From positions 1 to 49,559 of the IMG/VR virus record IMGVR_UViG_2563366953_000002: a stretch of DNA of 49,559 nt. The stretch is one strand, 5' to 3'. This document shows positions 1 through 49,559 of the stretch, in pieces. Position numbers and translations under genes: made by a program. Below the pieces are notes generated by a model. That model saw nothing but the letters and a program-made list of their open reading frames with translations, ran no database searches and was not told the origin of the DNA. Positions within the stretch are counted from its first letter, which is position 1. The number at the start of each line of letters is the position of its first letter. The stretch comes from a virus. Taxonomy: Duplodnaviria; Heunggongvirae; Uroviricota; Caudoviricetes.

Positions 1-1236
1 CTACGATAACCGCGCATTCAACATAGCTACCTGTTCGTCGTTCATGTCATCAATCCACATACCGTAAATTTCATACACCATCTGCGCAGTTTCATGCCCC
101 ATCTGGCTGGCTATAAATGCCGGGTTCGCTCCTGCCGTCAACAGCCAGCAGGCAAAAGTATGTCGCGTATGGTACGGATTACGGCGGCGAATACCAGCAC
201 GTTTTACTGCTGCATTCCATCTCGCACCCAAACTGCTTACCGAGTAATAAGGTTTCTGTTTTCCGTTACACATCCTGGGCATGAAAACAAAATGCAGTTT
301 TTGCTTTTCGGTTCTGCCGTACTCCCGATGATAAAAAGTGATTTCGCTTTTGCGATGATGCCCGGTCAGTTTGTATTGCTCCTTCAGTGCTTCAAGAGCT
401 GGCTGTAGTAATGTTACCGTCCGGATCCCGGCATTTGTTTTTGGGGGACCGAACATATCAAGTATCGTCAGGTTTCTTCTGACATTCACAATTCCCTTCT
501 CGAAATCCACATCCTCCCACGCCAGAGCTGCCAGTTCCCCGTGACGAAGCCCGGAGTAAACGGCAAATTTCCACAAGTTTTGGCTCTGTCCTTTTTCACT
601 TTCCATTAATGCATTGAATTCTGTTTTAGATAACGGGTCAGGCTTTATTCTGTTTCGCTGTAATTTTTTTACTCCTTCAAATGGTTTGGTTGATATAAAT
701 CCCGACTGATACGCAAAACGTAACAGCGAACAGAGCAGGGCGATATAGTTATCAACTGTGCGCACGGTTCTTCCTTTTTTGTTGGATCTTGGATTATCCA
801 GGTAAAGCGTTTCTCCATGCAGCAGTTCATTCCGGTAGTTTAAGATATCGCTATAACGAATATATGATATCGGGGTACTTTCACAAATTATTATTCTGAG
901 TGTTTTTAATTGTGATTTCGTTTTCTTCATTGTGTTTGTTGTTAACTCTGTCTCTTTAATTTTTGTCCAGATATCACAAAGCTCCCCGAACGTTTTTATG
1001 ACTCTCGTTGTCACCATTTTTGCCCCAGTGCTGGACTGGGGAAAACGTCTTAAATACTCAAATTCACCGGAGTTTATTTCATGAACTATCAGCGCTCTTA
1101 AATTTCCGGCCTTTTTAATATTACTGTTTGTAATCTCCCAGCCTTTTAATGTTTCCCGACATCGTTTTCCTCGAAACATGAACCAGATGCGAATGTTTCT
1201 ACCTCTAATCTCGACACCTGTTGGTAATTTAGACAT
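1..1236 (-). CDS. int: phage tyrosine integrase
   Basis: 411-aa ORF with ATG at 1236 and stop at 1-3; C-terminal region carries tyrosine-recombinase-type motifs (..HTRHTFACWLL.., ..MGHETAQMVYEIYG..); terminal gene of the leftward early operon. Confidence 0.85.
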   Translation of the reverse strand: MSKLPTGVEIRGRNIRIWFMFRGKRCRETLKGWEITNSNIKKAGNLRALIVHEINSGEFEYLRRFPQSSTGAKMVTTRVIKTFGELCDIWTKIKETELTTNTMKKTKSQLKTLRIIICESTPISYIRYSDILNYRNELLHGETLYLDNPRSNKKGRTVRTVDNYIALLCSLLRFAYQSGFISTKPFEGVKKLQRNRIKPDPLSKTEFNALMESEKGQSQNLWKFAVYSGLRHGELAALAWEDVDFEKGIVNVRRNLTILDMFGPPKTNAGIRTVTLLQPALEALKEQYKLTGHHRKSEITFYHREYGRTEKQKLHFVFMPRMCNGKQKPYYSVSSLGARWNAAVKRAGIRRRNPYHTRHTFACWLLTAGANPAFIASQMGHETAQMVYEIYGMWIDDMNDEQVAMLNARLS

Positions 1237-1237
1237 A

Positions 1238-1453
1238 TCATGAGTCTTTGATAAACTGATTTATCTTTGGATAGTTGTACCAGATAATCCCTCGTTTGCT
1301 GTCTGGCTTACCTAAAGGAGATACTCGTTTGAAGTGAAAGCCTTCCACCCAGCAATTCTGACGGTATGCTTCAATTTGTCTGGCCCCCAGACCAGTACGA
1401 AGCATCAGACCGTATTCAACCATCCACTCTTCATTAAAAATCACTTGTGCCAT
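1238..1453 (-). CDS. putative excisionase-like protein
   Basis: Small ORF immediately upstream of int (stop 1 nt from the int start). The ORF track begins at a TTG; an in-frame ATG at 1453 is preceded by AGAGGTGA and gives a 71-aa product. Assignment by size and position only. Confidence 0.45.
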
Positions 1454-1552
1454 CGCATCACCTCTGGCGGGCGACAATATTAGACTGAAATTGACGCCCG
1501 ACGTTGATTATTAATAATCAGCTATGAAGTTTTAATTTGAATACAATGCAAC

Positions 1553-1741
1553 TCACGAGGACAGAATTTTCTCGCAATTAAAATTTATCAGTTTTACTTT
1601 CTGTTCTCTGGAAACGCCATCTTCTTTTTTCCCTGAGAGCATTTTTTCGCATTCTGATTTCGTTAATTTAGATTTTGAATATCTTGTCCAGTTAGTAGGT
1701 GTGTCACCTTCCTTTTCAATAGTGGCGGTAATTTTATACAT
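1553..1741 (-). CDS. hypothetical small protein
   Basis: ORF 1553-1813 trimmed to the internal ATG at 1741, which is preceded by GGAGGTG and abuts the stop of the upstream gene. Confidence 0.35.
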   Translation of the reverse strand: MYKITATIEKEGDTPTNWTRYSKSKLTKSECEKMLSGKKEDGVSREQKVKLINFNCEKILSS

Positions 1742-1943
1742 GAACACCTCCATTATTATTTCCAGTAGTTCGTTTATTCCATCTTGCAAGTGCTTCTTTT
1801 TCACTTCCACCATAACCGGTTCGGGATTCGCATCCGTTACACTTCGCTCGGTAATATCCTGAAATGGCTTTCACCGTTACTGATGGACAACCACAAAATG
1901 GACATGGTTTGACTTTTTCATACCGCATTGTCTTTTTTCTCAT
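1734..1943 (-). CDS. Lar-family restriction-alleviation-like protein
   Basis: 69-aa product with a KPCPFCG...C.GC...EA..RWNKR pattern that I recall as typical of Lar-family small zinc-ribbon proteins; sits in the int-proximal part of the early operon. Confidence 0.6.
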   Translation of the reverse strand: MRKKTMRYEKVKPCPFCGCPSVTVKAISGYYRAKCNGCESRTGYGGSEKEALARWNKRTTGNNNGGVHV

Positions 1944-1991
1944 AAAATAAAGTTTTGTTATGGCGGTGAGGCTACACCGCCATAGTAAATA

Positions 1992-3044
1992 TCAGGAGCC
2001 GATATATTCTGGTTTCATATCTGTCAGTGTCGTTTTATACGCCTCATATAATTCTCCCAGATGTGGTCGTGCAGCATTCAGCGTATTTTCCAGAGCAGTA
2101 AATTTTTGTTCTGCTTCCGGATCACCTGATGAAGGCAGGTCATTTATCATCTTCTCAATACGGGCAATAGCATTGAGACGGTGATGACGCTGAACCACTT
2201 TTCCTTTAAGTTCCGTATAGAGAGCGCCAAGTGTATTTTTATGCTCTTCCACTTCCTGCCGAAGTGCTGTTGTTTCTCCGGTGCTTTGTGCCTGCTCAAT
2301 ACGTTCACGGAAAGCACTGATCCAGTTTTCCCCGGCATCCTGCTCAATAATTGTTGTTTCACGTTCCGCACGGCAGGCGGATGTGTTTTTATGTTCCTGA
2401 ACCGGATTAATGATTTTTTCCTGTTGTTCGTCCAGTTCGTCCCTGGTGTACACTCCAAGAATCACTTCAGGGCAATAAAGGCGCGCCCAGCGTTTCAGTG
2501 CCAGATAGGCAAGCTGCTGACGAGGATCATCGGCCCATAACGTTGAGTTACGTGTTCTGGCCTGCGCCAGAAGTAACTCCAGTACGCGTGGTTTGCTCTC
2601 TCCGCGTAGTGTTGCCTGGACGCGAACTCCGATTCCGTTTTCATCGGCCAGCTTCCAGCCAGGTACACGATATTCTTTCCCTTTGTCGTTCTTCCTGATT
2701 TCAAATTTCCCGATAATTTTTTCCCACGGCCCGAACCAGTCATATTCAATACGCCCGGTTAGCGGCCCACGAGTACTGATTACGGCATTAACCAGTTGCG
2801 CTTCATATCCGAGCACACCATTCACAACGAAAGTTTTCTGAGCTACTGCATAAGGATTCATTTGCCACTGCATCGCCTGCATGGTGATGGCCATGCAGTC
2901 TGATGGATTTCCTCGGAGGTGTTCCGGTACAGTAGCCATGCCGGAAGCCATTACCTGAGAAAACGTCTGAATTGCAGCCAGAGACTGAGGGCTGAAAACC
3001 GCAACATTAGAGTTAATATTTTCTTGTTGAGTTAATTCGTTCAT
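1992..3044 (-). CDS. Bet/RecT-family single-strand annealing protein
   Basis: 350-aa ORF with ATG at 3044 after GAGGAAGG. The segment ..STLWADDPRQQLAYLALKRWARLYCPEVILGVYTRDE.. aligns by eye with my recollection of lambda Bet (..GPWQSHPKRMLRHKAMIQCARLAFGFAGIYDKDE..). Lies directly downstream of the large exonuclease gene. Confidence 0.7.
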   Translation of the reverse strand: MNELTQQENINSNVAVFSPQSLAAIQTFSQVMASGMATVPEHLRGNPSDCMAITMQAMQWQMNPYAVAQKTFVVNGVLGYEAQLVNAVISTRGPLTGRIEYDWFGPWEKIIGKFEIRKNDKGKEYRVPGWKLADENGIGVRVQATLRGESKPRVLELLLAQARTRNSTLWADDPRQQLAYLALKRWARLYCPEVILGVYTRDELDEQQEKIINPVQEHKNTSACRAERETTIIEQDAGENWISAFRERIEQAQSTGETTALRQEVEEHKNTLGALYTELKGKVVQRHHRLNAIARIEKMINDLPSSGDPEAEQKFTALENTLNAARPHLGELYEAYKTTLTDMKPEYIGS

Positions 3045-3055
3045 TGTGTCCTTCC

Positions 3056-6000
3056 TCAGATGCTCAGTGCTTCAAGACGACGAAGATCAAAGTCGTTTAA
3101 TTCGTCGGTATAACTTTCGGTAATCGGTGCTGGCCAGTTGTTTGTCTCCAGCGCTTCGTTTATCTGTCGTAGCGTCCGGCGATATTCCTGTCGACCAAGT
3201 TCCAGGAGTTCCTGCGAGGCTTCCACGACTGCCACCCAGTGATAGCCAGCATCTTTGTTGACGAAGATCCAGAAAAATTTGTCCAGGTTTGCCACATCGC
3301 AATACATTGCGGCGCTGAGGTGATAATCACGCTCAATAATTTCACGGTGCAGGCGATCTTTAAGTCGTTCCTGCCGCACATAACCGAGGCTGACTGACTT
3401 CACGTCAGCGCAAATGCTTTCGTATGGCAGCCGGATTTCGATATCAGGACGGACCCTAATTTCCAGCCCGGTTTCTTCATCAAACCCGAAATAGCTGATT
3501 TCAGATTTGCGATCCGGGTGGTTGAGTAGCCTTGCTGCATCGGTATTGTTTTGCAGTGCCGCGTGAATATTTTTTGCCTGTTCATACATATCCGGACTGA
3601 TAAACGTTTTCCCGGCGTTTTCTTCTTGCTGGCGTTTTTGCCAGTCCTCCAGTGTCACCAGGTCCGGGCGAATTTTCCGTGCGATTTCGGTTAATTGCTC
3701 TTTTGTGCCACTGATGTTGTAAGGCAAAGATTTAGCACGTTCTTTTTTTGCCAGTTCTGGGTCTACAGTTTCAATTTGATCCAGAAGCTGCTCCCGTGCT
3801 CCACTGGTTTTCAACAGAGGAGGGAGGCTTGCGTTGTATTCTTTAATACAGGCTTTCATTGCTGATGCTGTGTGTTTTTCCCCCTCAGGAATACGCCGAA
3901 ACTCCTCCGGAAGCGAACCGTAAAGGATGCCTGTTTCTTCGGCCCCAGCGCTTACCGACAGTGGCTGTATAAGAGTGCTGTTGTAGCTTTCGATCCACTC
4001 TTTCATCTGCTCTGGTGTCATCAGTGATGGCAGACTGGCATTATGTTTTTTAATGATGGTGATCAGTTCGTTAGAAGTAGTAACCACATATTCAGGAACC
4101 GGTACCGGAATGGCATATTCATCAGCGAATTTATCCGTTTCCAGAACATAGCTGTGAATGATCCGCCCACGCAGCAATGCATCACTTTCCTCGTTCGGGA
4201 TAGTTCCGGCAATGTGCCGCCCGTGGTAATACATCAGACTGATGCGGGCATCCTTCAGCATTGTGCTGCTTATTCCGTTGGCGGAGTGATAAACCTCGTT
4301 CGGGAGGTTTTCATAGCGACCAGGCTCGAAATATGACGGCCACATGATTTCAGTTGCTACATGAGCTGACGCTTCACCAGTTTCATCACTGCAATCGTGA
4401 TGCGGATGGTTGCCAGCGTTCTCCTTGTGCGGATGTTCAGCGCCTTCCATTTCCTCCGGATCTTTTTCCTGAGATTCATCCAGATTTTCTCCATCGAATG
4501 TTTCCTGGTATGTTGCGTCGCCCATCACCGCACCACAGTCAGGGCAGTTATCCCCGCCAGTCTGACCGCAGGCATTGCAGACTATTTCCGGTTCCCGTTG
4601 CACTACTGGCTCAGGTTGTTTCACATCCTGACTGGTTTTTTCCGTTTCTGGCTGGTTCTGGTTCACAGAATCGCGAGTCTGGATCCCTTTAACCCATTTC
4701 GGATCATTCGGGTCGCTAATTCCGTCAACAAATTCACCACGTGATGCAGCAAGCAATTTGTCGGCATCGACAGGATTTTTTGATGGAATGTTTTTCCGGG
4801 CTTCATGGAGCTCTTCCCGCAGTTCCTGATATTTCGCATCAACAGATTTTACCTGTGACTGAGCATCCAGCGGCTGCGTGTTCTGATGATGTTCAGTTGC
4901 ATCCGGTTCCACTGTTTCAGCCGTTGCCTGTTCATTTGCCATTGCGCAAGATGGTTGCGGTTTTTCTTCATCATCCTGTTTTTCTTCTGCTACACGCTGC
5001 GGCATTGGGGCAGAGGAGCGACCGCAGGCAATATCCACGATTTCCGGATCAGGGTTGGCATGATCGGTTTCAGTCAGCACCCTGCTCAGATATTCGGTGA
5101 CACGGTGGTGGGTAGCCTCGATACCAATTGGTGCTTCTTTTACGGACGCAACCACAATGGCGCGGGAATAATCCAGCCCGCCAGGCATGGTGATGAATTT
5201 GTCGCGGAAAACAGAAAAGGGCGGTTTATTTTCAGCGATAATTTCCTCAATGCGTTTAGCGTGTGCCGGATGAAGGTTATAGATGTCCACGTCCATTGAA
5301 CGGGCCAGTACGCCAGTGGCTACGTCGCGCGCCAGTGACGTAAGATCGTGGACGAAACCTTCGCCGCGATCGGTGAGGTTCCCGCCGCCAGCATTAGCAC
5401 CGGAAGCCGTGCGAGTGATGCGTGAAACACGATTCCCTTTTCGCCATTCTTTTGTCAGAAGACCGCGATCAATGTGTTCGGTATCCAGCCAGGCTGAAAT
5501 GAAATTCTTAAATTCATAGGGCTGATGTTTTTTCGTGATAGAGAAAACCGCCTTAATTGCATCAGTCAGGCGGAGCAGGGCGGCATTATCCAGAGTTGTC
5601 GGTTCTGCCATGCCGCGTATGGCCAACAGCAGATTCTGGACATAGCTGTTTTCCTGGTCCATCTCAAGAGCAGTAATGTGTTCGCGTTGTTCACGGGTGG
5701 CATGATGCAGGTATTTCCGATCCCCGGCCGCATACGTAAAAATGTGCAGAAGACGCTGTGTGAACCGCAAAGTGGCTACAGAGACTTCGCAATCCTGGCA
5801 ATCCCCGTGGGCGTCTGCCTGCGCGTTTTCTTCCTGGCCTCCCGCCAGTTCTTTGGTTTCCTGAGCATTATCCTGGTGGTTAACGTCGTCTGGCGCTGCA
5901 CCCGGTTTTAGTTCCCAGGTCATGGAGTCTTTGCTGAGTTGATAGCGTTCACTCCAGGTAAAATCGATCTCACCTTCAGGGGGCAGGTCATTAACGACAG

Positions 6001-6175
6001 GAAAATTAGTTGCAATAGCTTTAAAATAGTTGCTCAGTTTTTTACCTGACTTAACGATCAGGTAGTCCAGAGTGGCACAGGTTGATTCAAAATCGTCGCT
6101 TGCCCACAGGACGACGTCAGGCTCACCGGATGATTTTTTCGCTTTCCGTAAAAGGAAGAGTGGTTTTGTGCTCAT
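3056..6175 (-). CDS. RecE-like exonuclease (exodeoxyribonuclease VIII-like)
   Basis: 1039-aa ORF with ATG at 6175 after GAGG. Acidic low-complexity N-terminal half with a Cys cluster; the C-terminal domain has a PD-(D/E)xK-like arrangement (..[16 protein letters not shown]..). Paired with the Bet/RecT-like gene as in recE-recT modules. Confidence 0.65.
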
Positions 6176-6274
6176 TGTTTTTTAACCTCAACTCAGATTA
6201 AAATTACTGCGAGTGATGAATAAATGTCCCAGGTTCTTCACTCAGGCCTGCACACAGTGCAGGCTTTCTTTTTT

Positions 6275-6550
6275 TCAGATTTCACCGTTTAATTTCATTG
6301 CGATCAGAGTTGCCAGAAATCCGGCTTTTTTTTCTGCGGGCAGATTCTTTCCGATGTGAACCAGGCTCATTTTTGTGACACCTTCATCAAGTGTTTTTAC
6401 GTTGCCTGATGGACCATCGATATCAACCACAGTGAATGGGGTTTCTTTATTTTCTGTTTTAATTACGTAGCCAATGCGCTTTCCTTCCAGATTCACCTCG
6501 TGAACAATGTCATCGGTAGTTACAACAGTGGTTTCATAATTGGTAATCAT
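6275..6550 (-). CDS. hypothetical protein (RacC-like position)
   Basis: ORF 6275-6598 trimmed to the ATG at 6550, which follows AAGGAGAAAAAC; 91-aa product beginning MITNYETTVV. Confidence 0.4.
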   Translation of the reverse strand: MITNYETTVVTTDDIVHEVNLEGKRIGYVIKTENKETPFTVVDIDGPSGNVKTLDEGVTKMSLVHIGKNLPAEKKAGFLATLIAMKLNGEI

Positions 6551-6624
6551 GTTTTTCTCCTTAATTAAGGTTGAGCGAATCCCTGCCATTTCTGGCATAA
6601 ATTCAGTTTCGAATAGTCAGTTAA

Positions 6625-6801
6625 TTAAAGTTCGTGTGCCATCTGGTCTTTTTCGGCACAAGCTGCACTGCAATATTTTCTCGGTTCGTCTTTTGATAAA
6701 GTCCCGTGCATGAAGTGAAGCATTCTTTCAATAGCTTTACTTTCTTCAACGTCTTTTTTGCAAAGGTGGTAAGCACATTTTATTTTCTTAGTCATCACCA
6801 T
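6625..6801 (-). CDS. small Cys-rich protein, possible zinc-binding (YdaE-like)
   Basis: 58-aa ORF hand-translated (too short for the ORF track): [16 protein letters not shown]...[17 protein letters not shown]. Its start overlaps the stop of the upstream KilR-like gene. Confidence 0.4.
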
Positions 6802-7016
6802 GACTCCGCCTTTACAGGTAAACCATCACGACCGAGGAAGACTTTAATCATGCGGTCAGTAATGCATGTTTTTGTGGTCAGGTTACGAATATAAAGTTTT
6901 CGCTTTTTAATATTGTTTGCCGAGGCAATATATGTCCGGCCTTCATGAAGAACATAATCGCCAGGAGTCACACACTGACGTGGTATTTCATCAGTTCCAA
7001 AGTGATGAGCAATCAT
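6795..7016 (-). CDS. kilR: KilR-like cell-division inhibitor
   Basis: 73-aa product from the ATG at 7016 (GGAG 8 nt upstream): [46 protein letters not shown]... matches my recollection of Rac prophage KilR. Confidence 0.55.
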
Positions 7017-7422
7017 AATTATCTCCATTTTTTACAAATGAACTTTGTCGATGCGGTGCCTGGTGCCTCCAGGTGACTGCAACCAGTTAACAATTACAGT
7101 CGGCTTTCCCACCCAAACCAATAAGGACTAACATGACTTTTAACTGTGCCGCGTGCGCTTAGCCGCATTCACCGCATCACAAAATTCACTTTAAAAAGGG
7201 CGGACATCAGCCGAACTTCAAGAAAAAACTGATGCCGCCAGGACTACACACAGCAATGTCGTTATTTACAACCGGAGGCGCACTCCCACCATTTAAATTT
7301 AACAGACAAGACCGACTCTTTATGGATATCGGAAATGCGCCTTCGTGTTGTATGCCTGTCTTTTTACCACTTCAGGCTCGGTGGTATACTGGAGTTCTCA
7401 CACAACCAGTAAGGAATTGCTT

Positions 7423-7656
7423 ATGCCTATTCAATCTCAACACAAAAATATTGATTATCTTTCCGCCAGATTAGAGGCTACCGCGCTTGTTCTTGAAGAA
7501 CTTGTTAAACTTCTTACGCCAGAGCAGCGTGAAAAACTGAATCTGGCAATTGCCGGGCGTTGCCCGGGCGTGAAAAATGCATCTCTCAGGAATAGAAATT
7601 CTCCCGCATATCAATTATTACAGTTCATCAACGATGGCGTCGGCAGCAGCGATTAA
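7423..7656 (+). CDS. hypothetical protein, opposite strand within the early region
   Basis: ATG at 7423 preceded by AAGGAA; promoter-like TTTACC(A)..TGGTATACT upstream at about 7360-7395; 77-aa product; converges on and overlaps the next leftward gene by 39 nt. Confidence 0.4.
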   Translation: MPIQSQHKNIDYLSARLEATALVLEELVKLLTPEQREKLNLAIAGRCPGVKNASLRNRNSPAYQLLQFINDGVGSSD

Positions 7657-7923
7657 TTTTTCTAATGCCTCTTCGACATGATAATTGTATGGTTGTAGTG
7701 ACCTGAGATCTGTAATTGCATCAGCCAGGTTTTGTGCCATTACGGCTGGTGCGATTTTTTTTGCTACTGATACCCGGCTGGCGAGTTCCAGTGCGAGACG
7801 TGCCTGCCTTGGAGTTAGCTCTCTTTCCTTTGCCATTGTTGATGCCTGTACAGACAATTCATACGCCAGACAAAATACAGCATTATTCGTTTCTAGCGGG
7901 TCAATACTCTGAGTAATTGTCAT
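7618..7923 (-). CDS. hypothetical protein, first gene of the leftward early operon
   Basis: ORF 7618-7971 trimmed to the ATG at 7923 (AGGGGAGAGATAAG upstream); 101 aa; no recognisable motifs. Confidence 0.4.
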   Translation of the reverse strand: MTITQSIDPLETNNAVFCLAYELSVQASTMAKERELTPRQARLALELASRVSVAKKIAPAVMAQNLADAITDLRSLQPYNYHVEEALEKLIAAADAIVDEL

Positions 7924-8089
7924 CTTATCTCTCCCCTTAACGCCGGGTGGCGGAACTAAAACCTGCTGCACTGCAACATTTGAACCCTGCCGTCATGTTC
8001 TTACGCCTCGGGCTGGCTACTTACCCCCTGACCACTGCCTGGTAACTCGAAGTATTGCCCGGCGTTCTGTGGGGCGGGGTGGGTTGGTA

Positions 8090-8160
8090 GGTATATGATG
8101 TACTTTGTGTTCATTGTTGTAAAGTACTTTAAGTACATTTTGTGTGTAAAAAAATGAGAT
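8090..8160. promoter_or_regulatory. putative left operator/promoter region
   Basis: Copies of TGTACT/AGTACT at about 8099-8104, 8123-8128 and 8132-8137 (inverted), including the near-palindrome AAGTACTTTAAGTACA; lies between the repressor gene and the leftward operon. Coordinates approximate. Confidence 0.35.
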
Positions 8161-8213
8161 GGGATAAAGTGAAGCACAAACCCGGAGGGGGACGCTACCG
8201 GATTTATGCTGGT

Positions 8214-8633
8214 TTAAGAGGCTTTTTGTTTTTTCTTTCGTGCTAACTCTTCGTAAATTGCATTGTACTTCTGTTTTTTCTCCTCAAGAGTTTTTAAAAG
8301 TTCATCTGTCTCACTGTCAGGGAGCTCGTCCAGAAGGTCAATGATGATTTTTTGTCTTGGATTTAACTCCTGATAGAAACGTACCTGTCCACTTTCTTCT
8401 GTATCCTCTCCCAAAAGATAGGTTGGTGTTGTTCCAATGAGTGTTGCTAATTCCCTTAATTTCTCTCGGCGAGGAATTGTTTCGCCATTAAACCATTTGC
8501 TAACCGCTTTTGGTGTTAATTTCATTCGACGGGCAATTTCTGCCTGCCTTCCATGTTGTTCATAACCAGCGTTTTCACAGGCTAGCGCAAGCCTACTGGC
8601 GAACTCTTTACGCGCTTTATCTTCATGAACCAT
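8214..8633 (-). CDS. HTH (XRE-family) phage repressor, RacR/CI-like
   Basis: 139-aa ORF with a helix-turn-helix segment (..QAEIARRMKLTPKAVSKWFNGETIP..); no LexA-like S24 peptidase domain; divergent from the Cro-like gene. Confidence 0.75.
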   Translation of the reverse strand: MVHEDKARKEFASRLALACENAGYEQHGRQAEIARRMKLTPKAVSKWFNGETIPRREKLRELATLIGTTPTYLLGEDTEESGQVRFYQELNPRQKIIIDLLDELPDSETDELLKTLEEKKQKYNAIYEELARKKKQKAS

Positions 8634-8712
8634 AAGTTCAATGATATTCGCTCTTGAATGTACTGTCAGTTCTGTTATAGCATGTACTCAAAGTTCACAT
8701 TGTGAGGGTGAT
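8634..8712. promoter_or_regulatory. putative right operator/divergent promoter region
   Basis: 79-bp intergenic region between the divergent repressor and Cro-like genes with two ATGTACT copies (about 8658-8664 and 8682-8688) 24 bp apart. Confidence 0.4.
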
Positions 8713-8967
8713 ATGAACCAGAAAACACTTGAAGATGTAATCAAAACTGTTCGCGTTTCTGTTGTGGCCGACGTTTGTGGTGTCAGCCAAAGAGCAATCT
8801 ACAAATGGATGGATAACGGAAAACTGCCTCGCACAGAATATACCGGCGAAACAAATTACGCTGAAAAAATCGCTCATGCATCAAACGGATTATTTTCTGC
8901 CGATGCAATTTTAACTATTGGCAAAAATAAAACTACTACGAAAAAGCTGATGGGAGTTGATTCATGA
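8713..8967 (+). CDS. Cro/YdaS-like HTH DNA-binding protein
   Basis: ATG at 8713 after GAGGGTGA; 84 aa with an HTH segment (..VADVCGVSQRAIYKWMDNGKLP..); first gene of the rightward early operon. Confidence 0.55.
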   Translation: MNQKTLEDVIKTVRVSVVADVCGVSQRAIYKWMDNGKLPRTEYTGETNYAEKIAHASNGLFSADAILTIGKNKTTTKKLMGVDS

Positions 8968-9386
8968 AAATCAAGCATGAGCACATCGAATCAGTGTTGT
9001 TAGCCCTGGCAGCCGAAAAAGGGCAGGCATGGGTAGCCAATGCAATTACTGAAGAATATCTGCGCCAGGGGGGCGGCGAATTGCCCCTGGTTCCAGGCAA
9101 GGACTGGAACAATCAGCAGAATATCTATCACCGTTGGTTGAAAGGTGAAACGAAAACGCAAAGAGAAAAAATTCAGAAGCTGATCCCAGCAATTCTGGCA
9201 ATCCTTCCGCGCGAGCTGCGTCACCGACTCTGCATCTTCGATACCCTGGAACGCCGTGCATTACTGGCGGCGCAGGAAGCGTTGAGTACGGCAATTGATG
9301 CGCATGATGATGCAGTCCAGGCCATTTACCGGAAAGCGCATTTCAGCGGCGGTGGTTCGTCCGGCGATTCTGTTGTTGTTCATTAA
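8964..9386 (+). CDS. YdaT-like protein
   Basis: 140-aa ORF whose ATG overlaps the upstream stop (ATGA); begins MKIKHEHI and ends ..VVVH, as I recall for Rac YdaT; position after the Cro/YdaS-like gene. Confidence 0.5.
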   Translation: MKIKHEHIESVLLALAAEKGQAWVANAITEEYLRQGGGELPLVPGKDWNNQQNIYHRWLKGETKTQREKIQKLIPAILAILPRELRHRLCIFDTLERRALLAAQEALSTAIDAHDDAVQAIYRKAHFSGGGSSGDSVVVH

Positions 9387-9398
9387 GGTGATGTGGTG

Positions 9399-9695
9399 AT
9401 GGAAAAATATGAACTGAAAAAATACCGACTTAAAACACTGGAAGGCGAAACATTGCTTCAGCGTATAGCCCGAAATGTTGCCTGGTATGCCATACGACTC
9501 TCTCTGCATCGCCATCTTGTTAACGGGTATCCCTCGTCAACGCTGTTGTTCATCAATATCAAAGATAAAGAAAAAGCCGCAGAACACATTCGGTGGATGG
9601 AACTGGCGCAGGGACAAGCTCTTGATATTGAGTATGGCGATGAGATCGACTACAGCAAAGCTCAACCGCTGCGCCACGTAATTTTTAGGGGGTGA
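9399..9695 (+). CDS. hypothetical protein
   Basis: ORF track start is GTG at 9393; the ATG at 9399 is preceded by AAGGTGATGTGGTG; 98 aa. Confidence 0.4.
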   Translation: MEKYELKKYRLKTLEGETLLQRIARNVAWYAIRLSLHRHLVNGYPSSTLLFINIKDKEKAAEHIRWMELAQGQALDIEYGDEIDYSKAQPLRHVIFRG

Positions 9696-9947
9696 TTATG
9701 ACATCTTTTCTTTTAGCTTTTGTAGGGCAACGATCAGTTCATCAATTTGGGTTGCATCCATTATCAACTCTAGTTTGTGATAAGCCCCGTAATTTAGCTC
9801 CTGTGTGTGGAATTCCTGGGCAAGTATTTTTACTCCTCCGCGATTGAGCATTCCTGAGGTGCTAAAAATTTTTGACTCGGTTCCAGTAATACTGTCCACC
9901 CAAAATTTTTGTGGGAATGGAGCAGACTTATCAAATGTAAAAGACAT
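9696..9947 (-). CDS. hypothetical protein on the opposite strand
   Basis: 83-aa ORF with ATG at 9947 after a strong AAGGAGG; embedded between rightward early genes; no motifs recognised. Confidence 0.45.
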   Translation of the reverse strand: MSFTFDKSAPFPQKFWVDSITGTESKIFSTSGMLNRGGVKILAQEFHTQELNYGAYHKLELIMDATQIDELIVALQKLKEKMS

Positions 9948-10026
9948 GTCGAACCTCCTTTGGTTCTGTTGATTGGGGAATCACAGATTATATCCGGAGG
10001 AAGGTTCGACACCAGATGAGGCAATT

Positions 10027-11151
10027 ATGGTTAAGGCTAAAAATATGCCAAATCCCATGCCAAAAACTAAGGCAAACAATGAGCCTTATCGCAAGGTAAA
10101 AATAACGATATGGGATGATCCCAAATTTAGGGCGTTATCTCCTCTGCCTCCAAGTGGACAGAGTTTGTTTATTTATCTGCTGACCAGTCCATTTACCGGG
10201 ATTATTCCTGGGTTGTTTAAAGCCGGGCGGGCAGCAATGGCTGAAGAGTTGGGGTGGGATATCGAAGCCTTTGACTTAGCCTTAGGCGAAGCCATGAATC
10301 TTGGCATAGTGAAAGCAGATATCAAAGCCAGAGTTTTTTGGCTCCCGAATGCTGCGAAACACAATCCGCCAAACTCGATAAATGTCATTAAATCCTGGGC
10401 AAAGGCATTCGCTTTAATTCCTGATTGTCCTCTCAAATGGGAGGCTAGGGAATCGCTGAGAGCCGCGTCCTATGGGGTTTCTGAGGCTTTGGGGATGGCA
10501 TTCGATAAGGCAATCCCTTTGCCTGAGGATAAGCCTAAGGATAAGGCTAATGCTTTGTCATGCGGTATCCAGATAACAGATAACAGATATATAAACCCCA
10601 CACATAACGCGCGCGTGCGCGAGAGTGCTCCGGCCAGTGAGGCAAATGGCGTGCCGTTGCAGACAGCGGAACCTGATTACCTGGAAGGCCTGAACGAACC
10701 CATCGGGAAATTTCCGATGACTGATGGCTGGCATCCGTCGCTGGATTTTCGACGGCGGGCAGCTCTGTGGGGAGTGGCTCTGCCGGAGCCGGAATTTACA
10801 CCAGCTGAACTTGCCGCCTTCCGGGACTACTGGGCAGCGGAGGGGAAAGTTTTCACGCAGGTTCAGTGGGAGCAGAAATTCGCCCGTCACGTAAATCACG
10901 TCAGGGCGCAGGTTAAACCAGTCAGCAAGGGGGTGAACCATGCAGCAGCACCAGGTGGCACCGCATCACGGGCAGTTCAGGAAATTCGGGCAGCACGTGA
11001 GCAGTGGGAACGTGAAAACGGATTTATCAGCGACGGAAACGGCCTGGAAGTTGTGGGAACTCATGGGGGAGGTTTATTCGAACCGCTGGACCCAGAAGAA
11101 CGGGGCCGCACCTTCGAAGCTCTGGATTGCACAGATTGGTGCGATGACTGA
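10027..11151 (+). CDS. putative replication initiation protein (O-like / replisome organiser)
   Basis: ORF 9973-11151 trimmed to the ATG at 10027 (GAGG upstream). Sits directly upstream of the P-like gene and contains iteron-like repeats; the C-terminal tail resembles the part of lambda P upstream of its helicase-loader domain. Confidence 0.5.
10504..10625. repeat. iteron-like direct repeats with AT-rich and alternating-GC tracts (candidate ori)
   Basis: GATAAG(G/C) three times (about 10504, 10527, 10540) and AGATAACAGATAACAGATAT (about 10571-10590), followed by ATATATAAA and ACGCGCGCGTGCGCG; inside the O-like gene, as the origin is in lambda O. Confidence 0.4.
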
Positions 11152-11605
11152 GCAGCAAATCCGACAGGTCTGCCGCCAGTGCATGGACCGCTGCCGGACG
11201 GGTGAAACATGGCCTCCGGACCTGGCTGAGTTTGTGGCGCTGATTTCGGAAAGCGGGGCCAATCCATTCGGTCTGACGGTGGATGCTGTGATGGAGGAGT
11301 ACCGACGCTGGCGCAACGAGTCCTGGCGATACGACGGAAGCGATAAATACCCGTGGTCTCAGCCTGTGCTGTATCACATTTGCCTCGAGATGCGTTCAAA
11401 GGGGATTGAGCGCCAGATGACCGAAGGGGAGTTAAAACGACTTGCAGAACGGCAACTGGCGAAATGGGCAAAGCATGTTGGTGACGGCTTCAGCGTTCCG
11501 CCCGTACGGCGGCAACTGGCAGCACCAGAACGCCCGTCGGGGCCAACACCAATTGAGTTGCTGAAACAGGAATATGAACGCCGGAAAGCGGCTGGTTTTG
11601 TTTGA
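11144..11605 (+). CDS. lambda P-like replication protein (helicase-loader domain)
   Basis: ATG at 11144 overlaps the O-like stop. The product ([12 protein letters not shown]...[13 protein letters not shown]...[15 protein letters not shown]...[21 protein letters not shown]...) aligns by eye with my recollection of the C-terminal two-thirds of lambda P. The same frame is open upstream to 10940. Confidence 0.6.
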
Positions 11606-11638
11606 GTTGATAAGTAATTTTACCGGGAGGAAATTTTA

Positions 11639-12394
11639 ATGGAGACTGTTTTTGACGCACTGAAAGCAATGGGAAAAGCCACATCCATAGAACTTGCTGC
11701 GCGACTTGATATCAGTCGTGAAGAAGTGCTGAACGAACTATGGGAACTGAAAAAAGCTGGTTTCGTTGATAAAAGCGCGTACACCTGGCGTGTGGCTGAT
11801 AACAACGTTCAGCAGGAACAGCCAATGCAGGCAGAACTGCCGGAAGAAACCACCACGGCAACAGTAGCGAAAATCTCAGAGTGCGATTTAACTGCGACGA
11901 TTGAGCAGCGTGGACCACAAACGGCGGATGAACTGGCTACGCTGTTTGGTACAACATCCCGCAAAGTGGCTTCAACGCTGGCAATGGCAATCTGCAAAGG
12001 ACGCCTGATTCGCGTAAACCAGAACGGTAAATTTCGTTACTGCATACCGGGCGATAATTTACCAGCAGAGCCGAAAGCTGCATCGGTAACGGAAAATGAT
12101 GGTAAAGCCTTTCCTCAGCCAGCAGGTGTTGCGTTACCAGTACAGGAAGCTGCAACACAGGAAGATATTAAAACAGAAACTGTGGCGGACATTGTGCAGT
12201 CGCTGCCATCGTTTACTGAAACGCGAGCTGATGATCTGATTTTGCCATCGCTGCATCTGGCAAACCGCGAACTGCGTCGGGCGAAAAATCATGTCCAGAA
12301 GTGGGAGCGAGTCTGCGCCGCGCTGCGGGAGCTGAATAAATATCGCGATATTGTCGCCCAGCTTTGCCAGGAGGAAACCAGTGAGCAACATTAA
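11639..12394 (+). CDS. hypothetical protein with two winged-helix-like segments
   Basis: 251-aa ORF with ATG at 11639 after GGAGGAAA; two HTH-like stretches (..[30 protein letters not shown].. and ..[35 protein letters not shown]..). Confidence 0.45.
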
Positions 12395-12935
12395 TTACCA
12401 GGCACTGCGAATGGCGGCAGAAAATGCAACCCCTGGCGAATGGTGTTCTGATGATTATGGGTTAATTGCTGATGCCGGACTGAACGCAAATTACTACATA
12501 GCATCATGCTCAGGACCAGATAATCGCGCCAATAAGCGATTCATAGCAGCAGCCAATCCGGCTACCGTGCTGGCACTGCTGGATGAACGGGAAGCCCAAA
12601 GCAAACGCATTGCAGAGCTGGAGACTAATCTTGCTGCACTTTCGGCGGAGAATGCGGGGCTGAATAAATTTATCGTACAGAGTTGCTACGTGTTTGATGG
12701 CGAGCAGGATGAACTATCTGATGCCTATATCTGCGCAATAGACGGAAGGATGCCGCAAATCCCAGCCACCGACGCTTTCTTGTCGGATGTGCGGGCTGGG
12801 GCATTTAACGACCTTTGCGCGGCGTTTGTCAGGCACGCAAAAGTTGCAGGACTGGATGATGCCGATACCGTAACGCTTAAGGAAGTGACAGATGCGCTGC
12901 TGCATTGTGCAGAACAGCTTCGTATATCTGAATAA
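12381..12935 (+). CDS. Ea22-like protein
   Basis: GTG at 12381 after AGGAGG, overlapping the upstream stop; N-terminus [21 protein letters not shown] resembles the ead/Ea22-like family as I recall it. Confidence 0.45.
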
Positions 12936-13034
12936 TTAAATTTAGAACTGTAAATAAAATTTAATCCTTAACCGGAGGGGGTTCTGCACCCTCAGAACAT
13001 CAGGATGCCGCCCGAAAGGGCGGTGGAGATAATA

Positions 13035-13550
13035 ATGGAAATAACCAAAGAACGATTATTGGAAATAGCAAATCTTAGTGATAGGGTATTAAGTGATGAG
13101 AGAATTATTTCTCCTGATGCTTATGAATCAGTTACAAGTATAGAAATAATAACGATGGCCAGGATGCTTCTTGCTTGCTTCAAAAAAGAATATAAAAAAC
13201 AGGTAGATAGCAATGCTAATATATATGATATTTTGGACAGTTGGGGAGCTTGGGCTGCAGCTGGAAATAGTTCTGTCAATTGGCGGAAAGTAGCTGATAA
13301 ATATAAAAGTGTTGTACCTTATGGTAAAAAACTACGTCGTCAGTGCAGCGATGATGAGGGGCGTATGATTGATGAATGGATATTGAGGCTAGGGGAATAT
13401 AAAAATGAAGAATATGAGTTAATTATATCTCATTTTGTTATGGGAATATCTTTGCGTTCTATTTCCAAAGGAAAAGGTTGTTCTGAAGGCACGATAAGGA
13501 AGAATTTGCAAACAGCACTTGGATTTATAGAAGGGATAAGTTTGTTATGA
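13035..13550 (+). CDS. Q-family antiterminator paralog 1 (QuuD-like domain with N-terminal extension)
   Basis: ATG at 13035 after GGAGATAATA. The C-terminal 100 aa (..DSWGAWAAAGNSSVNW...RRQCSDDEGRMIDEWILRL...ELIISHFVMGISLRSISKGKGCSEGTIRKNLQTALGFIEGI) aligns with my recollection of DLP12 QuuD. AT-rich coding sequence. Confidence 0.6.
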   Translation: MEITKERLLEIANLSDRVLSDERIISPDAYESVTSIEIITMARMLLACFKKEYKKQVDSNANIYDILDSWGAWAAAGNSSVNWRKVADKYKSVVPYGKKLRRQCSDDEGRMIDEWILRLGEYKNEEYELIISHFVMGISLRSISKGKGCSEGTIRKNLQTALGFIEGISLL

Positions 13551-13558
13551 TAAAAACT

Positions 13559-13585
13559 AGGGAGGCGAGTCACCTCCCTGGTTTT
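13559..13585. terminator. bidirectional intrinsic terminator
   Basis: Hairpin AGGGAGGcgagtcaCCTCCCT with U-runs on both sides, between the convergent Q1 gene and the membrane-protein gene, whose stop codon lies inside the stem. Coordinates approximate. Confidence 0.45.
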
Positions 13586-14118
13586 ACATTTTGTTTTAGC
13601 AATATTCTAATGTTTTGTCTAATTATGATGAGGCAATGCAAAAGGAGAATTATTGTTAATATGGCTAGCCAGACACAAAAGAGACATGCGTATAGATTTG
13701 TTGATAGCCCAATAGTGAATTGTGATATTGCTGTCGTAAGTGATAACAGTATGGCAGTGTTAATAAATGATGATAAATTATCTAATGGTTTATACAAATC
13801 ACCATCATTAATTTTATCAATTGGCGTGCCAGTGGCGTTACTGTAAATAGCTCTATAATCTGGAGTTGAAAAAACTTTGTCACGTAAATTTACTATGACA
13901 AAAGTGTGTAGGCTCAATAAAAATGAACCGACGGAAATAAATCCTGAGAAAAGATATCCGCGTAAATTTCTATGATAAAAATCAAAAAAAACTTCGCTAA
14001 CTCTTGGAGTGTTTTTGTATAACAAAAACAGCCCCAGTAATACTAGGGCAGAAAATCCAAGCAGTATCACGTATTGATGTTTTAATTTTCTATTTATTAG
14101 CCATTCATATAAAGGCAT
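13570..14118 (-). CDS. polytopic membrane protein (four predicted TM helices), cargo-operon component
   Basis: 182-aa ORF with ATG at 14118. Four hydrophobic stretches (VILLGFSALVLLGLFLLY, GYLFSGFISVGSFLLSLHTFVIV, FINTAILLSLTTAISQFTIGL, LYACLFCVWLAILTIILLLHCLIII); very AT-rich; the start overlaps the upstream ORF by 14 nt, suggesting translational coupling. Confidence 0.55.
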   Translation of the reverse strand: MPLYEWLINRKLKHQYVILLGFSALVLLGLFLLYKNTPRVSEVFFDFYHRNLRGYLFSGFISVGSFLLSLHTFVIVNLRDKVFSTPDYRAIYSNATGTPIDKINDGDLYKPLDNLSSFINTAILLSLTTAISQFTIGLSTNLYACLFCVWLAILTIILLLHCLIIIRQNIRILLKQNVKPGR

Positions 14119-15035
14119 ATCTATTAGCCCCGTTTAGTATCTCATCTTTTATCATACCAAAAATAGGGTTTGTTGTATAATTGTCGCTTGTCAATCCATC
14201 TACTTTTTCGGCAATTGTATCAAAATCGTACGATTCGAAGAAAGTTGGACAATTCATAAAATCAATGACTTTTTCAAACCCAGCATGATCTACAGCTGTA
14301 ACTCTTGCTTTAACTATCCCCCCCCATTTGTTTATAGATATCATACATATGTTGAGATAGCGCTTGGATTTTCGTCTTATCCCCAGCATTAAAAGTCATG
14401 TCTATAGTGGTAGTGTTTGCAAATGGTTCAAGAGCTGTCATTGGCCCACCTTTAAAATCGATATAATTAAATTTAAATATAGTTTTTTTAATTTCTTTGA
14501 ATTGCCCTAAGATTTTTTTTATATCATCTTTATTCGTCATAATTTGAAATGATAGTCTGTCCTTATATTTTTTGTTTACAGCTATGATTTCTTTATGCTT
14601 TGGTTTATCCCCTAATGCTTTAACTTCTTTAGCATTTAGTTCCCTAATAAATTCATTGCTAATTGTCTGAAAGTGAGAGAACAGATTGTTCAGACTGCAT
14701 GAACCACGGTGGTACATGTAAAGTCCGGTAAGATTGGATTTTTTTATTAAGAAAAAATTGAAGTTGGCAAGTTTATCATTGCCCGCAAGATCTTCGATTT
14801 TCAGCTGAAACTTTCCACCCGTAAATTGTGATTTACAGTTCTTTTTTTGGTTTCGAAAGGTTACCACCAGACCATAATAATAATCATCATTTACGTCCGA
14901 TATCAGTATCCTACGAGTATAGTCGATACGGTTATGCTCCCTTGTTGATGCTCTAATAAAAGCTTCCATCACATCAGCTGTGTTAACGTTTGGGTTTGGG
15001 TTACTTATTGAAAAACCAATGCTTTTAACTCTCAT
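14105..15035 (-). pseudogene. frameshift-interrupted cargo gene: 241-aa ORF (14310-15035) continuing in a second frame (14105 to about 14330) across a G8 tract
   Basis: ATG at 15035 after AAGGTTG. The upstream frame ends ..YKQMGGDS at 14310; the second frame (..WGGIVKARVTAV..) runs to 14105. The two frames cross exactly at CCCCCCCC (14318-14325 on the plus strand); a tract of 7 would give one ORF of about 309 aa. The second frame has no SD of its own. No catalytic motifs recognised. Confidence 0.5.
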
Positions 15036-15367
15036 TTAACAACCTTGATTGTAACAAATTAGCTAACTTTGATAGTTTATTAAAAACTTTATGCGTACGC
15101 AAAAACTATCAACCTCAGGAGGTTAGTTGCTATTCTATTTGCGAGCATTGTCAGTGAAAGAGTTGGCATGGATATACGTGATAGGTAAAATCATTGCGGG
15201 TGCTTGAGGCTATCTGCCTCAGGCATGAACACCAAAAGGCAGATAGAGAAAAGCCCCAGTTAACATTACGCGTCCTGCAAGACGCTTAACATTAATCTGA
15301 GGCCGATTTCATGCTAGACACATGTAGGTTAGCCTCTTACGTGCCGAAAGGCAAGGAGAAGCAGGCT

Positions 15368-15523
15368 ATGAAGCAGCAAAAGGCGATGTTAATCGCCTTG
15401 ATCGTCATCTGTTTAACCGTCATAGTGACGGCACTGGTAACGAGGAAAGACCTCTGCGAGGTACGAATCCGAACCGGTCAGACGGAGGTCGCTGTCTTCG
15501 TAGACTACGAATCTAGAGAGTAA
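15368..15523 (+). CDS. hok: Hok/Gef-family type I toxin
   Basis: 51-aa product MKQQKAMLIALIVICLTVIVTALVTRKDLCEVRIRTGQTEVAVF... matches my recollection of Hok/Gef toxins nearly residue for residue. The ORF track reports the same frame from 15311 as a 70-aa ORF whose extra N-terminus is probably not translated. Structured leader upstream and hairpin plus U-run downstream. Confidence 0.8.
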   Translation: MKQQKAMLIALIVICLTVIVTALVTRKDLCEVRIRTGQTEVAVFVDYESRE

Positions 15524-15593
15524 GAGTGACCAGGCGAGGGATTTCTCCCTCGCCACCTCTGATGAGTCAGGCATCCTCAATGCACCCACACTT

Positions 15594-15620
15594 AACCCGC
15601 TTCGGCGGGTATATTTTATC
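15594..15620 (+). terminator. intrinsic terminator after hok
   Basis: CCCGCttcgGCGGG followed by TATATTTTA. Coordinates approximate. Confidence 0.5.
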
Positions 15621-15991
15621 TGTGAATATTTTTATAAAAATAATGCCCACGCACAGCATAAAACAAAAAGTATTACAGATAAAAAAGGAACGTAATGTGC
15701 AGATTTGTTGTTTTCCATATTTACTCACCTTAATATGATTAATCCTGATAGGGTTGTTATTTCAGCGGTTTTCAAATGAGATATTATGGTGATCTGGCAG
15801 ATTTGCATAACATTAAAATTTAATTTGTTTAACCGCTTTTAATAATAAGCGTTGTTTTTATCCCAGCAATTTGTTGTTTGGTTTTTATTCCATCAATGTG
15901 GGGGCTTTACACTGGAATCAGTTTATTTATACTTTATACGTCAGCCTGAACAACTGGCATCTGCTGCACTGCGCCATCGAGAGATTGAGAA

Positions 15992-16591
15992 ATGGCGCAT
16001 ATACAACTGGTCAAACAAACCTCTTCTGGTTTACTTCTCCCGGCGACGCCGGAGAGTTGCGATTTTCTGCATCAAATCAAAATAGGTGAGTGGATACACG
16101 CAGACTTTAAGCGTGTGCGTAACTACGCATTCCACAAGCGTTTTTTCAAACTCCTGCAACTGGGATTCGATTACTGGACTCCGGTCGGTGGGGCGATCAC
16201 GCCTCGCGAACGAGAACTGCTGTCTGGTTTCGTGGATTACCTGTGCGAATCAGTTGGTCGGGAACACACACCAGCCCTGAGTGATGCCGCAGAGCAATAT
16301 CTAAATACAGTTGCGACACGCAGAACCCGGGATACGGCATTGCTAAAGTCGTTTGAGGCTTTCCGCGAGTGGGTAACCATTCAGGCCGGATTTTACACCG
16401 AGCATCTTTATCCTGATGGTAGCCGTGGGCGTCGGGCGAAATCTATCGCGTTTGCGAATATGGACGAAACCGTGTTTCAGCAGGTTTATAAATCTGTACT
16501 GAATGTGCTGTGGAACTGGATTCTGTTCCGTAAATTTTCCTCTCCGGAACAAGTCGAAAATGTGGCCGCGCAGCTGCTGGAGTTTGCGTAA
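15992..16591 (+). CDS. nin-region protein (YbcN/DUF1367-like)
   Basis: 199-aa ORF immediately upstream of the Cys-rich gene and Q2; N-terminus MAHIQLVKQTSSGLLLPATPESCDFLHQIKIGEW resembles lambdoid nin-region proteins as I recall them. Confidence 0.45.
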   Translation: MAHIQLVKQTSSGLLLPATPESCDFLHQIKIGEWIHADFKRVRNYAFHKRFFKLLQLGFDYWTPVGGAITPRERELLSGFVDYLCESVGREHTPALSDAAEQYLNTVATRRTRDTALLKSFEAFREWVTIQAGFYTEHLYPDGSRGRRAKSIAFANMDETVFQQVYKSVLNVLWNWILFRKFSSPEQVENVAAQLLEFA

Positions 16592-16881
16592 TGGTGGACT
16601 TACGTAAAGCGACGCGGGGGCAGATGTGCACCGTCAGAATTCCTGGCTACTGCAATCACGATCCGGAAACGTCTGTGCTGGCGCATTACCGACTGGCGGG
16701 AACGTGCGGAACAGCGATAAAGCCACACGATATGCAGGCAGCGATTGCCTGTAGCTCGTGCCACGATTTAATCGACGGGCGGGTAAAAACCAGCGATTAC
16801 ACCAAAGAAGAATTACGCCTGATGCATGCAGAAGGTGTTTTTCGCACACAAGAAATCTGGAGAAAGGAGGGATATTTATGA
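16591..16881 (+). CDS. Cys-rich nin-region protein (YbcO/DUF1364-like)
   Basis: 96-aa ORF; ATG overlaps the upstream stop (TAATG); several Cys/His clusters (..CTVRIPGYCNHD.., ..CSSCHDL..); size and position match YbcO-like proteins upstream of Q. Confidence 0.45.
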   Translation: MVDLRKATRGQMCTVRIPGYCNHDPETSVLAHYRLAGTCGTAIKPHDMQAAIACSSCHDLIDGRVKTSDYTKEELRLMHAEGVFRTQEIWRKEGYL

Positions 16882-17414
16882 TTTACCCAACGAATACAGG
16901 AAAAAGCGGAGAACACCTTCGTCTCACCACGCTGGAAAGTGTCTGGATTCAGGGAAAACTACGTATGTGGGGGCGCTGGTCGTATATTGGCGGCGGCAGG
17001 TCAGGGAATATGTTTAACCAGTTGCTGGCATCCCAAAAAATGACAAAAACAGCCATCAATGAAGCCCTGCGCAGATTGAAAAAAGCGGGAATTGATAAAC
17101 CAGAGTTGGAAGCATTTTTGCGTGAGATGATCGAAGGAAAGCAAAAAAGCTGGTTAACTCACTGCACTGATGCAGAGGCACTAAAAATTGATAGTGTTAT
17201 AGGTGAAGTTCTGGCGGATCATCCAGGACTACTAAATGTCCTGAGTCAGCGTTATGTGGGGCGAGGGATGAGTAAGAGAAGGATGGCAGAGTTATTAAAC
17301 GAACAGTACCCAGAGTGGGCGTTGATTACATGCCGACGTCGTGTTGAGCAGTGGTTGCGTGTTGCTGAGTTCATTTTGTATTCACCTATGAGAGAAGCGT
17401 TCGATTATGCTTAA
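16878..17414 (+). CDS. Q-family antiterminator paralog 2
   Basis: ATG at 16878 overlaps the upstream stop, after AAGGAGG. Shares the WG.W...HCTDAEA...LSQRYVGRGMSKRRMAELLN...RRRVEQWLRVAEFI architecture with paralog 1 and QuuD; lies upstream of the tRNA and lysis genes. Confidence 0.55.
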   Translation: MIYPTNTGKSGEHLRLTTLESVWIQGKLRMWGRWSYIGGGRSGNMFNQLLASQKMTKTAINEALRRLKKAGIDKPELEAFLREMIEGKQKSWLTHCTDAEALKIDSVIGEVLADHPGLLNVLSQRYVGRGMSKRRMAELLNEQYPEWALITCRRRVEQWLRVAEFILYSPMREAFDYA

Positions 17415-17510
17415 AAAATCATTGCAAAATGAGCCACAAACTGCTTCAATTTTGGTACGCTTCGCAAAGCTGTATCGCGAGGCGAATCAAGCGCAATTGA
17501 ACTTTAATAG

Positions 17511-17540
17511 AACCCGCCATCGAGCGGGTTTTGTTGTTTC
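17511..17540 (+). terminator. intrinsic terminator downstream of Q2 (tR'-like candidate)
   Basis: CCCGCcatcgaGCGGG followed by TTTTGTTGTTT, about 100 nt after the Q2 stop. Coordinates approximate. Confidence 0.45.
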
Positions 17541-17778
17541 TGCGGTGTTATATAAGAAACGACATTTAATAATCTCCTTCAAAATAAATTTGTTTATATA
17601 TTGTCATGTATATTTTAAGTGAAAGTGAATTATTCACATAAAATAAAAACATATAAATAAATTTACATAACTTGACGCAAAGTGTTGTTGCGATTGGAAT
17701 ATTAAATCGTATCATCGAAAACGGTTCTGAGGGGGAACTCTTCTTTGCTCGGTGATATCGCTCCCCTGAAGAACCAAT

Positions 17779-17854
<76 letters not shown>

Positions 17855-17857
17855 TAT

Positions 17858-17932
<75 letters not shown>

Positions 17933-18295
17933 GCATTTGAAACAAGCCTTATTGTATTGCGGCACTGGCGTATTTTTTATTACGTGGGAGCAGGTTGTTT
18001 TGAAAAAACATTCTGTTCTCTGGCTATGATTTGAGGCCGGGTGTAGCCTCAGTGCTGATTTTTTTACGGCAGCAGAATGGTGCATTATCGGTGGAGATTT
18101 TGTATTTCCTGGCAGGGTCGGTGATGCATCATTCTGGTGTTGTAAATCGCACCATAGAGGCGCTCCTCAGTGCGAGGGTGGTTTAAAGAGTCGGTTTAGC
18201 GGGAAACCACAGTATCCATACAGCACGGAATACTTCGGGAGGCACCCGACGCCTCGGTTTAATAACAATTAAAAAATTCATCCCTTGCATTGACC

Positions 18296-18323
18296 AACCG
18301 CCATATCTGGCGGTTTTTTTTAT
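18296..18323 (+). terminator. intrinsic terminator
   Basis: CCGCCAtatcTGGCGG followed by TTTTTTTT. Coordinates approximate. Confidence 0.55.
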
Positions 18324-18646
18324 TCCTTTCTCAGGACAAAAAAAGACACGAGCATCCAGGAATACTCGTGGGACAACGTCCTTTGGATAGCAATTTGCGA
18401 GAGGGTGAAAAGTAGCGCGGTCGTCGGATTAAGACCGCGGGACAAAGTCCATGAAGAATAATAAGTATTGGCCCCCTTCCGGGGACATGTTCATACTACT
18501 AAGCTTCAGAAGTGGTTTAAATCCTCAAATTAACCTTAATTTCCGATAAGTCTTATTTCATTTCTTTGCGCCACATCTGGTGCGCATCAAATAACGCCAC
18601 GCAAAGGGCATCTGCGGATGCCGGTGCTTTTGACGGGGTGTTTTTT

Positions 18647-18672
18647 ACGGGCCGCTGGTGGCCCTTTTTTAT
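18647..18672 (+). terminator. intrinsic terminator just upstream of the holin gene
   Basis: GGGCCgctggtGGCCC followed by TTTTTT, ending about 18 nt before the holin RBS. Coordinates approximate. Confidence 0.5.
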
Positions 18673-18689
18673 TTACAGGAGAAAAAAGT

Positions 18690-19082
18690 ATGTCTGAACC
18701 CTTATCCGGTTCCGGCACGGCTGTGGCGCTCGGCGGGGCGACGGTATTCGGGCTGTTTACCGGAACGGATTTCGGGATTGTGTTTGGTGCGTTCGCCGGG
18801 GCGTTATTTGTGGCAACGATGCCGCAGGCGCTTTCAGCCTGGCGTGTGGCGGCGCATTTTCTGGTGTCGTTCATTATCGGCGTGCTGGGCGCAGAGGTTC
18901 TGGCATCCTGGCTGGTAAAGCATACAGAGTTTGACGGTGCACCTGTCGACGCACTGTGTGCAGTGCTGGTGTCAGTGGTGTCGGTGAAGATTCTCTCGTT
19001 CATCCACCAGCAGGATATTGCATCACTGGTGTCCGGCCTGTTCTCCCGTCTGCGGGGTGGAGGAGGCGGCAATGTTAAGTAA
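18690..19082 (+). CDS. putative holin
   Basis: ATG at 18690 after GGAGAAAAAAGT; 130-aa product with Gly/Ala-rich hydrophobic segments; first gene of the lysis cassette. Confidence 0.5.
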   Translation: MSEPLSGSGTAVALGGATVFGLFTGTDFGIVFGAFAGALFVATMPQALSAWRVAAHFLVSFIIGVLGAEVLASWLVKHTEFDGAPVDALCAVLVSVVSVKILSFIHQQDIASLVSGLFSRLRGGGGGNVK

Positions 19083-19350
19083 CATTCCCGGATTGCTGAA
19101 TGTAGCGTTATGCACGGTTATCGTGCTGACGCTCTTTTTTTATCGTCGCCGTGATTCCAGACATAAACCGCTGATGTCATGGCTGGCCTGGCTGCTGATG
19201 CTGCTGTATGCCTTTGCGCCCCTCAGCTATCTGTGTGGTCGCCCGTTAGCAACGGGCTGGCTGGAAGTGCTTTTTAACCTGCTGTTCTGCGTGCTGGTGA
19301 TACGCGCACGCGGGAACGTCACAAAAATCTTTGTATTACGAAGGCGCTGA
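19072..19350 (+). CDS. small membrane protein (holin/antiholin-like)
   Basis: ATG at 19072 after AGGAGG, overlapping the upstream stop; 92 aa with two or three hydrophobic helices and a basic C-terminus. Confidence 0.4.
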   Translation: MLSNIPGLLNVALCTVIVLTLFFYRRRDSRHKPLMSWLAWLLMLLYAFAPLSYLCGRPLATGWLEVLFNLLFCVLVIRARGNVTKIFVLRRR

Positions 19351-19351
19351 T

Positions 19352-19897
19352 ATGAAGTCGAAAGATGAAATTTTTGACGAAGTTCTGGGAAAAGAGGGCG
19401 GTTACGTCAATCACCCGGATGATAAAGGCGGACCGACAAAATGGGGTATTACGGAAAAAGTCGCCCGCGCTCACGGATATCAGGGCGATATGCGTGACCT
19501 GACACGCGAACAGGCGCTGGAAATCCTTGAGGCGGATTACTGGTTCGGACCACGCTTTGATCAGGTGGCCGCATTATCCTCTGATATTGCTGCAGAGTTG
19601 TGTGATACCGGTGTGAATATGGGGCCGTCCGTAGCATCGAAAATGCTCCAACGCTGGCTGAACGTTTTCAACCTGCAAGGCAAATTGTTCCCGGATATGG
19701 ACGCAGACGGGCGTATCGGCCCCCGCACGATTAATGCACTACGGACTTATCTGCAAAAACGTGGCAAAGACGGCGAACTGGTGATGCTGAAGGCGCTGAA
19801 TTGCACGCAGGGCGACCGCTATCTGGAGCTGGCAGAAAAACGCGAGGCCAACGAGTCGTTTGTCTACGGCTGGATGAAAGAGCGCGTAGCAGTTTAA
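19352..19897 (+). CDS. endolysin, GH108-like with peptidoglycan-binding domain
   Basis: Product carries EGGYVNHPDDKGGPTKWGIT, CDTGVNMGP and DMDADGRIGPRT, which I recall as signatures of the GH108 lysozyme plus PG-binding family found in phage lysis cassettes. Confidence 0.75.
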   Translation: MKSKDEIFDEVLGKEGGYVNHPDDKGGPTKWGITEKVARAHGYQGDMRDLTREQALEILEADYWFGPRFDQVAALSSDIAAELCDTGVNMGPSVASKMLQRWLNVFNLQGKLFPDMDADGRIGPRTINALRTYLQKRGKDGELVMLKALNCTQGDRYLELAEKREANESFVYGWMKERVAV

Positions 19898-19998
19898 AAA
19901 CTGACGCTGAAGTGCTGAACACCCTCAACTCACGCAGGCTCTTTTCTGGGGTTACGATGAGTGAAAGTAAGGGGTACAGCATCAAGCATCAGATAGCA

Positions 19999-20038
19999 AA
20001 AACCCCGGCTGCTGGAACAGTCCGGGGTTTTTAGTTTT
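19999..20038 (+). terminator. intrinsic terminator (copy 1 of a repeated hairpin)
   Basis: ACCCCGGctgctggaacagtCCGGGGT followed by TTTTAGTTTT, after the endolysin gene. Coordinates approximate. Confidence 0.5.
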
Positions 20039-20123
20039 CACGTCAAAGAGGAAATTGTGAGTAGTGAGTACGGAGAAAATCCTCGTGGGAAAGTATAAAA
20101 GATTCTTTTTGAGGTTGTCCATT

Positions 20124-20237
20124 ATGAAAGGTATTGAAGTGGAAACTCCCGCGAGCCTTGATTTGACAAGGGCTGCGGCCTTTGCAATTCGCCTTGTGGC
20201 GGTCGCTGTTCTGATTTGGGCTGTGCGTTGGTGGTGA
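20124..20237 (+). CDS. small single-TM protein (possible lysis accessory)
   Basis: Hand-translated 37-aa ORF MKGIEVETPASLDLTRAAAFAIRLVAVAVLIWAVRWW; stop abuts the start of the lipoprotein gene. Confidence 0.25.
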   Translation: MKGIEVETPASLDLTRAAAFAIRLVAVAVLIWAVRWW

Positions 20238-20238
20238 T

Positions 20239-20421
20239 ATGAGCCGAAAACACTGGACACACAGAATGCCGCGAGCGGCGGCAAAATGGGCACTGGTAGC
20301 GATACTGGTGCCTTTTTTATTGGTGGGGTGCGTCAGCCTGGATAAGGCGCGCCAGCTTTTCGATACAGCTTCTCAGGTCTGCGAAATTGTTGATAGTGTC
20401 CGGCGGTGTATGCAGAACTGA
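20239..20421 (+). CDS. lipoprotein (o-spanin-like candidate)
   Basis: 60-aa ORF after GGTGGTGA; signal peptide ending in the lipobox-like LLVGC; short Cys-containing mature part. Confidence 0.4.
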   Translation: MSRKHWTHRMPRAAAKWALVAILVPFLLVGCVSLDKARQLFDTASQVCEIVDSVRRCMQN

Positions 20422-20594
20422 TCGCCTGTAAGAGCAGAATATTTTGCTGAAAAATGAAGGATGCGCCAGCGTCCGGAAAGCATGAAATTCTGCTGCATGT
20501 GCCAATTTTATCTTATTCATTCTAAATCTTGCCGAATCAAGATGAAATTTGAACAACTGCCCAGCGGCAAGGGGCATTAAAACAGGAGAAAATT

Positions 20595-20702
20595 ATGTGG
20601 AAACCTACAGGTGACAAGTTAATCACCGCGTTGATTGACGGCAAGCCACAATACTTACGCATTGAAATGAGTGGTCAGCATGCTCGTTTGATTCGTGAGT
20701 AA
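20595..20702 (+). CDS. small hypothetical protein
   Basis: Hand-translated 35-aa ORF with a strong SD (CAGGAGAAAATT-ATG); hairpin plus T-run downstream. Confidence 0.25.
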   Translation: MWKPTGDKLITALIDGKPQYLRIEMSGQHARLIRE

Positions 20703-20825
20703 CAGGCATTACAGCAGCCCTTCAGTGTGAGGGGCTGCGATAATGTCAAAGCTCGTTATCAGCACCCGCCGCGCACCCAGCGCACTGGCCGATAGCGGGC
20801 TTTTTTATTCATAAAGCGAGTCTGT

Positions 20826-21617
20826 ATGAGCGAGAAATTGAAGATCGTCTATCGCCCTTTACAAGAACTGTCTCCGTATGCACACAACGCCAGGACACAC
20901 AGCACTGAGCAGGTGGCACAACTGGTAGAAAGCATTAAGCAATTCGGCTGGACTAATCCGGTGCTGATTGATGAAAAGGGCGAAATTATTGCTGGTCACG
21001 GTCGCGTTATGGCGGCTGAAGTGCTCAAAATGGATTCCATTCCGGTCATCGTTCTGTCTGGTTTGATGGATGATCAGAAAAAGGCGTACCGCCTGGCAGA
21101 TAATCGCCTGCCGATGAATGCTGGCTGGGATGAAGATCTGTTACGGATGGAGCTGTCGGACCTAATCAATGCTGATTTTGATGTCTCCCTGACAGGCTTC
21201 AGCCCGACAGAAATTGATGAACTGTTGACGGATGTTTTGCCCGGTACAGAAAATGAGGAGGAGCCGTATACGACGAAAATTGATACACCTGTTTATGAGC
21301 CGTCAGGCGATAAACCGGATATCGGCGAACTGTACGACGATACGAAAACTCAGGAGCTGGTCAGCCGGATACGTTCGGCGTCCCTTGATCCTGATATCGA
21401 AAAATTCCTCCTGTGTGCGGCAGAACGCCACACAGTGTTTAATTTCAGCAGAATTGCGGACTATTACGCTCACGCCCCCGCTGAAATTCAGTGTTTTTTC
21501 GAGGAGTCGGCACTGGTGATCATTGATTATCAGCAGGCTATTGAAAATGGATTTGTCCGGATGACGCAGCGCATGGTGGAGATCATGCATGGTGGTGAGG
21601 AGGAGGAATATGCGTGA
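20826..21617 (+). CDS. ParB-like nuclease-domain protein
   Basis: N-terminal ..PLQELSPYAHNARTHSTEQVAQLVESIKQFGWTNPVLIDEKGEIIAGHGRVMAA.. matches the ParB/Srx-fold N-terminal domain pattern; acidic C-terminus. Confidence 0.65.
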   Translation: MSEKLKIVYRPLQELSPYAHNARTHSTEQVAQLVESIKQFGWTNPVLIDEKGEIIAGHGRVMAAEVLKMDSIPVIVLSGLMDDQKKAYRLADNRLPMNAGWDEDLLRMELSDLINADFDVSLTGFSPTEIDELLTDVLPGTENEEEPYTTKIDTPVYEPSGDKPDIGELYDDTKTQELVSRIRSASLDPDIEKFLLCAAERHTVFNFSRIADYYAHAPAEIQCFFEESALVIIDYQQAIENGFVRMTQRMVEIMHGGEEEEYA

Positions 21618-22542
21618 TGATTTTTGCGCCTTTATTCTGACTCACGGGCGACCGGACAAAGTTCTGACTTACCGGACGTTGCGTCGTGCTGGCTATACCG
21701 GGAAAATTTTTATCGTTGTTGATGATGAAGATAAGACACGGCATCAGTACATGGCTGAATTTGGTGAACAGGTGCTGGTGTTTTCCAAAGCCGATATCGC
21801 CAGTCGTTTTGACGAAGCCGATAATTTCTGTGACCGCCGCTCAATTTTTTACGCCCGTAATGCCTGTTTCGACCTGGCAAAACTGGTCGGGTGTAAATAC
21901 TTCATTCAGCTCGATGATGATTATCACGAGTTTCAGTTTCGGGTGGATCGCAACTATGACCAGGCCTATTTTCCGATAAGGAAACTGGATGCGATCCTTT
22001 CTGAAATGCTGGCGTATTACGAATCAATACCTGCTCTTTCCATCGCTATGTCGCAGGGCGGGGATTTTCTTGGTGACAATGGCGGCCATGCTTCATGGGT
22101 GAAACGCAAGGCAATGAACAGCTTTATCTGTTCGGTCGAGCGACCGTTCTCATTCATGGGGCGCATTAACGAGGATGTGAATACGTACACGAATCTCGGT
22201 CGCCGTGGTGAATTGTTTATGACGATCGGTGCTGTCCAGTTAGGGCAGAAACAGACGCAGAAAAACAGCGGCGGAATGACCGAGCTGTATCTGGATTCCG
22301 GAACCTACGTTAAAAGTTTTTACTCCGTCATGTATGCGCCGTCGTGCGTAAAAATCTCACTGATGGGTGCCAGCCATAAACGCATTCACCATCAGGTCAC
22401 CTGGAACAACGCTGCAGTAAAAATCCTTCACGAAAAATACAGGAAGAAGACACCCTGCATATCAATGGGGGTGACAAATGATTCCGTATTCGAAAGTCGA
22501 GTCTCTGGCAGCGTGCCGGATGACTGCACAACAAATAGCTGA
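21610..22542 (+). CDS. putative nucleotide-sugar transferase-like protein (GT-A-like, DxD motifs)
   Basis: ATG at 21610 after GGAGGAGGAA, overlapping the ParB-like stop. Pattern FILTHGRP...KIFIVVDDED...YFIQLDDDY is spaced like the beta-strands and DxD motif of GT-A fold transferases. Inference only. Confidence 0.35.
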   Translation: MRDDFCAFILTHGRPDKVLTYRTLRRAGYTGKIFIVVDDEDKTRHQYMAEFGEQVLVFSKADIASRFDEADNFCDRRSIFYARNACFDLAKLVGCKYFIQLDDDYHEFQFRVDRNYDQAYFPIRKLDAILSEMLAYYESIPALSIAMSQGGDFLGDNGGHASWVKRKAMNSFICSVERPFSFMGRINEDVNTYTNLGRRGELFMTIGAVQLGQKQTQKNSGGMTELYLDSGTYVKSFYSVMYAPSCVKISLMGASHKRIHHQVTWNNAAVKILHEKYRKKTPCISMGVTNDSVFESRVSGSVPDDCTTNS

Positions 22543-22729
22543 CGTTCTGGATGTTGATCTGAACCGACTGAAAGAAAATCGGGAAGCAATGACAAATTTT
22601 TATGCGTCCATCCGTAAGGGCAGAGCGAAAGGTGAAGCCGAGCTACGGGCGGCATTGTTTAAGCTTGCCAGAAAAGGGGATGCCTTTGCCCTGCGCGAAC
22701 TACTCAGGGTGGATAAAAATCAGGACTAA
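22478..22729 (+). CDS. small putative DNA-binding protein
   Basis: 83-aa ORF after GGGGTGA, overlapping the upstream gene by 65 nt; HTH-like ..MTAQQIADVLDVDLNRLKENRE..; immediately upstream of TerS. Confidence 0.3.
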   Translation: MIPYSKVESLAACRMTAQQIADVLDVDLNRLKENREAMTNFYASIRKGRAKGEAELRAALFKLARKGDAFALRELLRVDKNQD

Positions 22730-22732
22730 CTG

Positions 22733-23824
22733 ATGAGCAGACCGGACTGGGGGGCGTTGCAGCAGGAGTATATTGCTGAATACACCCGCTCCGGTATATC
22801 TCCGGTGGCATGGTGTGAAGCAAGGGGACTGAATTACGCAACAGCCCGTCGTTACATCAAAAAACCTCCGAAAAATGCGCAGACAGAAATGCGCAAAACT
22901 GCGCAAAAAAGTGCGCAGAAAAAATCTGCGCAGACTGCGCAAAAGCGGAACGGAAAATCTCAGATAAAAAAGTCAGTATCCGATGCGTGCCTGAATGAGG
23001 GCGACGCAGAGGAAATTTCATTCTGTCCCGATGAATTCGGCATTTCTGACCAGCAGGCTAAGTTTGCGATGCTGGTTGCTCAGGGGAAAAAGCCGACAGA
23101 GGCATACCGACTGGCTGGTTATGAGGGGCAAGGTGCGACAGCTAACAGCAACGCCAGCCGTATGCTTAGAAATGCCAGGGTTTATCGTGCCATTAGCTAC
23201 TTCCGCAATCAGTACCAGAAACGCTATACCGCAGACCTGGATTTACTGGTGAGCCAGTTGATGGCTATTGTCCAGGCCGACCCCAATCAGTTGGCACAAT
23301 TTCGCCGTGTTAACTGCCGTTATTGCTGGGGCGAGAATCATCTCTACCAGTGGCGTGATATTGCAGAATTCGATAAGGCAGCGGCACAGGCCTCCAGAGA
23401 TGGCAAACCCGAGCCGGAATATGGAGGCCTCGGCTTTGTTGATAACGCCATACCCAATCCGGACTGCCCGAAGTGCTGCGGTGAGGGAACGGGGCAGCTT
23501 TATATGGCTGATACCACTCTGCTTGATGGGGAGGCGCGGCAATTATATGCAGGGGCAAAGCTCGGGAAATTTGGTGTTGAGATCCTGCTGGAGGATAAGG
23601 CTGCCGCCCGGCGCGAACTTATCAAGCTGATAATGGCGACGAAAGGAAGTTCTGCTGGTGGTGCAACTGACAGTCGCAATGATCTGGAGCTTGAAGGACT
23701 GAGGCTTCGCAACGAAAAGCTGCGCACTGAGATTGAAAACCTCAAAAAAGGCGTGGGTGGTGAGAATAACGAAATAATTATCCACAACTCTCTGCCGATG
23801 CCGGGAGTGGATAATGTCGATTGA
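22733..23824 (+). CDS. terminase small subunit
   Basis: Central ..AKFAMLVAQGKKPTEAYRLAGYEGQGATANSNASRMLRNARVYRAI.. resembles the terminase small-subunit HTH pattern; four-Cys zinc-ribbon-like segment; stop overlaps the TerL start. Confidence 0.6.
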   Translation: MSRPDWGALQQEYIAEYTRSGISPVAWCEARGLNYATARRYIKKPPKNAQTEMRKTAQKSAQKKSAQTAQKRNGKSQIKKSVSDACLNEGDAEEISFCPDEFGISDQQAKFAMLVAQGKKPTEAYRLAGYEGQGATANSNASRMLRNARVYRAISYFRNQYQKRYTADLDLLVSQLMAIVQADPNQLAQFRRVNCRYCWGENHLYQWRDIAEFDKAAAQASRDGKPEPEYGGLGFVDNAIPNPDCPKCCGEGTGQLYMADTTLLDGEARQLYAGAKLGKFGVEILLEDKAAARRELIKLIMATKGSSAGGATDSRNDLELEGLRLRNEKLRTEIENLKKGVGGENNEIIIHNSLPMPGVDNVD

Positions 23825-25142
23825 AATCTATCTCCCAAAACCTCATGAGGGGCAAATAGCTGCATGGACGGCGGCAATAGAAGAACGCTTCCACGCGGTA
23901 TGCTGTGGTCGTCGCTGGGGTAAAACGGTGATGCTGGTGAACATCGCTACCAGTTTCGCTACGCGGAAATTTGCCGTTCCTACCACCGGGCAACTTATCG
24001 CGGGTAGGGTGGGGATTTTTACCGCGCAATACCGCCAGTACCAGGAAATCTGGGATGAAATTAGCGCCGTTCTGCAACCGCTGATCCTCAGTCAGTCAAA
24101 AAATGAAAAGCGCATCATTCTCCGCAATGGGGGGCGCATCGACTTTTGGGTAACGGACAATAACAAACTGGCCGGGCGTGGGCGTAAATATCACGCTGTG
24201 CTGATTGATGAGGCCGCATTCACTAAATCGCCGGAAATGCTCGAGGAAATCTGGCCCCGAGCGATACGCCCGACGCTTGTCGATTACCGTGGCTGTGCGT
24301 GGGTATTTTCCACACCAAACGGTATCGACGAGAGCAATTTTTTCTACGCGATATGCCACGATGAATCCCTGGGATTTGTTATGCACCATGCGCCAACTTC
24401 ATCGAATCCGTATATTCCGAAAGAAGAACTGGAGGAAACGGAGAAGAAATCCGATCCGCGCGTCTGGCAGCAGGAATATCTTGCAGAGTTCGTAGACTGG
24501 TCCAAAGACGCGTTACTCGATGTCGATAAGCTGCTGGTGGACGGTCAACCAATTGAGATGCCGCCGTACTGCGACATGATTTTCGCAGTGATGGATACGG
24601 CGCTGAAAGGCGGGACCGAAAATGATGGTACTGGCGTGGTGTATTTCGCTTATGAGTCAACGTATTCGGACGAGCCAAAACTGACGATTATTGACTGGGA
24701 TGTGACGCAAATTAAAGCGTCATTGCTTCCTGAATATATCCCCGGCGTTTATGACAACCTCGAGCGCCTCGCGAAATTATGCCGTCCGCGTCTGGGCAGC
24801 CAGGGAATTTTTATGGAAGACGCCGCGATGGGGGCAATCCTCAACCAGAAGGCGGAAACCGAAGGCTGGGATATGACGCCGATTAAATCGGCACTGACCA
24901 GCAAAGGTAAAGACGAACGGGCGGTGATGGCATCCAGCTACCACTATCAGGGGATGTGCAAAATCGTCCGGGAGGCTTACGACAAGACCGTTTCATTCAA
25001 ACGTACCACCGCAAACCACCTCATTAAACAAATCGCCGGGTTCCACCTGGCAGACAAAGACGCGCATAAACGTGCTGATGACCTTTTCGATTGTTATACC
25101 TATGGATTGATTATCGCGCACGGTAATTACGCGGCGTTGTAA
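23814..25142 (+). CDS. terminase large subunit
   Basis: 442 aa; Walker A-like CGRRWGKT and Walker B-like VLIDEAA in the N-terminal ATPase region; canonical position. Confidence 0.8.
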   Translation: MSIEIYLPKPHEGQIAAWTAAIEERFHAVCCGRRWGKTVMLVNIATSFATRKFAVPTTGQLIAGRVGIFTAQYRQYQEIWDEISAVLQPLILSQSKNEKRIILRNGGRIDFWVTDNNKLAGRGRKYHAVLIDEAAFTKSPEMLEEIWPRAIRPTLVDYRGCAWVFSTPNGIDESNFFYAICHDESLGFVMHHAPTSSNPYIPKEELEETEKKSDPRVWQQEYLAEFVDWSKDALLDVDKLLVDGQPIEMPPYCDMIFAVMDTALKGGTENDGTGVVYFAYESTYSDEPKLTIIDWDVTQIKASLLPEYIPGVYDNLERLAKLCRPRLGSQGIFMEDAAMGAILNQKAETEGWDMTPIKSALTSKGKDERAVMASSYHYQGMCKIVREAYDKTVSFKRTTANHLIKQIAGFHLADKDAHKRADDLFDCYTYGLIIAHGNYAAL

Positions 25143-25160
25143 AAAATCAGGATATTTTTG

Positions 25161-26597
25161 ATGGCAGAGATCGAGATTACTGGCGGCCTCGGTTCAGCAC
25201 TGATGCATATTCTTGAGGCTGAAGAAATTCAGCCGGGAACCGACATTGGCTATGAATTGTGTAAGCAGCTGTGGCAATTCCATCCTCTGGGCGGAAAACT
25301 TGTCGAAAAACCCATACTGATGGCGATGTGTAAGCCGCGCCAGTATAACGTGGAGACAGACCCTGACGAGAGGGTTGTGAGGCGTTTTCAGGAGGTATGG
25401 GAACGCATGAAGGTCAACGAGAAGATTAAAAATCTGTTTTTTCTGTCTCGTTGCTACGGTGCTGCAGCGATCGGCGTGGGCACCGACAGCGTTCCATGTC
25501 GTGAACCGCTTCCGACGTTCGGACTGACAGAAGATGACGTGTATATCAACGCGTGGGACCCGTTGAACGCTTCCGGTTCGATGGTGACTGACCAGAACCC
25601 CAACAGCCCGTTTTTCCAGGAAGCCAATAAAAAACTGAAGATTGGTGGGAAAGACTGGCATCCGTCACGCACACTGAAAATCTTCAACGGCACACCGATT
25701 TATCTGGAGTTTCAGAGTTCATCGTTCGGATTCACCGGACGAAGTGTGTTTCAGCGCGTTCTTTATTCCCTGAAATCCTATATCAACACGATGGAGGCGA
25801 ATGATCTCGTCAGCCAGAAGGCGGGCGTACTGGTAGCTAAAGTTGTGCAGTACGGTTCGAAACTTGACGGGATCATGGCTGCCGCCACGGGACGAAAAAG
25901 GGAAAACGTCAAAGAGGCAAAAAATAAAGGTGTGCTTAGTATCGGGAAGGATGAGGACGTTACCTCGCTAAATCTACAAAACATCGATGGTGCGCTAAAC
26001 GCTGCACGCGACAATATTATTTCCGATATTGCGTCAGGGAGTGACGTTCCGGCGATCCTCATCAAAGAGGAAGCCTTTTCGAATGGTTTCGGTGAGGGGA
26101 CCGAAGATTCGAAAGCCATCAGCCAGTATATCGATGGTGTACGCCAGCAGATTGAACCCGTGATGGATTATTTCGAACGCCTGGTGCAGTACATCGCCTG
26201 GAACGAGGAATTTTATCAGTCGCTGAAAAATGATTACCCGGACATCATAACTGATGACTATAAAACCACGTTTTACCAGTGGCGACGTGAATTTACCGCG
26301 ACATGGCAGGAGCTGGTGGAGGAGTCGCCGGACAAACGCCGGGAAAGCGACAGTAAAGTGATTCAACAGGCGATAGCACTTTTCTCTGCCGTGTCGCCAC
26401 AGGTTGATCCTGAAAACCGTGCCGCCGTCACTGAATGGCTGGCAAGCCTTGTTAATGCCACGCAAACCTATGGCGAAGCTCCACTCATCATTGATGTGGA
26501 CGCGCTGGCGAATTATGAACCACCGAAGCAGGAGACGCCTGATGGCAATTTCCAGCCGGGCGGTGAGGAAGAAGAAACGGATCAGGACGCTATATGA
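25161..26597 (+). CDS. putative portal protein
   Basis: 478-aa ORF directly after TerL (ORF track start is TTG at 25158; ATG at 25161); acidic C-terminus. Assigned by synteny and size. Confidence 0.5.
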   Translation: MAEIEITGGLGSALMHILEAEEIQPGTDIGYELCKQLWQFHPLGGKLVEKPILMAMCKPRQYNVETDPDERVVRRFQEVWERMKVNEKIKNLFFLSRCYGAAAIGVGTDSVPCREPLPTFGLTEDDVYINAWDPLNASGSMVTDQNPNSPFFQEANKKLKIGGKDWHPSRTLKIFNGTPIYLEFQSSSFGFTGRSVFQRVLYSLKSYINTMEANDLVSQKAGVLVAKVVQYGSKLDGIMAAATGRKRENVKEAKNKGVLSIGKDEDVTSLNLQNIDGALNAARDNIISDIASGSDVPAILIKEEAFSNGFGEGTEDSKAISQYIDGVRQQIEPVMDYFERLVQYIAWNEEFYQSLKNDYPDIITDDYKTTFYQWRREFTATWQELVEESPDKRRESDSKVIQQAIALFSAVSPQVDPENRAAVTEWLASLVNATQTYGEAPLIIDVDALANYEPPKQETPDGNFQPGGEEEETDQDAI

Positions 26598-27375
26598 GGT
26601 TCTGACGGATGCCGTTAACTACTACGTAAATCACGGGTGGGATAGCGAAAAATCATTGCTCGAATGGTGCCGGAAACTCCGTGTAGCCGCTCAGCGAGAA
26701 ACCCCTGATGATACCGTAGCCAGAAAACACCTCACCGCTATCTACAGCCGTCTTGTCATCGACGGCGGGGCATTACGGGATCAGCCTCCTGACGGCCCTA
26801 AAAAAATCACTGTTGAAAAACTGAAACCTGAGTTTCGCAAGGAACTCGACAGGCGAATTTTCGCCAGTGCCAACCTGATAAAACTCAACCGCGAACAGGC
26901 TATCGAGAAAACTATACAGCGTTTTCAGGGATGGGTTACGTCCATTCCGCCTGACGGGGTGAGCGAAATTGATCGCCGGGAAGTGAAGTCCGGTTTTCAG
27001 AAGTCCGTGAAGGATATGGATTTTATCAGTCGCCGGGTGGCAATTGACCAGGGACATAAGCTGGCGAGCAACGTTAAGTATCTGCTGGCTGTTCAGAGTG
27101 GTGCGATTGCTCTGCGCTGGCATTCTAACTGGCGGCGTCCGGGCTACAAATACCGACAGGACCACAAAGAGCGCGACGAGAAAATTTATCTCCTCCGCGA
27201 TTCGTGGGCGCTGGAGCAGGGGCTGATTAAGCCCGTATATGGTTTTTATGACGAAATCACTGCTGCCGGGGAGGAGGTTTATTGCAGTTGCGATGCACTG
27301 CCGATCTACGCCCCTCAGAAACTACCCGACGAATTTTTAACGGAGAAGGGCAAACGTGAGTTTAACCGAGCTTGA
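26542..27375 (+). CDS. putative head morphogenesis / minor capsid protein
   Basis: ORF 26404-27375 trimmed to the ATG at 26542 after AGGAGA; overlaps the portal 3' end; position typical of MuF/gp7-like proteins. Confidence 0.35.
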   Translation: MAISSRAVRKKKRIRTLYEVLTDAVNYYVNHGWDSEKSLLEWCRKLRVAAQRETPDDTVARKHLTAIYSRLVIDGGALRDQPPDGPKKITVEKLKPEFRKELDRRIFASANLIKLNREQAIEKTIQRFQGWVTSIPPDGVSEIDRREVKSGFQKSVKDMDFISRRVAIDQGHKLASNVKYLLAVQSGAIALRWHSNWRRPGYKYRQDHKERDEKIYLLRDSWALEQGLIKPVYGFYDEITAAGEEVYCSCDALPIYAPQKLPDEFLTEKGKREFNRA

Positions 27376-28678
27376 AGTGGCAGAACGCATCAGGGACGGA
27401 ACCGTACCGTCTCCGGTGAAATTCTCCAACATGTGGTTGGTGAATTTGCGCATAACCGGAACCGGGCTTGCCTATCGCGCCGGGCTGAAAGAGCACGTCT
27501 GGCGTGATCCAAAGCTCTATCTGAACGAGGAGTTTTTAAGGCGATGCAATGGCCTTCCGGTTATCACAAACCATCCTGACGACGCAGTTCTGACGGAGGA
27601 GGATTTTAAATCGCGGATCGTCGGTAGCGTCATGCTGCCGTATATCCGGGGTGATGAGGTATGGGCGGTGTGCCGCGTTTACCTCCAGAGCATTGTTGAA
27701 GAAATCACTGAGGGGGATGTTTCGACAAGTCCGTCGGTGGTGTTCAACAGCACATCAGGAAATGTGGAAGTACAGGAAGGTGACACCAATTTTTTAATCG
27801 AGGGCGTTCCTTTCCTGGTTGATCACATCGCCCTGGTGACGAAAGCCCACGGCTCGCTGGGCGTGTGGGATAAAGACCGGATCCCCGCAGGGGTTGAAGT
27901 GACAAACACAGGTGAAATCGAGATGGAAAAAGAAGAACTCCAGGCCCTGTTACAGGGGGTTGTGAGCGATGCCCTGCAAGGCATTAATCAGAAAATCGAT
28001 GGTGTCGTTACGCGCATGGACTCACTGGAACAGCGGGACAAAGCGCGGGCGGATGCCGAAGAACAGGCGAAAAAAGAGGCCGAAGAAAAGGCCAAAGCCG
28101 ATGAAGCCGCAGAGGAACAGCGTAAAGCTGATGAAGCTGCGGCAAAGGAGGCGGAAGAAAAAGCCAAAGCTGACGAGGCAGCAGCTAAAGATGCTGAGGA
28201 GAAAGCAAAGGCTGATTCCGAAGCAGAAGAACAGCGTAAGGCCGACGAGGAGGCAGAAAAAGAACGCAATGATTCTGCCCTGGCAGAAGCGCAGGCAAAA
28301 GCCGACTCCGCATTCAGTGCCTGCGGTAAAAACGCGCCAGCACCGTTTTCTGGTGAAAATGCGCTGGACTACCGCAAGCGTGCGCTAATCGCTATGCAGA
28401 AACACTCTCCGGCACATAAGGACGTCAATATTCGCGCGATTGCGGATTCTGCAACGCTGGCTGTGCTTGAGGACGCAATTTTCAGTGCCGCCCGTCAGTC
28501 CATCGAAAAAGAAATGATGAGTACCCAGGGGCAACTGCATAAACGTATCCGCAACGATGAAGCCGGGCGTCGCATTACTGAATATCAGGGCGATCCGAAC
28601 GTCTGGCTGAGTGCCTTCAAAATTCCGGGGCGTCGTCTGGCAAAAATTAACACTCAAGGGAGCCTGAACAATGGCTGA
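27356..28678 (+). CDS. putative scaffold / prohead-processing protein with coiled-coil repeats
   Basis: 440 aa, GTG start after GAGAAGGG; central E/K/A-rich tandem repeats (EEKAKADEAA.. three times, EEQRKADE.. twice) typical of scaffold coiled coils. Confidence 0.4.
   Translation: MSLTELEVAERIRDGTVPSPVKFSNMWLVNLRITGTGLAYRAGLKEHVWRDPKLYLNEEFLRRCNGLPVITNHPDDAVLTEEDFKSRIVGSVMLPYIRGDEVWAVCRVYLQSIVEEITEGDVSTSPSVVFNSTSGNVEVQEGDTNFLIEGVPFLVDHIALVTKAHGSLGVWDKDRIPAGVEVTNTGEIEMEKEELQALLQGVVSDALQGINQKIDGVVTRMDSLEQRDKARADAEEQAKKEAEEKAKADEAAEEQRKADEAAAKEAEEKAKADEAAAKDAEEKAKADSEAEEQRKADEEAEKERNDSALAEAQAKADSAFSACGKNAPAPFSGENALDYRKRALIAMQKHSPAHKDVNIRAIADSATLAVLEDAIFSAARQSIEKEMMSTQGQLHKRIRNDEAGRRITEYQGDPNVWLSAFKIPGRRLAKINTQGSLNNG
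28060..28260 (+). repeat. in-frame imperfect tandem repeats inside the scaffold-like gene
   Basis: Three copies of a 14-24-codon unit (AEEKAKADEAA[EEQRKADEAAAKE]) with synonymous divergence at the DNA level. Confidence 0.5.
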
Positions 28679-29288
28679 TATTAACTTTCATCCGTTTAAA
28701 AACCGTGGAGCATTTGGTGGCCTTTTTAACGTCGAATCCCGTGGGCTGATGCAGGGGGATGCGCAGGATGATCCGGCAATTCGTCTGCAACTTTGCTCCG
28801 GTCGACTGGACAGCAAAATCACTGAACCGGTATGGGGTGGCGTTGGAGTTATGGAGTGCATTGCTCCCGCGAAAGACAGCGTTAACGGCGCGGTAATTAA
28901 ACAAGCCACGAAGGACGCCTGTAACGCCTTTACTGTCTTTAATCAGGCATTTCATGGCATTACCACGCCGGATAATCCGGTGCCGTTATATCTCGCGGGT
29001 GGCTTTGTTCACTATTACCGCGTTGGCTCAGGTGCCCGCATTCCTCTCCCTGTCAGTGCAGAAGTTGTTGCGCTGGCTGATGGAAATAACACCGTTGCTG
29101 CCAGTGGTTTTGTGTGGGATCTGACGAAAAACATGGTTGATGTTTATTCGGGATCACCCGGAGCTAATCCGAAAGTGGATATTAAGTTGCTGATGGTTTC
29201 AGTTGACGGAAACCTGACGGTGAAAAAAGAGGATGGTGGTAACGTTGTCTGGGAAATCGGCAAACCGTGCGGCCTGTTTTTAATTTAA
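28671..29288 (+). CDS. head structural protein (hypothetical)
   Basis: 205-aa ORF between the scaffold-like and capsid genes; start overlaps the upstream stop. Confidence 0.3.
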   Translation: MADINFHPFKNRGAFGGLFNVESRGLMQGDAQDDPAIRLQLCSGRLDSKITEPVWGGVGVMECIAPAKDSVNGAVIKQATKDACNAFTVFNQAFHGITTPDNPVPLYLAGGFVHYYRVGSGARIPLPVSAEVVALADGNNTVAASGFVWDLTKNMVDVYSGSPGANPKVDIKLLMVSVDGNLTVKKEDGGNVVWEIGKPCGLFLI

Positions 29289-29302
29289 GGGGATATTAAT
29301 TA

Positions 29303-30331
29303 ATGAGCGCATTTACTCCTGCGACTACTATTGTGTCGCCGTCAATGGTGCTGCCGGAAATGATCGTGCAACAGAGCATGGCTTCCGGGGCGTTTGAAGT
29401 CCTGGCTGGTGGTGCTCCGGCAGTAAAAATCAGTTCCAGTGATTTGATGGTCTATCAGAAATATCTGCGCATGACCTCGCAGGCGCAGGTCAGCCAGTCT
29501 CTGCCGGGCCAGTTACCGTCTTCCAGTATCTCTGGTGGCTATGACGGGATGATGACTTACCGAATTTCTTCCCGCTCGCAATACAGCTATCTCGATACTG
29601 ATGCAGCAGATCGCTGGGGCTATTCTCTGATTGAAGGCCTGCGCCTGGCTAACCGCCAGGGACACGCTCAAATGTTGCGTAATATGCTGCTGTACGGTGT
29701 TGAAGCGAAGAATAACGAAGGGATCACCAACTCCCCGAATGCAGTGACACTGAATCTGGGCAACGACAGCAAAGGTAACGATTCATACACCACCTGGGAT
29801 TCCGGCGAGATGGCTAAATTTATGCTTGGCCTGATTGCTGACCAGAAAACCCGCATGTTGCTGCTGGGGCAGCCATTAACGACTGTTATTCTGAGCCCAC
29901 AGCGATTCATGAAGGCGCTGGAGTGGACAGGAATTGTTGAGCTGACCAGTTATCAGCGTCCTGGTGGTGGTACCGGAACGGTGGGAACGATGGTTAAAGA
30001 TGTCGCCGATAAGGCGACAGGCGACGACATCATTTTCTGCCAGGACGACACGCTGATCGGTAAAGGCGCTGGTGGTAATGACCTGATCATCGTTACGAAC
30101 CCGACGATTGAGGTTCCGGAAGCGCGTCATACCATTAACACCAATATTTTCTCCACGCTGGTTCCTAACCAGCAGGCCGTCAACGTGATGTTCTGTGATA
30201 TGGCAGCGCCGACGGAAATACCATCCCCTATGCCGGATGGTGGCCTGACCACGTTGTATACCATGCGCGCGACGCCGGGCTGGAACTTCCGCCCTGAGGG
30301 GATCACCCTGTTGTCTGCCAAATACGCATAA
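29303..30331 (+). CDS. putative major capsid protein
   Basis: 342-aa ORF followed by a strong intrinsic terminator; position after the scaffold-like gene. Synteny and size only. Confidence 0.5.
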   Translation: MSAFTPATTIVSPSMVLPEMIVQQSMASGAFEVLAGGAPAVKISSSDLMVYQKYLRMTSQAQVSQSLPGQLPSSSISGGYDGMMTYRISSRSQYSYLDTDAADRWGYSLIEGLRLANRQGHAQMLRNMLLYGVEAKNNEGITNSPNAVTLNLGNDSKGNDSYTTWDSGEMAKFMLGLIADQKTRMLLLGQPLTTVILSPQRFMKALEWTGIVELTSYQRPGGGTGTVGTMVKDVADKATGDDIIFCQDDTLIGKGAGGNDLIIVTNPTIEVPEARHTINTNIFSTLVPNQQAVNVMFCDMAAPTEIPSPMPDGGLTTLYTMRATPGWNFRPEGITLLSAKYA

Positions 30332-30348
30332 ACGTTCAACCTGATAAC

Positions 30349-30376
30349 GCGGGGAGCTAAATGCTCCCCTTTTTTG
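30349..30376 (+). terminator. intrinsic terminator after the capsid gene
   Basis: GGGGAGCtaaatGCTCCCC followed by TTTTTT. Coordinates approximate. Confidence 0.55.
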
Positions 30377-30388
30377 TGGGAAAAATTT

Positions 30389-30859
30389 ATGAAGCTCTAC
30401 ATCGCTAACTGCTCACGTCAGCCGCACACGTTCAACTACAAACTCCCCGAAAAAACGCAGTCGTTCGGTGTGACAATTCCGTCCGGACGTCAGCATATGA
30501 TCGAAAATCAGTCCGATATTATCGACCACATCATCCGACAGCATGAGCCTTACGGATTCCAGCGTTGTGACAAGGTGGACAAGAATTTTTCCGGTATCTG
30601 CTATTCCATCGATAAGCCTGTGAGCGTTGGTCGCATTGAGGATTGCGCGGAGCAGAAAACGGAAAATCTGGAATCCATGTCAGAGGAAATTCTCGCGGCC
30701 AGCGCCGTATCGCTGAATAACGCAGTGGATCAGGCAGTGATTCAGAGCGGCGAAAAACCTCAACCGGGCGGTATTGAGATGGAAATCACCGGGGAAGCGG
30801 TTAACACCGAACAGGAAAATCCGCCCAGCACAAAGCGAAATATTAAGGTTAAAAAATAA
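30389..30859 (+). CDS. hypothetical head/connector protein
   Basis: ATG at 30389; 156 aa; acidic C-terminal part. Confidence 0.3.
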   Translation: MKLYIANCSRQPHTFNYKLPEKTQSFGVTIPSGRQHMIENQSDIIDHIIRQHEPYGFQRCDKVDKNFSGICYSIDKPVSVGRIEDCAEQKTENLESMSEEILAASAVSLNNAVDQAVIQSGEKPQPGGIEMEITGEAVNTEQENPPSTKRNIKVKK

Positions 30860-31299
30860 TGACCCTGCGTCCGTCACTGGAGGGGTTTATTCGCTTTGTT
30901 CGTGACGACATGAAAGTACCGGTTCACGCTATTGCTGACGATGATCCGACGCTGGAATGTTGCTTTCAGTCTGCGATGGAGCTAATCCCTCACGATCAGG
31001 GGCTGGAGCGTTTACCCATCATCTATGTGCGAACGGTTTATAACGCTGCCGCCTCATTTCTCCTGAATTTCGCTCCCGGCTCGTGGTTTGCCGACCTGAG
31101 AAAAAAACTCAACCTTGGGAAACTGGCTACTGGGCTTGTCAGTGCGGCAGCAGACCAGGGGACATCGGGTTCGATCACCATCAGCGATGCGCTGAGTAAT
31201 CTGTCTTTGCTGGATTTGCAGATGTTACAGGATCCGTATGGACGACAGGTTGTTGCGGTGCTGATGCAGATGGGCACGGTATGGGGTTACACGCCATGA
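30859..31299 (+). CDS. hypothetical head-tail joining protein
   Basis: 146-aa ORF with overlapping start/stop junctions to both neighbours. Confidence 0.3.
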   Translation: MTLRPSLEGFIRFVRDDMKVPVHAIADDDPTLECCFQSAMELIPHDQGLERLPIIYVRTVYNAAASFLLNFAPGSWFADLRKKLNLGKLATGLVSAAADQGTSGSITISDALSNLSLLDLQMLQDPYGRQVVAVLMQMGTVWGYTP

Positions 31300-31736
31300 A
31301 ACTTTGTTTTGGGGTTATCGACCAGCCGTATGACTACGGCGACGAGCCGGGAAAAACCACGTTTGACGTAGCCTGTGACCTCGAGGAGCGATACGAAATT
31401 TTTACGCACTTCTGGGAAATGCATAAGGACGAGATTATCCAGGAGGCAGGTACTGAACTGGCGTACCAGTTGGTCAATCACTTCAAGTATAAGGCTCCGC
31501 TACCTGGCGAGCATTTTCTGGAAGGGACCGGGAAGATTTTCCATATTTTTCTTGAAACTGAAGAAATGGCCGGGATGACGATTAACGGAAACCCTGTGCC
31601 AACTCAGGCCGCGCTACTGGGCGTTAACTCCAGGCTTAAGGACAAATATACCGGAGAGCGGCGTCCGTCATTCATAGACGGCGGCCTGTTTAAGGGCAGC
31701 TTTATAGCGTGGATAGATAATAATGCCGAGTCTTGA
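31296..31736 (+). CDS. hypothetical head-tail joining protein
   Basis: ATG at 31296 overlapping the upstream stop (ATGA); 146 aa. Confidence 0.3.
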   Translation: MKLCFGVIDQPYDYGDEPGKTTFDVACDLEERYEIFTHFWEMHKDEIIQEAGTELAYQLVNHFKYKAPLPGEHFLEGTGKIFHIFLETEEMAGMTINGNPVPTQAALLGVNSRLKDKYTGERRPSFIDGGLFKGSFIAWIDNNAES

Positions 31737-32667
31737 GGAATTAGCCGAACAGCACAGTTCGCAGCTCTCGTCCGTTCTTAAATCCGCAGTTGAAACCATC
31801 TCGTCAGACCAGGAAATCACGTTCAGGCTCTATGTCCGGCAGGTTCTGCCGCTGGATGGCTTTGTCTATTGGGTTAATGCGGAAATCATCAGTTGCGATG
31901 AACTGTGTCGCCTGAATATTGAGTCACCAACTCGTCTGAAAATCAAAGGCAGCCTGCATCGTCAGGTTATTGCGATTCAGGACGAGTCTGTCTCGAAGGA
32001 TGTGAACAACATTATTTTCACGCCTGTTCAGCAGGTTGATGATTTTAATGTGGAAAATCCCGATGCGATCTATCTCGGTGAGTACGGAGGCGTCCAGTTC
32101 GCTTTTTCACGAATGGAGAGCCGTTATCAGCAGTCGGGTATTTTTCATTATCGCGGCATGGCGATTTTACCAACCATGCGTTCTCAGATTATCGACTGCG
32201 AGAAGGATATCAGCGACGAGCAGATCATCTCCAACAGCATCCCGATCTGGCTGCAAATGAAAGATGCCGCGACCGTGTATCCGTCTTACCTGGTACCGCA
32301 GAACCTTCGCCCTCCGTATATCGCGGTGGATGTTCGCAACAGTATTCCGTTGCAGGTGGCTCCCGTTGTTTTCGGCGGTGAGCGGTTCCAGCTAGTCCAG
32401 GATTCGGTTCGCCTGACGCTTTACGGATTCAGCAACAAAATGGCGCTGGATCTTGTCGACTCGGTGGTGAACAGGGCGCTGGAGGAGGAAAAGTTTGGTG
32501 TAACCAATATTCCGGTGGTTCAGGACGCAAAGTCGGGACAGGTTGAAATCAACGCTCTGGCGAAGAAAAAGATTGTCGATTTTGACGTGAATTACTACCA
32601 GAGCACCGCCCGGGAAATGTCCCGGCAGTTGATTGAAAAAGTTATTTGTAAATATGAGGTTAAATAA
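31723..32667 (+). CDS. hypothetical virion protein
   Basis: 314-aa ORF upstream of the sheath-like gene, translationally coupled to its neighbours. Confidence 0.3.
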   Translation: MPSLEELAEQHSSQLSSVLKSAVETISSDQEITFRLYVRQVLPLDGFVYWVNAEIISCDELCRLNIESPTRLKIKGSLHRQVIAIQDESVSKDVNNIIFTPVQQVDDFNVENPDAIYLGEYGGVQFAFSRMESRYQQSGIFHYRGMAILPTMRSQIIDCEKDISDEQIISNSIPIWLQMKDAATVYPSYLVPQNLRPPYIAVDVRNSIPLQVAPVVFGGERFQLVQDSVRLTLYGFSNKMALDLVDSVVNRALEEEKFGVTNIPVVQDAKSGQVEINALAKKKIVDFDVNYYQSTAREMSRQLIEKVICKYEVK

Positions 32668-34004
32668 TGGGATTTAATATCGTCACGGTGAATGTGTCCC
32701 AGACCATCGGGGCCATTCCCTCGAATTTGCAGCAGATGTCTGCGGTTCTCTCGTTTGGTTCCACGACTCATGAGCTGGGAAAACCTGTATTACTCACCCG
32801 TAATCAGGATATTAACGAACTGGTTAAAAATCCGATTGCTGGCTTGTCGGCGGCTGCCGCAGGAAGATCTGCGGCAAGCGTCACCGTTACGATGACGCTT
32901 CCGGAAGGGAGCAACATCCGACGCGAAAACAGTTCTGAGGTGAAAATTGTTGTTTCCGGGTGTTCGCCCGACGCGTGGAATGGCGAATATACTGCTACCG
33001 TCACGGATGAAAAAACACTGACCTGGACTATTACTGATTCTCAGCTTTCCGGTTCTCCAGTGACGCTGGGGCAGTTTTCCATTGCTGGCAGTGAAAATCT
33101 GGTGACGGCAGTAAACACGTTTTTTGCCCAGGGAAATTCAGTGGGGATTTACCTGCTGGAGCTGGGAGTACAGAAAGGCGGAGTCAGTAAGGAAATCGCT
33201 GCGCTGAAATCTTATATGGAAGATCCGCTCCAGCGTTTTTACGCTTATCTGGTACCGCAGACGTGGGATGGCGACGCGGAGTTTATCAGTCTGGCAAAAC
33301 TCCACACCGCCAACGAAGCGATGCAGTATTTCTTCGTGCTGACGAAAACGCCGGATGACACGAATTACGTTTCGCCTTATGCCGGTATTAAGTCAGTTAT
33401 TGCAACGGCGGATGATACGTACCCGGCGACAAACGCGGCAGCAGCCGTAATGTGGAACTATGTTTCCGCATCACCTTCAGAAATCAACAAGGTGCCGCCG
33501 ATGGCATTTCGCTATCTACAGGCGGTAAACGCCCACAAGGGCAAAAATTCCATTCTGGCTACGATGACGAAGCAGAATATTAACTACGTCGAAACGGGGG
33601 CTGAGGGCGGAATCTCCAACACGATTCTGGTGAAAGGCGTTACCAGTGACGGTAACGATATGACGTACTGGTATTCCGTGGACTGGGTGCAGATTAATGT
33701 CGATATGCAGCTCGCCAACACGGTTATCAACGGCAGCAATAACCCAATTAACCCGCTTTACTACAACCAGGACGGGATCGACCGTCTACAGCAGGTCGCA
33801 CAGGCGGTGTTCAATACGGGCGTATCTTACGGCCTGGTCAACGGTCAGCCTGTCGTCGATGCAGTGCCTTTCCGTCAGTATATCAACACTAATCCGAATG
33901 ATTACGGTATCGGGCGTTATGCAGGCCTTTCGGCCTCCTATACGCCGATGCGCGGATTTGTCGAAATCATTTTTAACATCAATGTGACAATGCAGCTTTC
34001 GTGA
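32667..34004 (+). CDS. putative tail sheath protein
   Basis: 445-aa ORF after GAGG, followed by a 147-aa tube-like gene, a frameshifting chaperone and a tape measure (contractile-tail order). Confidence 0.5.
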   Translation: MGFNIVTVNVSQTIGAIPSNLQQMSAVLSFGSTTHELGKPVLLTRNQDINELVKNPIAGLSAAAAGRSAASVTVTMTLPEGSNIRRENSSEVKIVVSGCSPDAWNGEYTATVTDEKTLTWTITDSQLSGSPVTLGQFSIAGSENLVTAVNTFFAQGNSVGIYLLELGVQKGGVSKEIAALKSYMEDPLQRFYAYLVPQTWDGDAEFISLAKLHTANEAMQYFFVLTKTPDDTNYVSPYAGIKSVIATADDTYPATNAAAAVMWNYVSASPSEINKVPPMAFRYLQAVNAHKGKNSILATMTKQNINYVETGAEGGISNTILVKGVTSDGNDMTYWYSVDWVQINVDMQLANTVINGSNNPINPLYYNQDGIDRLQQVAQAVFNTGVSYGLVNGQPVVDAVPFRQYINTNPNDYGIGRYAGLSASYTPMRGFVEIIFNINVTMQLS

Positions 34005-34015
34005 GGGACTGAACC

Positions 34016-34459
34016 GTGCCTAATCCAATGATCCCCGTTGGCACCCTTAACCGGGTTCGCGCCAGCGTTAAATTCACCTCTCATTCCGAACTGAATGTGT
34101 CCGCCTCATTTCTGGCAAAAGAAGGCGTCGAATTGTCCTTTCAGGGCAATATCACGGAGTTTTTACCCGCTATGACGGGAGCCGTGCAGTCGCCGCAGCC
34201 ATACATGATTTTACAGGCGCGTGTTCATCTGCTGCGTAGCCAGGCGCTGGGAAAACAATTCAAGGCGCAATGGGAAAAAAACGCCACGATCGGCGACGCA
34301 AAAGTGTATAGCGACAGCACGGTGTTCGGTGACTTCGATATCTATAACACAGCGATTACCAACGTGCAGGATATGACCTTCGCCGGGGGGGAGCCGGGTG
34401 TGGCCATCACCATTACCGGTACGTATTACATCAATTCTGAAATGTGGGATCTGGTATGA
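34016..34459 (+). CDS. putative tail tube protein
   Basis: 147 aa, GTG start after GAGGGA; stop overlaps the chaperone ATG. Confidence 0.45.
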   Translation: MPNPMIPVGTLNRVRASVKFTSHSELNVSASFLAKEGVELSFQGNITEFLPAMTGAVQSPQPYMILQARVHLLRSQALGKQFKAQWEKNATIGDAKVYSDSTVFGDFDIYNTAITNVQDMTFAGGEPGVAITITGTYYINSEMWDLV

Positions 34460-35073
34460 AAATCTCCCGAAATCTGAATCTGATTATTCCTGTCCGGACA
34501 GAAAAGGGTAATGGCTGGATCCATGCCACGCCGATCAGCAAAGAGGTGTTTAAAGAGCATTTCTTCATCCTGAGTAAAACCTTTTCTGCCATTTTTTCTG
34601 AAGGTCTTGGCGTCGTTGCGGGTCCGCGTATCGCCTGCCTTATGCTGGAACGGATCTCCTCAGATATGAACATCTGGGATGGCGAAAAGGGCGTTCGTAA
34701 TACGCTCGTGAATGAAATCATTCGCCTTGCGAATCTGGTTTACCCAGTCGAAGGGAAAGGTTATGACACGCTCCCGCTTGATATGGCGCTGGAGCGCGGC
34801 ATCGTTGAATTTGATGATGTGGCAGGTGAACTCGTTTTTTTTACATGCGTCTCGTCGATAAACACACCGGAGCAGACGGAGCAGATGATGCTGGCAGTCA
34901 GTGGAATGTGGAACAGTCGCACTTCATCCTTGAGTCTTACGGAATGGATTGCTTCATTGCCGACATTGAAGCCTGTCGCCAGTTCTGGCGCGACGGCGAG
35001 CACGTTATCAGCGACATCCTCGACTACTCAGCCGGAGACGGATTCAGCGACATCTGGGCAAATTCCGGTCTGA
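34456..35073 (+). CDS. tail assembly chaperone (zero-frame product)
   Basis: ATG at 34456 overlaps the tube stop; lies between the tube and tape-measure genes; contains a T8 slippery tract at 34835-34842. Confidence 0.55.
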   Translation: MKISRNLNLIIPVRTEKGNGWIHATPISKEVFKEHFFILSKTFSAIFSEGLGVVAGPRIACLMLERISSDMNIWDGEKGVRNTLVNEIIRLANLVYPVEGKGYDTLPLDMALERGIVEFDDVAGELVFFTCVSSINTPEQTEQMMLAVSGMWNSRTSSLSLTEWIASLPTLKPVASSGATASTLSATSSTTQPETDSATSGQIPV

Positions 35074-35147
35074 ATGTAAAAACAGCAGCTCAGTTTCGTG
35101 AGCTGCGTAAATGCACGACGCCGGGAGGTGTATTGAATGTCAGGTAA
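34456..35147 (+). CDS. tail assembly chaperone, predicted -1 frameshift-extended isoform
   Basis: The -1 frame is open from the T8 tract (34835-34842) to a stop at 35147, which overlaps the tape-measure start; this matches the conserved G/GT-type chaperone frameshift arrangement. Confidence 0.45.
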
Positions 35148-37125
35148 TCAGATGCCAGTTCTGACACTGGACGTTAATGAAGAACATCTTAAGCGACTTG
35201 AGGCGATATTTGAAAAGTATCGCAACGGGCTGATGATTGGCCCTGCCGGTACGCCGCTTAAAATACCTTCAAATACAGGTCCGGCAGGTGGCGCCCGGCA
35301 GACAACCACAGGCGGAGAAGCCAATCAGGCTCCCAGGAAACCATCTTCACCCGAGCCAGTTTCGGCTGCTTCCACTGATGGACGTTTAAGGGATGAAAAA
35401 GGGCGCTTTGTTGGAAGCGGGAAAACACCTGATTCGCTGGTGAGCAACTATAAAGGTCGCGGCGAAACGATGTTTGATAAGTACCTCAACGGGCTGGGTA
35501 AAAACGCTCAGGGAACGCTGAAAACTTACAAACAGATCAATTCAACGCTTAAAACGACTAATTCCCGGTTAAAAAGCCTGTTTAAAACCACGGTTTCGTG
35601 GGGGGCGAAAATAGCTGCAATAGGGGTTGCGGGGCCGTTTGGCTACGGCTATATGGCGAGTAAAGTCGCAGCACAGTATAGCGTGGCTCAGGGGTTAGGG
35701 ATGGAAACCGCCCAAATGCAGGCCGCACGTGCCACCTATTCACCATATTTTTCTGGCACAGAAGAACTGGTTCAGCATCTGGCGAACGCACAGAAAAATC
35801 CAAACGATCCAAACTATGCTGGTCTGGTTAGTCTTGGAATTGATCCGCGAGATGGTGCAGCAAAGAATCTGCCCAAACTTATGAGTGCGCTTGCATCTCT
35901 AGTTAAGCAATATAAAGGTTCAGGACTTACTCAGGGGATTCTCAACGGACAAGGACTTGGATTTGTTGATGTCGCGACAACTAACCAGGTGGAAGCGAAT
36001 CTGGACAAGATCCCCCAACTGAATGAGAAATTTGCAGCAAATACCCGGTTACTCGGCGCTTACCTCACGCCAGCTATGCAGTCAGGTTATCAGGACACGG
36101 TGAGTAACCTGATGGTAAATGGAAACAGAATATCAAATTCCTGGTATGCAGCTCTTGCCAGATATAACCCATTAATCAGAGGTGCATCTGATGGGCTGAC
36201 ATCCAATATTGAAGGTTTTCTGAATGGTGGAAATTTTAAACAAATTCTCACTGAGGCTGGAGAAGGGCTGGAGAAACTTGGTAAGTGGCTAAATAGTGAA
36301 CAGTTTAAAAATGATCTTGATGATTTTTCTCTGGCGGTGAGCCGTATTGCAAAAGCAATATGGTCAGCTATCAAATGGATCGGCGGGGAAGATAAATATC
36401 TCCCCGGAACCGGAGTTGGTGCTGAACAGGCAGATCCAGTTCTTGTGGCATTTGGGGATAAATATCTCGGCGGTGCGTTGCCGGGAGCAAACCCGATGAC
36501 AAATCAGTATACGGGTGAGTTTTATAAACAGGATGATGTATATAAAAATTACCGTATGCCTAATGATTTAAAGAGAAATATTCAGAACTTTGTAGAGCAA
36601 GCCAATAATACTTATCGACTTCCTAAAAATATGATGTCTGCAATTGCAGAAGCCGAATCATCGTGGAATCCCCTAGCGAAAGGAAGCCCCGATGAAAATG
36701 GCAATTATGCTAAGGGGTTGTGGCAATTCTGGGATAGCACCGCAAAACAGTATGGTCTGGTGGGAGATGATGTTTATGATCCAAATAAATCCACTCTTGC
36801 GGCTGGCCGCTTTTTAAATGATCTGAATCGGCGTTATAAAGGCGATGTGGCAAAAATGCTTACGGCATATAACGGAGGTCGTATTGATAGAGATGGAAAT
36901 CTAAGTTTGAGAATGGAGACTGTAAAATATTTAATTAAATTATTGCCTCAGATACAGGGAGCCTTGGATCAACACCCTGGTATTATGAATCAGCTAAGAA
37001 ATGCCAAAGATAACCTTCAGGGTGCTGGCAAAAATGCCCGCGCAATAATTGAGCTTCAGGTGCGACAATCGCCAGGTTCCGACATACTGGCACAACTCGC
37101 CGGAACGCAACAAATACCGGGGTAA
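35137..37125 (+). CDS. tail tape-measure protein with lytic-transglycosylase-like domain
   Basis: 662 aa; C-terminal region has SLT-like motifs (..AEAESSWNPLAKGSPDENGNYAKGLWQFWDSTAKQYGL..); position after the frameshifting chaperone. Confidence 0.6.
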   Translation: MSGNQMPVLTLDVNEEHLKRLEAIFEKYRNGLMIGPAGTPLKIPSNTGPAGGARQTTTGGEANQAPRKPSSPEPVSAASTDGRLRDEKGRFVGSGKTPDSLVSNYKGRGETMFDKYLNGLGKNAQGTLKTYKQINSTLKTTNSRLKSLFKTTVSWGAKIAAIGVAGPFGYGYMASKVAAQYSVAQGLGMETAQMQAARATYSPYFSGTEELVQHLANAQKNPNDPNYAGLVSLGIDPRDGAAKNLPKLMSALASLVKQYKGSGLTQGILNGQGLGFVDVATTNQVEANLDKIPQLNEKFAANTRLLGAYLTPAMQSGYQDTVSNLMVNGNRISNSWYAALARYNPLIRGASDGLTSNIEGFLNGGNFKQILTEAGEGLEKLGKWLNSEQFKNDLDDFSLAVSRIAKAIWSAIKWIGGEDKYLPGTGVGAEQADPVLVAFGDKYLGGALPGANPMTNQYTGEFYKQDDVYKNYRMPNDLKRNIQNFVEQANNTYRLPKNMMSAIAEAESSWNPLAKGSPDENGNYAKGLWQFWDSTAKQYGLVGDDVYDPNKSTLAAGRFLNDLNRRYKGDVAKMLTAYNGGRIDRDGNLSLRMETVKYLIKLLPQIQGALDQHPGIMNQLRNAKDNLQGAGKNARAIIELQVRQSPGSDILAQLAGTQQIPG

Positions 37126-37128
37126 AAG

Positions 37129-37797
37129 ATGTCACTTAATTACTTTGGACAAGCTTTCAAACTGGCGTTTGAAGTATCGCCCATTCTTTTAGTTGATGGC
37201 ATAGCGTCGAAAATTCCTGGCGGGGTGATGCCGATTGCTGTTCTGACCGAAGGACTAAGCATCGCGAACGGTCTGCTGCATGGAGAGATTCGTACACGTT
37301 CGATGGCGGCATTCACGCCAATGGCGGGGACAACGTTAGTCCAGCAGGATATTTGCAACCTGAATTTCTATAACCAGGTAACGGCAGCGAATGCGACCGT
37401 CAGGAAGCCTAACCGGGTAGTCATGCAGATGATCCGTCCGGCATCTACGGAGGACGGTGGCTACACCACGAAGGGAATGACGTTCACGGCGCTGAAAATG
37501 GCGCTTGATATGCATAACCATTATGGCGGTTGCTACACCGTTCTGACTCCCTCGTTTATCTACACGCGCTGCCTGATGCGGTCGTTTATCGATACATCCG
37601 GTTTCTCTGAGCAGAACAAGCAAGTGCAGCACACCTGGCAGATTGAGTTTGAGCAACCATTGTCGTCTGTCGAACAAACAGTAAAGACGCTGGCGAGCGT
37701 TCTGGATAAATTTGATAAAGGGATGCCGTCAGACGGGCCGCTATCGTGGTCAGGTATTAAGAACCAGGTCGTGCAGGAGTTTGGTATTGGCTTATGA
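37129..37797 (+). CDS. tail/baseplate-associated protein (hypothetical)
   Basis: 222-aa ORF directly after the tape measure. Synteny only. Confidence 0.3.
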   Translation: MSLNYFGQAFKLAFEVSPILLVDGIASKIPGGVMPIAVLTEGLSIANGLLHGEIRTRSMAAFTPMAGTTLVQQDICNLNFYNQVTAANATVRKPNRVVMQMIRPASTEDGGYTTKGMTFTALKMALDMHNHYGGCYTVLTPSFIYTRCLMRSFIDTSGFSEQNKQVQHTWQIEFEQPLSSVEQTVKTLASVLDKFDKGMPSDGPLSWSGIKNQVVQEFGIGL

Positions 37798-38060
37798 CAA
37801 CGTTAATTCCTTTTAAACCAGACGGGCGAGGTCCGTTTCAGTTCACGGCCAGAATCGGAGAATATGAAGCATTCGCCCGCGTTCCGTTTAATCTGTACGC
37901 AAACCGTTACTATCTGGAACTGAAAGACAGTTCTGGCAAGGTCATTGTATATACGCCTCTGATTGCTTCCCCTGATGGTTACGATATTAATCTGGCGCTG
38001 CCTTGCTCGCCGGGGAAACTCATTTTTCGCGAAAGTACGAATCAGTTTGAGGTTTCGTAA
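37794..38060 (+). CDS. small tail protein (hypothetical)
   Basis: 88-aa ORF with overlapping stop/start junctions. Confidence 0.3.
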   Translation: MTTLIPFKPDGRGPFQFTARIGEYEAFARVPFNLYANRYYLELKDSSGKVIVYTPLIASPDGYDINLALPCSPGKLIFRESTNQFEVS

Positions 38061-39067
38061 TGCGTTATTACCGACTGGAAATCATTAACCCTAAAACAGG
38101 CAAGCCGCCAGTGGATAGCAACGGAAATACCATTGGTCCGTTTGATACCAGCAGAACGCCGGGATGCGGGCTACATGTTGAATTTGATGTGGAGGTGGCT
38201 GGGCTTGATGTAGTGAATTCAGGAACGATGCTCACAATATACGGTTTGCCTATCGACATGCTGAAGCAAAGCGTGAGTTTGCAGGGGTGTCTGGTCCGTA
38301 TGAAAGCGGGCTTTGTTGAGGGATTGCCTTTGGCAAATCCACAGCAACAGGGTGAGGTAATTTATGGCGAAATTTATCTGGCCTATGCCAACTGGATCGG
38401 CACGAACCAGACCTTAAACCTGGTAATAAATCCAACCGTACGCAAAACAGATGATGGTAAACCGTTCTCTATCGAGGGAGAGGGGCTTAAAGGGGAAAAG
38501 GTTAGTGATGTAATCTCCCGTGCGTTGCAAAAGGCATTTCCGAATAAATTGATCGACTGCACAGTCAGTGACAGTCTGGTTTTACCAGAGCCGTGGAAGG
38601 GAACCTACGACAATATTGGGTCGTTGGCGATGGTAGTCCGTAGTGCTTCAATCGCAATGATGCGTAATGAAAGGTATAGCGGAGTCGCTATCAGTATTCT
38701 TTCCGACAGGATACGAATCTACGATAACGTATCGGCAAATTGGGGTGAGCCAAAAACAATTCATGCCCATGAACTGGTCGGGCAGCCGACATGGATAGCG
38801 CCGTTTACCGTCAGTTTCAAATGCCCCATGAGGGGCGACATAAGATGTGGTGATGTGATCAAATTGCCAGAGGGGCTTTATTCTGGCTCTGCGTCGATCG
38901 TGATGGCTAATACAACGGCACCCAGCGTTATCGCAAAAAATTCGACCACGTTTACCGGGAAATTTCTTGTGAAATCAGTCAGACACATTGGTTCGTATCT
39001 GACAGCCGATGGCGATGCCTGGGTGACGGTATTCGAGGCATATGCTGAGAACTGGGCGAGGGTGTAA
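38060..39067 (+). CDS. baseplate/tail protein (hypothetical)
   Basis: 335-aa ORF in the baseplate gene block. Synteny only. Confidence 0.35.
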   Translation: MRYYRLEIINPKTGKPPVDSNGNTIGPFDTSRTPGCGLHVEFDVEVAGLDVVNSGTMLTIYGLPIDMLKQSVSLQGCLVRMKAGFVEGLPLANPQQQGEVIYGEIYLAYANWIGTNQTLNLVINPTVRKTDDGKPFSIEGEGLKGEKVSDVISRALQKAFPNKLIDCTVSDSLVLPEPWKGTYDNIGSLAMVVRSASIAMMRNERYSGVAISILSDRIRIYDNVSANWGEPKTIHAHELVGQPTWIAPFTVSFKCPMRGDIRCGDVIKLPEGLYSGSASIVMANTTAPSVIAKNSTTFTGKFLVKSVRHIGSYLTADGDAWVTVFEAYAENWARV

Positions 39068-39780
39068 TGTCAAACGCTCAAAAAATACCGTTTCTCCGAA
39101 CGCTGTCAGAGATAATGACCAGTTCTGGTAACCAGCAAGCCGAGCTTAAAGGCCGTGAATTGCCCTGCCATGTTGTCGATGTCAGCGGGCAGATAGTGAC
39201 AGTTCAGTTTGATATGCTGCCGGAGGGGATCAACTTTCCGCAGATAACAATCCCTGTCGCCACATTCCCGTATATTCGTTACCCGATACAGCCGGGCGAT
39301 CGAGGAGTAACAATTGCCGCTGATGTATCACTGCGCGGTGTGTCTGGATTGGGAACCGGTATGGCGACGCTCTCTTACTCGATGTCGCTCACTCCACTGT
39401 TTTTCGTGCCACTGGCAAACAAGGACTGGTCCGACGAAGATCCGCAAAAAATAGTTTTGTACGGTCCGGATGGCGCGATCCTCAAAACAGAGGACGGCAG
39501 TAGCTCGGTAACGGTGGCACCGGAAGAAATCAGGCTAAAGTCGAAAGCTGTTTACCTCGAGGCCGAAGATATCTTCATGAACGGGAAAATTCATCTCAAC
39601 GGTCCAATCGTACAGGACAAAGAACAAATGAAGGATACAACCGCTTCGCTGATTGGCCCTCTCAAGGTCGAGAAAGATGCAGTTATCAACGGCGTGAGCG
39701 CCAGCGGCCACAGCCACGATGTGACTGGCGTTCAAAGCGGCGGCAGCACGATCACGTCGAAGAAACCAAATCCGGGTTAA
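39067..39780 (+). CDS. putative baseplate spike (gpV-like)
   Basis: 237 aa; N-terminal OB-fold-like pattern (..CHVVDVSGQIVTVQFDMLP..) and a Gly/Ser-rich C-terminus; position before the baseplate wedge genes. Confidence 0.4.
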   Translation: MSNAQKIPFLRTLSEIMTSSGNQQAELKGRELPCHVVDVSGQIVTVQFDMLPEGINFPQITIPVATFPYIRYPIQPGDRGVTIAADVSLRGVSGLGTGMATLSYSMSLTPLFFVPLANKDWSDEDPQKIVLYGPDGAILKTEDGSSSVTVAPEEIRLKSKAVYLEAEDIFMNGKIHLNGPIVQDKEQMKDTTASLIGPLKVEKDAVINGVSASGHSHDVTGVQSGGSTITSKKPNPG

Positions 39781-39813
39781 TACCGGCTCACTTTAAATTA
39801 CATCCATAAAGCG

Positions 39814-39850
39814 AAAGCCCCGGCTGCTGCAACAGTTCGGGGCTTTTTGT
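39814..39850 (+). terminator. intrinsic terminator (copy 2 of the repeated hairpin)
   Basis: GCCCCGgctgctgcaacagttCGGGGC followed by TTTTT; nearly identical in stem and loop to the element at about 20000. Coordinates approximate. Confidence 0.5.
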
Positions 39851-39995
39851 ATCAACAGAACAGTATTTGAAATGGCATGGAGATTACTCATGCAGCCAAA
39901 TTCTAGCGCACCTAAAGATAAATTTGGAGACGATTTGATGATTAAGGCTGAGACCACTCCGCAAGGAGCAATAAGGCTGCGAGGATAATCGCGGT

Positions 39996-40202
39996 ATGCC
40001 GAGGGATTCGTCACATACTTACGCCTGTTGCCTGGATCACTTGTACTGCATTAGTGGCGGGTACATTGATTTACCTGAAAAACTGATAAAGGAGTTACGA
40101 GAAATGGGCGAAAGATTACCCAACTGGAAATTCCTGTTGATATGGTGTGTGTTTTTCTTATTTGGACTATCCGCTTTGATTCAGGCGATCCGGTGGCGGT
40201 AA
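39996..40202 (+). CDS. small C-terminally hydrophobic protein, copy 1
   Basis: 68-aa ORF; an internal ATG near 40103 is preceded by AAAGGAG; C-terminus ..LIKELREMGERLPNWKFLLIWCVFFLFGLSALIQAIRWR is one TM helix. Confidence 0.35.
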   Translation: MPRDSSHTYACCLDHLYCISGGYIDLPEKLIKELREMGERLPNWKFLLIWCVFFLFGLSALIQAIRWR

Positions 40203-40321
40203 TTTTTACATAACTTTACATATGGCAATGAAAAAACAACAAATTACTTCATGGATGATTTGCTACGTGAACTCAAGCATAGAATGACATGGTGTTAAGT
40301 AATTGTTACAAAGGGATTGGT

Positions 40322-40468
40322 ATGAAGTTTCTTTTCATTGTTTATAAATTACTAGTTGAGATTCGAGTTATGGGCGAGAAATTTCCCAATTGGAAGTTTT
40401 TACTTATCTGGTTGGTCTTTCTGATTCTGGCGTCTGGATATTTTGTTGGGCAGATCCGATGGTGGTGA
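40322..40468 (+). CDS. small C-terminally hydrophobic protein, copy 2 (paralog of copy 1)
   Basis: Hand-translated 48-aa ORF (AAGGGA upstream): MKFLFIVYKLLVEIRVMGEKFPNWKFLLIWLVFLILASGYFVGQIRWW; conserved with copy 1 over about 40 residues. Confidence 0.35.
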   Translation: MKFLFIVYKLLVEIRVMGEKFPNWKFLLIWLVFLILASGYFVGQIRWW

Positions 40469-40475
40469 GGGCACG

Positions 40476-40823
40476 ATGAGGACATGGGGCCGCGTCACCG
40501 ACGTGAACGGCAATAAAAAATGGGTTGCTGTAGAATCTGACGCCAACGGTGATTTCTCCTACGGCTGGCTGACGACGCTCATTCAGACGTTAAAGCTGGG
40601 GGTGGGGGAGTCGCCGTTTTACGCGAATTACGGCATTCCAGCACAGCAGTGCATCGTGCAGCAGATTTACCCGGACTACTATGTGAACATGGTTCAGCAA
40701 CAGTTTGCCGGGTATTTTGCATCACTGGCAATTTCAAGGGTAGATGGGGCTGAGAACCCCACCTATAACATCGATGTTGTGTTTTTTAATGGGACCAGTT
40801 ACCGGATGCAGGTTCCGGTGTGA
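40476..40823 (+). CDS. putative baseplate protein
   Basis: ORF track start is TTG at 40443; ATG at 40476 follows GGTGAGG; 115 aa; lies between the spike-like and J-like genes. Confidence 0.35.
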
Positions 40824-41173
40824 GGCAAATTTTCGGGCATCAGTTGGGCCAGTGGCGTGTTAAGAAGTTCATCGCGTGGCATGACAATCCATCCACTTTT
40901 GCGTAGTAAGTGAATTGCCCATTCTGTGGTGATAACTGAGCCTGATTTGTGGTGCTCAATGTGGGTAACCGAGCCGTTTCTGACGCGCATGATGATGTCA
41001 ACATTCAGAGGGGATTGTGTGCTGGTGGTATCTTCGCGCAGCTTCTTCTCGCACTCGATGAAGTATCGGCGGATCTGGCGTCCTTTTTCGTTGCGCTCGA
41101 CCATTGCCAGTTCTTTGGCGGTGTCCAGGGTGAGGTGGTAGTCCTTGCGGCGGCGGCCTGGAGTTTTCGCCAA
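40799..41173 (-). pseudogene. antirepressor C-terminal-domain fragment lacking a proper start
   Basis: Frame opens with TTG directly after an in-frame stop, with no ATG or SD. The product (..[35 protein letters not shown]..) resembles the C-terminal domain of phage antirepressors, which normally follows an N-terminal domain. Confidence 0.45.
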
Positions 41174-41185
41174 ATTTGGCGAAAA
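41164..41185. repeat. perfect 22-bp palindrome TTTTCGCCAAATTTGGCGAAAA
   Basis: Read directly from the sequence; overlaps the 5' end of the antirepressor fragment at the border of AT-rich DNA; no flanking U-tract. Confidence 0.6.
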
Positions 41186-41213
41186 TAGAATGTAGTCTAA
41201 AAAAGTCTAACAA

Positions 41214-41753
41214 CTACTTATTTTCAGACACACATTTTTCAAAATTTTTTATCGAGTCATTGAAAACTGAATTCATTATCTCATAAGTTTTATGATCTAT
41301 CTTTTTGTCTAGATAATCTTTATTGTTTTTCTTTATTTTTTCCTTAGTATCAGTAATGGCTTTTTTACAAATTTGATAATTTATCTGCTGATCGTTTAAA
41401 CCGCCTCCATTGACAATTAGAGAAATAGCTGTATTCATGTCTTGTATATTGTAGGAATAGTGTAATGTGTCATTGGTTGGATGGCTGGGATTATCATAAT
41501 AAACATTACCGAATTTCATTAACATTATTCCCGATTTCCCATAAACAGAATCAGATAAGTATGCGGCATTCATATTTCCGGCAGTAAAATTATCAGTATG
41601 ACATATAAAACGCCGACCATATTGAAGCTGTAATTTATGCATAGCATCGTTGCAGGCAGCTCTTATTAGACGGGTATGATTATTGTCTTCTTCTTAAGCG
41701 CATACTGAAAATGAAAGAGTGGATGCAATTAGCAATGAAATTAATTTCTTCAT
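41214..41753 (-). pseudogene. AT-rich secreted-protein gene interrupted by one in-frame TAA after the signal peptide
   Basis: Hand translation: ATG at 41753 gives MKKLISLLIASTLSFSVCA, then TAA (41694-41696), then the same frame continues EEDNNHTRLIRAACNDA-MHKLQ... through the 142-aa ORF 41214-41642; four Cys in the mature part. Confidence 0.45.
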
Positions 41754-41774
41754 AAATTACCCTTGAGATTAACT

Positions 41775-43001
41775 ATGTCAGAAATACCAATTACTATGAC
41801 CAGTGCGGGTGCGCAGCCTACGCCACCCAATGATTTGCTTGCGAATCTTATCACCAGGGTTGCTGAAAAAGTACCTGGATATACAGCCAACCTTCCGGCG
41901 GGACTTATTACAGACCTTGCCAGCACGGCAGTCGGGGCGGTGGCATTAATAGACCAGGCGCGGGTTGATCTTATTAACTCCGTAAGCCCATACGGCGCGA
42001 ATATTCCGTTACTGATGCAACTCGGAAACATTTATGGAGCACAGAAGGGATTAAGTACAAATACGGCGGTATACGTGGTGTTTGAGGCGTTGCCGGGATT
42101 TGGTATCCCTAAAGGATTTGTGGTTGGAGACGGTAACTACCAGTATGCGGTTTCCCGCGATACGGTGGTGCCGGAAAATGGGCAGACTGAGCCAGTCTAC
42201 TGTGTGGCCACAACGTCAGGCTCATGGGCTGTACCGGAAGGGACCGTGACGCAGGTCATTACATCAGTACCCAAAGACCAGCCTGTAAAATGCACGAACC
42301 TTACCGCAGGAATGCCCGGTCAGGAGGCGCAGACGTGGGCATCTTACCGCGCCGAAGTCATGGAGTCCGGCATGTTTGGTGTGCAGGGAACACCGGATTG
42401 CTTTAAAGCGATGCTCAAATCAGTAAGCGGTGTGCGCGAAAACCTGATTTCTTTCCGGCAGTCGTCGCTGGGGAAATGGGTTGCGGTTGTTGGTGGCGGT
42501 GATCCGTATGACGTGGCTTATGCGATTTACAAATCTGTACCGGATATTTCGAAACTGACCAACGATGTAAGCAATCCATCCGGTGCGGCAGTGGAAAAAC
42601 GCACGGTTTCAATAACCGTTTCGCCGGACGTTTATCAGGTGCCGTTCGTTATCCCGTCATCACAAAACGTCATGGTGCTAATCACCTGGAACACGGTGTC
42701 TGATGATTATGTTGACCCGGCGGGTATTGCTATGGCTGTGCAGCAAAACGTTGCTGATTACATCAATTCTATTGAAGTCGGTCACCCGATAAATCTGCTG
42801 CGAATCCAGGATATTTTTACCAGCTCCGTAAAATTGCTGGTTGATGCGACGTTGATCTCAACAATCAGTGTGAGCATTGGTATTAACGGTCATATTGTTC
42901 TTCCGGCAAAAGACACAAGCCTGGTTTATGGCGATACCTATTCCTATTTTTCGACGGTGGCATCACAGGTTCAGGTCAATAAGTATGCAATATCTGACTG
43001 A
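41775..43001 (+). CDS. baseplate J-like protein
   Basis: ORF track start is TTG at 41763; ATG at 41775; 408 aa; followed by a gpI-like gene and tail fibres. Confidence 0.5.
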   Translation: MSEIPITMTSAGAQPTPPNDLLANLITRVAEKVPGYTANLPAGLITDLASTAVGAVALIDQARVDLINSVSPYGANIPLLMQLGNIYGAQKGLSTNTAVYVVFEALPGFGIPKGFVVGDGNYQYAVSRDTVVPENGQTEPVYCVATTSGSWAVPEGTVTQVITSVPKDQPVKCTNLTAGMPGQEAQTWASYRAEVMESGMFGVQGTPDCFKAMLKSVSGVRENLISFRQSSLGKWVAVVGGGDPYDVAYAIYKSVPDISKLTNDVSNPSGAAVEKRTVSITVSPDVYQVPFVIPSSQNVMVLITWNTVSDDYVDPAGIAMAVQQNVADYINSIEVGHPINLLRIQDIFTSSVKLLVDATLISTISVSIGINGHIVLPAKDTSLVYGDTYSYFSTVASQVQVNKYAISD

Positions 43002-43611
43002 GAAAATACTTCCTGCTTATCCGTTTGTGCAGTACAGAGATGATCCGAATGTTGTTGCGTTCTTTGAAGCATACAATGAAATTGCTCAGGAATACCTCGA
43101 TTCGCTCAACAATCTGGCATTGCCATGCTGGACATCGGAATCAATAACCGGGCAGTTGCTGGACTGGATAGCACTTGGTATTTACGGTGTTGAAAGACCT
43201 TTACTACAGGTTTCAGAGGAGGCTATTGCGCGCGGTGCATACGATACCATTGAATACAATACGATCCCGTACGCAGCAATGCGGAATTACGTTCCGGGGC
43301 AGGCATCGTATGTCCCTGATGATTATTTCAAACGAATATTAACGTGGAATTTTTATAAGGCTGACGGTTCGCATTTCTGCATTGACTGGTTAAAGCGCCG
43401 TGTGGCGCGGTTCATTCATGGGAAAAACGGAATAGACCCGCCGTTGCAGCACACTTTTGATGTGAGCGTGACTGTATCGGACAGTGTTTTTTCTATTCAG
43501 ATACCAGAATATGGTGATGGTATAGGCTATTTTCTGAAAGATGCCATTGACCAGAAATATGTAAAACTCCCTTTTATTTATTCCTATGCAACAACGGTGA
43601 TTCAAAAATGA
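42985..43611 (+). CDS. tail protein (gpI-like)
   Basis: ORF 42877-43611 trimmed to the ATG at 42985, which overlaps the J-like stop; 208 aa beginning MQYLTEKILPAYPFVQYRDDPNVVAFFEAYNE. Confidence 0.4.
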   Translation: MQYLTEKILPAYPFVQYRDDPNVVAFFEAYNEIAQEYLDSLNNLALPCWTSESITGQLLDWIALGIYGVERPLLQVSEEAIARGAYDTIEYNTIPYAAMRNYVPGQASYVPDDYFKRILTWNFYKADGSHFCIDWLKRRVARFIHGKNGIDPPLQHTFDVSVTVSDSVFSIQIPEYGDGIGYFLKDAIDQKYVKLPFIYSYATTVIQK

Positions 43612-44993
43612 TTCTTGGATTCGGCAATAACGTTGTTTCAGCACTGGCTGGTGATATTACGACGATTCAGACTGATATTCCGGTGATGCCGGGCACGGGA
43701 GCTAAATTTGCAAAATTGCTTTCTGCCGATTTTGAAAATAAATCGAACGGGCAACGCGTCTATGCAAAAATTACGCTTACCGATAATAAAGAGTCTGCAT
43801 TTGAGATTTGTCACCTGGTATCGGTAAGCGGTGATGTGCTGAAAGTCATTCGTGGGCAGGAAGGAACAACCGCGAAAGGTTGGTCCCTTAATGACGTTGT
43901 GGCTAACTTTGCCACGCGTGGATCGGAAAACTATTTCGTACAGATTGCGCAGCTTCAGAGCGGTCATTATATTGCGGGTGTTGCTGGTGGCACTGCAAAC
44001 ACACTGACGCTGGAACTTCCTTCGACGTTTTTTGTTAATGAGGGTACAGATTGGACACTACGAACCCCGATTATCGTTTTCCCCGTTCAGAACAATACCA
44101 ACGCGGCGACACTTCAACTAACACTAGGCGGAAAGGTTCTTGGTACGTTCCCACTTTATAAGGGGAACAAGTCCGAGCTGGTGGCGAATGATATCATTAA
44201 GGGTATTCCTTTGATTTGCCTTCTTGATAGCGAGAAAAGCTATTTCAGTGTGATAAACCCTGGAAATATCTATTCAGATTTTGATCTGCGATATGTAAAA
44301 AAATCTGGTGATTTGATGACCGGGGAACTGAAAATCCGTGGTGTTAATGCGCTGAGGATTTTCAACGAAGCCTTTGGCCTGATTTTTCGTCGTTCGGAAG
44401 AGAGCCTGCACCTCATTCCCACCCAGGAAAACCAGGGCGAAAACGGCGATATTGGCCCACTGCGACCGTTCAGCATTAACCTGCGGACGGGTGAAGTTTC
44501 AATGTCTCACCCGGTATCTGTTGGCGGCGGCTCGAAAGTAAACGGTGCATTAGGTATCGGCGTTCAGAACGCACTGGGCGGAAACTCAATTGCGTTCGGG
44601 GATAACGATACCGGTCTGAAACAGAATGGTGATGGCCTGCTGGATGTTTATGCCAATAGCGTGCATGTGTTGCGTTTTCAGAGTGGCAGTATCCAGAGTA
44701 ATAAAGCTGTAAACGTTACAGGACGGGTAACACCGTCAGACTATGGAAACTTTGATGCCCGTTACCAGACCAAAACAGGCTGCGTGCAGGATGTGCGTTA
44801 TGGTTCCGAAATGTATTACAACCCGGGAGGTAACCAGATATCCTGGACATTTCGCTCACCTTCAGGCCACGGGTTATCCGGTATTAATGTGCAGGAAACC
44901 GGAAGTAATTCGGCAGATAACATCGGTGGCGTGTATTACCGACCGCTTCAGAAACTGATTAACGGCACCTGGTATAACGTGGCGAGTGTTTAA
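43608..44993 (+). CDS. tail fibre protein (set 1)
   Basis: 461 aa; Gly/Asn/Ser-rich C-terminal half; followed by a tail-fibre assembly gene. Confidence 0.55.
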   Translation: MILGFGNNVVSALAGDITTIQTDIPVMPGTGAKFAKLLSADFENKSNGQRVYAKITLTDNKESAFEICHLVSVSGDVLKVIRGQEGTTAKGWSLNDVVANFATRGSENYFVQIAQLQSGHYIAGVAGGTANTLTLELPSTFFVNEGTDWTLRTPIIVFPVQNNTNAATLQLTLGGKVLGTFPLYKGNKSELVANDIIKGIPLICLLDSEKSYFSVINPGNIYSDFDLRYVKKSGDLMTGELKIRGVNALRIFNEAFGLIFRRSEESLHLIPTQENQGENGDIGPLRPFSINLRTGEVSMSHPVSVGGGSKVNGALGIGVQNALGGNSIAFGDNDTGLKQNGDGLLDVYANSVHVLRFQSGSIQSNKAVNVTGRVTPSDYGNFDARYQTKTGCVQDVRYGSEMYYNPGGNQISWTFRSPSGHGLSGINVQETGSNSADNIGGVYYRPLQKLINGTWYNVASV

Positions 44994-44995
44994 CA

Positions 44996-45541
44996 ATGTT
45001 GCATTTAAAAAATATTACTGCAGGCCATCCGAAAACCGCAGAACAATATCAGATGACAAAACAACATGGTATCACCTGGCTTTTTTCGGAAGATGACAAA
45101 AACTGGTATAAAGAGCTGAAAAATTTTGCCAGTGACACCATAAAAATGGTTTACACCGGAGACGGGCGCGTGGTGTGGGTCGGTAAGGATGTGACAGGCA
45201 TTGAACCCCGTAACGCCAGTGTTATTGAAGTTCCTGATATTACCGCTAACCGCCGTATTACCGTGCCTGGTTACTGGTTTTACCGCGACGATAAATTTGT
45301 CTTCGACTACAAACTTAAAGCGGAAGATGAGCGTGATGCCCTGTTACAACAGGCCAGCATCATGACCAGCGAATGGGAAAAAGACCTGCTGCTGGGATTA
45401 ATCAGTGACGAAGACAGGGAGAGGCTGAAAGCGTACCGCATTTACGCGAAATCGCTGCAGGCGATGGATTTCAACATTATCACTGATAAAACCTCATATA
45501 ACGCCATTGAATGGCCCGTCTCTCCGGAAGCCTCTTCCTGA
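44996..45541 (+). CDS. tail fibre assembly protein (Tfa-like)
   Basis: 181 aa; C-terminal ..NAIEWPVSPE.. resembles the conserved Tfa C-terminal motif; immediately downstream of tail fibre 1. Confidence 0.6.
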   Translation: MLHLKNITAGHPKTAEQYQMTKQHGITWLFSEDDKNWYKELKNFASDTIKMVYTGDGRVVWVGKDVTGIEPRNASVIEVPDITANRRITVPGYWFYRDDKFVFDYKLKAEDERDALLQQASIMTSEWEKDLLLGLISDEDRERLKAYRIYAKSLQAMDFNIITDKTSYNAIEWPVSPEASS

Positions 45542-45564
45542 TTTAATTTATCGCGAGAAAAACT

Positions 45565-49559: not shown

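Follow-up and report, generated by a model that had tools for sequence, protein, structure and literature searches.

Two small genes in the baseplate region of a prophage, orfA and orfB, are, as judged from sequence and profile comparisons, diverged copies of phrog_6632, a widespread and uncharacterised phage family, of which rac58 (Rac-SA53), SEN34_23, EC_CP1639_39 (CP-1639), and WP_000459345.1 are all annotated as hypothetical protein. The window, that is, the whole stretch of 49,559 nucleotides that was analysed, contains an intact, Rac-type lambdoid myovirus prophage. We have high confidence in the descriptive part of this account, namely that these are real genes, that they belong to this family, and that the family travels as a mobile late-operon cassette. 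With regard to function, the reading we favour, at a probability of roughly 40%, is that orfA and orfB may encode late-expressed, membrane-active modulators of lysis or its timing that resemble type I toxins. The original prediction had named toxins, exclusion factors, and lysis modulators, which remains the right shortlist.

Small membrane-protein genes between two baseplate genes

The slot between the gpV-like and gpW-like genes (Table 1) spans positions 39781-40475, i.e., 695 bp at 41% GC, compared with 51-52% in the two flanking genes. The upstream gene is annotated as bppV or phage baseplate protein in Rac-SA53, E. coli W, and STEC711 and matches the Pfam GpV Apex motif weakly and below threshold (E 0.073, 13.6 bits, cutoff 20.8), and the downstream gene belongs to phrog_7986 (E=5.5e-63) and is syntenic across all Rac-type loci. 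A 700-bp lower-GC insert between baseplate genes had been proposed here; length and composition agree, but not all of this DNA is additional. In Rac-SA53 and pPE4, the closest phages, the flanking baseplate genes are indeed closer together, with only ~250 bp and one copy at the same site. Since one copy is the commoner state of the slot in related phages, only the extra ~445 bp relative to Rac-SA53 (41% GC vs 51%) count as an insert of deviant composition between genes that are neighbours in related phages. The gpV/gpW junction is a recurrent and hypervariable slot, which holds one to six stacked small-TM genes from at least four families and in which gain, loss, and decay are all fast; in the Rac-type prophage of TUM1881, it has no phrog_6632 member.

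Table 1. Positions of the features discussed in the window
Feature	Position	Strand	Remarks
Q antiterminator	16758-17414		Downstream genes all on plus strand
Second cassette, in the prophage's own lysis module	19996..20237	+	Hairpin, then 37-57 aa peptide ...LSIMKGIEVETPASLDLTRAAAFAIRLVAVAVLIWAVRWW
gpV-like baseplate spike gene, 237 aa	39067..39780	+	Upstream edge of slot
A-tract, G+C-rich hairpin, T-tract	39808..39853	+	Stem 39816-39844; terminator-like, marks cassette 5' edge
orf0, third small tail-anchored membrane-protein gene	39872..40086	+	Frameshifted in window
orfA, phrog_6632 member, 32 aa	40089..40202	+	MGERLPNWKFLLIWCVFFLFGLSALIQAIRWR; Shine-Dalgarno AAGGAG 40089-40094, ATG 40104
A+T-rich orfA-orfB spacer	40203..40321	+	Conserved along with the pair
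orfB, phrog_6632 member, 48 aa	40322..40468	+	N-terminus differs (MKFLFIVYKLLV...); conserved internal Met at 40370
gpW-like baseplate gene, 115 aa	40476..40823	+	Downstream edge of slot

Two small genes had been described in the slot, and both are present, but a third was overlooked, so that orf0, orfA, and orfB together make three small tail-anchored membrane-protein genes. The open reading frames lie where they had been placed, at 39996..40202 (68 aa counted from the first ATG, or 32 aa if ATG 40104 is the start) and 40289..40468 (59 aa, or 48 aa from ATG 40322). The first of these lengths does not stand: the initial 36 codons of the 68-aa reading, which begins at 39996, are the +1 frame of orf0 and thus an out-of-frame overlap, and the same alternative-frame peptide occurs in the diverged locus L238 with no family member attached. 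On this evidence, orfA is very probably real only as a 32-aa gene. The overlapped gene, orf0, is unrelated to phrog_6632, and the window therefore carries two phrog_6632 copies plus orf0, where most phages have one gene. It reads 71 aa from its first ATG or ~49 aa from ATG 39938. One G is missing after position 39970 in comparison with E. coli W, STEC711, and TUM1881, and restoring it gives ...GADKAARIIAVCRGIRHILTPVAWITCTALVAGTLIYLKN; the gene is intact in these three and in L238, with a pN/pS of 0.10 between E. coli W and L238. To judge from the reading frame, orf0 is inactivated in the window by this 1-bp deletion.

Both orfA and orfB share with phrog_6632 the length class, the xSKLIRELRxM..EKL..WKF motif, and the TM helix followed by an RWW-type end. 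Against the 45-position family profile, orfA aligns over positions 6-44 (E=1.4e-16) and orfB over positions 6-45 (E=3.5e-21). Compared with the family, orfA is without a leader and GTG start of its own and has RWR at its end instead of RWW; L172 and L238 contain parental forms that are intact (MIDLSKLIKELREMGERLPNWKF...RWW, complete with hairpin, leader, and GTG), and stand-alone 32-aa forms exist in Serratia (L102) and also among the cluster representatives. In orfB, the TM helix and RWW are kept and the N-terminus is replaced, while the 3' two-thirds are near-identical to rac58 and the RWW-TGA end stops 7 nt short of the gpW start. Junctions of recombination in the 5' segment were seen in STEC711 and in the window.

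The paralogy that had been suggested for the two genes was borne out by BLASTP (45% identity over 49 residues, E=6e-15) as well as by their common match to phrog_6632. The orfA-spacer-orfB unit is also present in L238, at a pS of ~0.35 from the window, and the same spacer separates orfA-type and orfB-type genes in E. coli W, STEC711, and L238. A recent local tandem duplication was ruled out, as the copies are only 45% identical and the pair is old enough to be shared with L238. Absence or non-conservation in related phages would have spoken against the genes; instead, 18 complete E. coli genomes have kept the pair, which is under purifying selection, with a pN/pS of 0.12 for orfA (counted from Met14 on) and for orfB (vs L238) and 0.08 for gpW.

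Peptide family and hairpin-led cassette

A search of 1.84e9 representatives placed the family in 42 clusters at 50% identity, all of 31-86 aa. A word-indexed protein search returned only 5 near-identical proteins. Full-length members have their own GTG or ATG start, an N-terminal xDFSKLIRELRxM helix, a TM helix, and the RWW end. AlphaFold2 models two helices (residues 2-20 and 23-47, mean pLDDT 79). The ~45-aa peptide would consist of a ~20-residue amphipathic and net-basic N-terminal helix, predicted to be cytoplasmic, and a C-terminal half in which one TM helix, bearing a small-xxx-small motif, is followed by the RWW tail, predicted at the periplasmic face. The single TM helix followed by RW(R/W) that had been noticed at each C-terminus was confirmed by Kyte-Doolittle maxima of 2.6 and 2.4 over 15 residues. 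At 32-48 aa and with a single TM helix, the two are small hydrophobic membrane peptides of the kind found among type I toxins.

The two parts of the coding sequence evolve differently. In codons 22-43, synonymous sites vary freely and amino acids are conserved, whereas in codons 1-18 and the leader, synonymous sites are frozen (S5 AGC 13/13, R12 CGA 13/13, L18 TTA 12/13). Met14 is invariant even in distant members, and codon 9 is only ever CGG or AGG, both rare, with GAG at codon 10, which places GGAG 9 nt upstream of Met14. As short-form-only genes also exist in the family, translation may begin at either of two in-frame starts and yield products of two lengths, which we regard as a candidate arrangement; frequent recombination of the 5' segment could also account for the frozen codons. 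Scans of both peptides and the sister families against Pfam, NCBIfam, and PADLOC returned no match (Pfam none even at E<=10), nor did a PDB sequence search or Foldseek against BFVD, and no description or functional study was found in the searchable literature by peptide sequence, by Rac-SA53, or among small ORFs of Stx lysis cassettes.

In its complete form, the cassette comprises a covarying terminator-like hairpin, a leader with a Shine-Dalgarno sequence, ~45 codons, RWW, and a stop near the next gene, its 3' end TGGTGGTGA abutting that gene with the stop 1-7 nt from the next start. The hairpin at 39808..39853 folds in RNAfold at -19.7 kcal/mol (plus strand) and -17.4 kcal/mol (minus strand), and every cassette-type family member is preceded by a homologous hairpin. 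In an alignment of 17 diverse copies, 96% of cells are paired and three pairs show compensatory changes, which none of 500 shuffles matched. It belongs to the cassette and not to the insertion slot, since in Sakai Sp15, where the slot carries ant as cargo, similarity stops just before the hairpin. A simple consensus scan for sigma-70-like promoters found none on the plus strand of 39500-41800, which includes the orfA-orfB spacer, or in L230.

For an antisense RNA, which had been suggested as something to look for, the signs on the minus strand are divided. A TGnTAxxxT element, a candidate extended -10, is present in Enterobacterales, L235, L230, and a G+C-rich Pseudomonas phage (GAT TTT there), just 1-4% of synonymous recodings score equally well in most lineages, and the bidirectional hairpin is likewise conserved in most of them. 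On the other side, the candidate -35 is weak (3/6 matches), and the element is absent in L233 and L234 and missing upstream of orfA and orfB themselves. Both genes lack the 5' segment in the window, so that an antisense mechanism could at best apply to orf0. Rfam gave no family on the cassette, whether the window was scanned at the gathering threshold or five related loci at E<=1, and the sole match nearby was a weak rimP-leader hit that amounts to the hairpin itself. In the published Hfq-CRAC list of Hfq-bound sRNAs of EHEC O157 Sakai, from which Hfq-independent RNAs would escape, none lies at a cassette: EcOnc10, EcOnc11, and EcOnc12 map downstream of Rz, Sp4 holds EcOnc52 and EcOnc35 at other positions, and EcOnc22, in the tail region of Sp15, is a separate antisense RNA.

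Distribution in late operons

In every case, the cassette points in the same direction as the late genes around it, and it resides in late operons or accessory islands of temperate phages. Of 5426 complete E. coli genomes, 869-1201 carry it between endolysin and Rz, and a genome may have as many as six copies. The commonest context, in phages with other tail types, is the lysis cassette, between endolysin and Rz; the order S-R-FAM-Rz was found in 62 fetched loci, behind three different endolysin types. It is carried in the lysis module by Stx1 and Stx2 prophages, among many others of E. coli and Salmonella, and the gpV-gpW location is that of Rac/SEN34-type phages. Lysis-cassette location is true for most family members and absent for orfA and orfB. 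Further sites lie behind tail fibres, in head modules, in accessory islands, and in islands before the terminase, and distant members adjoin HicAB, ParE, or RelB genes. The K-12 prophages Qin and DLP12 lack the cassette, for which reason no curated K-12 gene name applies. PGAP usually skips genes of the family.

The R-Rz slot is also filled by sister small-TM families whose hairpin and leader are the same. One of them is represented in the window by a second cassette, directly preceded by the endolysin (19331-19897), whose peptide belongs to phrog_4493 (E=3.3e-23) and whose stop lies 1 nt before a 60-aa lipoprotein-like gene (20239-20421). The pattern CGNTGGTGGTRA occurs three times in the window, compared with 0.04 occurrences expected.

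Functional readings and significance

Our preferred scheme is tentative. The cassette would insert co-directionally into late operons of temperate phages, and its peptides would be made only once Q-antiterminated late transcription reads through the hairpin, possibly from two starts and in two lengths. They would lodge in the inner membrane and there influence membrane events late in infection, either by affecting holin or SAR-endolysin triggering and lysis timing or by direct depolarisation, and in this they may resemble a type I toxin or a mini holin/antiholin. In the lysogen, they would be kept silent by the hairpin and possibly also by a cis-antisense RNA. The view of the cassette as late-operon cargo derives from its co-orientation, the short distance from stop to next start, the negative promoter scan, and the Q antiterminator; the link to lysis derives from the S-R-FAM-Rz loci, the E. 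coli counts, the sister families in the R-Rz slot, and the cassette behind the prophage's own endolysin.

There are precedents for such modulators. The P2 lysA product is a non-essential membrane protein that can tune holin timing. The family resembles dual-start holin/antiholin genes and accessory lysis-timing proteins (lambda S105/S107, S21 68/71, P2 LysA, encoded between endolysin and lysB, T4 RI, and BSPM4 ORF52) in its membrane anchor, in the position of most members in or beside a lysis cassette, and possibly in two in-frame starts, which may give a longer, more basic form and a shorter one. The likeness to holins and antiholins ends there: the family has a single TM helix, virtually no periplasmic domain, and a far smaller size than known holins, carrier phages already own a holin, and no similarity to known holin families was detected by sequence or profile (Pfam to E<=10, PDB, BFVD). 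A spanin role was ruled out, as there is no periplasmic domain. BSPM4 ORF52, a non-essential 64-aa single-TM phage protein that is encoded outside the lysis cassette, binds the holin, delays lysis, and is thus able to tune holin timing (PMC11657625), and hokW-sokW, a prophage type I toxin system, aids phage release (PMC8621323). Considering that the R-Rz, V-W, post-tail-fibre, and pre-terminase positions are classic moron or accessory sites, the lysis neighbourhood may be coincidental, and the occurrence of the cassette behind unrelated endolysin types makes a specific endolysin partner unlikely. Rapid turnover, stacked families, and frequent decay (the frameshifted orf0, the start-less orfA, and an 8-codon stub in Sakai Sp4) are more suggestive of cargo in an arms race than of a tuned part of the lysis machinery.

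Instead of modulating lysis, the peptides could be the product of a superinfection-exclusion or defence moron, which we consider somewhat unlikely. Expressed in the lysogen or early in infection, they would sit in the inner membrane and block incoming DNA or counter membrane-acting host defence, different paralogues having different specificities. HK97 gp15 is such an inner-membrane exclusion protein, encoded by a moron in the tail region. The hypervariable, fast-evolving slot with its stacked families, the accessory islands in which distant members lie beside toxin-antitoxin genes, and the lower-GC DNA inserted at recurrent, moron-typical junctions between genes adjacent in relatives would all fit. 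The layout, however, does not: in morons such as those of HK97 and HK022, a promoter precedes and a terminator follows the gene, whereas the terminator-like hairpin here lies upstream, no promoter was detected by the consensus scan before it or between it and the ORF, and the 3' end runs into the next gene, 7 nt from gpW. PADLOC gave no match either, and the periplasmic part comprises only 3 residues. It is quite unlikely that the cassette is a self-contained type I toxin-antitoxin module, with the hydrophobic peptide as toxin, which would act to retain the prophage or abort infection instead of taking part in lysis. A cis-antisense RNA of ~85 nt would start from the extended -10 (TGCTAAAAT, minus strand, CDS nt 8-16), span the start codon and Shine-Dalgarno sequence, and terminate at the hairpin as a bidirectional terminator.

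The resemblance to Hok, TisB, Ibs, ZorO, and SymE/SymR lies in a small hydrophobic peptide encoded by a self-contained, prophage-common, and sometimes tandem mobile unit, together with nucleotide-level constraint over the translation start; the layout of symE/SymR in particular resembles a cassette with an antisense RNA. Synonymous freezing exactly over the leader and codons 1-18, the retained minus-strand element, and the hairpin with its 5' A-tract and 3' T-tract agree with such a module, and the same prophage already carries hok/sok and ralR/RalA. On the other hand, no toxin promoter and no Rfam or sequence relation to these systems was found, the antisense -35 matches at only three of six positions, sister cassettes with other 5' coding ends have by eye no convincing antisense -10, the Sakai list holds no matching sRNA, toxicity and antisense RNA are putative here, and the cassette gene is co-directional within a late operon and translationally close-coupled to the next gene. 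It is very unlikely that the copies in the window are chance ORFs or remnants in decay that no longer have a function. The frameshift in orf0, the lost start and RWR end of orfA, an Arg inside the TM segment of the STEC711 copy, the variable orfB Shine-Dalgarno sequence among close relatives, and the lack of PGAP annotation point that way, whereas a pN/pS of 0.12 for both genes, at a lineage pS of ~0.35 and in the same range as the essential gpW, the intact 32-aa frame with its AAGGAG, and the conservation of the pair speak against it. A role in baseplate or tail assembly, or as a part of the virion, that is peculiar to the gpV-gpW junction is extremely improbable: the position between spike and wedge genes with tight spacing to gpW is its sole support, and the same family occurs at 87-89% identity between endolysin and Rz in lambdoid siphoviruses and podoviruses without such a baseplate, as well as at the other sites listed above, while the TUM1881 slot does without it. 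The proviso that homologues might be conserved virion components hence does not apply, as the family is not virion-specific.

Returning to modulation of lysis, a more far-reaching version, which we hold to be unlikely though worth stating, is that the RWW-peptide cassettes (phrog_6632, 4493, 1115, and relatives) might be unrecognised portable mini-lysis regulators or toxins with dual-start ~32/45-aa products, gated by terminator and cis-antisense RNA, that time membrane collapse. The cassette is also of interest as a coding 5' end with a second, nucleotide-level signal, comprising the hairpin, the frozen synonymous sites, and the invariant internal Met, and its RWW-stop also serves as the ribosome-binding region of the next gene.

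The family is small, easily overlooked, and very common, and in Stx1 and Stx2 prophages it occupies the lysis cassette, the very site that governs when the cell lyses and toxin is released. Should the peptides prove to be exclusion factors or toxin-antitoxin modules, a very compact and mobile class would be added to the systems of phage-phage conflict. If they alter lysis timing or membrane potential, they would matter for the release of Shiga toxin and for how pinholin and SAR-endolysin lysis is modelled, and if they are indeed mini-lysis regulators, the timing of phage and Shiga-toxin release would be set by them in about one-fifth of E. coli strains.

Small genes between gpV and gpW

An intact lambdoid prophage of the Rac type, with a contractile tail, makes up the window. 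Integrase, recET and ralR/RalA occupy its left part, followed by hok/sok (whose presence is indicated by the sok RNA match), the Q antiterminator, two tRNAs downstream of Q, two holins and an endolysin, and then by terminase, tail sheath, baseplate and fibre genes, the latter all on the plus strand. Over the region of interest, one E. coli chromosome matches at 100% identity and the E. coli W prophage at 99%.

The original prediction described two paralogous small membrane-protein genes, possibly encoding toxins, exclusion factors or lysis modulators, in a lower-GC insert between baseplate genes. This observation is confirmed with corrections, and its interpretation is partly supported. The gpV-gpW slot spans 695 bp with a GC content of 41%, versus 51-52% in the flanking genes. 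Both orfA and orfB are present, their similarity is far above chance (BLASTP, 45% identity over 49 residues, E=6e-15), and each ends in a single strongly hydrophobic segment followed by RWR or RWW. However, the slot holds a third gene, orf0, and the 68-aa form of orfA did not survive. It starts within orf0 in another frame, and the same alternative-frame peptide (MPWDSLHTYACCLDHLY...) occurs in the metagenomic relative L238, where no family gene follows orf0; the 36-codon extension is therefore a by-product of orf0. The remaining orfA has AAGGAG, 9 nt and an ATG at 40104. Compared with E. coli W, STEC711 and TUM1881, the window copy of orf0 lacks one G after 39970, which frameshifts a 71-aa gene; reinserting it restores ...GADKAARIIAVCRGIRHILTPVAWITCTALVAGTLIYLKN. 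The missing base could mark a true pseudogene, or the source assembly may contain a sequencing error here.

Coordinates of features in the window and in related loci
Locus	Feature	Position	Strand	Remarks
Window	RalA antitoxin sRNA	1557-1735		Rfam match
Window	sok antitoxin RNA	15198-15373		Rfam match
Window	Q antiterminator	16758-17414		
Window	two tRNA genes	17779-17929		Rfam match
Window	endolysin	19331-19897		
Window	hairpin of second cassette	~19996-20035		
Window	second-cassette peptide	stop at 20237		...AFAIRLVAVAVLIWAVRWW
Window	lipoprotein-like ORF	to 20421		60 aa; begins 1 nt past peptide; lipobox LLVGC; phrog_7528, unknown function
Window	gpV-like gene	39067-39780	+	left border of slot
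Window	orf0	39872-40086		
Window	orfA	40104-40202		32 aa
Window	orfB	40322-40468		48 aa
Window	gpW-like gene	40476-40823	+	right border of slot
Window	antirepressor gene and adjoining 142-aa ORF	40799-41642	-	antirepressor 5'-truncated, 124 aa
Rac-SA53 (L001)	sRNA-Xcc1	5946-6029	-	78 bits
STEC711 (L007)	sRNA-Xcc1	4956-5041	-	72 bits
Sakai Sp4 (L242)	hairpin, leader, mini-ORF, 37-aa gene	5100-5345	-	37-aa gene is ECs_1094
Sakai Sp10 (L241)	phrog_4906 gene	1825-1971		ECs_1966
Sakai Sp15 (L109)	phrog_4906 gene	23749-23895		ECs_5741
Sakai Sp15 (L109)	EcOnc22 slot	6680-6940		between gpI and gpJ tail genes

Profile matches to phrog_6632 (45 positions, function unknown; orfA E=1.4e-16, orfB E=3.5e-21) identify the pair as catalogued, uncharacterised members of this family, on which no publication was found in the literature searched. 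An AlphaFold2 model places helices at residues 2-20 and 23-47 (pLDDT 79). An alignment with four other prophages, a comparison that had been proposed as a check, revealed a polymorphic slot: a hairpin is followed by a single 45-aa family gene (rac58) in Rac-SA53, by orf0, a different small membrane-protein gene, with no family member in TUM1881, by orf0, orfA and orfB in E. coli W and the window, and by a 55-aa TM gene plus these three in STEC711.

Several peculiarities were noted around the slot. The antirepressor gene, which encodes 185 aa in Rac-SA53 and is a pseudogene in E. coli W, is truncated here and adjoins a 142-aa ORF of 29-33% GC without PHROG, Pfam or PADLOC match, and the region looks like a separate low-GC insertion in place of rac61/rac62. 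Strong sRNA-Xcc1 matches lie just upstream of intact ant in Rac-SA53 and STEC711; in the window, with its truncated ant, no match reached the gathering score. Across this region, the 'Actinobacillus phage vB_Apl-pPE4' (PP818812.1) shares ~95% identity with Rac-type prophages of E. coli, which casts doubt on its stated host. Two records labelled E. coli DH5alpha (NZ_CP026085.1, NZ_CM135829.1; ~4.83 Mb) carry the E. coli W-type prophage version, which suggests strain mislabelling.

A mobile hairpin-led cassette

Phage records matched by tblastn numbered 53, and 104 loci were fetched for the context survey. Two contexts dominate: holin-endolysin-family gene-Rz in lambdoid phages (62 loci, including H-19B, CP-1639, TL-2011c, many Stx1a/Stx2a/Stx2c phages and Salmonella SPN3UB), and the gpV-gpW junction in Rac-type and SEN34-type myoviruses (approximately 30). 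Further family genes follow gpI or a tail fibre gene (Izhakiella, Sodalis) or a 965-aa protein (Brenneria, Symbiopectobacterium), or lie within a Pseudomonas phage's tail-tip island. More distant members are flanked by MuF/DUF2513 and scaffold genes, or belong to islands ahead of terminase, beside HicAB, ParE, RelB and BrnA genes. Of 5426 complete E. coli genomes, 869 carry the endolysin-to-Rz version at ≥80% coverage and 1201 show some match, the highest copy number in one genome being 6; the window-type three-gene slot was found in 12, or 18 if the STEC711-type four-gene version is included; K-12 lacks the family cassette. PGAP mostly omits the gene or, if it is called, reports a hypothetical protein (WP_000459345.1). 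Searching 1.84 billion representatives exhaustively with HMMER returned only 42 clusters, all of 31-86 aa. The profile's N-terminal helix motif also matched 11 separate stretches of P0014 (1201 aa), probably a coiled-coil repeat protein.

All cassette-type copies share, from 5' to 3', an A-tract, a G+C-rich hairpin (AAAGCCCCG...CGGGGCTTTYT), a leader of ~25-35 nt containing AAGGAGAA, a GTG or ATG start, an ORF of ~45 codons and an RWW-stop end (CGN TGG TGG TRA), with the next gene starting 1-7 nt further. Hairpin pairing is 96% across 17 diverse copies, and three pairs show compensatory changes, the observed covariation being reached by 0/500 shuffles; the window hairpin folds at -19.7 kcal/mol. 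In Sakai Sp15, where an antirepressor is the cargo between endolysin and Rz, similarity to the endolysin-family gene intergenic sequence ends immediately before the hairpin, which assigns the hairpin to the peptide cassette and rules it out as part of the insertion site. The same hairpin and leader head other small tail-anchored peptides, several ending in (I/V)RWW (phrog_4493, phrog_1115 and a 48-aa MNINLGEW...VVRWW type), with arrays in both slots. One such cassette (phrog_4493-like) lies in the window's own lysis module, immediately behind the endolysin gene, spanning 19996-20421 with the next gene; no Rz-like i-spanin was seen in that module. In Sakai Sp4 and at least 27 IMG/VR loci (L121 and L136 among them), hairpin and leader precede an 8-codon mini-ORF (MGREVLSL) and a 37-aa ...AIRWW gene; the long form appears interrupted, leaving a stub and a short form. 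Antirepressor-cargo loci carry phrog_4906, a 48-aa single-TM protein unlike the family, immediately upstream of Rz, so a small TM gene ahead of Rz seems general in these lysis cassettes.

Selection on the protein and a second signal

L238 has six small ORFs in the slot: hairpin, leader and GTG lead into an intact orfA-type gene (MIDLSKLIKELREMGERLPNWKF...SIRWW), followed by the same A+T-rich spacer as in the window, an orfB-type gene sharing the unusual N-terminus of the window's orfB, orf0, a 38-aa Cys-rich ORF, the 55-aa gene behind a second hairpin and leader, and a 37-aa gene (...AIRWW). At a synonymous divergence of ~0.35-0.43 from the window, pN/pS is 0.12 for orfA (from Met14, the conserved internal Met), 0.12 for orfB, 0.10 for orf0 and 0.08 for gpW. 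The three small genes are genuinely protein-coding, and the pair is old and selected. We infer that recombination in the window lineage placed orf0 ahead of orfA, removing the latter's leader and start; the junction lies where the 3' end of orf0 (ACATTGATTTAYCTGAAAAAYT) briefly resembles the family 5' end (GTGATTGATYTTAGCAAAYTGA).

Across codons 22-43, 13 divergent representatives show free synonymous variation (V29, A34, G36 and R43 with four codons each, L25 with five), which indicates selection on the protein. Codons 1-18 are nearly frozen (S5 AGC and R12 CGA 13/13, L11 TTG 8/8, E10 GAG 12/12, L18 TTA 12/13, R9 only CGG or AGG). An internal start fits this pattern: even the most distant members all keep Met14, GGAG from frozen codons 9-10 lies 9 nt upstream, and short-form-only genes occur (e.g., directly past the gpV stop in Serratia L102), suggesting two products of ~45 and ~32 aa. 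A cis-antisense promoter fits as well, and the two readings are mutually compatible. The minus strand of CDS nt 8-16 carries an extended -10 (TGCTAAAAT). L235 retains it as TGCTAGAAT and L230 as TGATAAACT, and a G+C-rich Pseudomonas phage preserves it exactly, with the rare codons GAT TTT at that place; in most lineages, such a score is reached by only 1-4% of synonymous recodings. The candidate transcript would extend over start codon and SD as far as the hairpin, whose A-tract and T-tract are those of a bidirectional terminator. However, the -35 is weak, the extended -10 is absent in L233 and L234, and the element has neither an Rfam family nor a matching RNA in the Hfq-CRAC list for O157 Sakai. 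A third explanation is homogenisation by recombination, as junctions lie in the 5' segment in STEC711 and the window. Sakai Sp15 also contains EcOnc22, a published Hfq-bound sRNA (~85 nt) that runs antisense to the late operon; its intergenic slot holds a 39-aa non-TM ORF between two hairpins. It is a different element, yet it offers a precedent for antisense sRNAs at insert sites of late operons.

Possible roles of the peptides

Family genes are co-oriented late-operon cargo with a terminator-like hairpin in front, the prophage encodes a Q antiterminator, and no promoter for the small genes was detectable by consensus scan. The peptides would be silent in the lysogen and made once antiterminated late transcription passes through the hairpin. 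The basic N-terminal helix would stay cytoplasmic (net +2 vs +1 at the C-terminal end) with RWW at the periplasmic interface, and the G/S-xxx-G/A motif of the TM helix may mediate helix-helix contacts.

P2 LysA is an accessory membrane protein that tunes its holin. BSPM4 ORF52 is another (PMC11657625), and a prophage type I toxin aids phage release (PMC8621323). Such precedents, together with recurrence beside endolysin and spanin genes, rank a late membrane-active modulator of lysis or its timing first, tentatively (probability about 0.4). The peptides would work like holins and antiholins, yet cannot be classed with them, having only one TM helix and no similarity; nor do they class as morons, the terminator being on the wrong side and no promoter having been found. 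Superinfection exclusion or defence cargo, favoured by turnover, stacking and toxin-antitoxin-island neighbours, is possible and somewhat less probable than lysis modulation. A bona fide type I toxin-antitoxin module is unlikely: the peptides may act as such toxins do, yet a toxin promoter was not found and the antitoxin RNA is only a candidate. Decayed remnants are improbable, and a baseplate role is effectively excluded by the family distribution.

So far as we found, the cassette architecture, its abundance within the lysis cassettes of prophages from pathogenic E. coli and its dual nucleotide-and-protein constraint have not been described, and the function of the cassette is directly open to simple genetics.

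What the first reader, a model, noticed from the sequence alone, without database searches (positions are those of the whole stretch)
41214..41753. Secreted AT-rich cargo protein with a single in-frame TAA after its signal peptide, divergent from the baseplate gene
Reading the minus strand from the ATG at 41753 gives a signal peptide (MKKLISLLIASTLSFSVCA), then TAA, then the same frame continues through the 142-aa ORF. A single nonsense codon therefore separates an export signal from an otherwise intact four-Cys mature domain. The start is only 21 bp from the divergent baseplate J-like start codon, so its promoter must lie inside that gene. It is either a recently inactivated secreted factor or an intact gene miscalled at one base.
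Basis: seen in the sequence. Interest (0 to 1): 0.5.

Follow-up and report, generated by a model that had tools for sequence, protein, structure and literature searches.

The report
Knocked-out secreted prophage accessory gene
A small accessory gene wedged between two baseplate genes of an E. coli prophage normally makes an exported four-cysteine protein of unknown function, but here one C-to-T change puts a stop codon right after its export signal, so it is a young and otherwise undamaged pseudogene, which is an ordinary event.

Summary
On the minus strand, ATG 41753 opens a 19-codon signal peptide, followed by TAA (41696-41694), and the same frame runs on to TAG 41214. The stop is a CAA(Gln20)->TAA transition. 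24 of the 25 complete E. coli genomes carrying the gene have CAA and an annotated 179-aa CDS. It is not a miscall: the TAA is in SC418 and in 10 of 10 further contigs examined from independent assemblies, with differing flanks. The signal peptide is real. Homologs at 33-46% identity (Serratia, metagenomes) keep it, keep four invariant Cys, and occupy the same slot 21-27 nt from the baseplate J start. Family dN/dS is about 0.06-0.2. Apart from the stop, the window allele has no private amino-acid change, so the knockout is recent. The gene fits the moron pattern: 31% GC against about 50% in the flanks, and inserted where distant relatives have the two baseplate genes abutting, in a slot holding at least seven cargo types. 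No Pfam, PHROG, NCBIfam or PADLOC family matches. A confident AlphaFold2 model (pLDDT 93) has no whole-domain structural match. Function is inferred only: an envelope-acting lysogen factor, possibly superinfection exclusion.

The parts
41697..41753 (-). Start codon (41753-41751) and the 19-codon Sec-type signal peptide MKKLISLLIASTLSFSVCA. It has a positively charged n-region (KK), a 14-residue hydrophobic core, and V-C-A at positions -3 to -1.
   Evidence: The signal peptide is conserved in type but not in sequence across homologs (VCA, VYA, AYA, SYA, VLA, VFS, SHS, SHA before the cleavage site). Cys18 is not conserved, so this is not a lipobox.
41694..41696 (-). Premature TAA stop at codon 20, which is the first residue of the mature protein. 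It is a C->T transition of CAA (Gln).
   Evidence: CAA in the three intact orthologs read directly (W, P393-F10, M8); 24 of 25 complete E. coli genomes with the gene lack the TAA allele. TAA in SC418 and in 10 of 10 other contigs examined.
41217..41693 (-). Intact but untranslated mature-domain coding sequence (159 codons, four invariant Cys at codons 34, 51, 129, 174), followed by TAG at 41216-41214.
   Evidence: dN/dS is 0.06-0.2 across alleles. The AlphaFold2 model has pLDDT 92.9 and pTM 0.80.
41640..41642 (-). Internal ATG (Met38), the start of the 142-aa ORF that PGAP annotates as a CDS in SC418. It is the only in-frame start after the stop and has no Shine-Dalgarno sequence upstream.
41760..41764 (-). 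Shine-Dalgarno-like AAGGG, 6 nt upstream of the signal-peptide ATG.
   Evidence: Homologs also have an SD at this position, e.g. AGGAG in the Serratia locus L013.
41754..41774 (.). 21-nt divergent intergenic region between this gene and baseplate J.
   Evidence: The gap is 21-27 nt in all homologous loci.
41775..43001 (+). Baseplate J/gp47-family gene, which forms the right border of the cargo slot.
40799..41197 (-). N-terminally truncated AntA/AntB antirepressor remnant just downstream, on the same strand. About 420 nt are deleted relative to strain P393-F10.
40476..40823 (+). 115-aa baseplate-module gene (phrog_7986), which forms the left border of the cargo slot.

Best explanation
This is a young nonsense pseudogene of a prophage accessory ('moron') gene. 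In its intact form the gene is read leftwards, opposite to the tail genes, from ATG 41753 behind an AAGGG ribosome-binding site. The 179-aa precursor would be exported by the Sec pathway and cut by signal peptidase I after Val-Cys-Ala19. That releases a roughly 160-aa periplasmic protein, probably held by two disulfides (Cys34-Cys51 and Cys129-Cys174, inferred from the predicted helices and strands, not measured). The protein belongs to an uncharacterised family confined to one Mu-like baseplate module of Rac-SA53-type prophages in Enterobacterales. In this window a single CAA->TAA change converts the first mature residue (Gln20) into a stop. Ribosomes therefore make only the 19-residue signal peptide. 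The only downstream in-frame start (Met38) has no ribosome-binding site, and any product from it would lack both the export signal and the first invariant Cys, so the allele is functionally null. The allele is inherited and circulating, not an assembly error. What the intact protein does is inferred, not shown. The most likely role, at roughly 35% by my estimate, is an envelope-acting factor made by the lysogen, such as superinfection exclusion at the cell-wall or periplasm stage of tail penetration.
For: Shown: the reading frame and stop. CAA is present in the three intact orthologs read directly, and 24 of 25 complete genomes lie under a CDS and lack the TAA allele. The same TAA is in SC418 and in 10 of 10 further contigs, with non-identical flanks. 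The window is not SC418: its late region is 98.9% identical and its early region is different. The signal peptide and four Cys are kept in homologs at 33-46% identity. The apparently signal-less forms are artefacts. dN/dS is 0.06-0.2, and apart from the stop the window allele has no private amino-acid change. There is an SD before the first ATG and none before Met38, which is the only in-frame start after the stop. Moron signature: 31% GC against about 50%; the two flanking baseplate genes abut (2-13 nt) in distant relatives but are 590-3,138 nt apart with variable cargo in close relatives. Dispensability: an independent, multiply broken copy exists in L034/L062. Supporting the inferred envelope role: an export signal with invariant Cys pairs; most other cargoes in the same slot are also signal-peptide, lipobox or membrane proteins; the protein evolves faster than its baseplate neighbours (33-43% against 54-82% identity); and the gene is strictly linked to one tail module that carries an SLT-domain protein.
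Against: No promoter or terminator was detected by consensus scans, so expression in the lysogen is unproven. Signal-peptide cleavage was judged from sequence rules only, because no dedicated predictor was available. Nothing links the protein to any known exclusion or inhibitor family by sequence or by structure. The commonest cargo in the slot is a cytoplasmic HSDR_N nuclease-like protein, so the slot is not reserved for envelope proteins. The gene lies directly upstream of an antirepressor gene in most loci. That makes constitutive leftward transcription in a lysogen awkward unless there is a terminator between the two.
Confidence: 0.85

Rival explanations
1. Sequencing or assembly error: the gene is intact and one base was miscalled (true CAA).
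For: Only one base separates the window from intact alleles. Only 1 of 25 complete genomes with the gene shares the TAA.
Against: The identical TAA is found in SC418 and in all 10 other contigs examined, from separate NCBI, ENA and Logan assemblies. The exact 142-aa product is indexed in 28 blocks of the collection. Flanks differ by 0-19 mismatches per 3.4 kb, so these are not one assembly repeated.
Confidence: 0.02
2. The 142-aa ORF from Met38 is the real (cytoplasmic) gene, and the upstream signal-peptide-like reading is fortuitous.
For: PGAP annotates exactly this 142-aa CDS in SC418. Database entries of 141, 119 and 101 aa exist.
Against: The 101-aa entries overlie intact 179-codon ORFs, and the 141-aa entry is cut by a contig end. 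Every full-length homolog, down to 33% identity, has an N-terminal signal peptide or lipobox contiguous with the domain. Met38 has no SD, while the first ATG has one. A Met38 product would lose invariant Cys34 and most of helix 1.
Confidence: 0.03
3. Selected loss: the null allele spread because losing the exported protein benefits the lysogen or the phage, rather than through neutral decay.
For: The null allele is on at least 24 contigs with varied flanks. An independent, heavily decayed copy exists, and there is a probable third truncation, P0025, ending at residue 154. The sister E. coli W allele has 6 nonsynonymous and 0 synonymous differences from the window allele. By my arithmetic that has p of about 0.003 if omega were 0.15. 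All null carriers also have the truncated ant.
Against: The same facts fit relaxed constraint plus hitch-hiking on a successful prophage. There are no phenotype data, and carrier counts are biased by what has been sequenced. The P0025 lesion could not be checked at DNA level.
Confidence: 0.1
4. Programmed stop or recoding: the TAA is a regulatory feature, with low-level readthrough or reinitiation setting the dose of the exported protein.
For: The stop sits exactly at the signal-peptide/mature-domain junction, and the downstream frame is pristine.
Against: The three intact orthologs read directly, the more divergent alleles and the distant homologs all carry a sense codon (Gln, Glu, Asp or Ser) at that position. 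UAA followed by G is an efficient terminator in E. coli (general knowledge). No recoding signal is evident, and the pristine downstream frame is explained by the mutation being recent.
Confidence: 0.01

Closest known systems
Phage morons in tail operons, e.g. HK97 gene 15 (superinfection exclusion) and lambda lom/bor, as reviewed in 'The moron comes of age' (PMC3594210)
   Same: Extra DNA sits between tail-module genes that are adjacent in related phages. GC content is clearly different from the neighbours. Cargo is interchangeable between near-identical phages. The product is targeted to the envelope.
   Different: No promoter or terminator of its own could be shown. It is transcribed antiparallel to the tail genes with only 21 nt to the neighbouring start. 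The protein family is unrelated to gp15, Lom or Bor. Here the gene is inactivated.
T4 Spackle (gp61.3), a periplasmic inhibitor of the tail-spike lysozyme gp5 (PMC7677548, PMC7650644)
   Same: A small phage-encoded protein with a cleaved periplasmic targeting signal, helix-rich and disulfide-bonded, encoded by a phage whose tail carries a peptidoglycan-cleaving domain (here an SLT-domain protein).
   Different: There is no sequence or structural similarity. The mature protein is twice the size (about 160 against 75 aa), with a beta-sheet plus a long alpha-hairpin rather than a flat helical bundle. It is a prophage gene, not a lytic early gene. No binding or inhibition data exist.
Receptor-masking lipoproteins: T5 Llp (PMC9586334) and Cor of HK022/N15/phi80 (PMC3594210)
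   Same: Small exported proteins encoded next to tail or receptor-binding genes that protect the infected cell or lysogen from superinfection.
   Different: Those are lipoproteins acting on FhuA. This family has a signal-peptidase-I type site, and Cys18 is not conserved. Only the long form P0010 has a lipobox-like start. No receptor is known.
Bacterial periplasmic lysozyme inhibitors (Ivy, MliC/PliC, PliG, PliI, LprI)
   Same: Periplasmic, small, Cys-containing. Another cargo of the same slot (L049) gives a sub-threshold LprI hit.
   Different: This family gives no Pfam hit to any of them, and its predicted fold is not the beta-rich inhibitor fold.

Membership tests
Phage moron (definition in PMC3594210) | An obvious addition: extra DNA between genes that are adjacent in related phages | tested here: met
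   In three distant relatives of the module (L091-L093, baseplate J 34-46% identical) the 115-aa gene and baseplate J are 2-13 nt apart. In close relatives the gap is 590-3,138 nt with variable content.
Phage moron (definition in PMC3594210) | [quoted passage not shown] | tested here: met
   31.1% against 49.9% (baseplate J) and 47.8% (window). All homologs are 31-37% against about 50% in the flanks.
Phage moron (definition in PMC3594210) | Own promoter | tested here: inconclusive
   No sigma-70 consensus match upstream of 41753. The 21-nt gap forces any promoter into the baseplate J coding sequence. The upstream alignment is dominated by coding constraint.
Phage moron (definition in PMC3594210) | Own terminator | tested here: inconclusive
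   The scan found no intrinsic terminator. A 9-bp hairpin follows the stop codon (about 41190-41169) but has no T-run.
Phage moron (definition in PMC3594210) | Expressed from the repressed prophage | not testable with these tools
   Needs transcript data from lysogens.
Sec / signal peptidase I exported protein | N-terminal positive n-region, hydrophobic h-region, and small residues at -3 and -1 | tested here: met
   MKK + LISLLIASTLSFSV + V-C-A|Q. The same pattern holds in all full-length homologs despite sequence divergence. This was judged by rule, as no dedicated predictor was available.
Bacterial lipoprotein (signal peptidase II) | Lipobox [LVI][ASTVI][GAS]C with an invariant Cys at +1 | tested here: not met
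   The sequence F-S-V-C18 is a poor lipobox. Cys18 is Tyr in P0002 and P0003 and absent in distant members. Only the P0010 long form has FYGC.
Nonsense pseudogene | Premature stop relative to intact orthologs, with no functional alternative start | tested here: met
   Gln20 CAA->TAA. Met38 is the only in-frame start, has no SD, and lies after invariant Cys34.
T4 Spackle family | Sequence or fold similarity to Spackle (flat helical bundle) | tested here: not met
T4 Spackle family | Binds and inhibits the tail-associated peptidoglycan hydrolase | not testable with these tools
   Requires biochemistry with the SLT-domain protein (window 35137-37125).
Known anti-phage defence systems (PADLOC) / PHROG families / Pfam / NCBIfam | Significant profile match | tested here: not met
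   PADLOC gave 0 hits. PHROG hits cover only the signal peptide (E >= 0.004). The best Pfam hit has E = 0.22. The best NCBIfam hit scores 19.7 bits against a cutoff of 150.

The most novel reading that the evidence does not exclude
The intact family could be a new, structurally unprecedented class of periplasmic superinfection-exclusion protein, specific to this Mu-like tail module. It might block the tail's SLT transglycosylase or the passage of the tail tube. Its long alpha-hairpin is the only element with structural analogues, including the TolC-docking hairpin of MexA at a non-significant E of about 0.5. On this reading, the repeated knock-outs seen in lysogens would reflect a cost of carrying it.
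Probability: 0.15. Interest if true: 0.55.

Novelty: new member of a known kind. Interest (0 to 1): 0.22.

Why it matters
The stop codon itself matters little, because point-inactivated accessory genes are routine in prophages. Two practical points follow. First, RefSeq/PGAP annotates the 142-aa remnant as a normal protein (WP_248698410) rather than a pseudogene, and several database 'proteins' of 101-142 aa are artefacts of the same gene. Second, the intact gene defines a rare, unannotated family: 8 clusters at 50% identity among 1.84 billion representatives, and no member in 185,579 species-representative genomes. The family is an exported four-Cys protein with a confident predicted fold that has no structural relative. 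It is fixed in one slot of one tail module, and that slot also swaps in nuclease-like and other envelope cargo. That makes the slot a compact natural library of candidate lysogen-protection genes that could be screened experimentally.

Tried and rejected
(1) Family assignment with Pfam, PHROGs, NCBIfam and PADLOC found nothing meaningful. The weak NCBIfam hits (WBM0748, PME inhibitor) fall on the low-complexity Lys/Asn-rich C-terminal hairpin and are far below cutoff.
(2) PDB sequence searches with the single protein and with the family profile found nothing.
(4) tblastn against GenBank phages and PLSDB plasmids gave no hit. The GTDB species-representative scan gave no hit.
(5) I tested whether the 101-aa, 119-aa and 141-aa database forms are independent truncations or true signal-less homologs. 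This was rejected for the 101-aa and 141-aa forms, which are start miscalls or a contig end. The 119-aa form was not examined.
(6) I tested whether rac62, the alternative cargo in the slot, is a hidden homolog. This was rejected (hhalign probability 0.2%).
(7) I tested whether the 93-aa antisense ORF (41750-42031) ending in ATGA on the start codon is an upstream operon partner. This was rejected as not conserved.
(8) Promoter and terminator consensus scans and an upstream alignment were uninformative.
(9) Literature searches for the phage name and the protein accessions found nothing about this gene.
Model coordinates for a disulfide-distance check were not available.

Full report
OBSERVATION. 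Reading the minus strand from ATG 41753 gives MKKLISLLIASTLSFSVCA, then TAA (41696-41694). The same frame then continues for 159 codons to TAG 41216-41214. The mechanical ORF list shows only the 142-aa piece from Met38 (41642). The baseplate J/gp47 gene starts at ATG 41775 on the plus strand, leaving a 21-nt gap.

WHAT THE STOP IS. The region occurs in 25 of 5,426 complete E. coli genomes. In E. coli W, P393-F10 and M8 the locus is annotated as one 179-aa CDS, and the alignment shows CAA (Gln20) where the window has TAA, a single C->T transition. A 73-nt probe centred on the stop is 100% identical only in strain SC418. The other 24 genomes differ from it at two positions, and there the stretch lies under a CDS.

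The window is not SC418. Its late region is 98.9% identical to SC418 over 96% of its length, and its early Rac-like region (intR/recE/recT) best matches other strains.

The exact 142-aa remnant is indexed in 28 blocks of the assembly collection. All 10 loci I read (NCBI, ENA and Logan sources) have TAA at codon 20, with flanks differing from the window by 0-19 mismatches per 3.4 kb. One of them (L020, GCA_000351625.1) is identical to the window. The stop is therefore a real, inherited, circulating allele and not a miscall.

IS THE SIGNAL PEPTIDE PART OF THE GENE? Yes. The word-indexed search found only close relatives (at least 82% identical), and these keep the N-terminal signal sequence. The exhaustive profile search found eight clusters at 50% identity in 1.84 billion representatives. 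Members at 33-46% identity all have an N-terminal signal peptide when full-length, with small residues at -3 and -1. One long form has a lipobox-like start plus an extra domain. Four Cys (34, 51, 129, 174) are invariant.

Cys18 in the signal peptide is not conserved, so this is not a lipoprotein. The forms that look signal-less are artefacts. The 101-aa entries sit on intact 179-codon ORFs. The 141-aa P0013 starts at base 7 of a 1,079-nt contig.

A Shine-Dalgarno sequence precedes the first ATG in the window and in homologs. Met38 is the only in-frame start after the stop and has no such sequence. Pairwise dN/dS of 0.06-0.2 shows a protein under purifying selection.

HOW OLD IS THE KNOCKOUT? 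Apart from Gln20->stop, the window allele has no private amino-acid change. It differs from SC418 by one synonymous site. There is no frameshift or second stop, so the lesion is recent.

In contrast, IMG/VR contig L034 (also L062/L067) carries an independently and heavily decayed copy. It has a 1-nt deletion in the signal-peptide region, GAA->TAA at codon 22, 11-nt and 37-nt deletions, and further 1-nt deletions. A protein record of 154 aa (P0025) suggests a third, C-terminal truncation, but I could not check it at DNA level. The sister allele in E. coli W shows 6 nonsynonymous and 0 synonymous differences from the window allele. By comparison with the other alleles, five of these are changes private to the W branch and the sixth (residue 134) is ambiguous. 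The gene is evidently dispensable and repeatedly lost.

CONTEXT. The window is a complete Rac-SA53-type prophage. It runs from the integrase at 1-1236, through recE/recT, to late genes on the plus strand with a Mu-like baseplate.

Every homolog found lies in the same place, divergent from the baseplate J start at 21-27 nt. This includes the Serratia quinivorans copy (43% identical) and the metagenomic copies (33% identical). The protein has diverged more than its neighbours: 33-43% identity, against 54-70% for baseplate J and 68-82% for the 115-aa gene.

A survey of 58 IMG/VR loci with this baseplate J gave the following. In three distant relatives the 115-aa gene abuts baseplate J (2-13 nt). 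In close relatives the interval is 590-3,138 nt and holds interchangeable AT-rich cargo:
- this family, 7 intact and 2 decayed;
- rac62-like and/or rac61-like signal-peptide proteins, 11 loci;
- a roughly 1,353-nt class, 22 loci, whose representative encodes a 391-aa HSDR_N nuclease-like protein;
- 11 others, including a lipoprotein whose first nine residues (MKKLISLLI) match ours, membrane proteins, and a signal-peptide protein with a sub-threshold LprI match.

rac62 is not a detectable homolog of this family. This is the classical moron pattern described in PMC3594210, although I could not demonstrate a promoter or terminator. In the window's lineage the adjacent antirepressor gene has also lost its N-terminus through a deletion of about 420 nt, and all TAA carriers share that deletion.

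WHAT THE PROTEIN IS. No Pfam, PHROG, NCBIfam or PADLOC family matches. There is no PDB sequence relative, and no copy in GenBank phages, PLSDB plasmids or GTDB species-representative genomes.

From the register of the antiparallel hairpin, mature Cys109 and Cys154 (precursor 129 and 174) should face each other, leaving Cys34-Cys51 as the other pair.

MECHANISM. Shown: the intact gene encodes a conserved protein with an N-terminal Sec-type signal sequence and four invariant Cys. The window allele terminates at the first mature codon, and no credible restart exists.

Inferred: export, cleavage after Ala19, DsbA-dependent disulfides and a periplasmic site of action.

Speculative: the role. I favour a lysogen-expressed envelope factor such as superinfection exclusion, by analogy with T4 Spackle (PMC7677548), T5 Llp (PMC9586334) and the Cor and HK97 gp15 morons (PMC3594210). 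The reasons are the export signal, the antiparallel orientation, the fast divergence, the strict linkage to one tail module that carries an SLT-domain protein, and the envelope-targeted nature of most sister cargoes. Membership in any of those families was tested and not met, so this is a 'works like' suggestion only.

VERDICT. The miscall alternative is rejected. The event is ordinary prophage gene decay. The modest interest lies in the unannotated exported-protein family and in the cargo hotspot it occupies.

Noticed in passing
window 39996-40202 (+) and 40289-40468 (+): Two tandem small ORFs sit in an AT-rich patch (GC 0.30-0.37). Their C-terminal ~40 residues (…GERLPNWKFLLIWCVFFLFGLSALIQAIRWR and …GEKFPNWKFLLIWLVFLILASGYFVGQIRWW) both match the 45-aa family phrog_6632, of unknown function (E 1e-16 and 4e-21). 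They look like duplicated single-pass membrane peptides. The equivalent stretch is unannotated in the SC418 RefSeq record.
   Followed up: partly
window 40799-41197 (-): An antirepressor (AntA/AntB) remnant lies directly downstream of the finding. A deletion of about 420 nt relative to strain P393-F10 removed its N-terminus and the spacer. E. coli W, SC418 and all TAA carriers examined share the deletion.
   Followed up: partly
L002 3098-3637 (E. coli W allele of the same gene): The E. coli W allele differs from the window allele by 6 nonsynonymous and 0 synonymous substitutions; five are private to the W branch by comparison with the other alleles and one (residue 134) is ambiguous. This suggests relaxed or positive selection in that lineage.
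   Followed up: partly
L034 2974-3481 (IMGVR_UViG_2778261502_000007); also L062: An independent, heavily decayed pseudogene of the same family (several deletions, frameshifts and a different stop) sits next to a baseplate J gene 98.8% identical to the window's.
   Followed up: yes
L037 3785-4960 (+) and about 21 other IMG/VR loci with the same 1,353-nt slot: The commonest cargo in the same baseplate slot is a 391-aa protein with a type I restriction enzyme R N-terminal (HSDR_N, PF04313/PF13588) nuclease-like domain. It is oriented with the tail genes, is a candidate defence gene, and has no PADLOC match. Only the representative L037 was read. The other loci were assigned by gap length.
   Followed up: partly
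L036 4548-4979 (-): Another slot cargo, a 143-aa lipoprotein (lipobox VVGC), shares its first nine residues MKKLISLLI with the finding's protein and shares the upstream DNA. The recombination junction between cargo cassettes therefore lies inside the signal-peptide coding sequence.
   Followed up: partly
L001 3209-3637 (SC418, WP_248698410.1): PGAP annotates the 142-aa post-stop remnant as an ordinary hypothetical protein rather than a pseudogene. Related database entries of 101 aa are start miscalls over intact ORFs.
   Followed up: yes
window 41750-42031 (-): A 93-aa ORF antisense to baseplate J ends in an ATGA overlap with the finding's start codon. It is open for 93-129 codons in the close E. 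coli relatives but only 4-44 codons in the divergent homologs, so it is spurious.
   Followed up: yes
RefSeq NZ_CP026085.1 and NZ_CM135829.1 (hits H2, H12): Two records labelled E. coli DH5alpha carry this full E. coli W-type prophage region, with hit statistics (identity, coverage, score) identical to those of E. coli W derivatives. This may indicate mislabelled strains.
   Followed up: no
window 48810-49559 (-); window 25158-26597 (+): An ORF at the prophage end corresponds to one annotated in SC418 as 'Zygote formation protein zyg1'. A head-module gene corresponds to one annotated there as an 'anti-CBASS protein Acb1 family protein'. Neither was examined.
   Followed up: no
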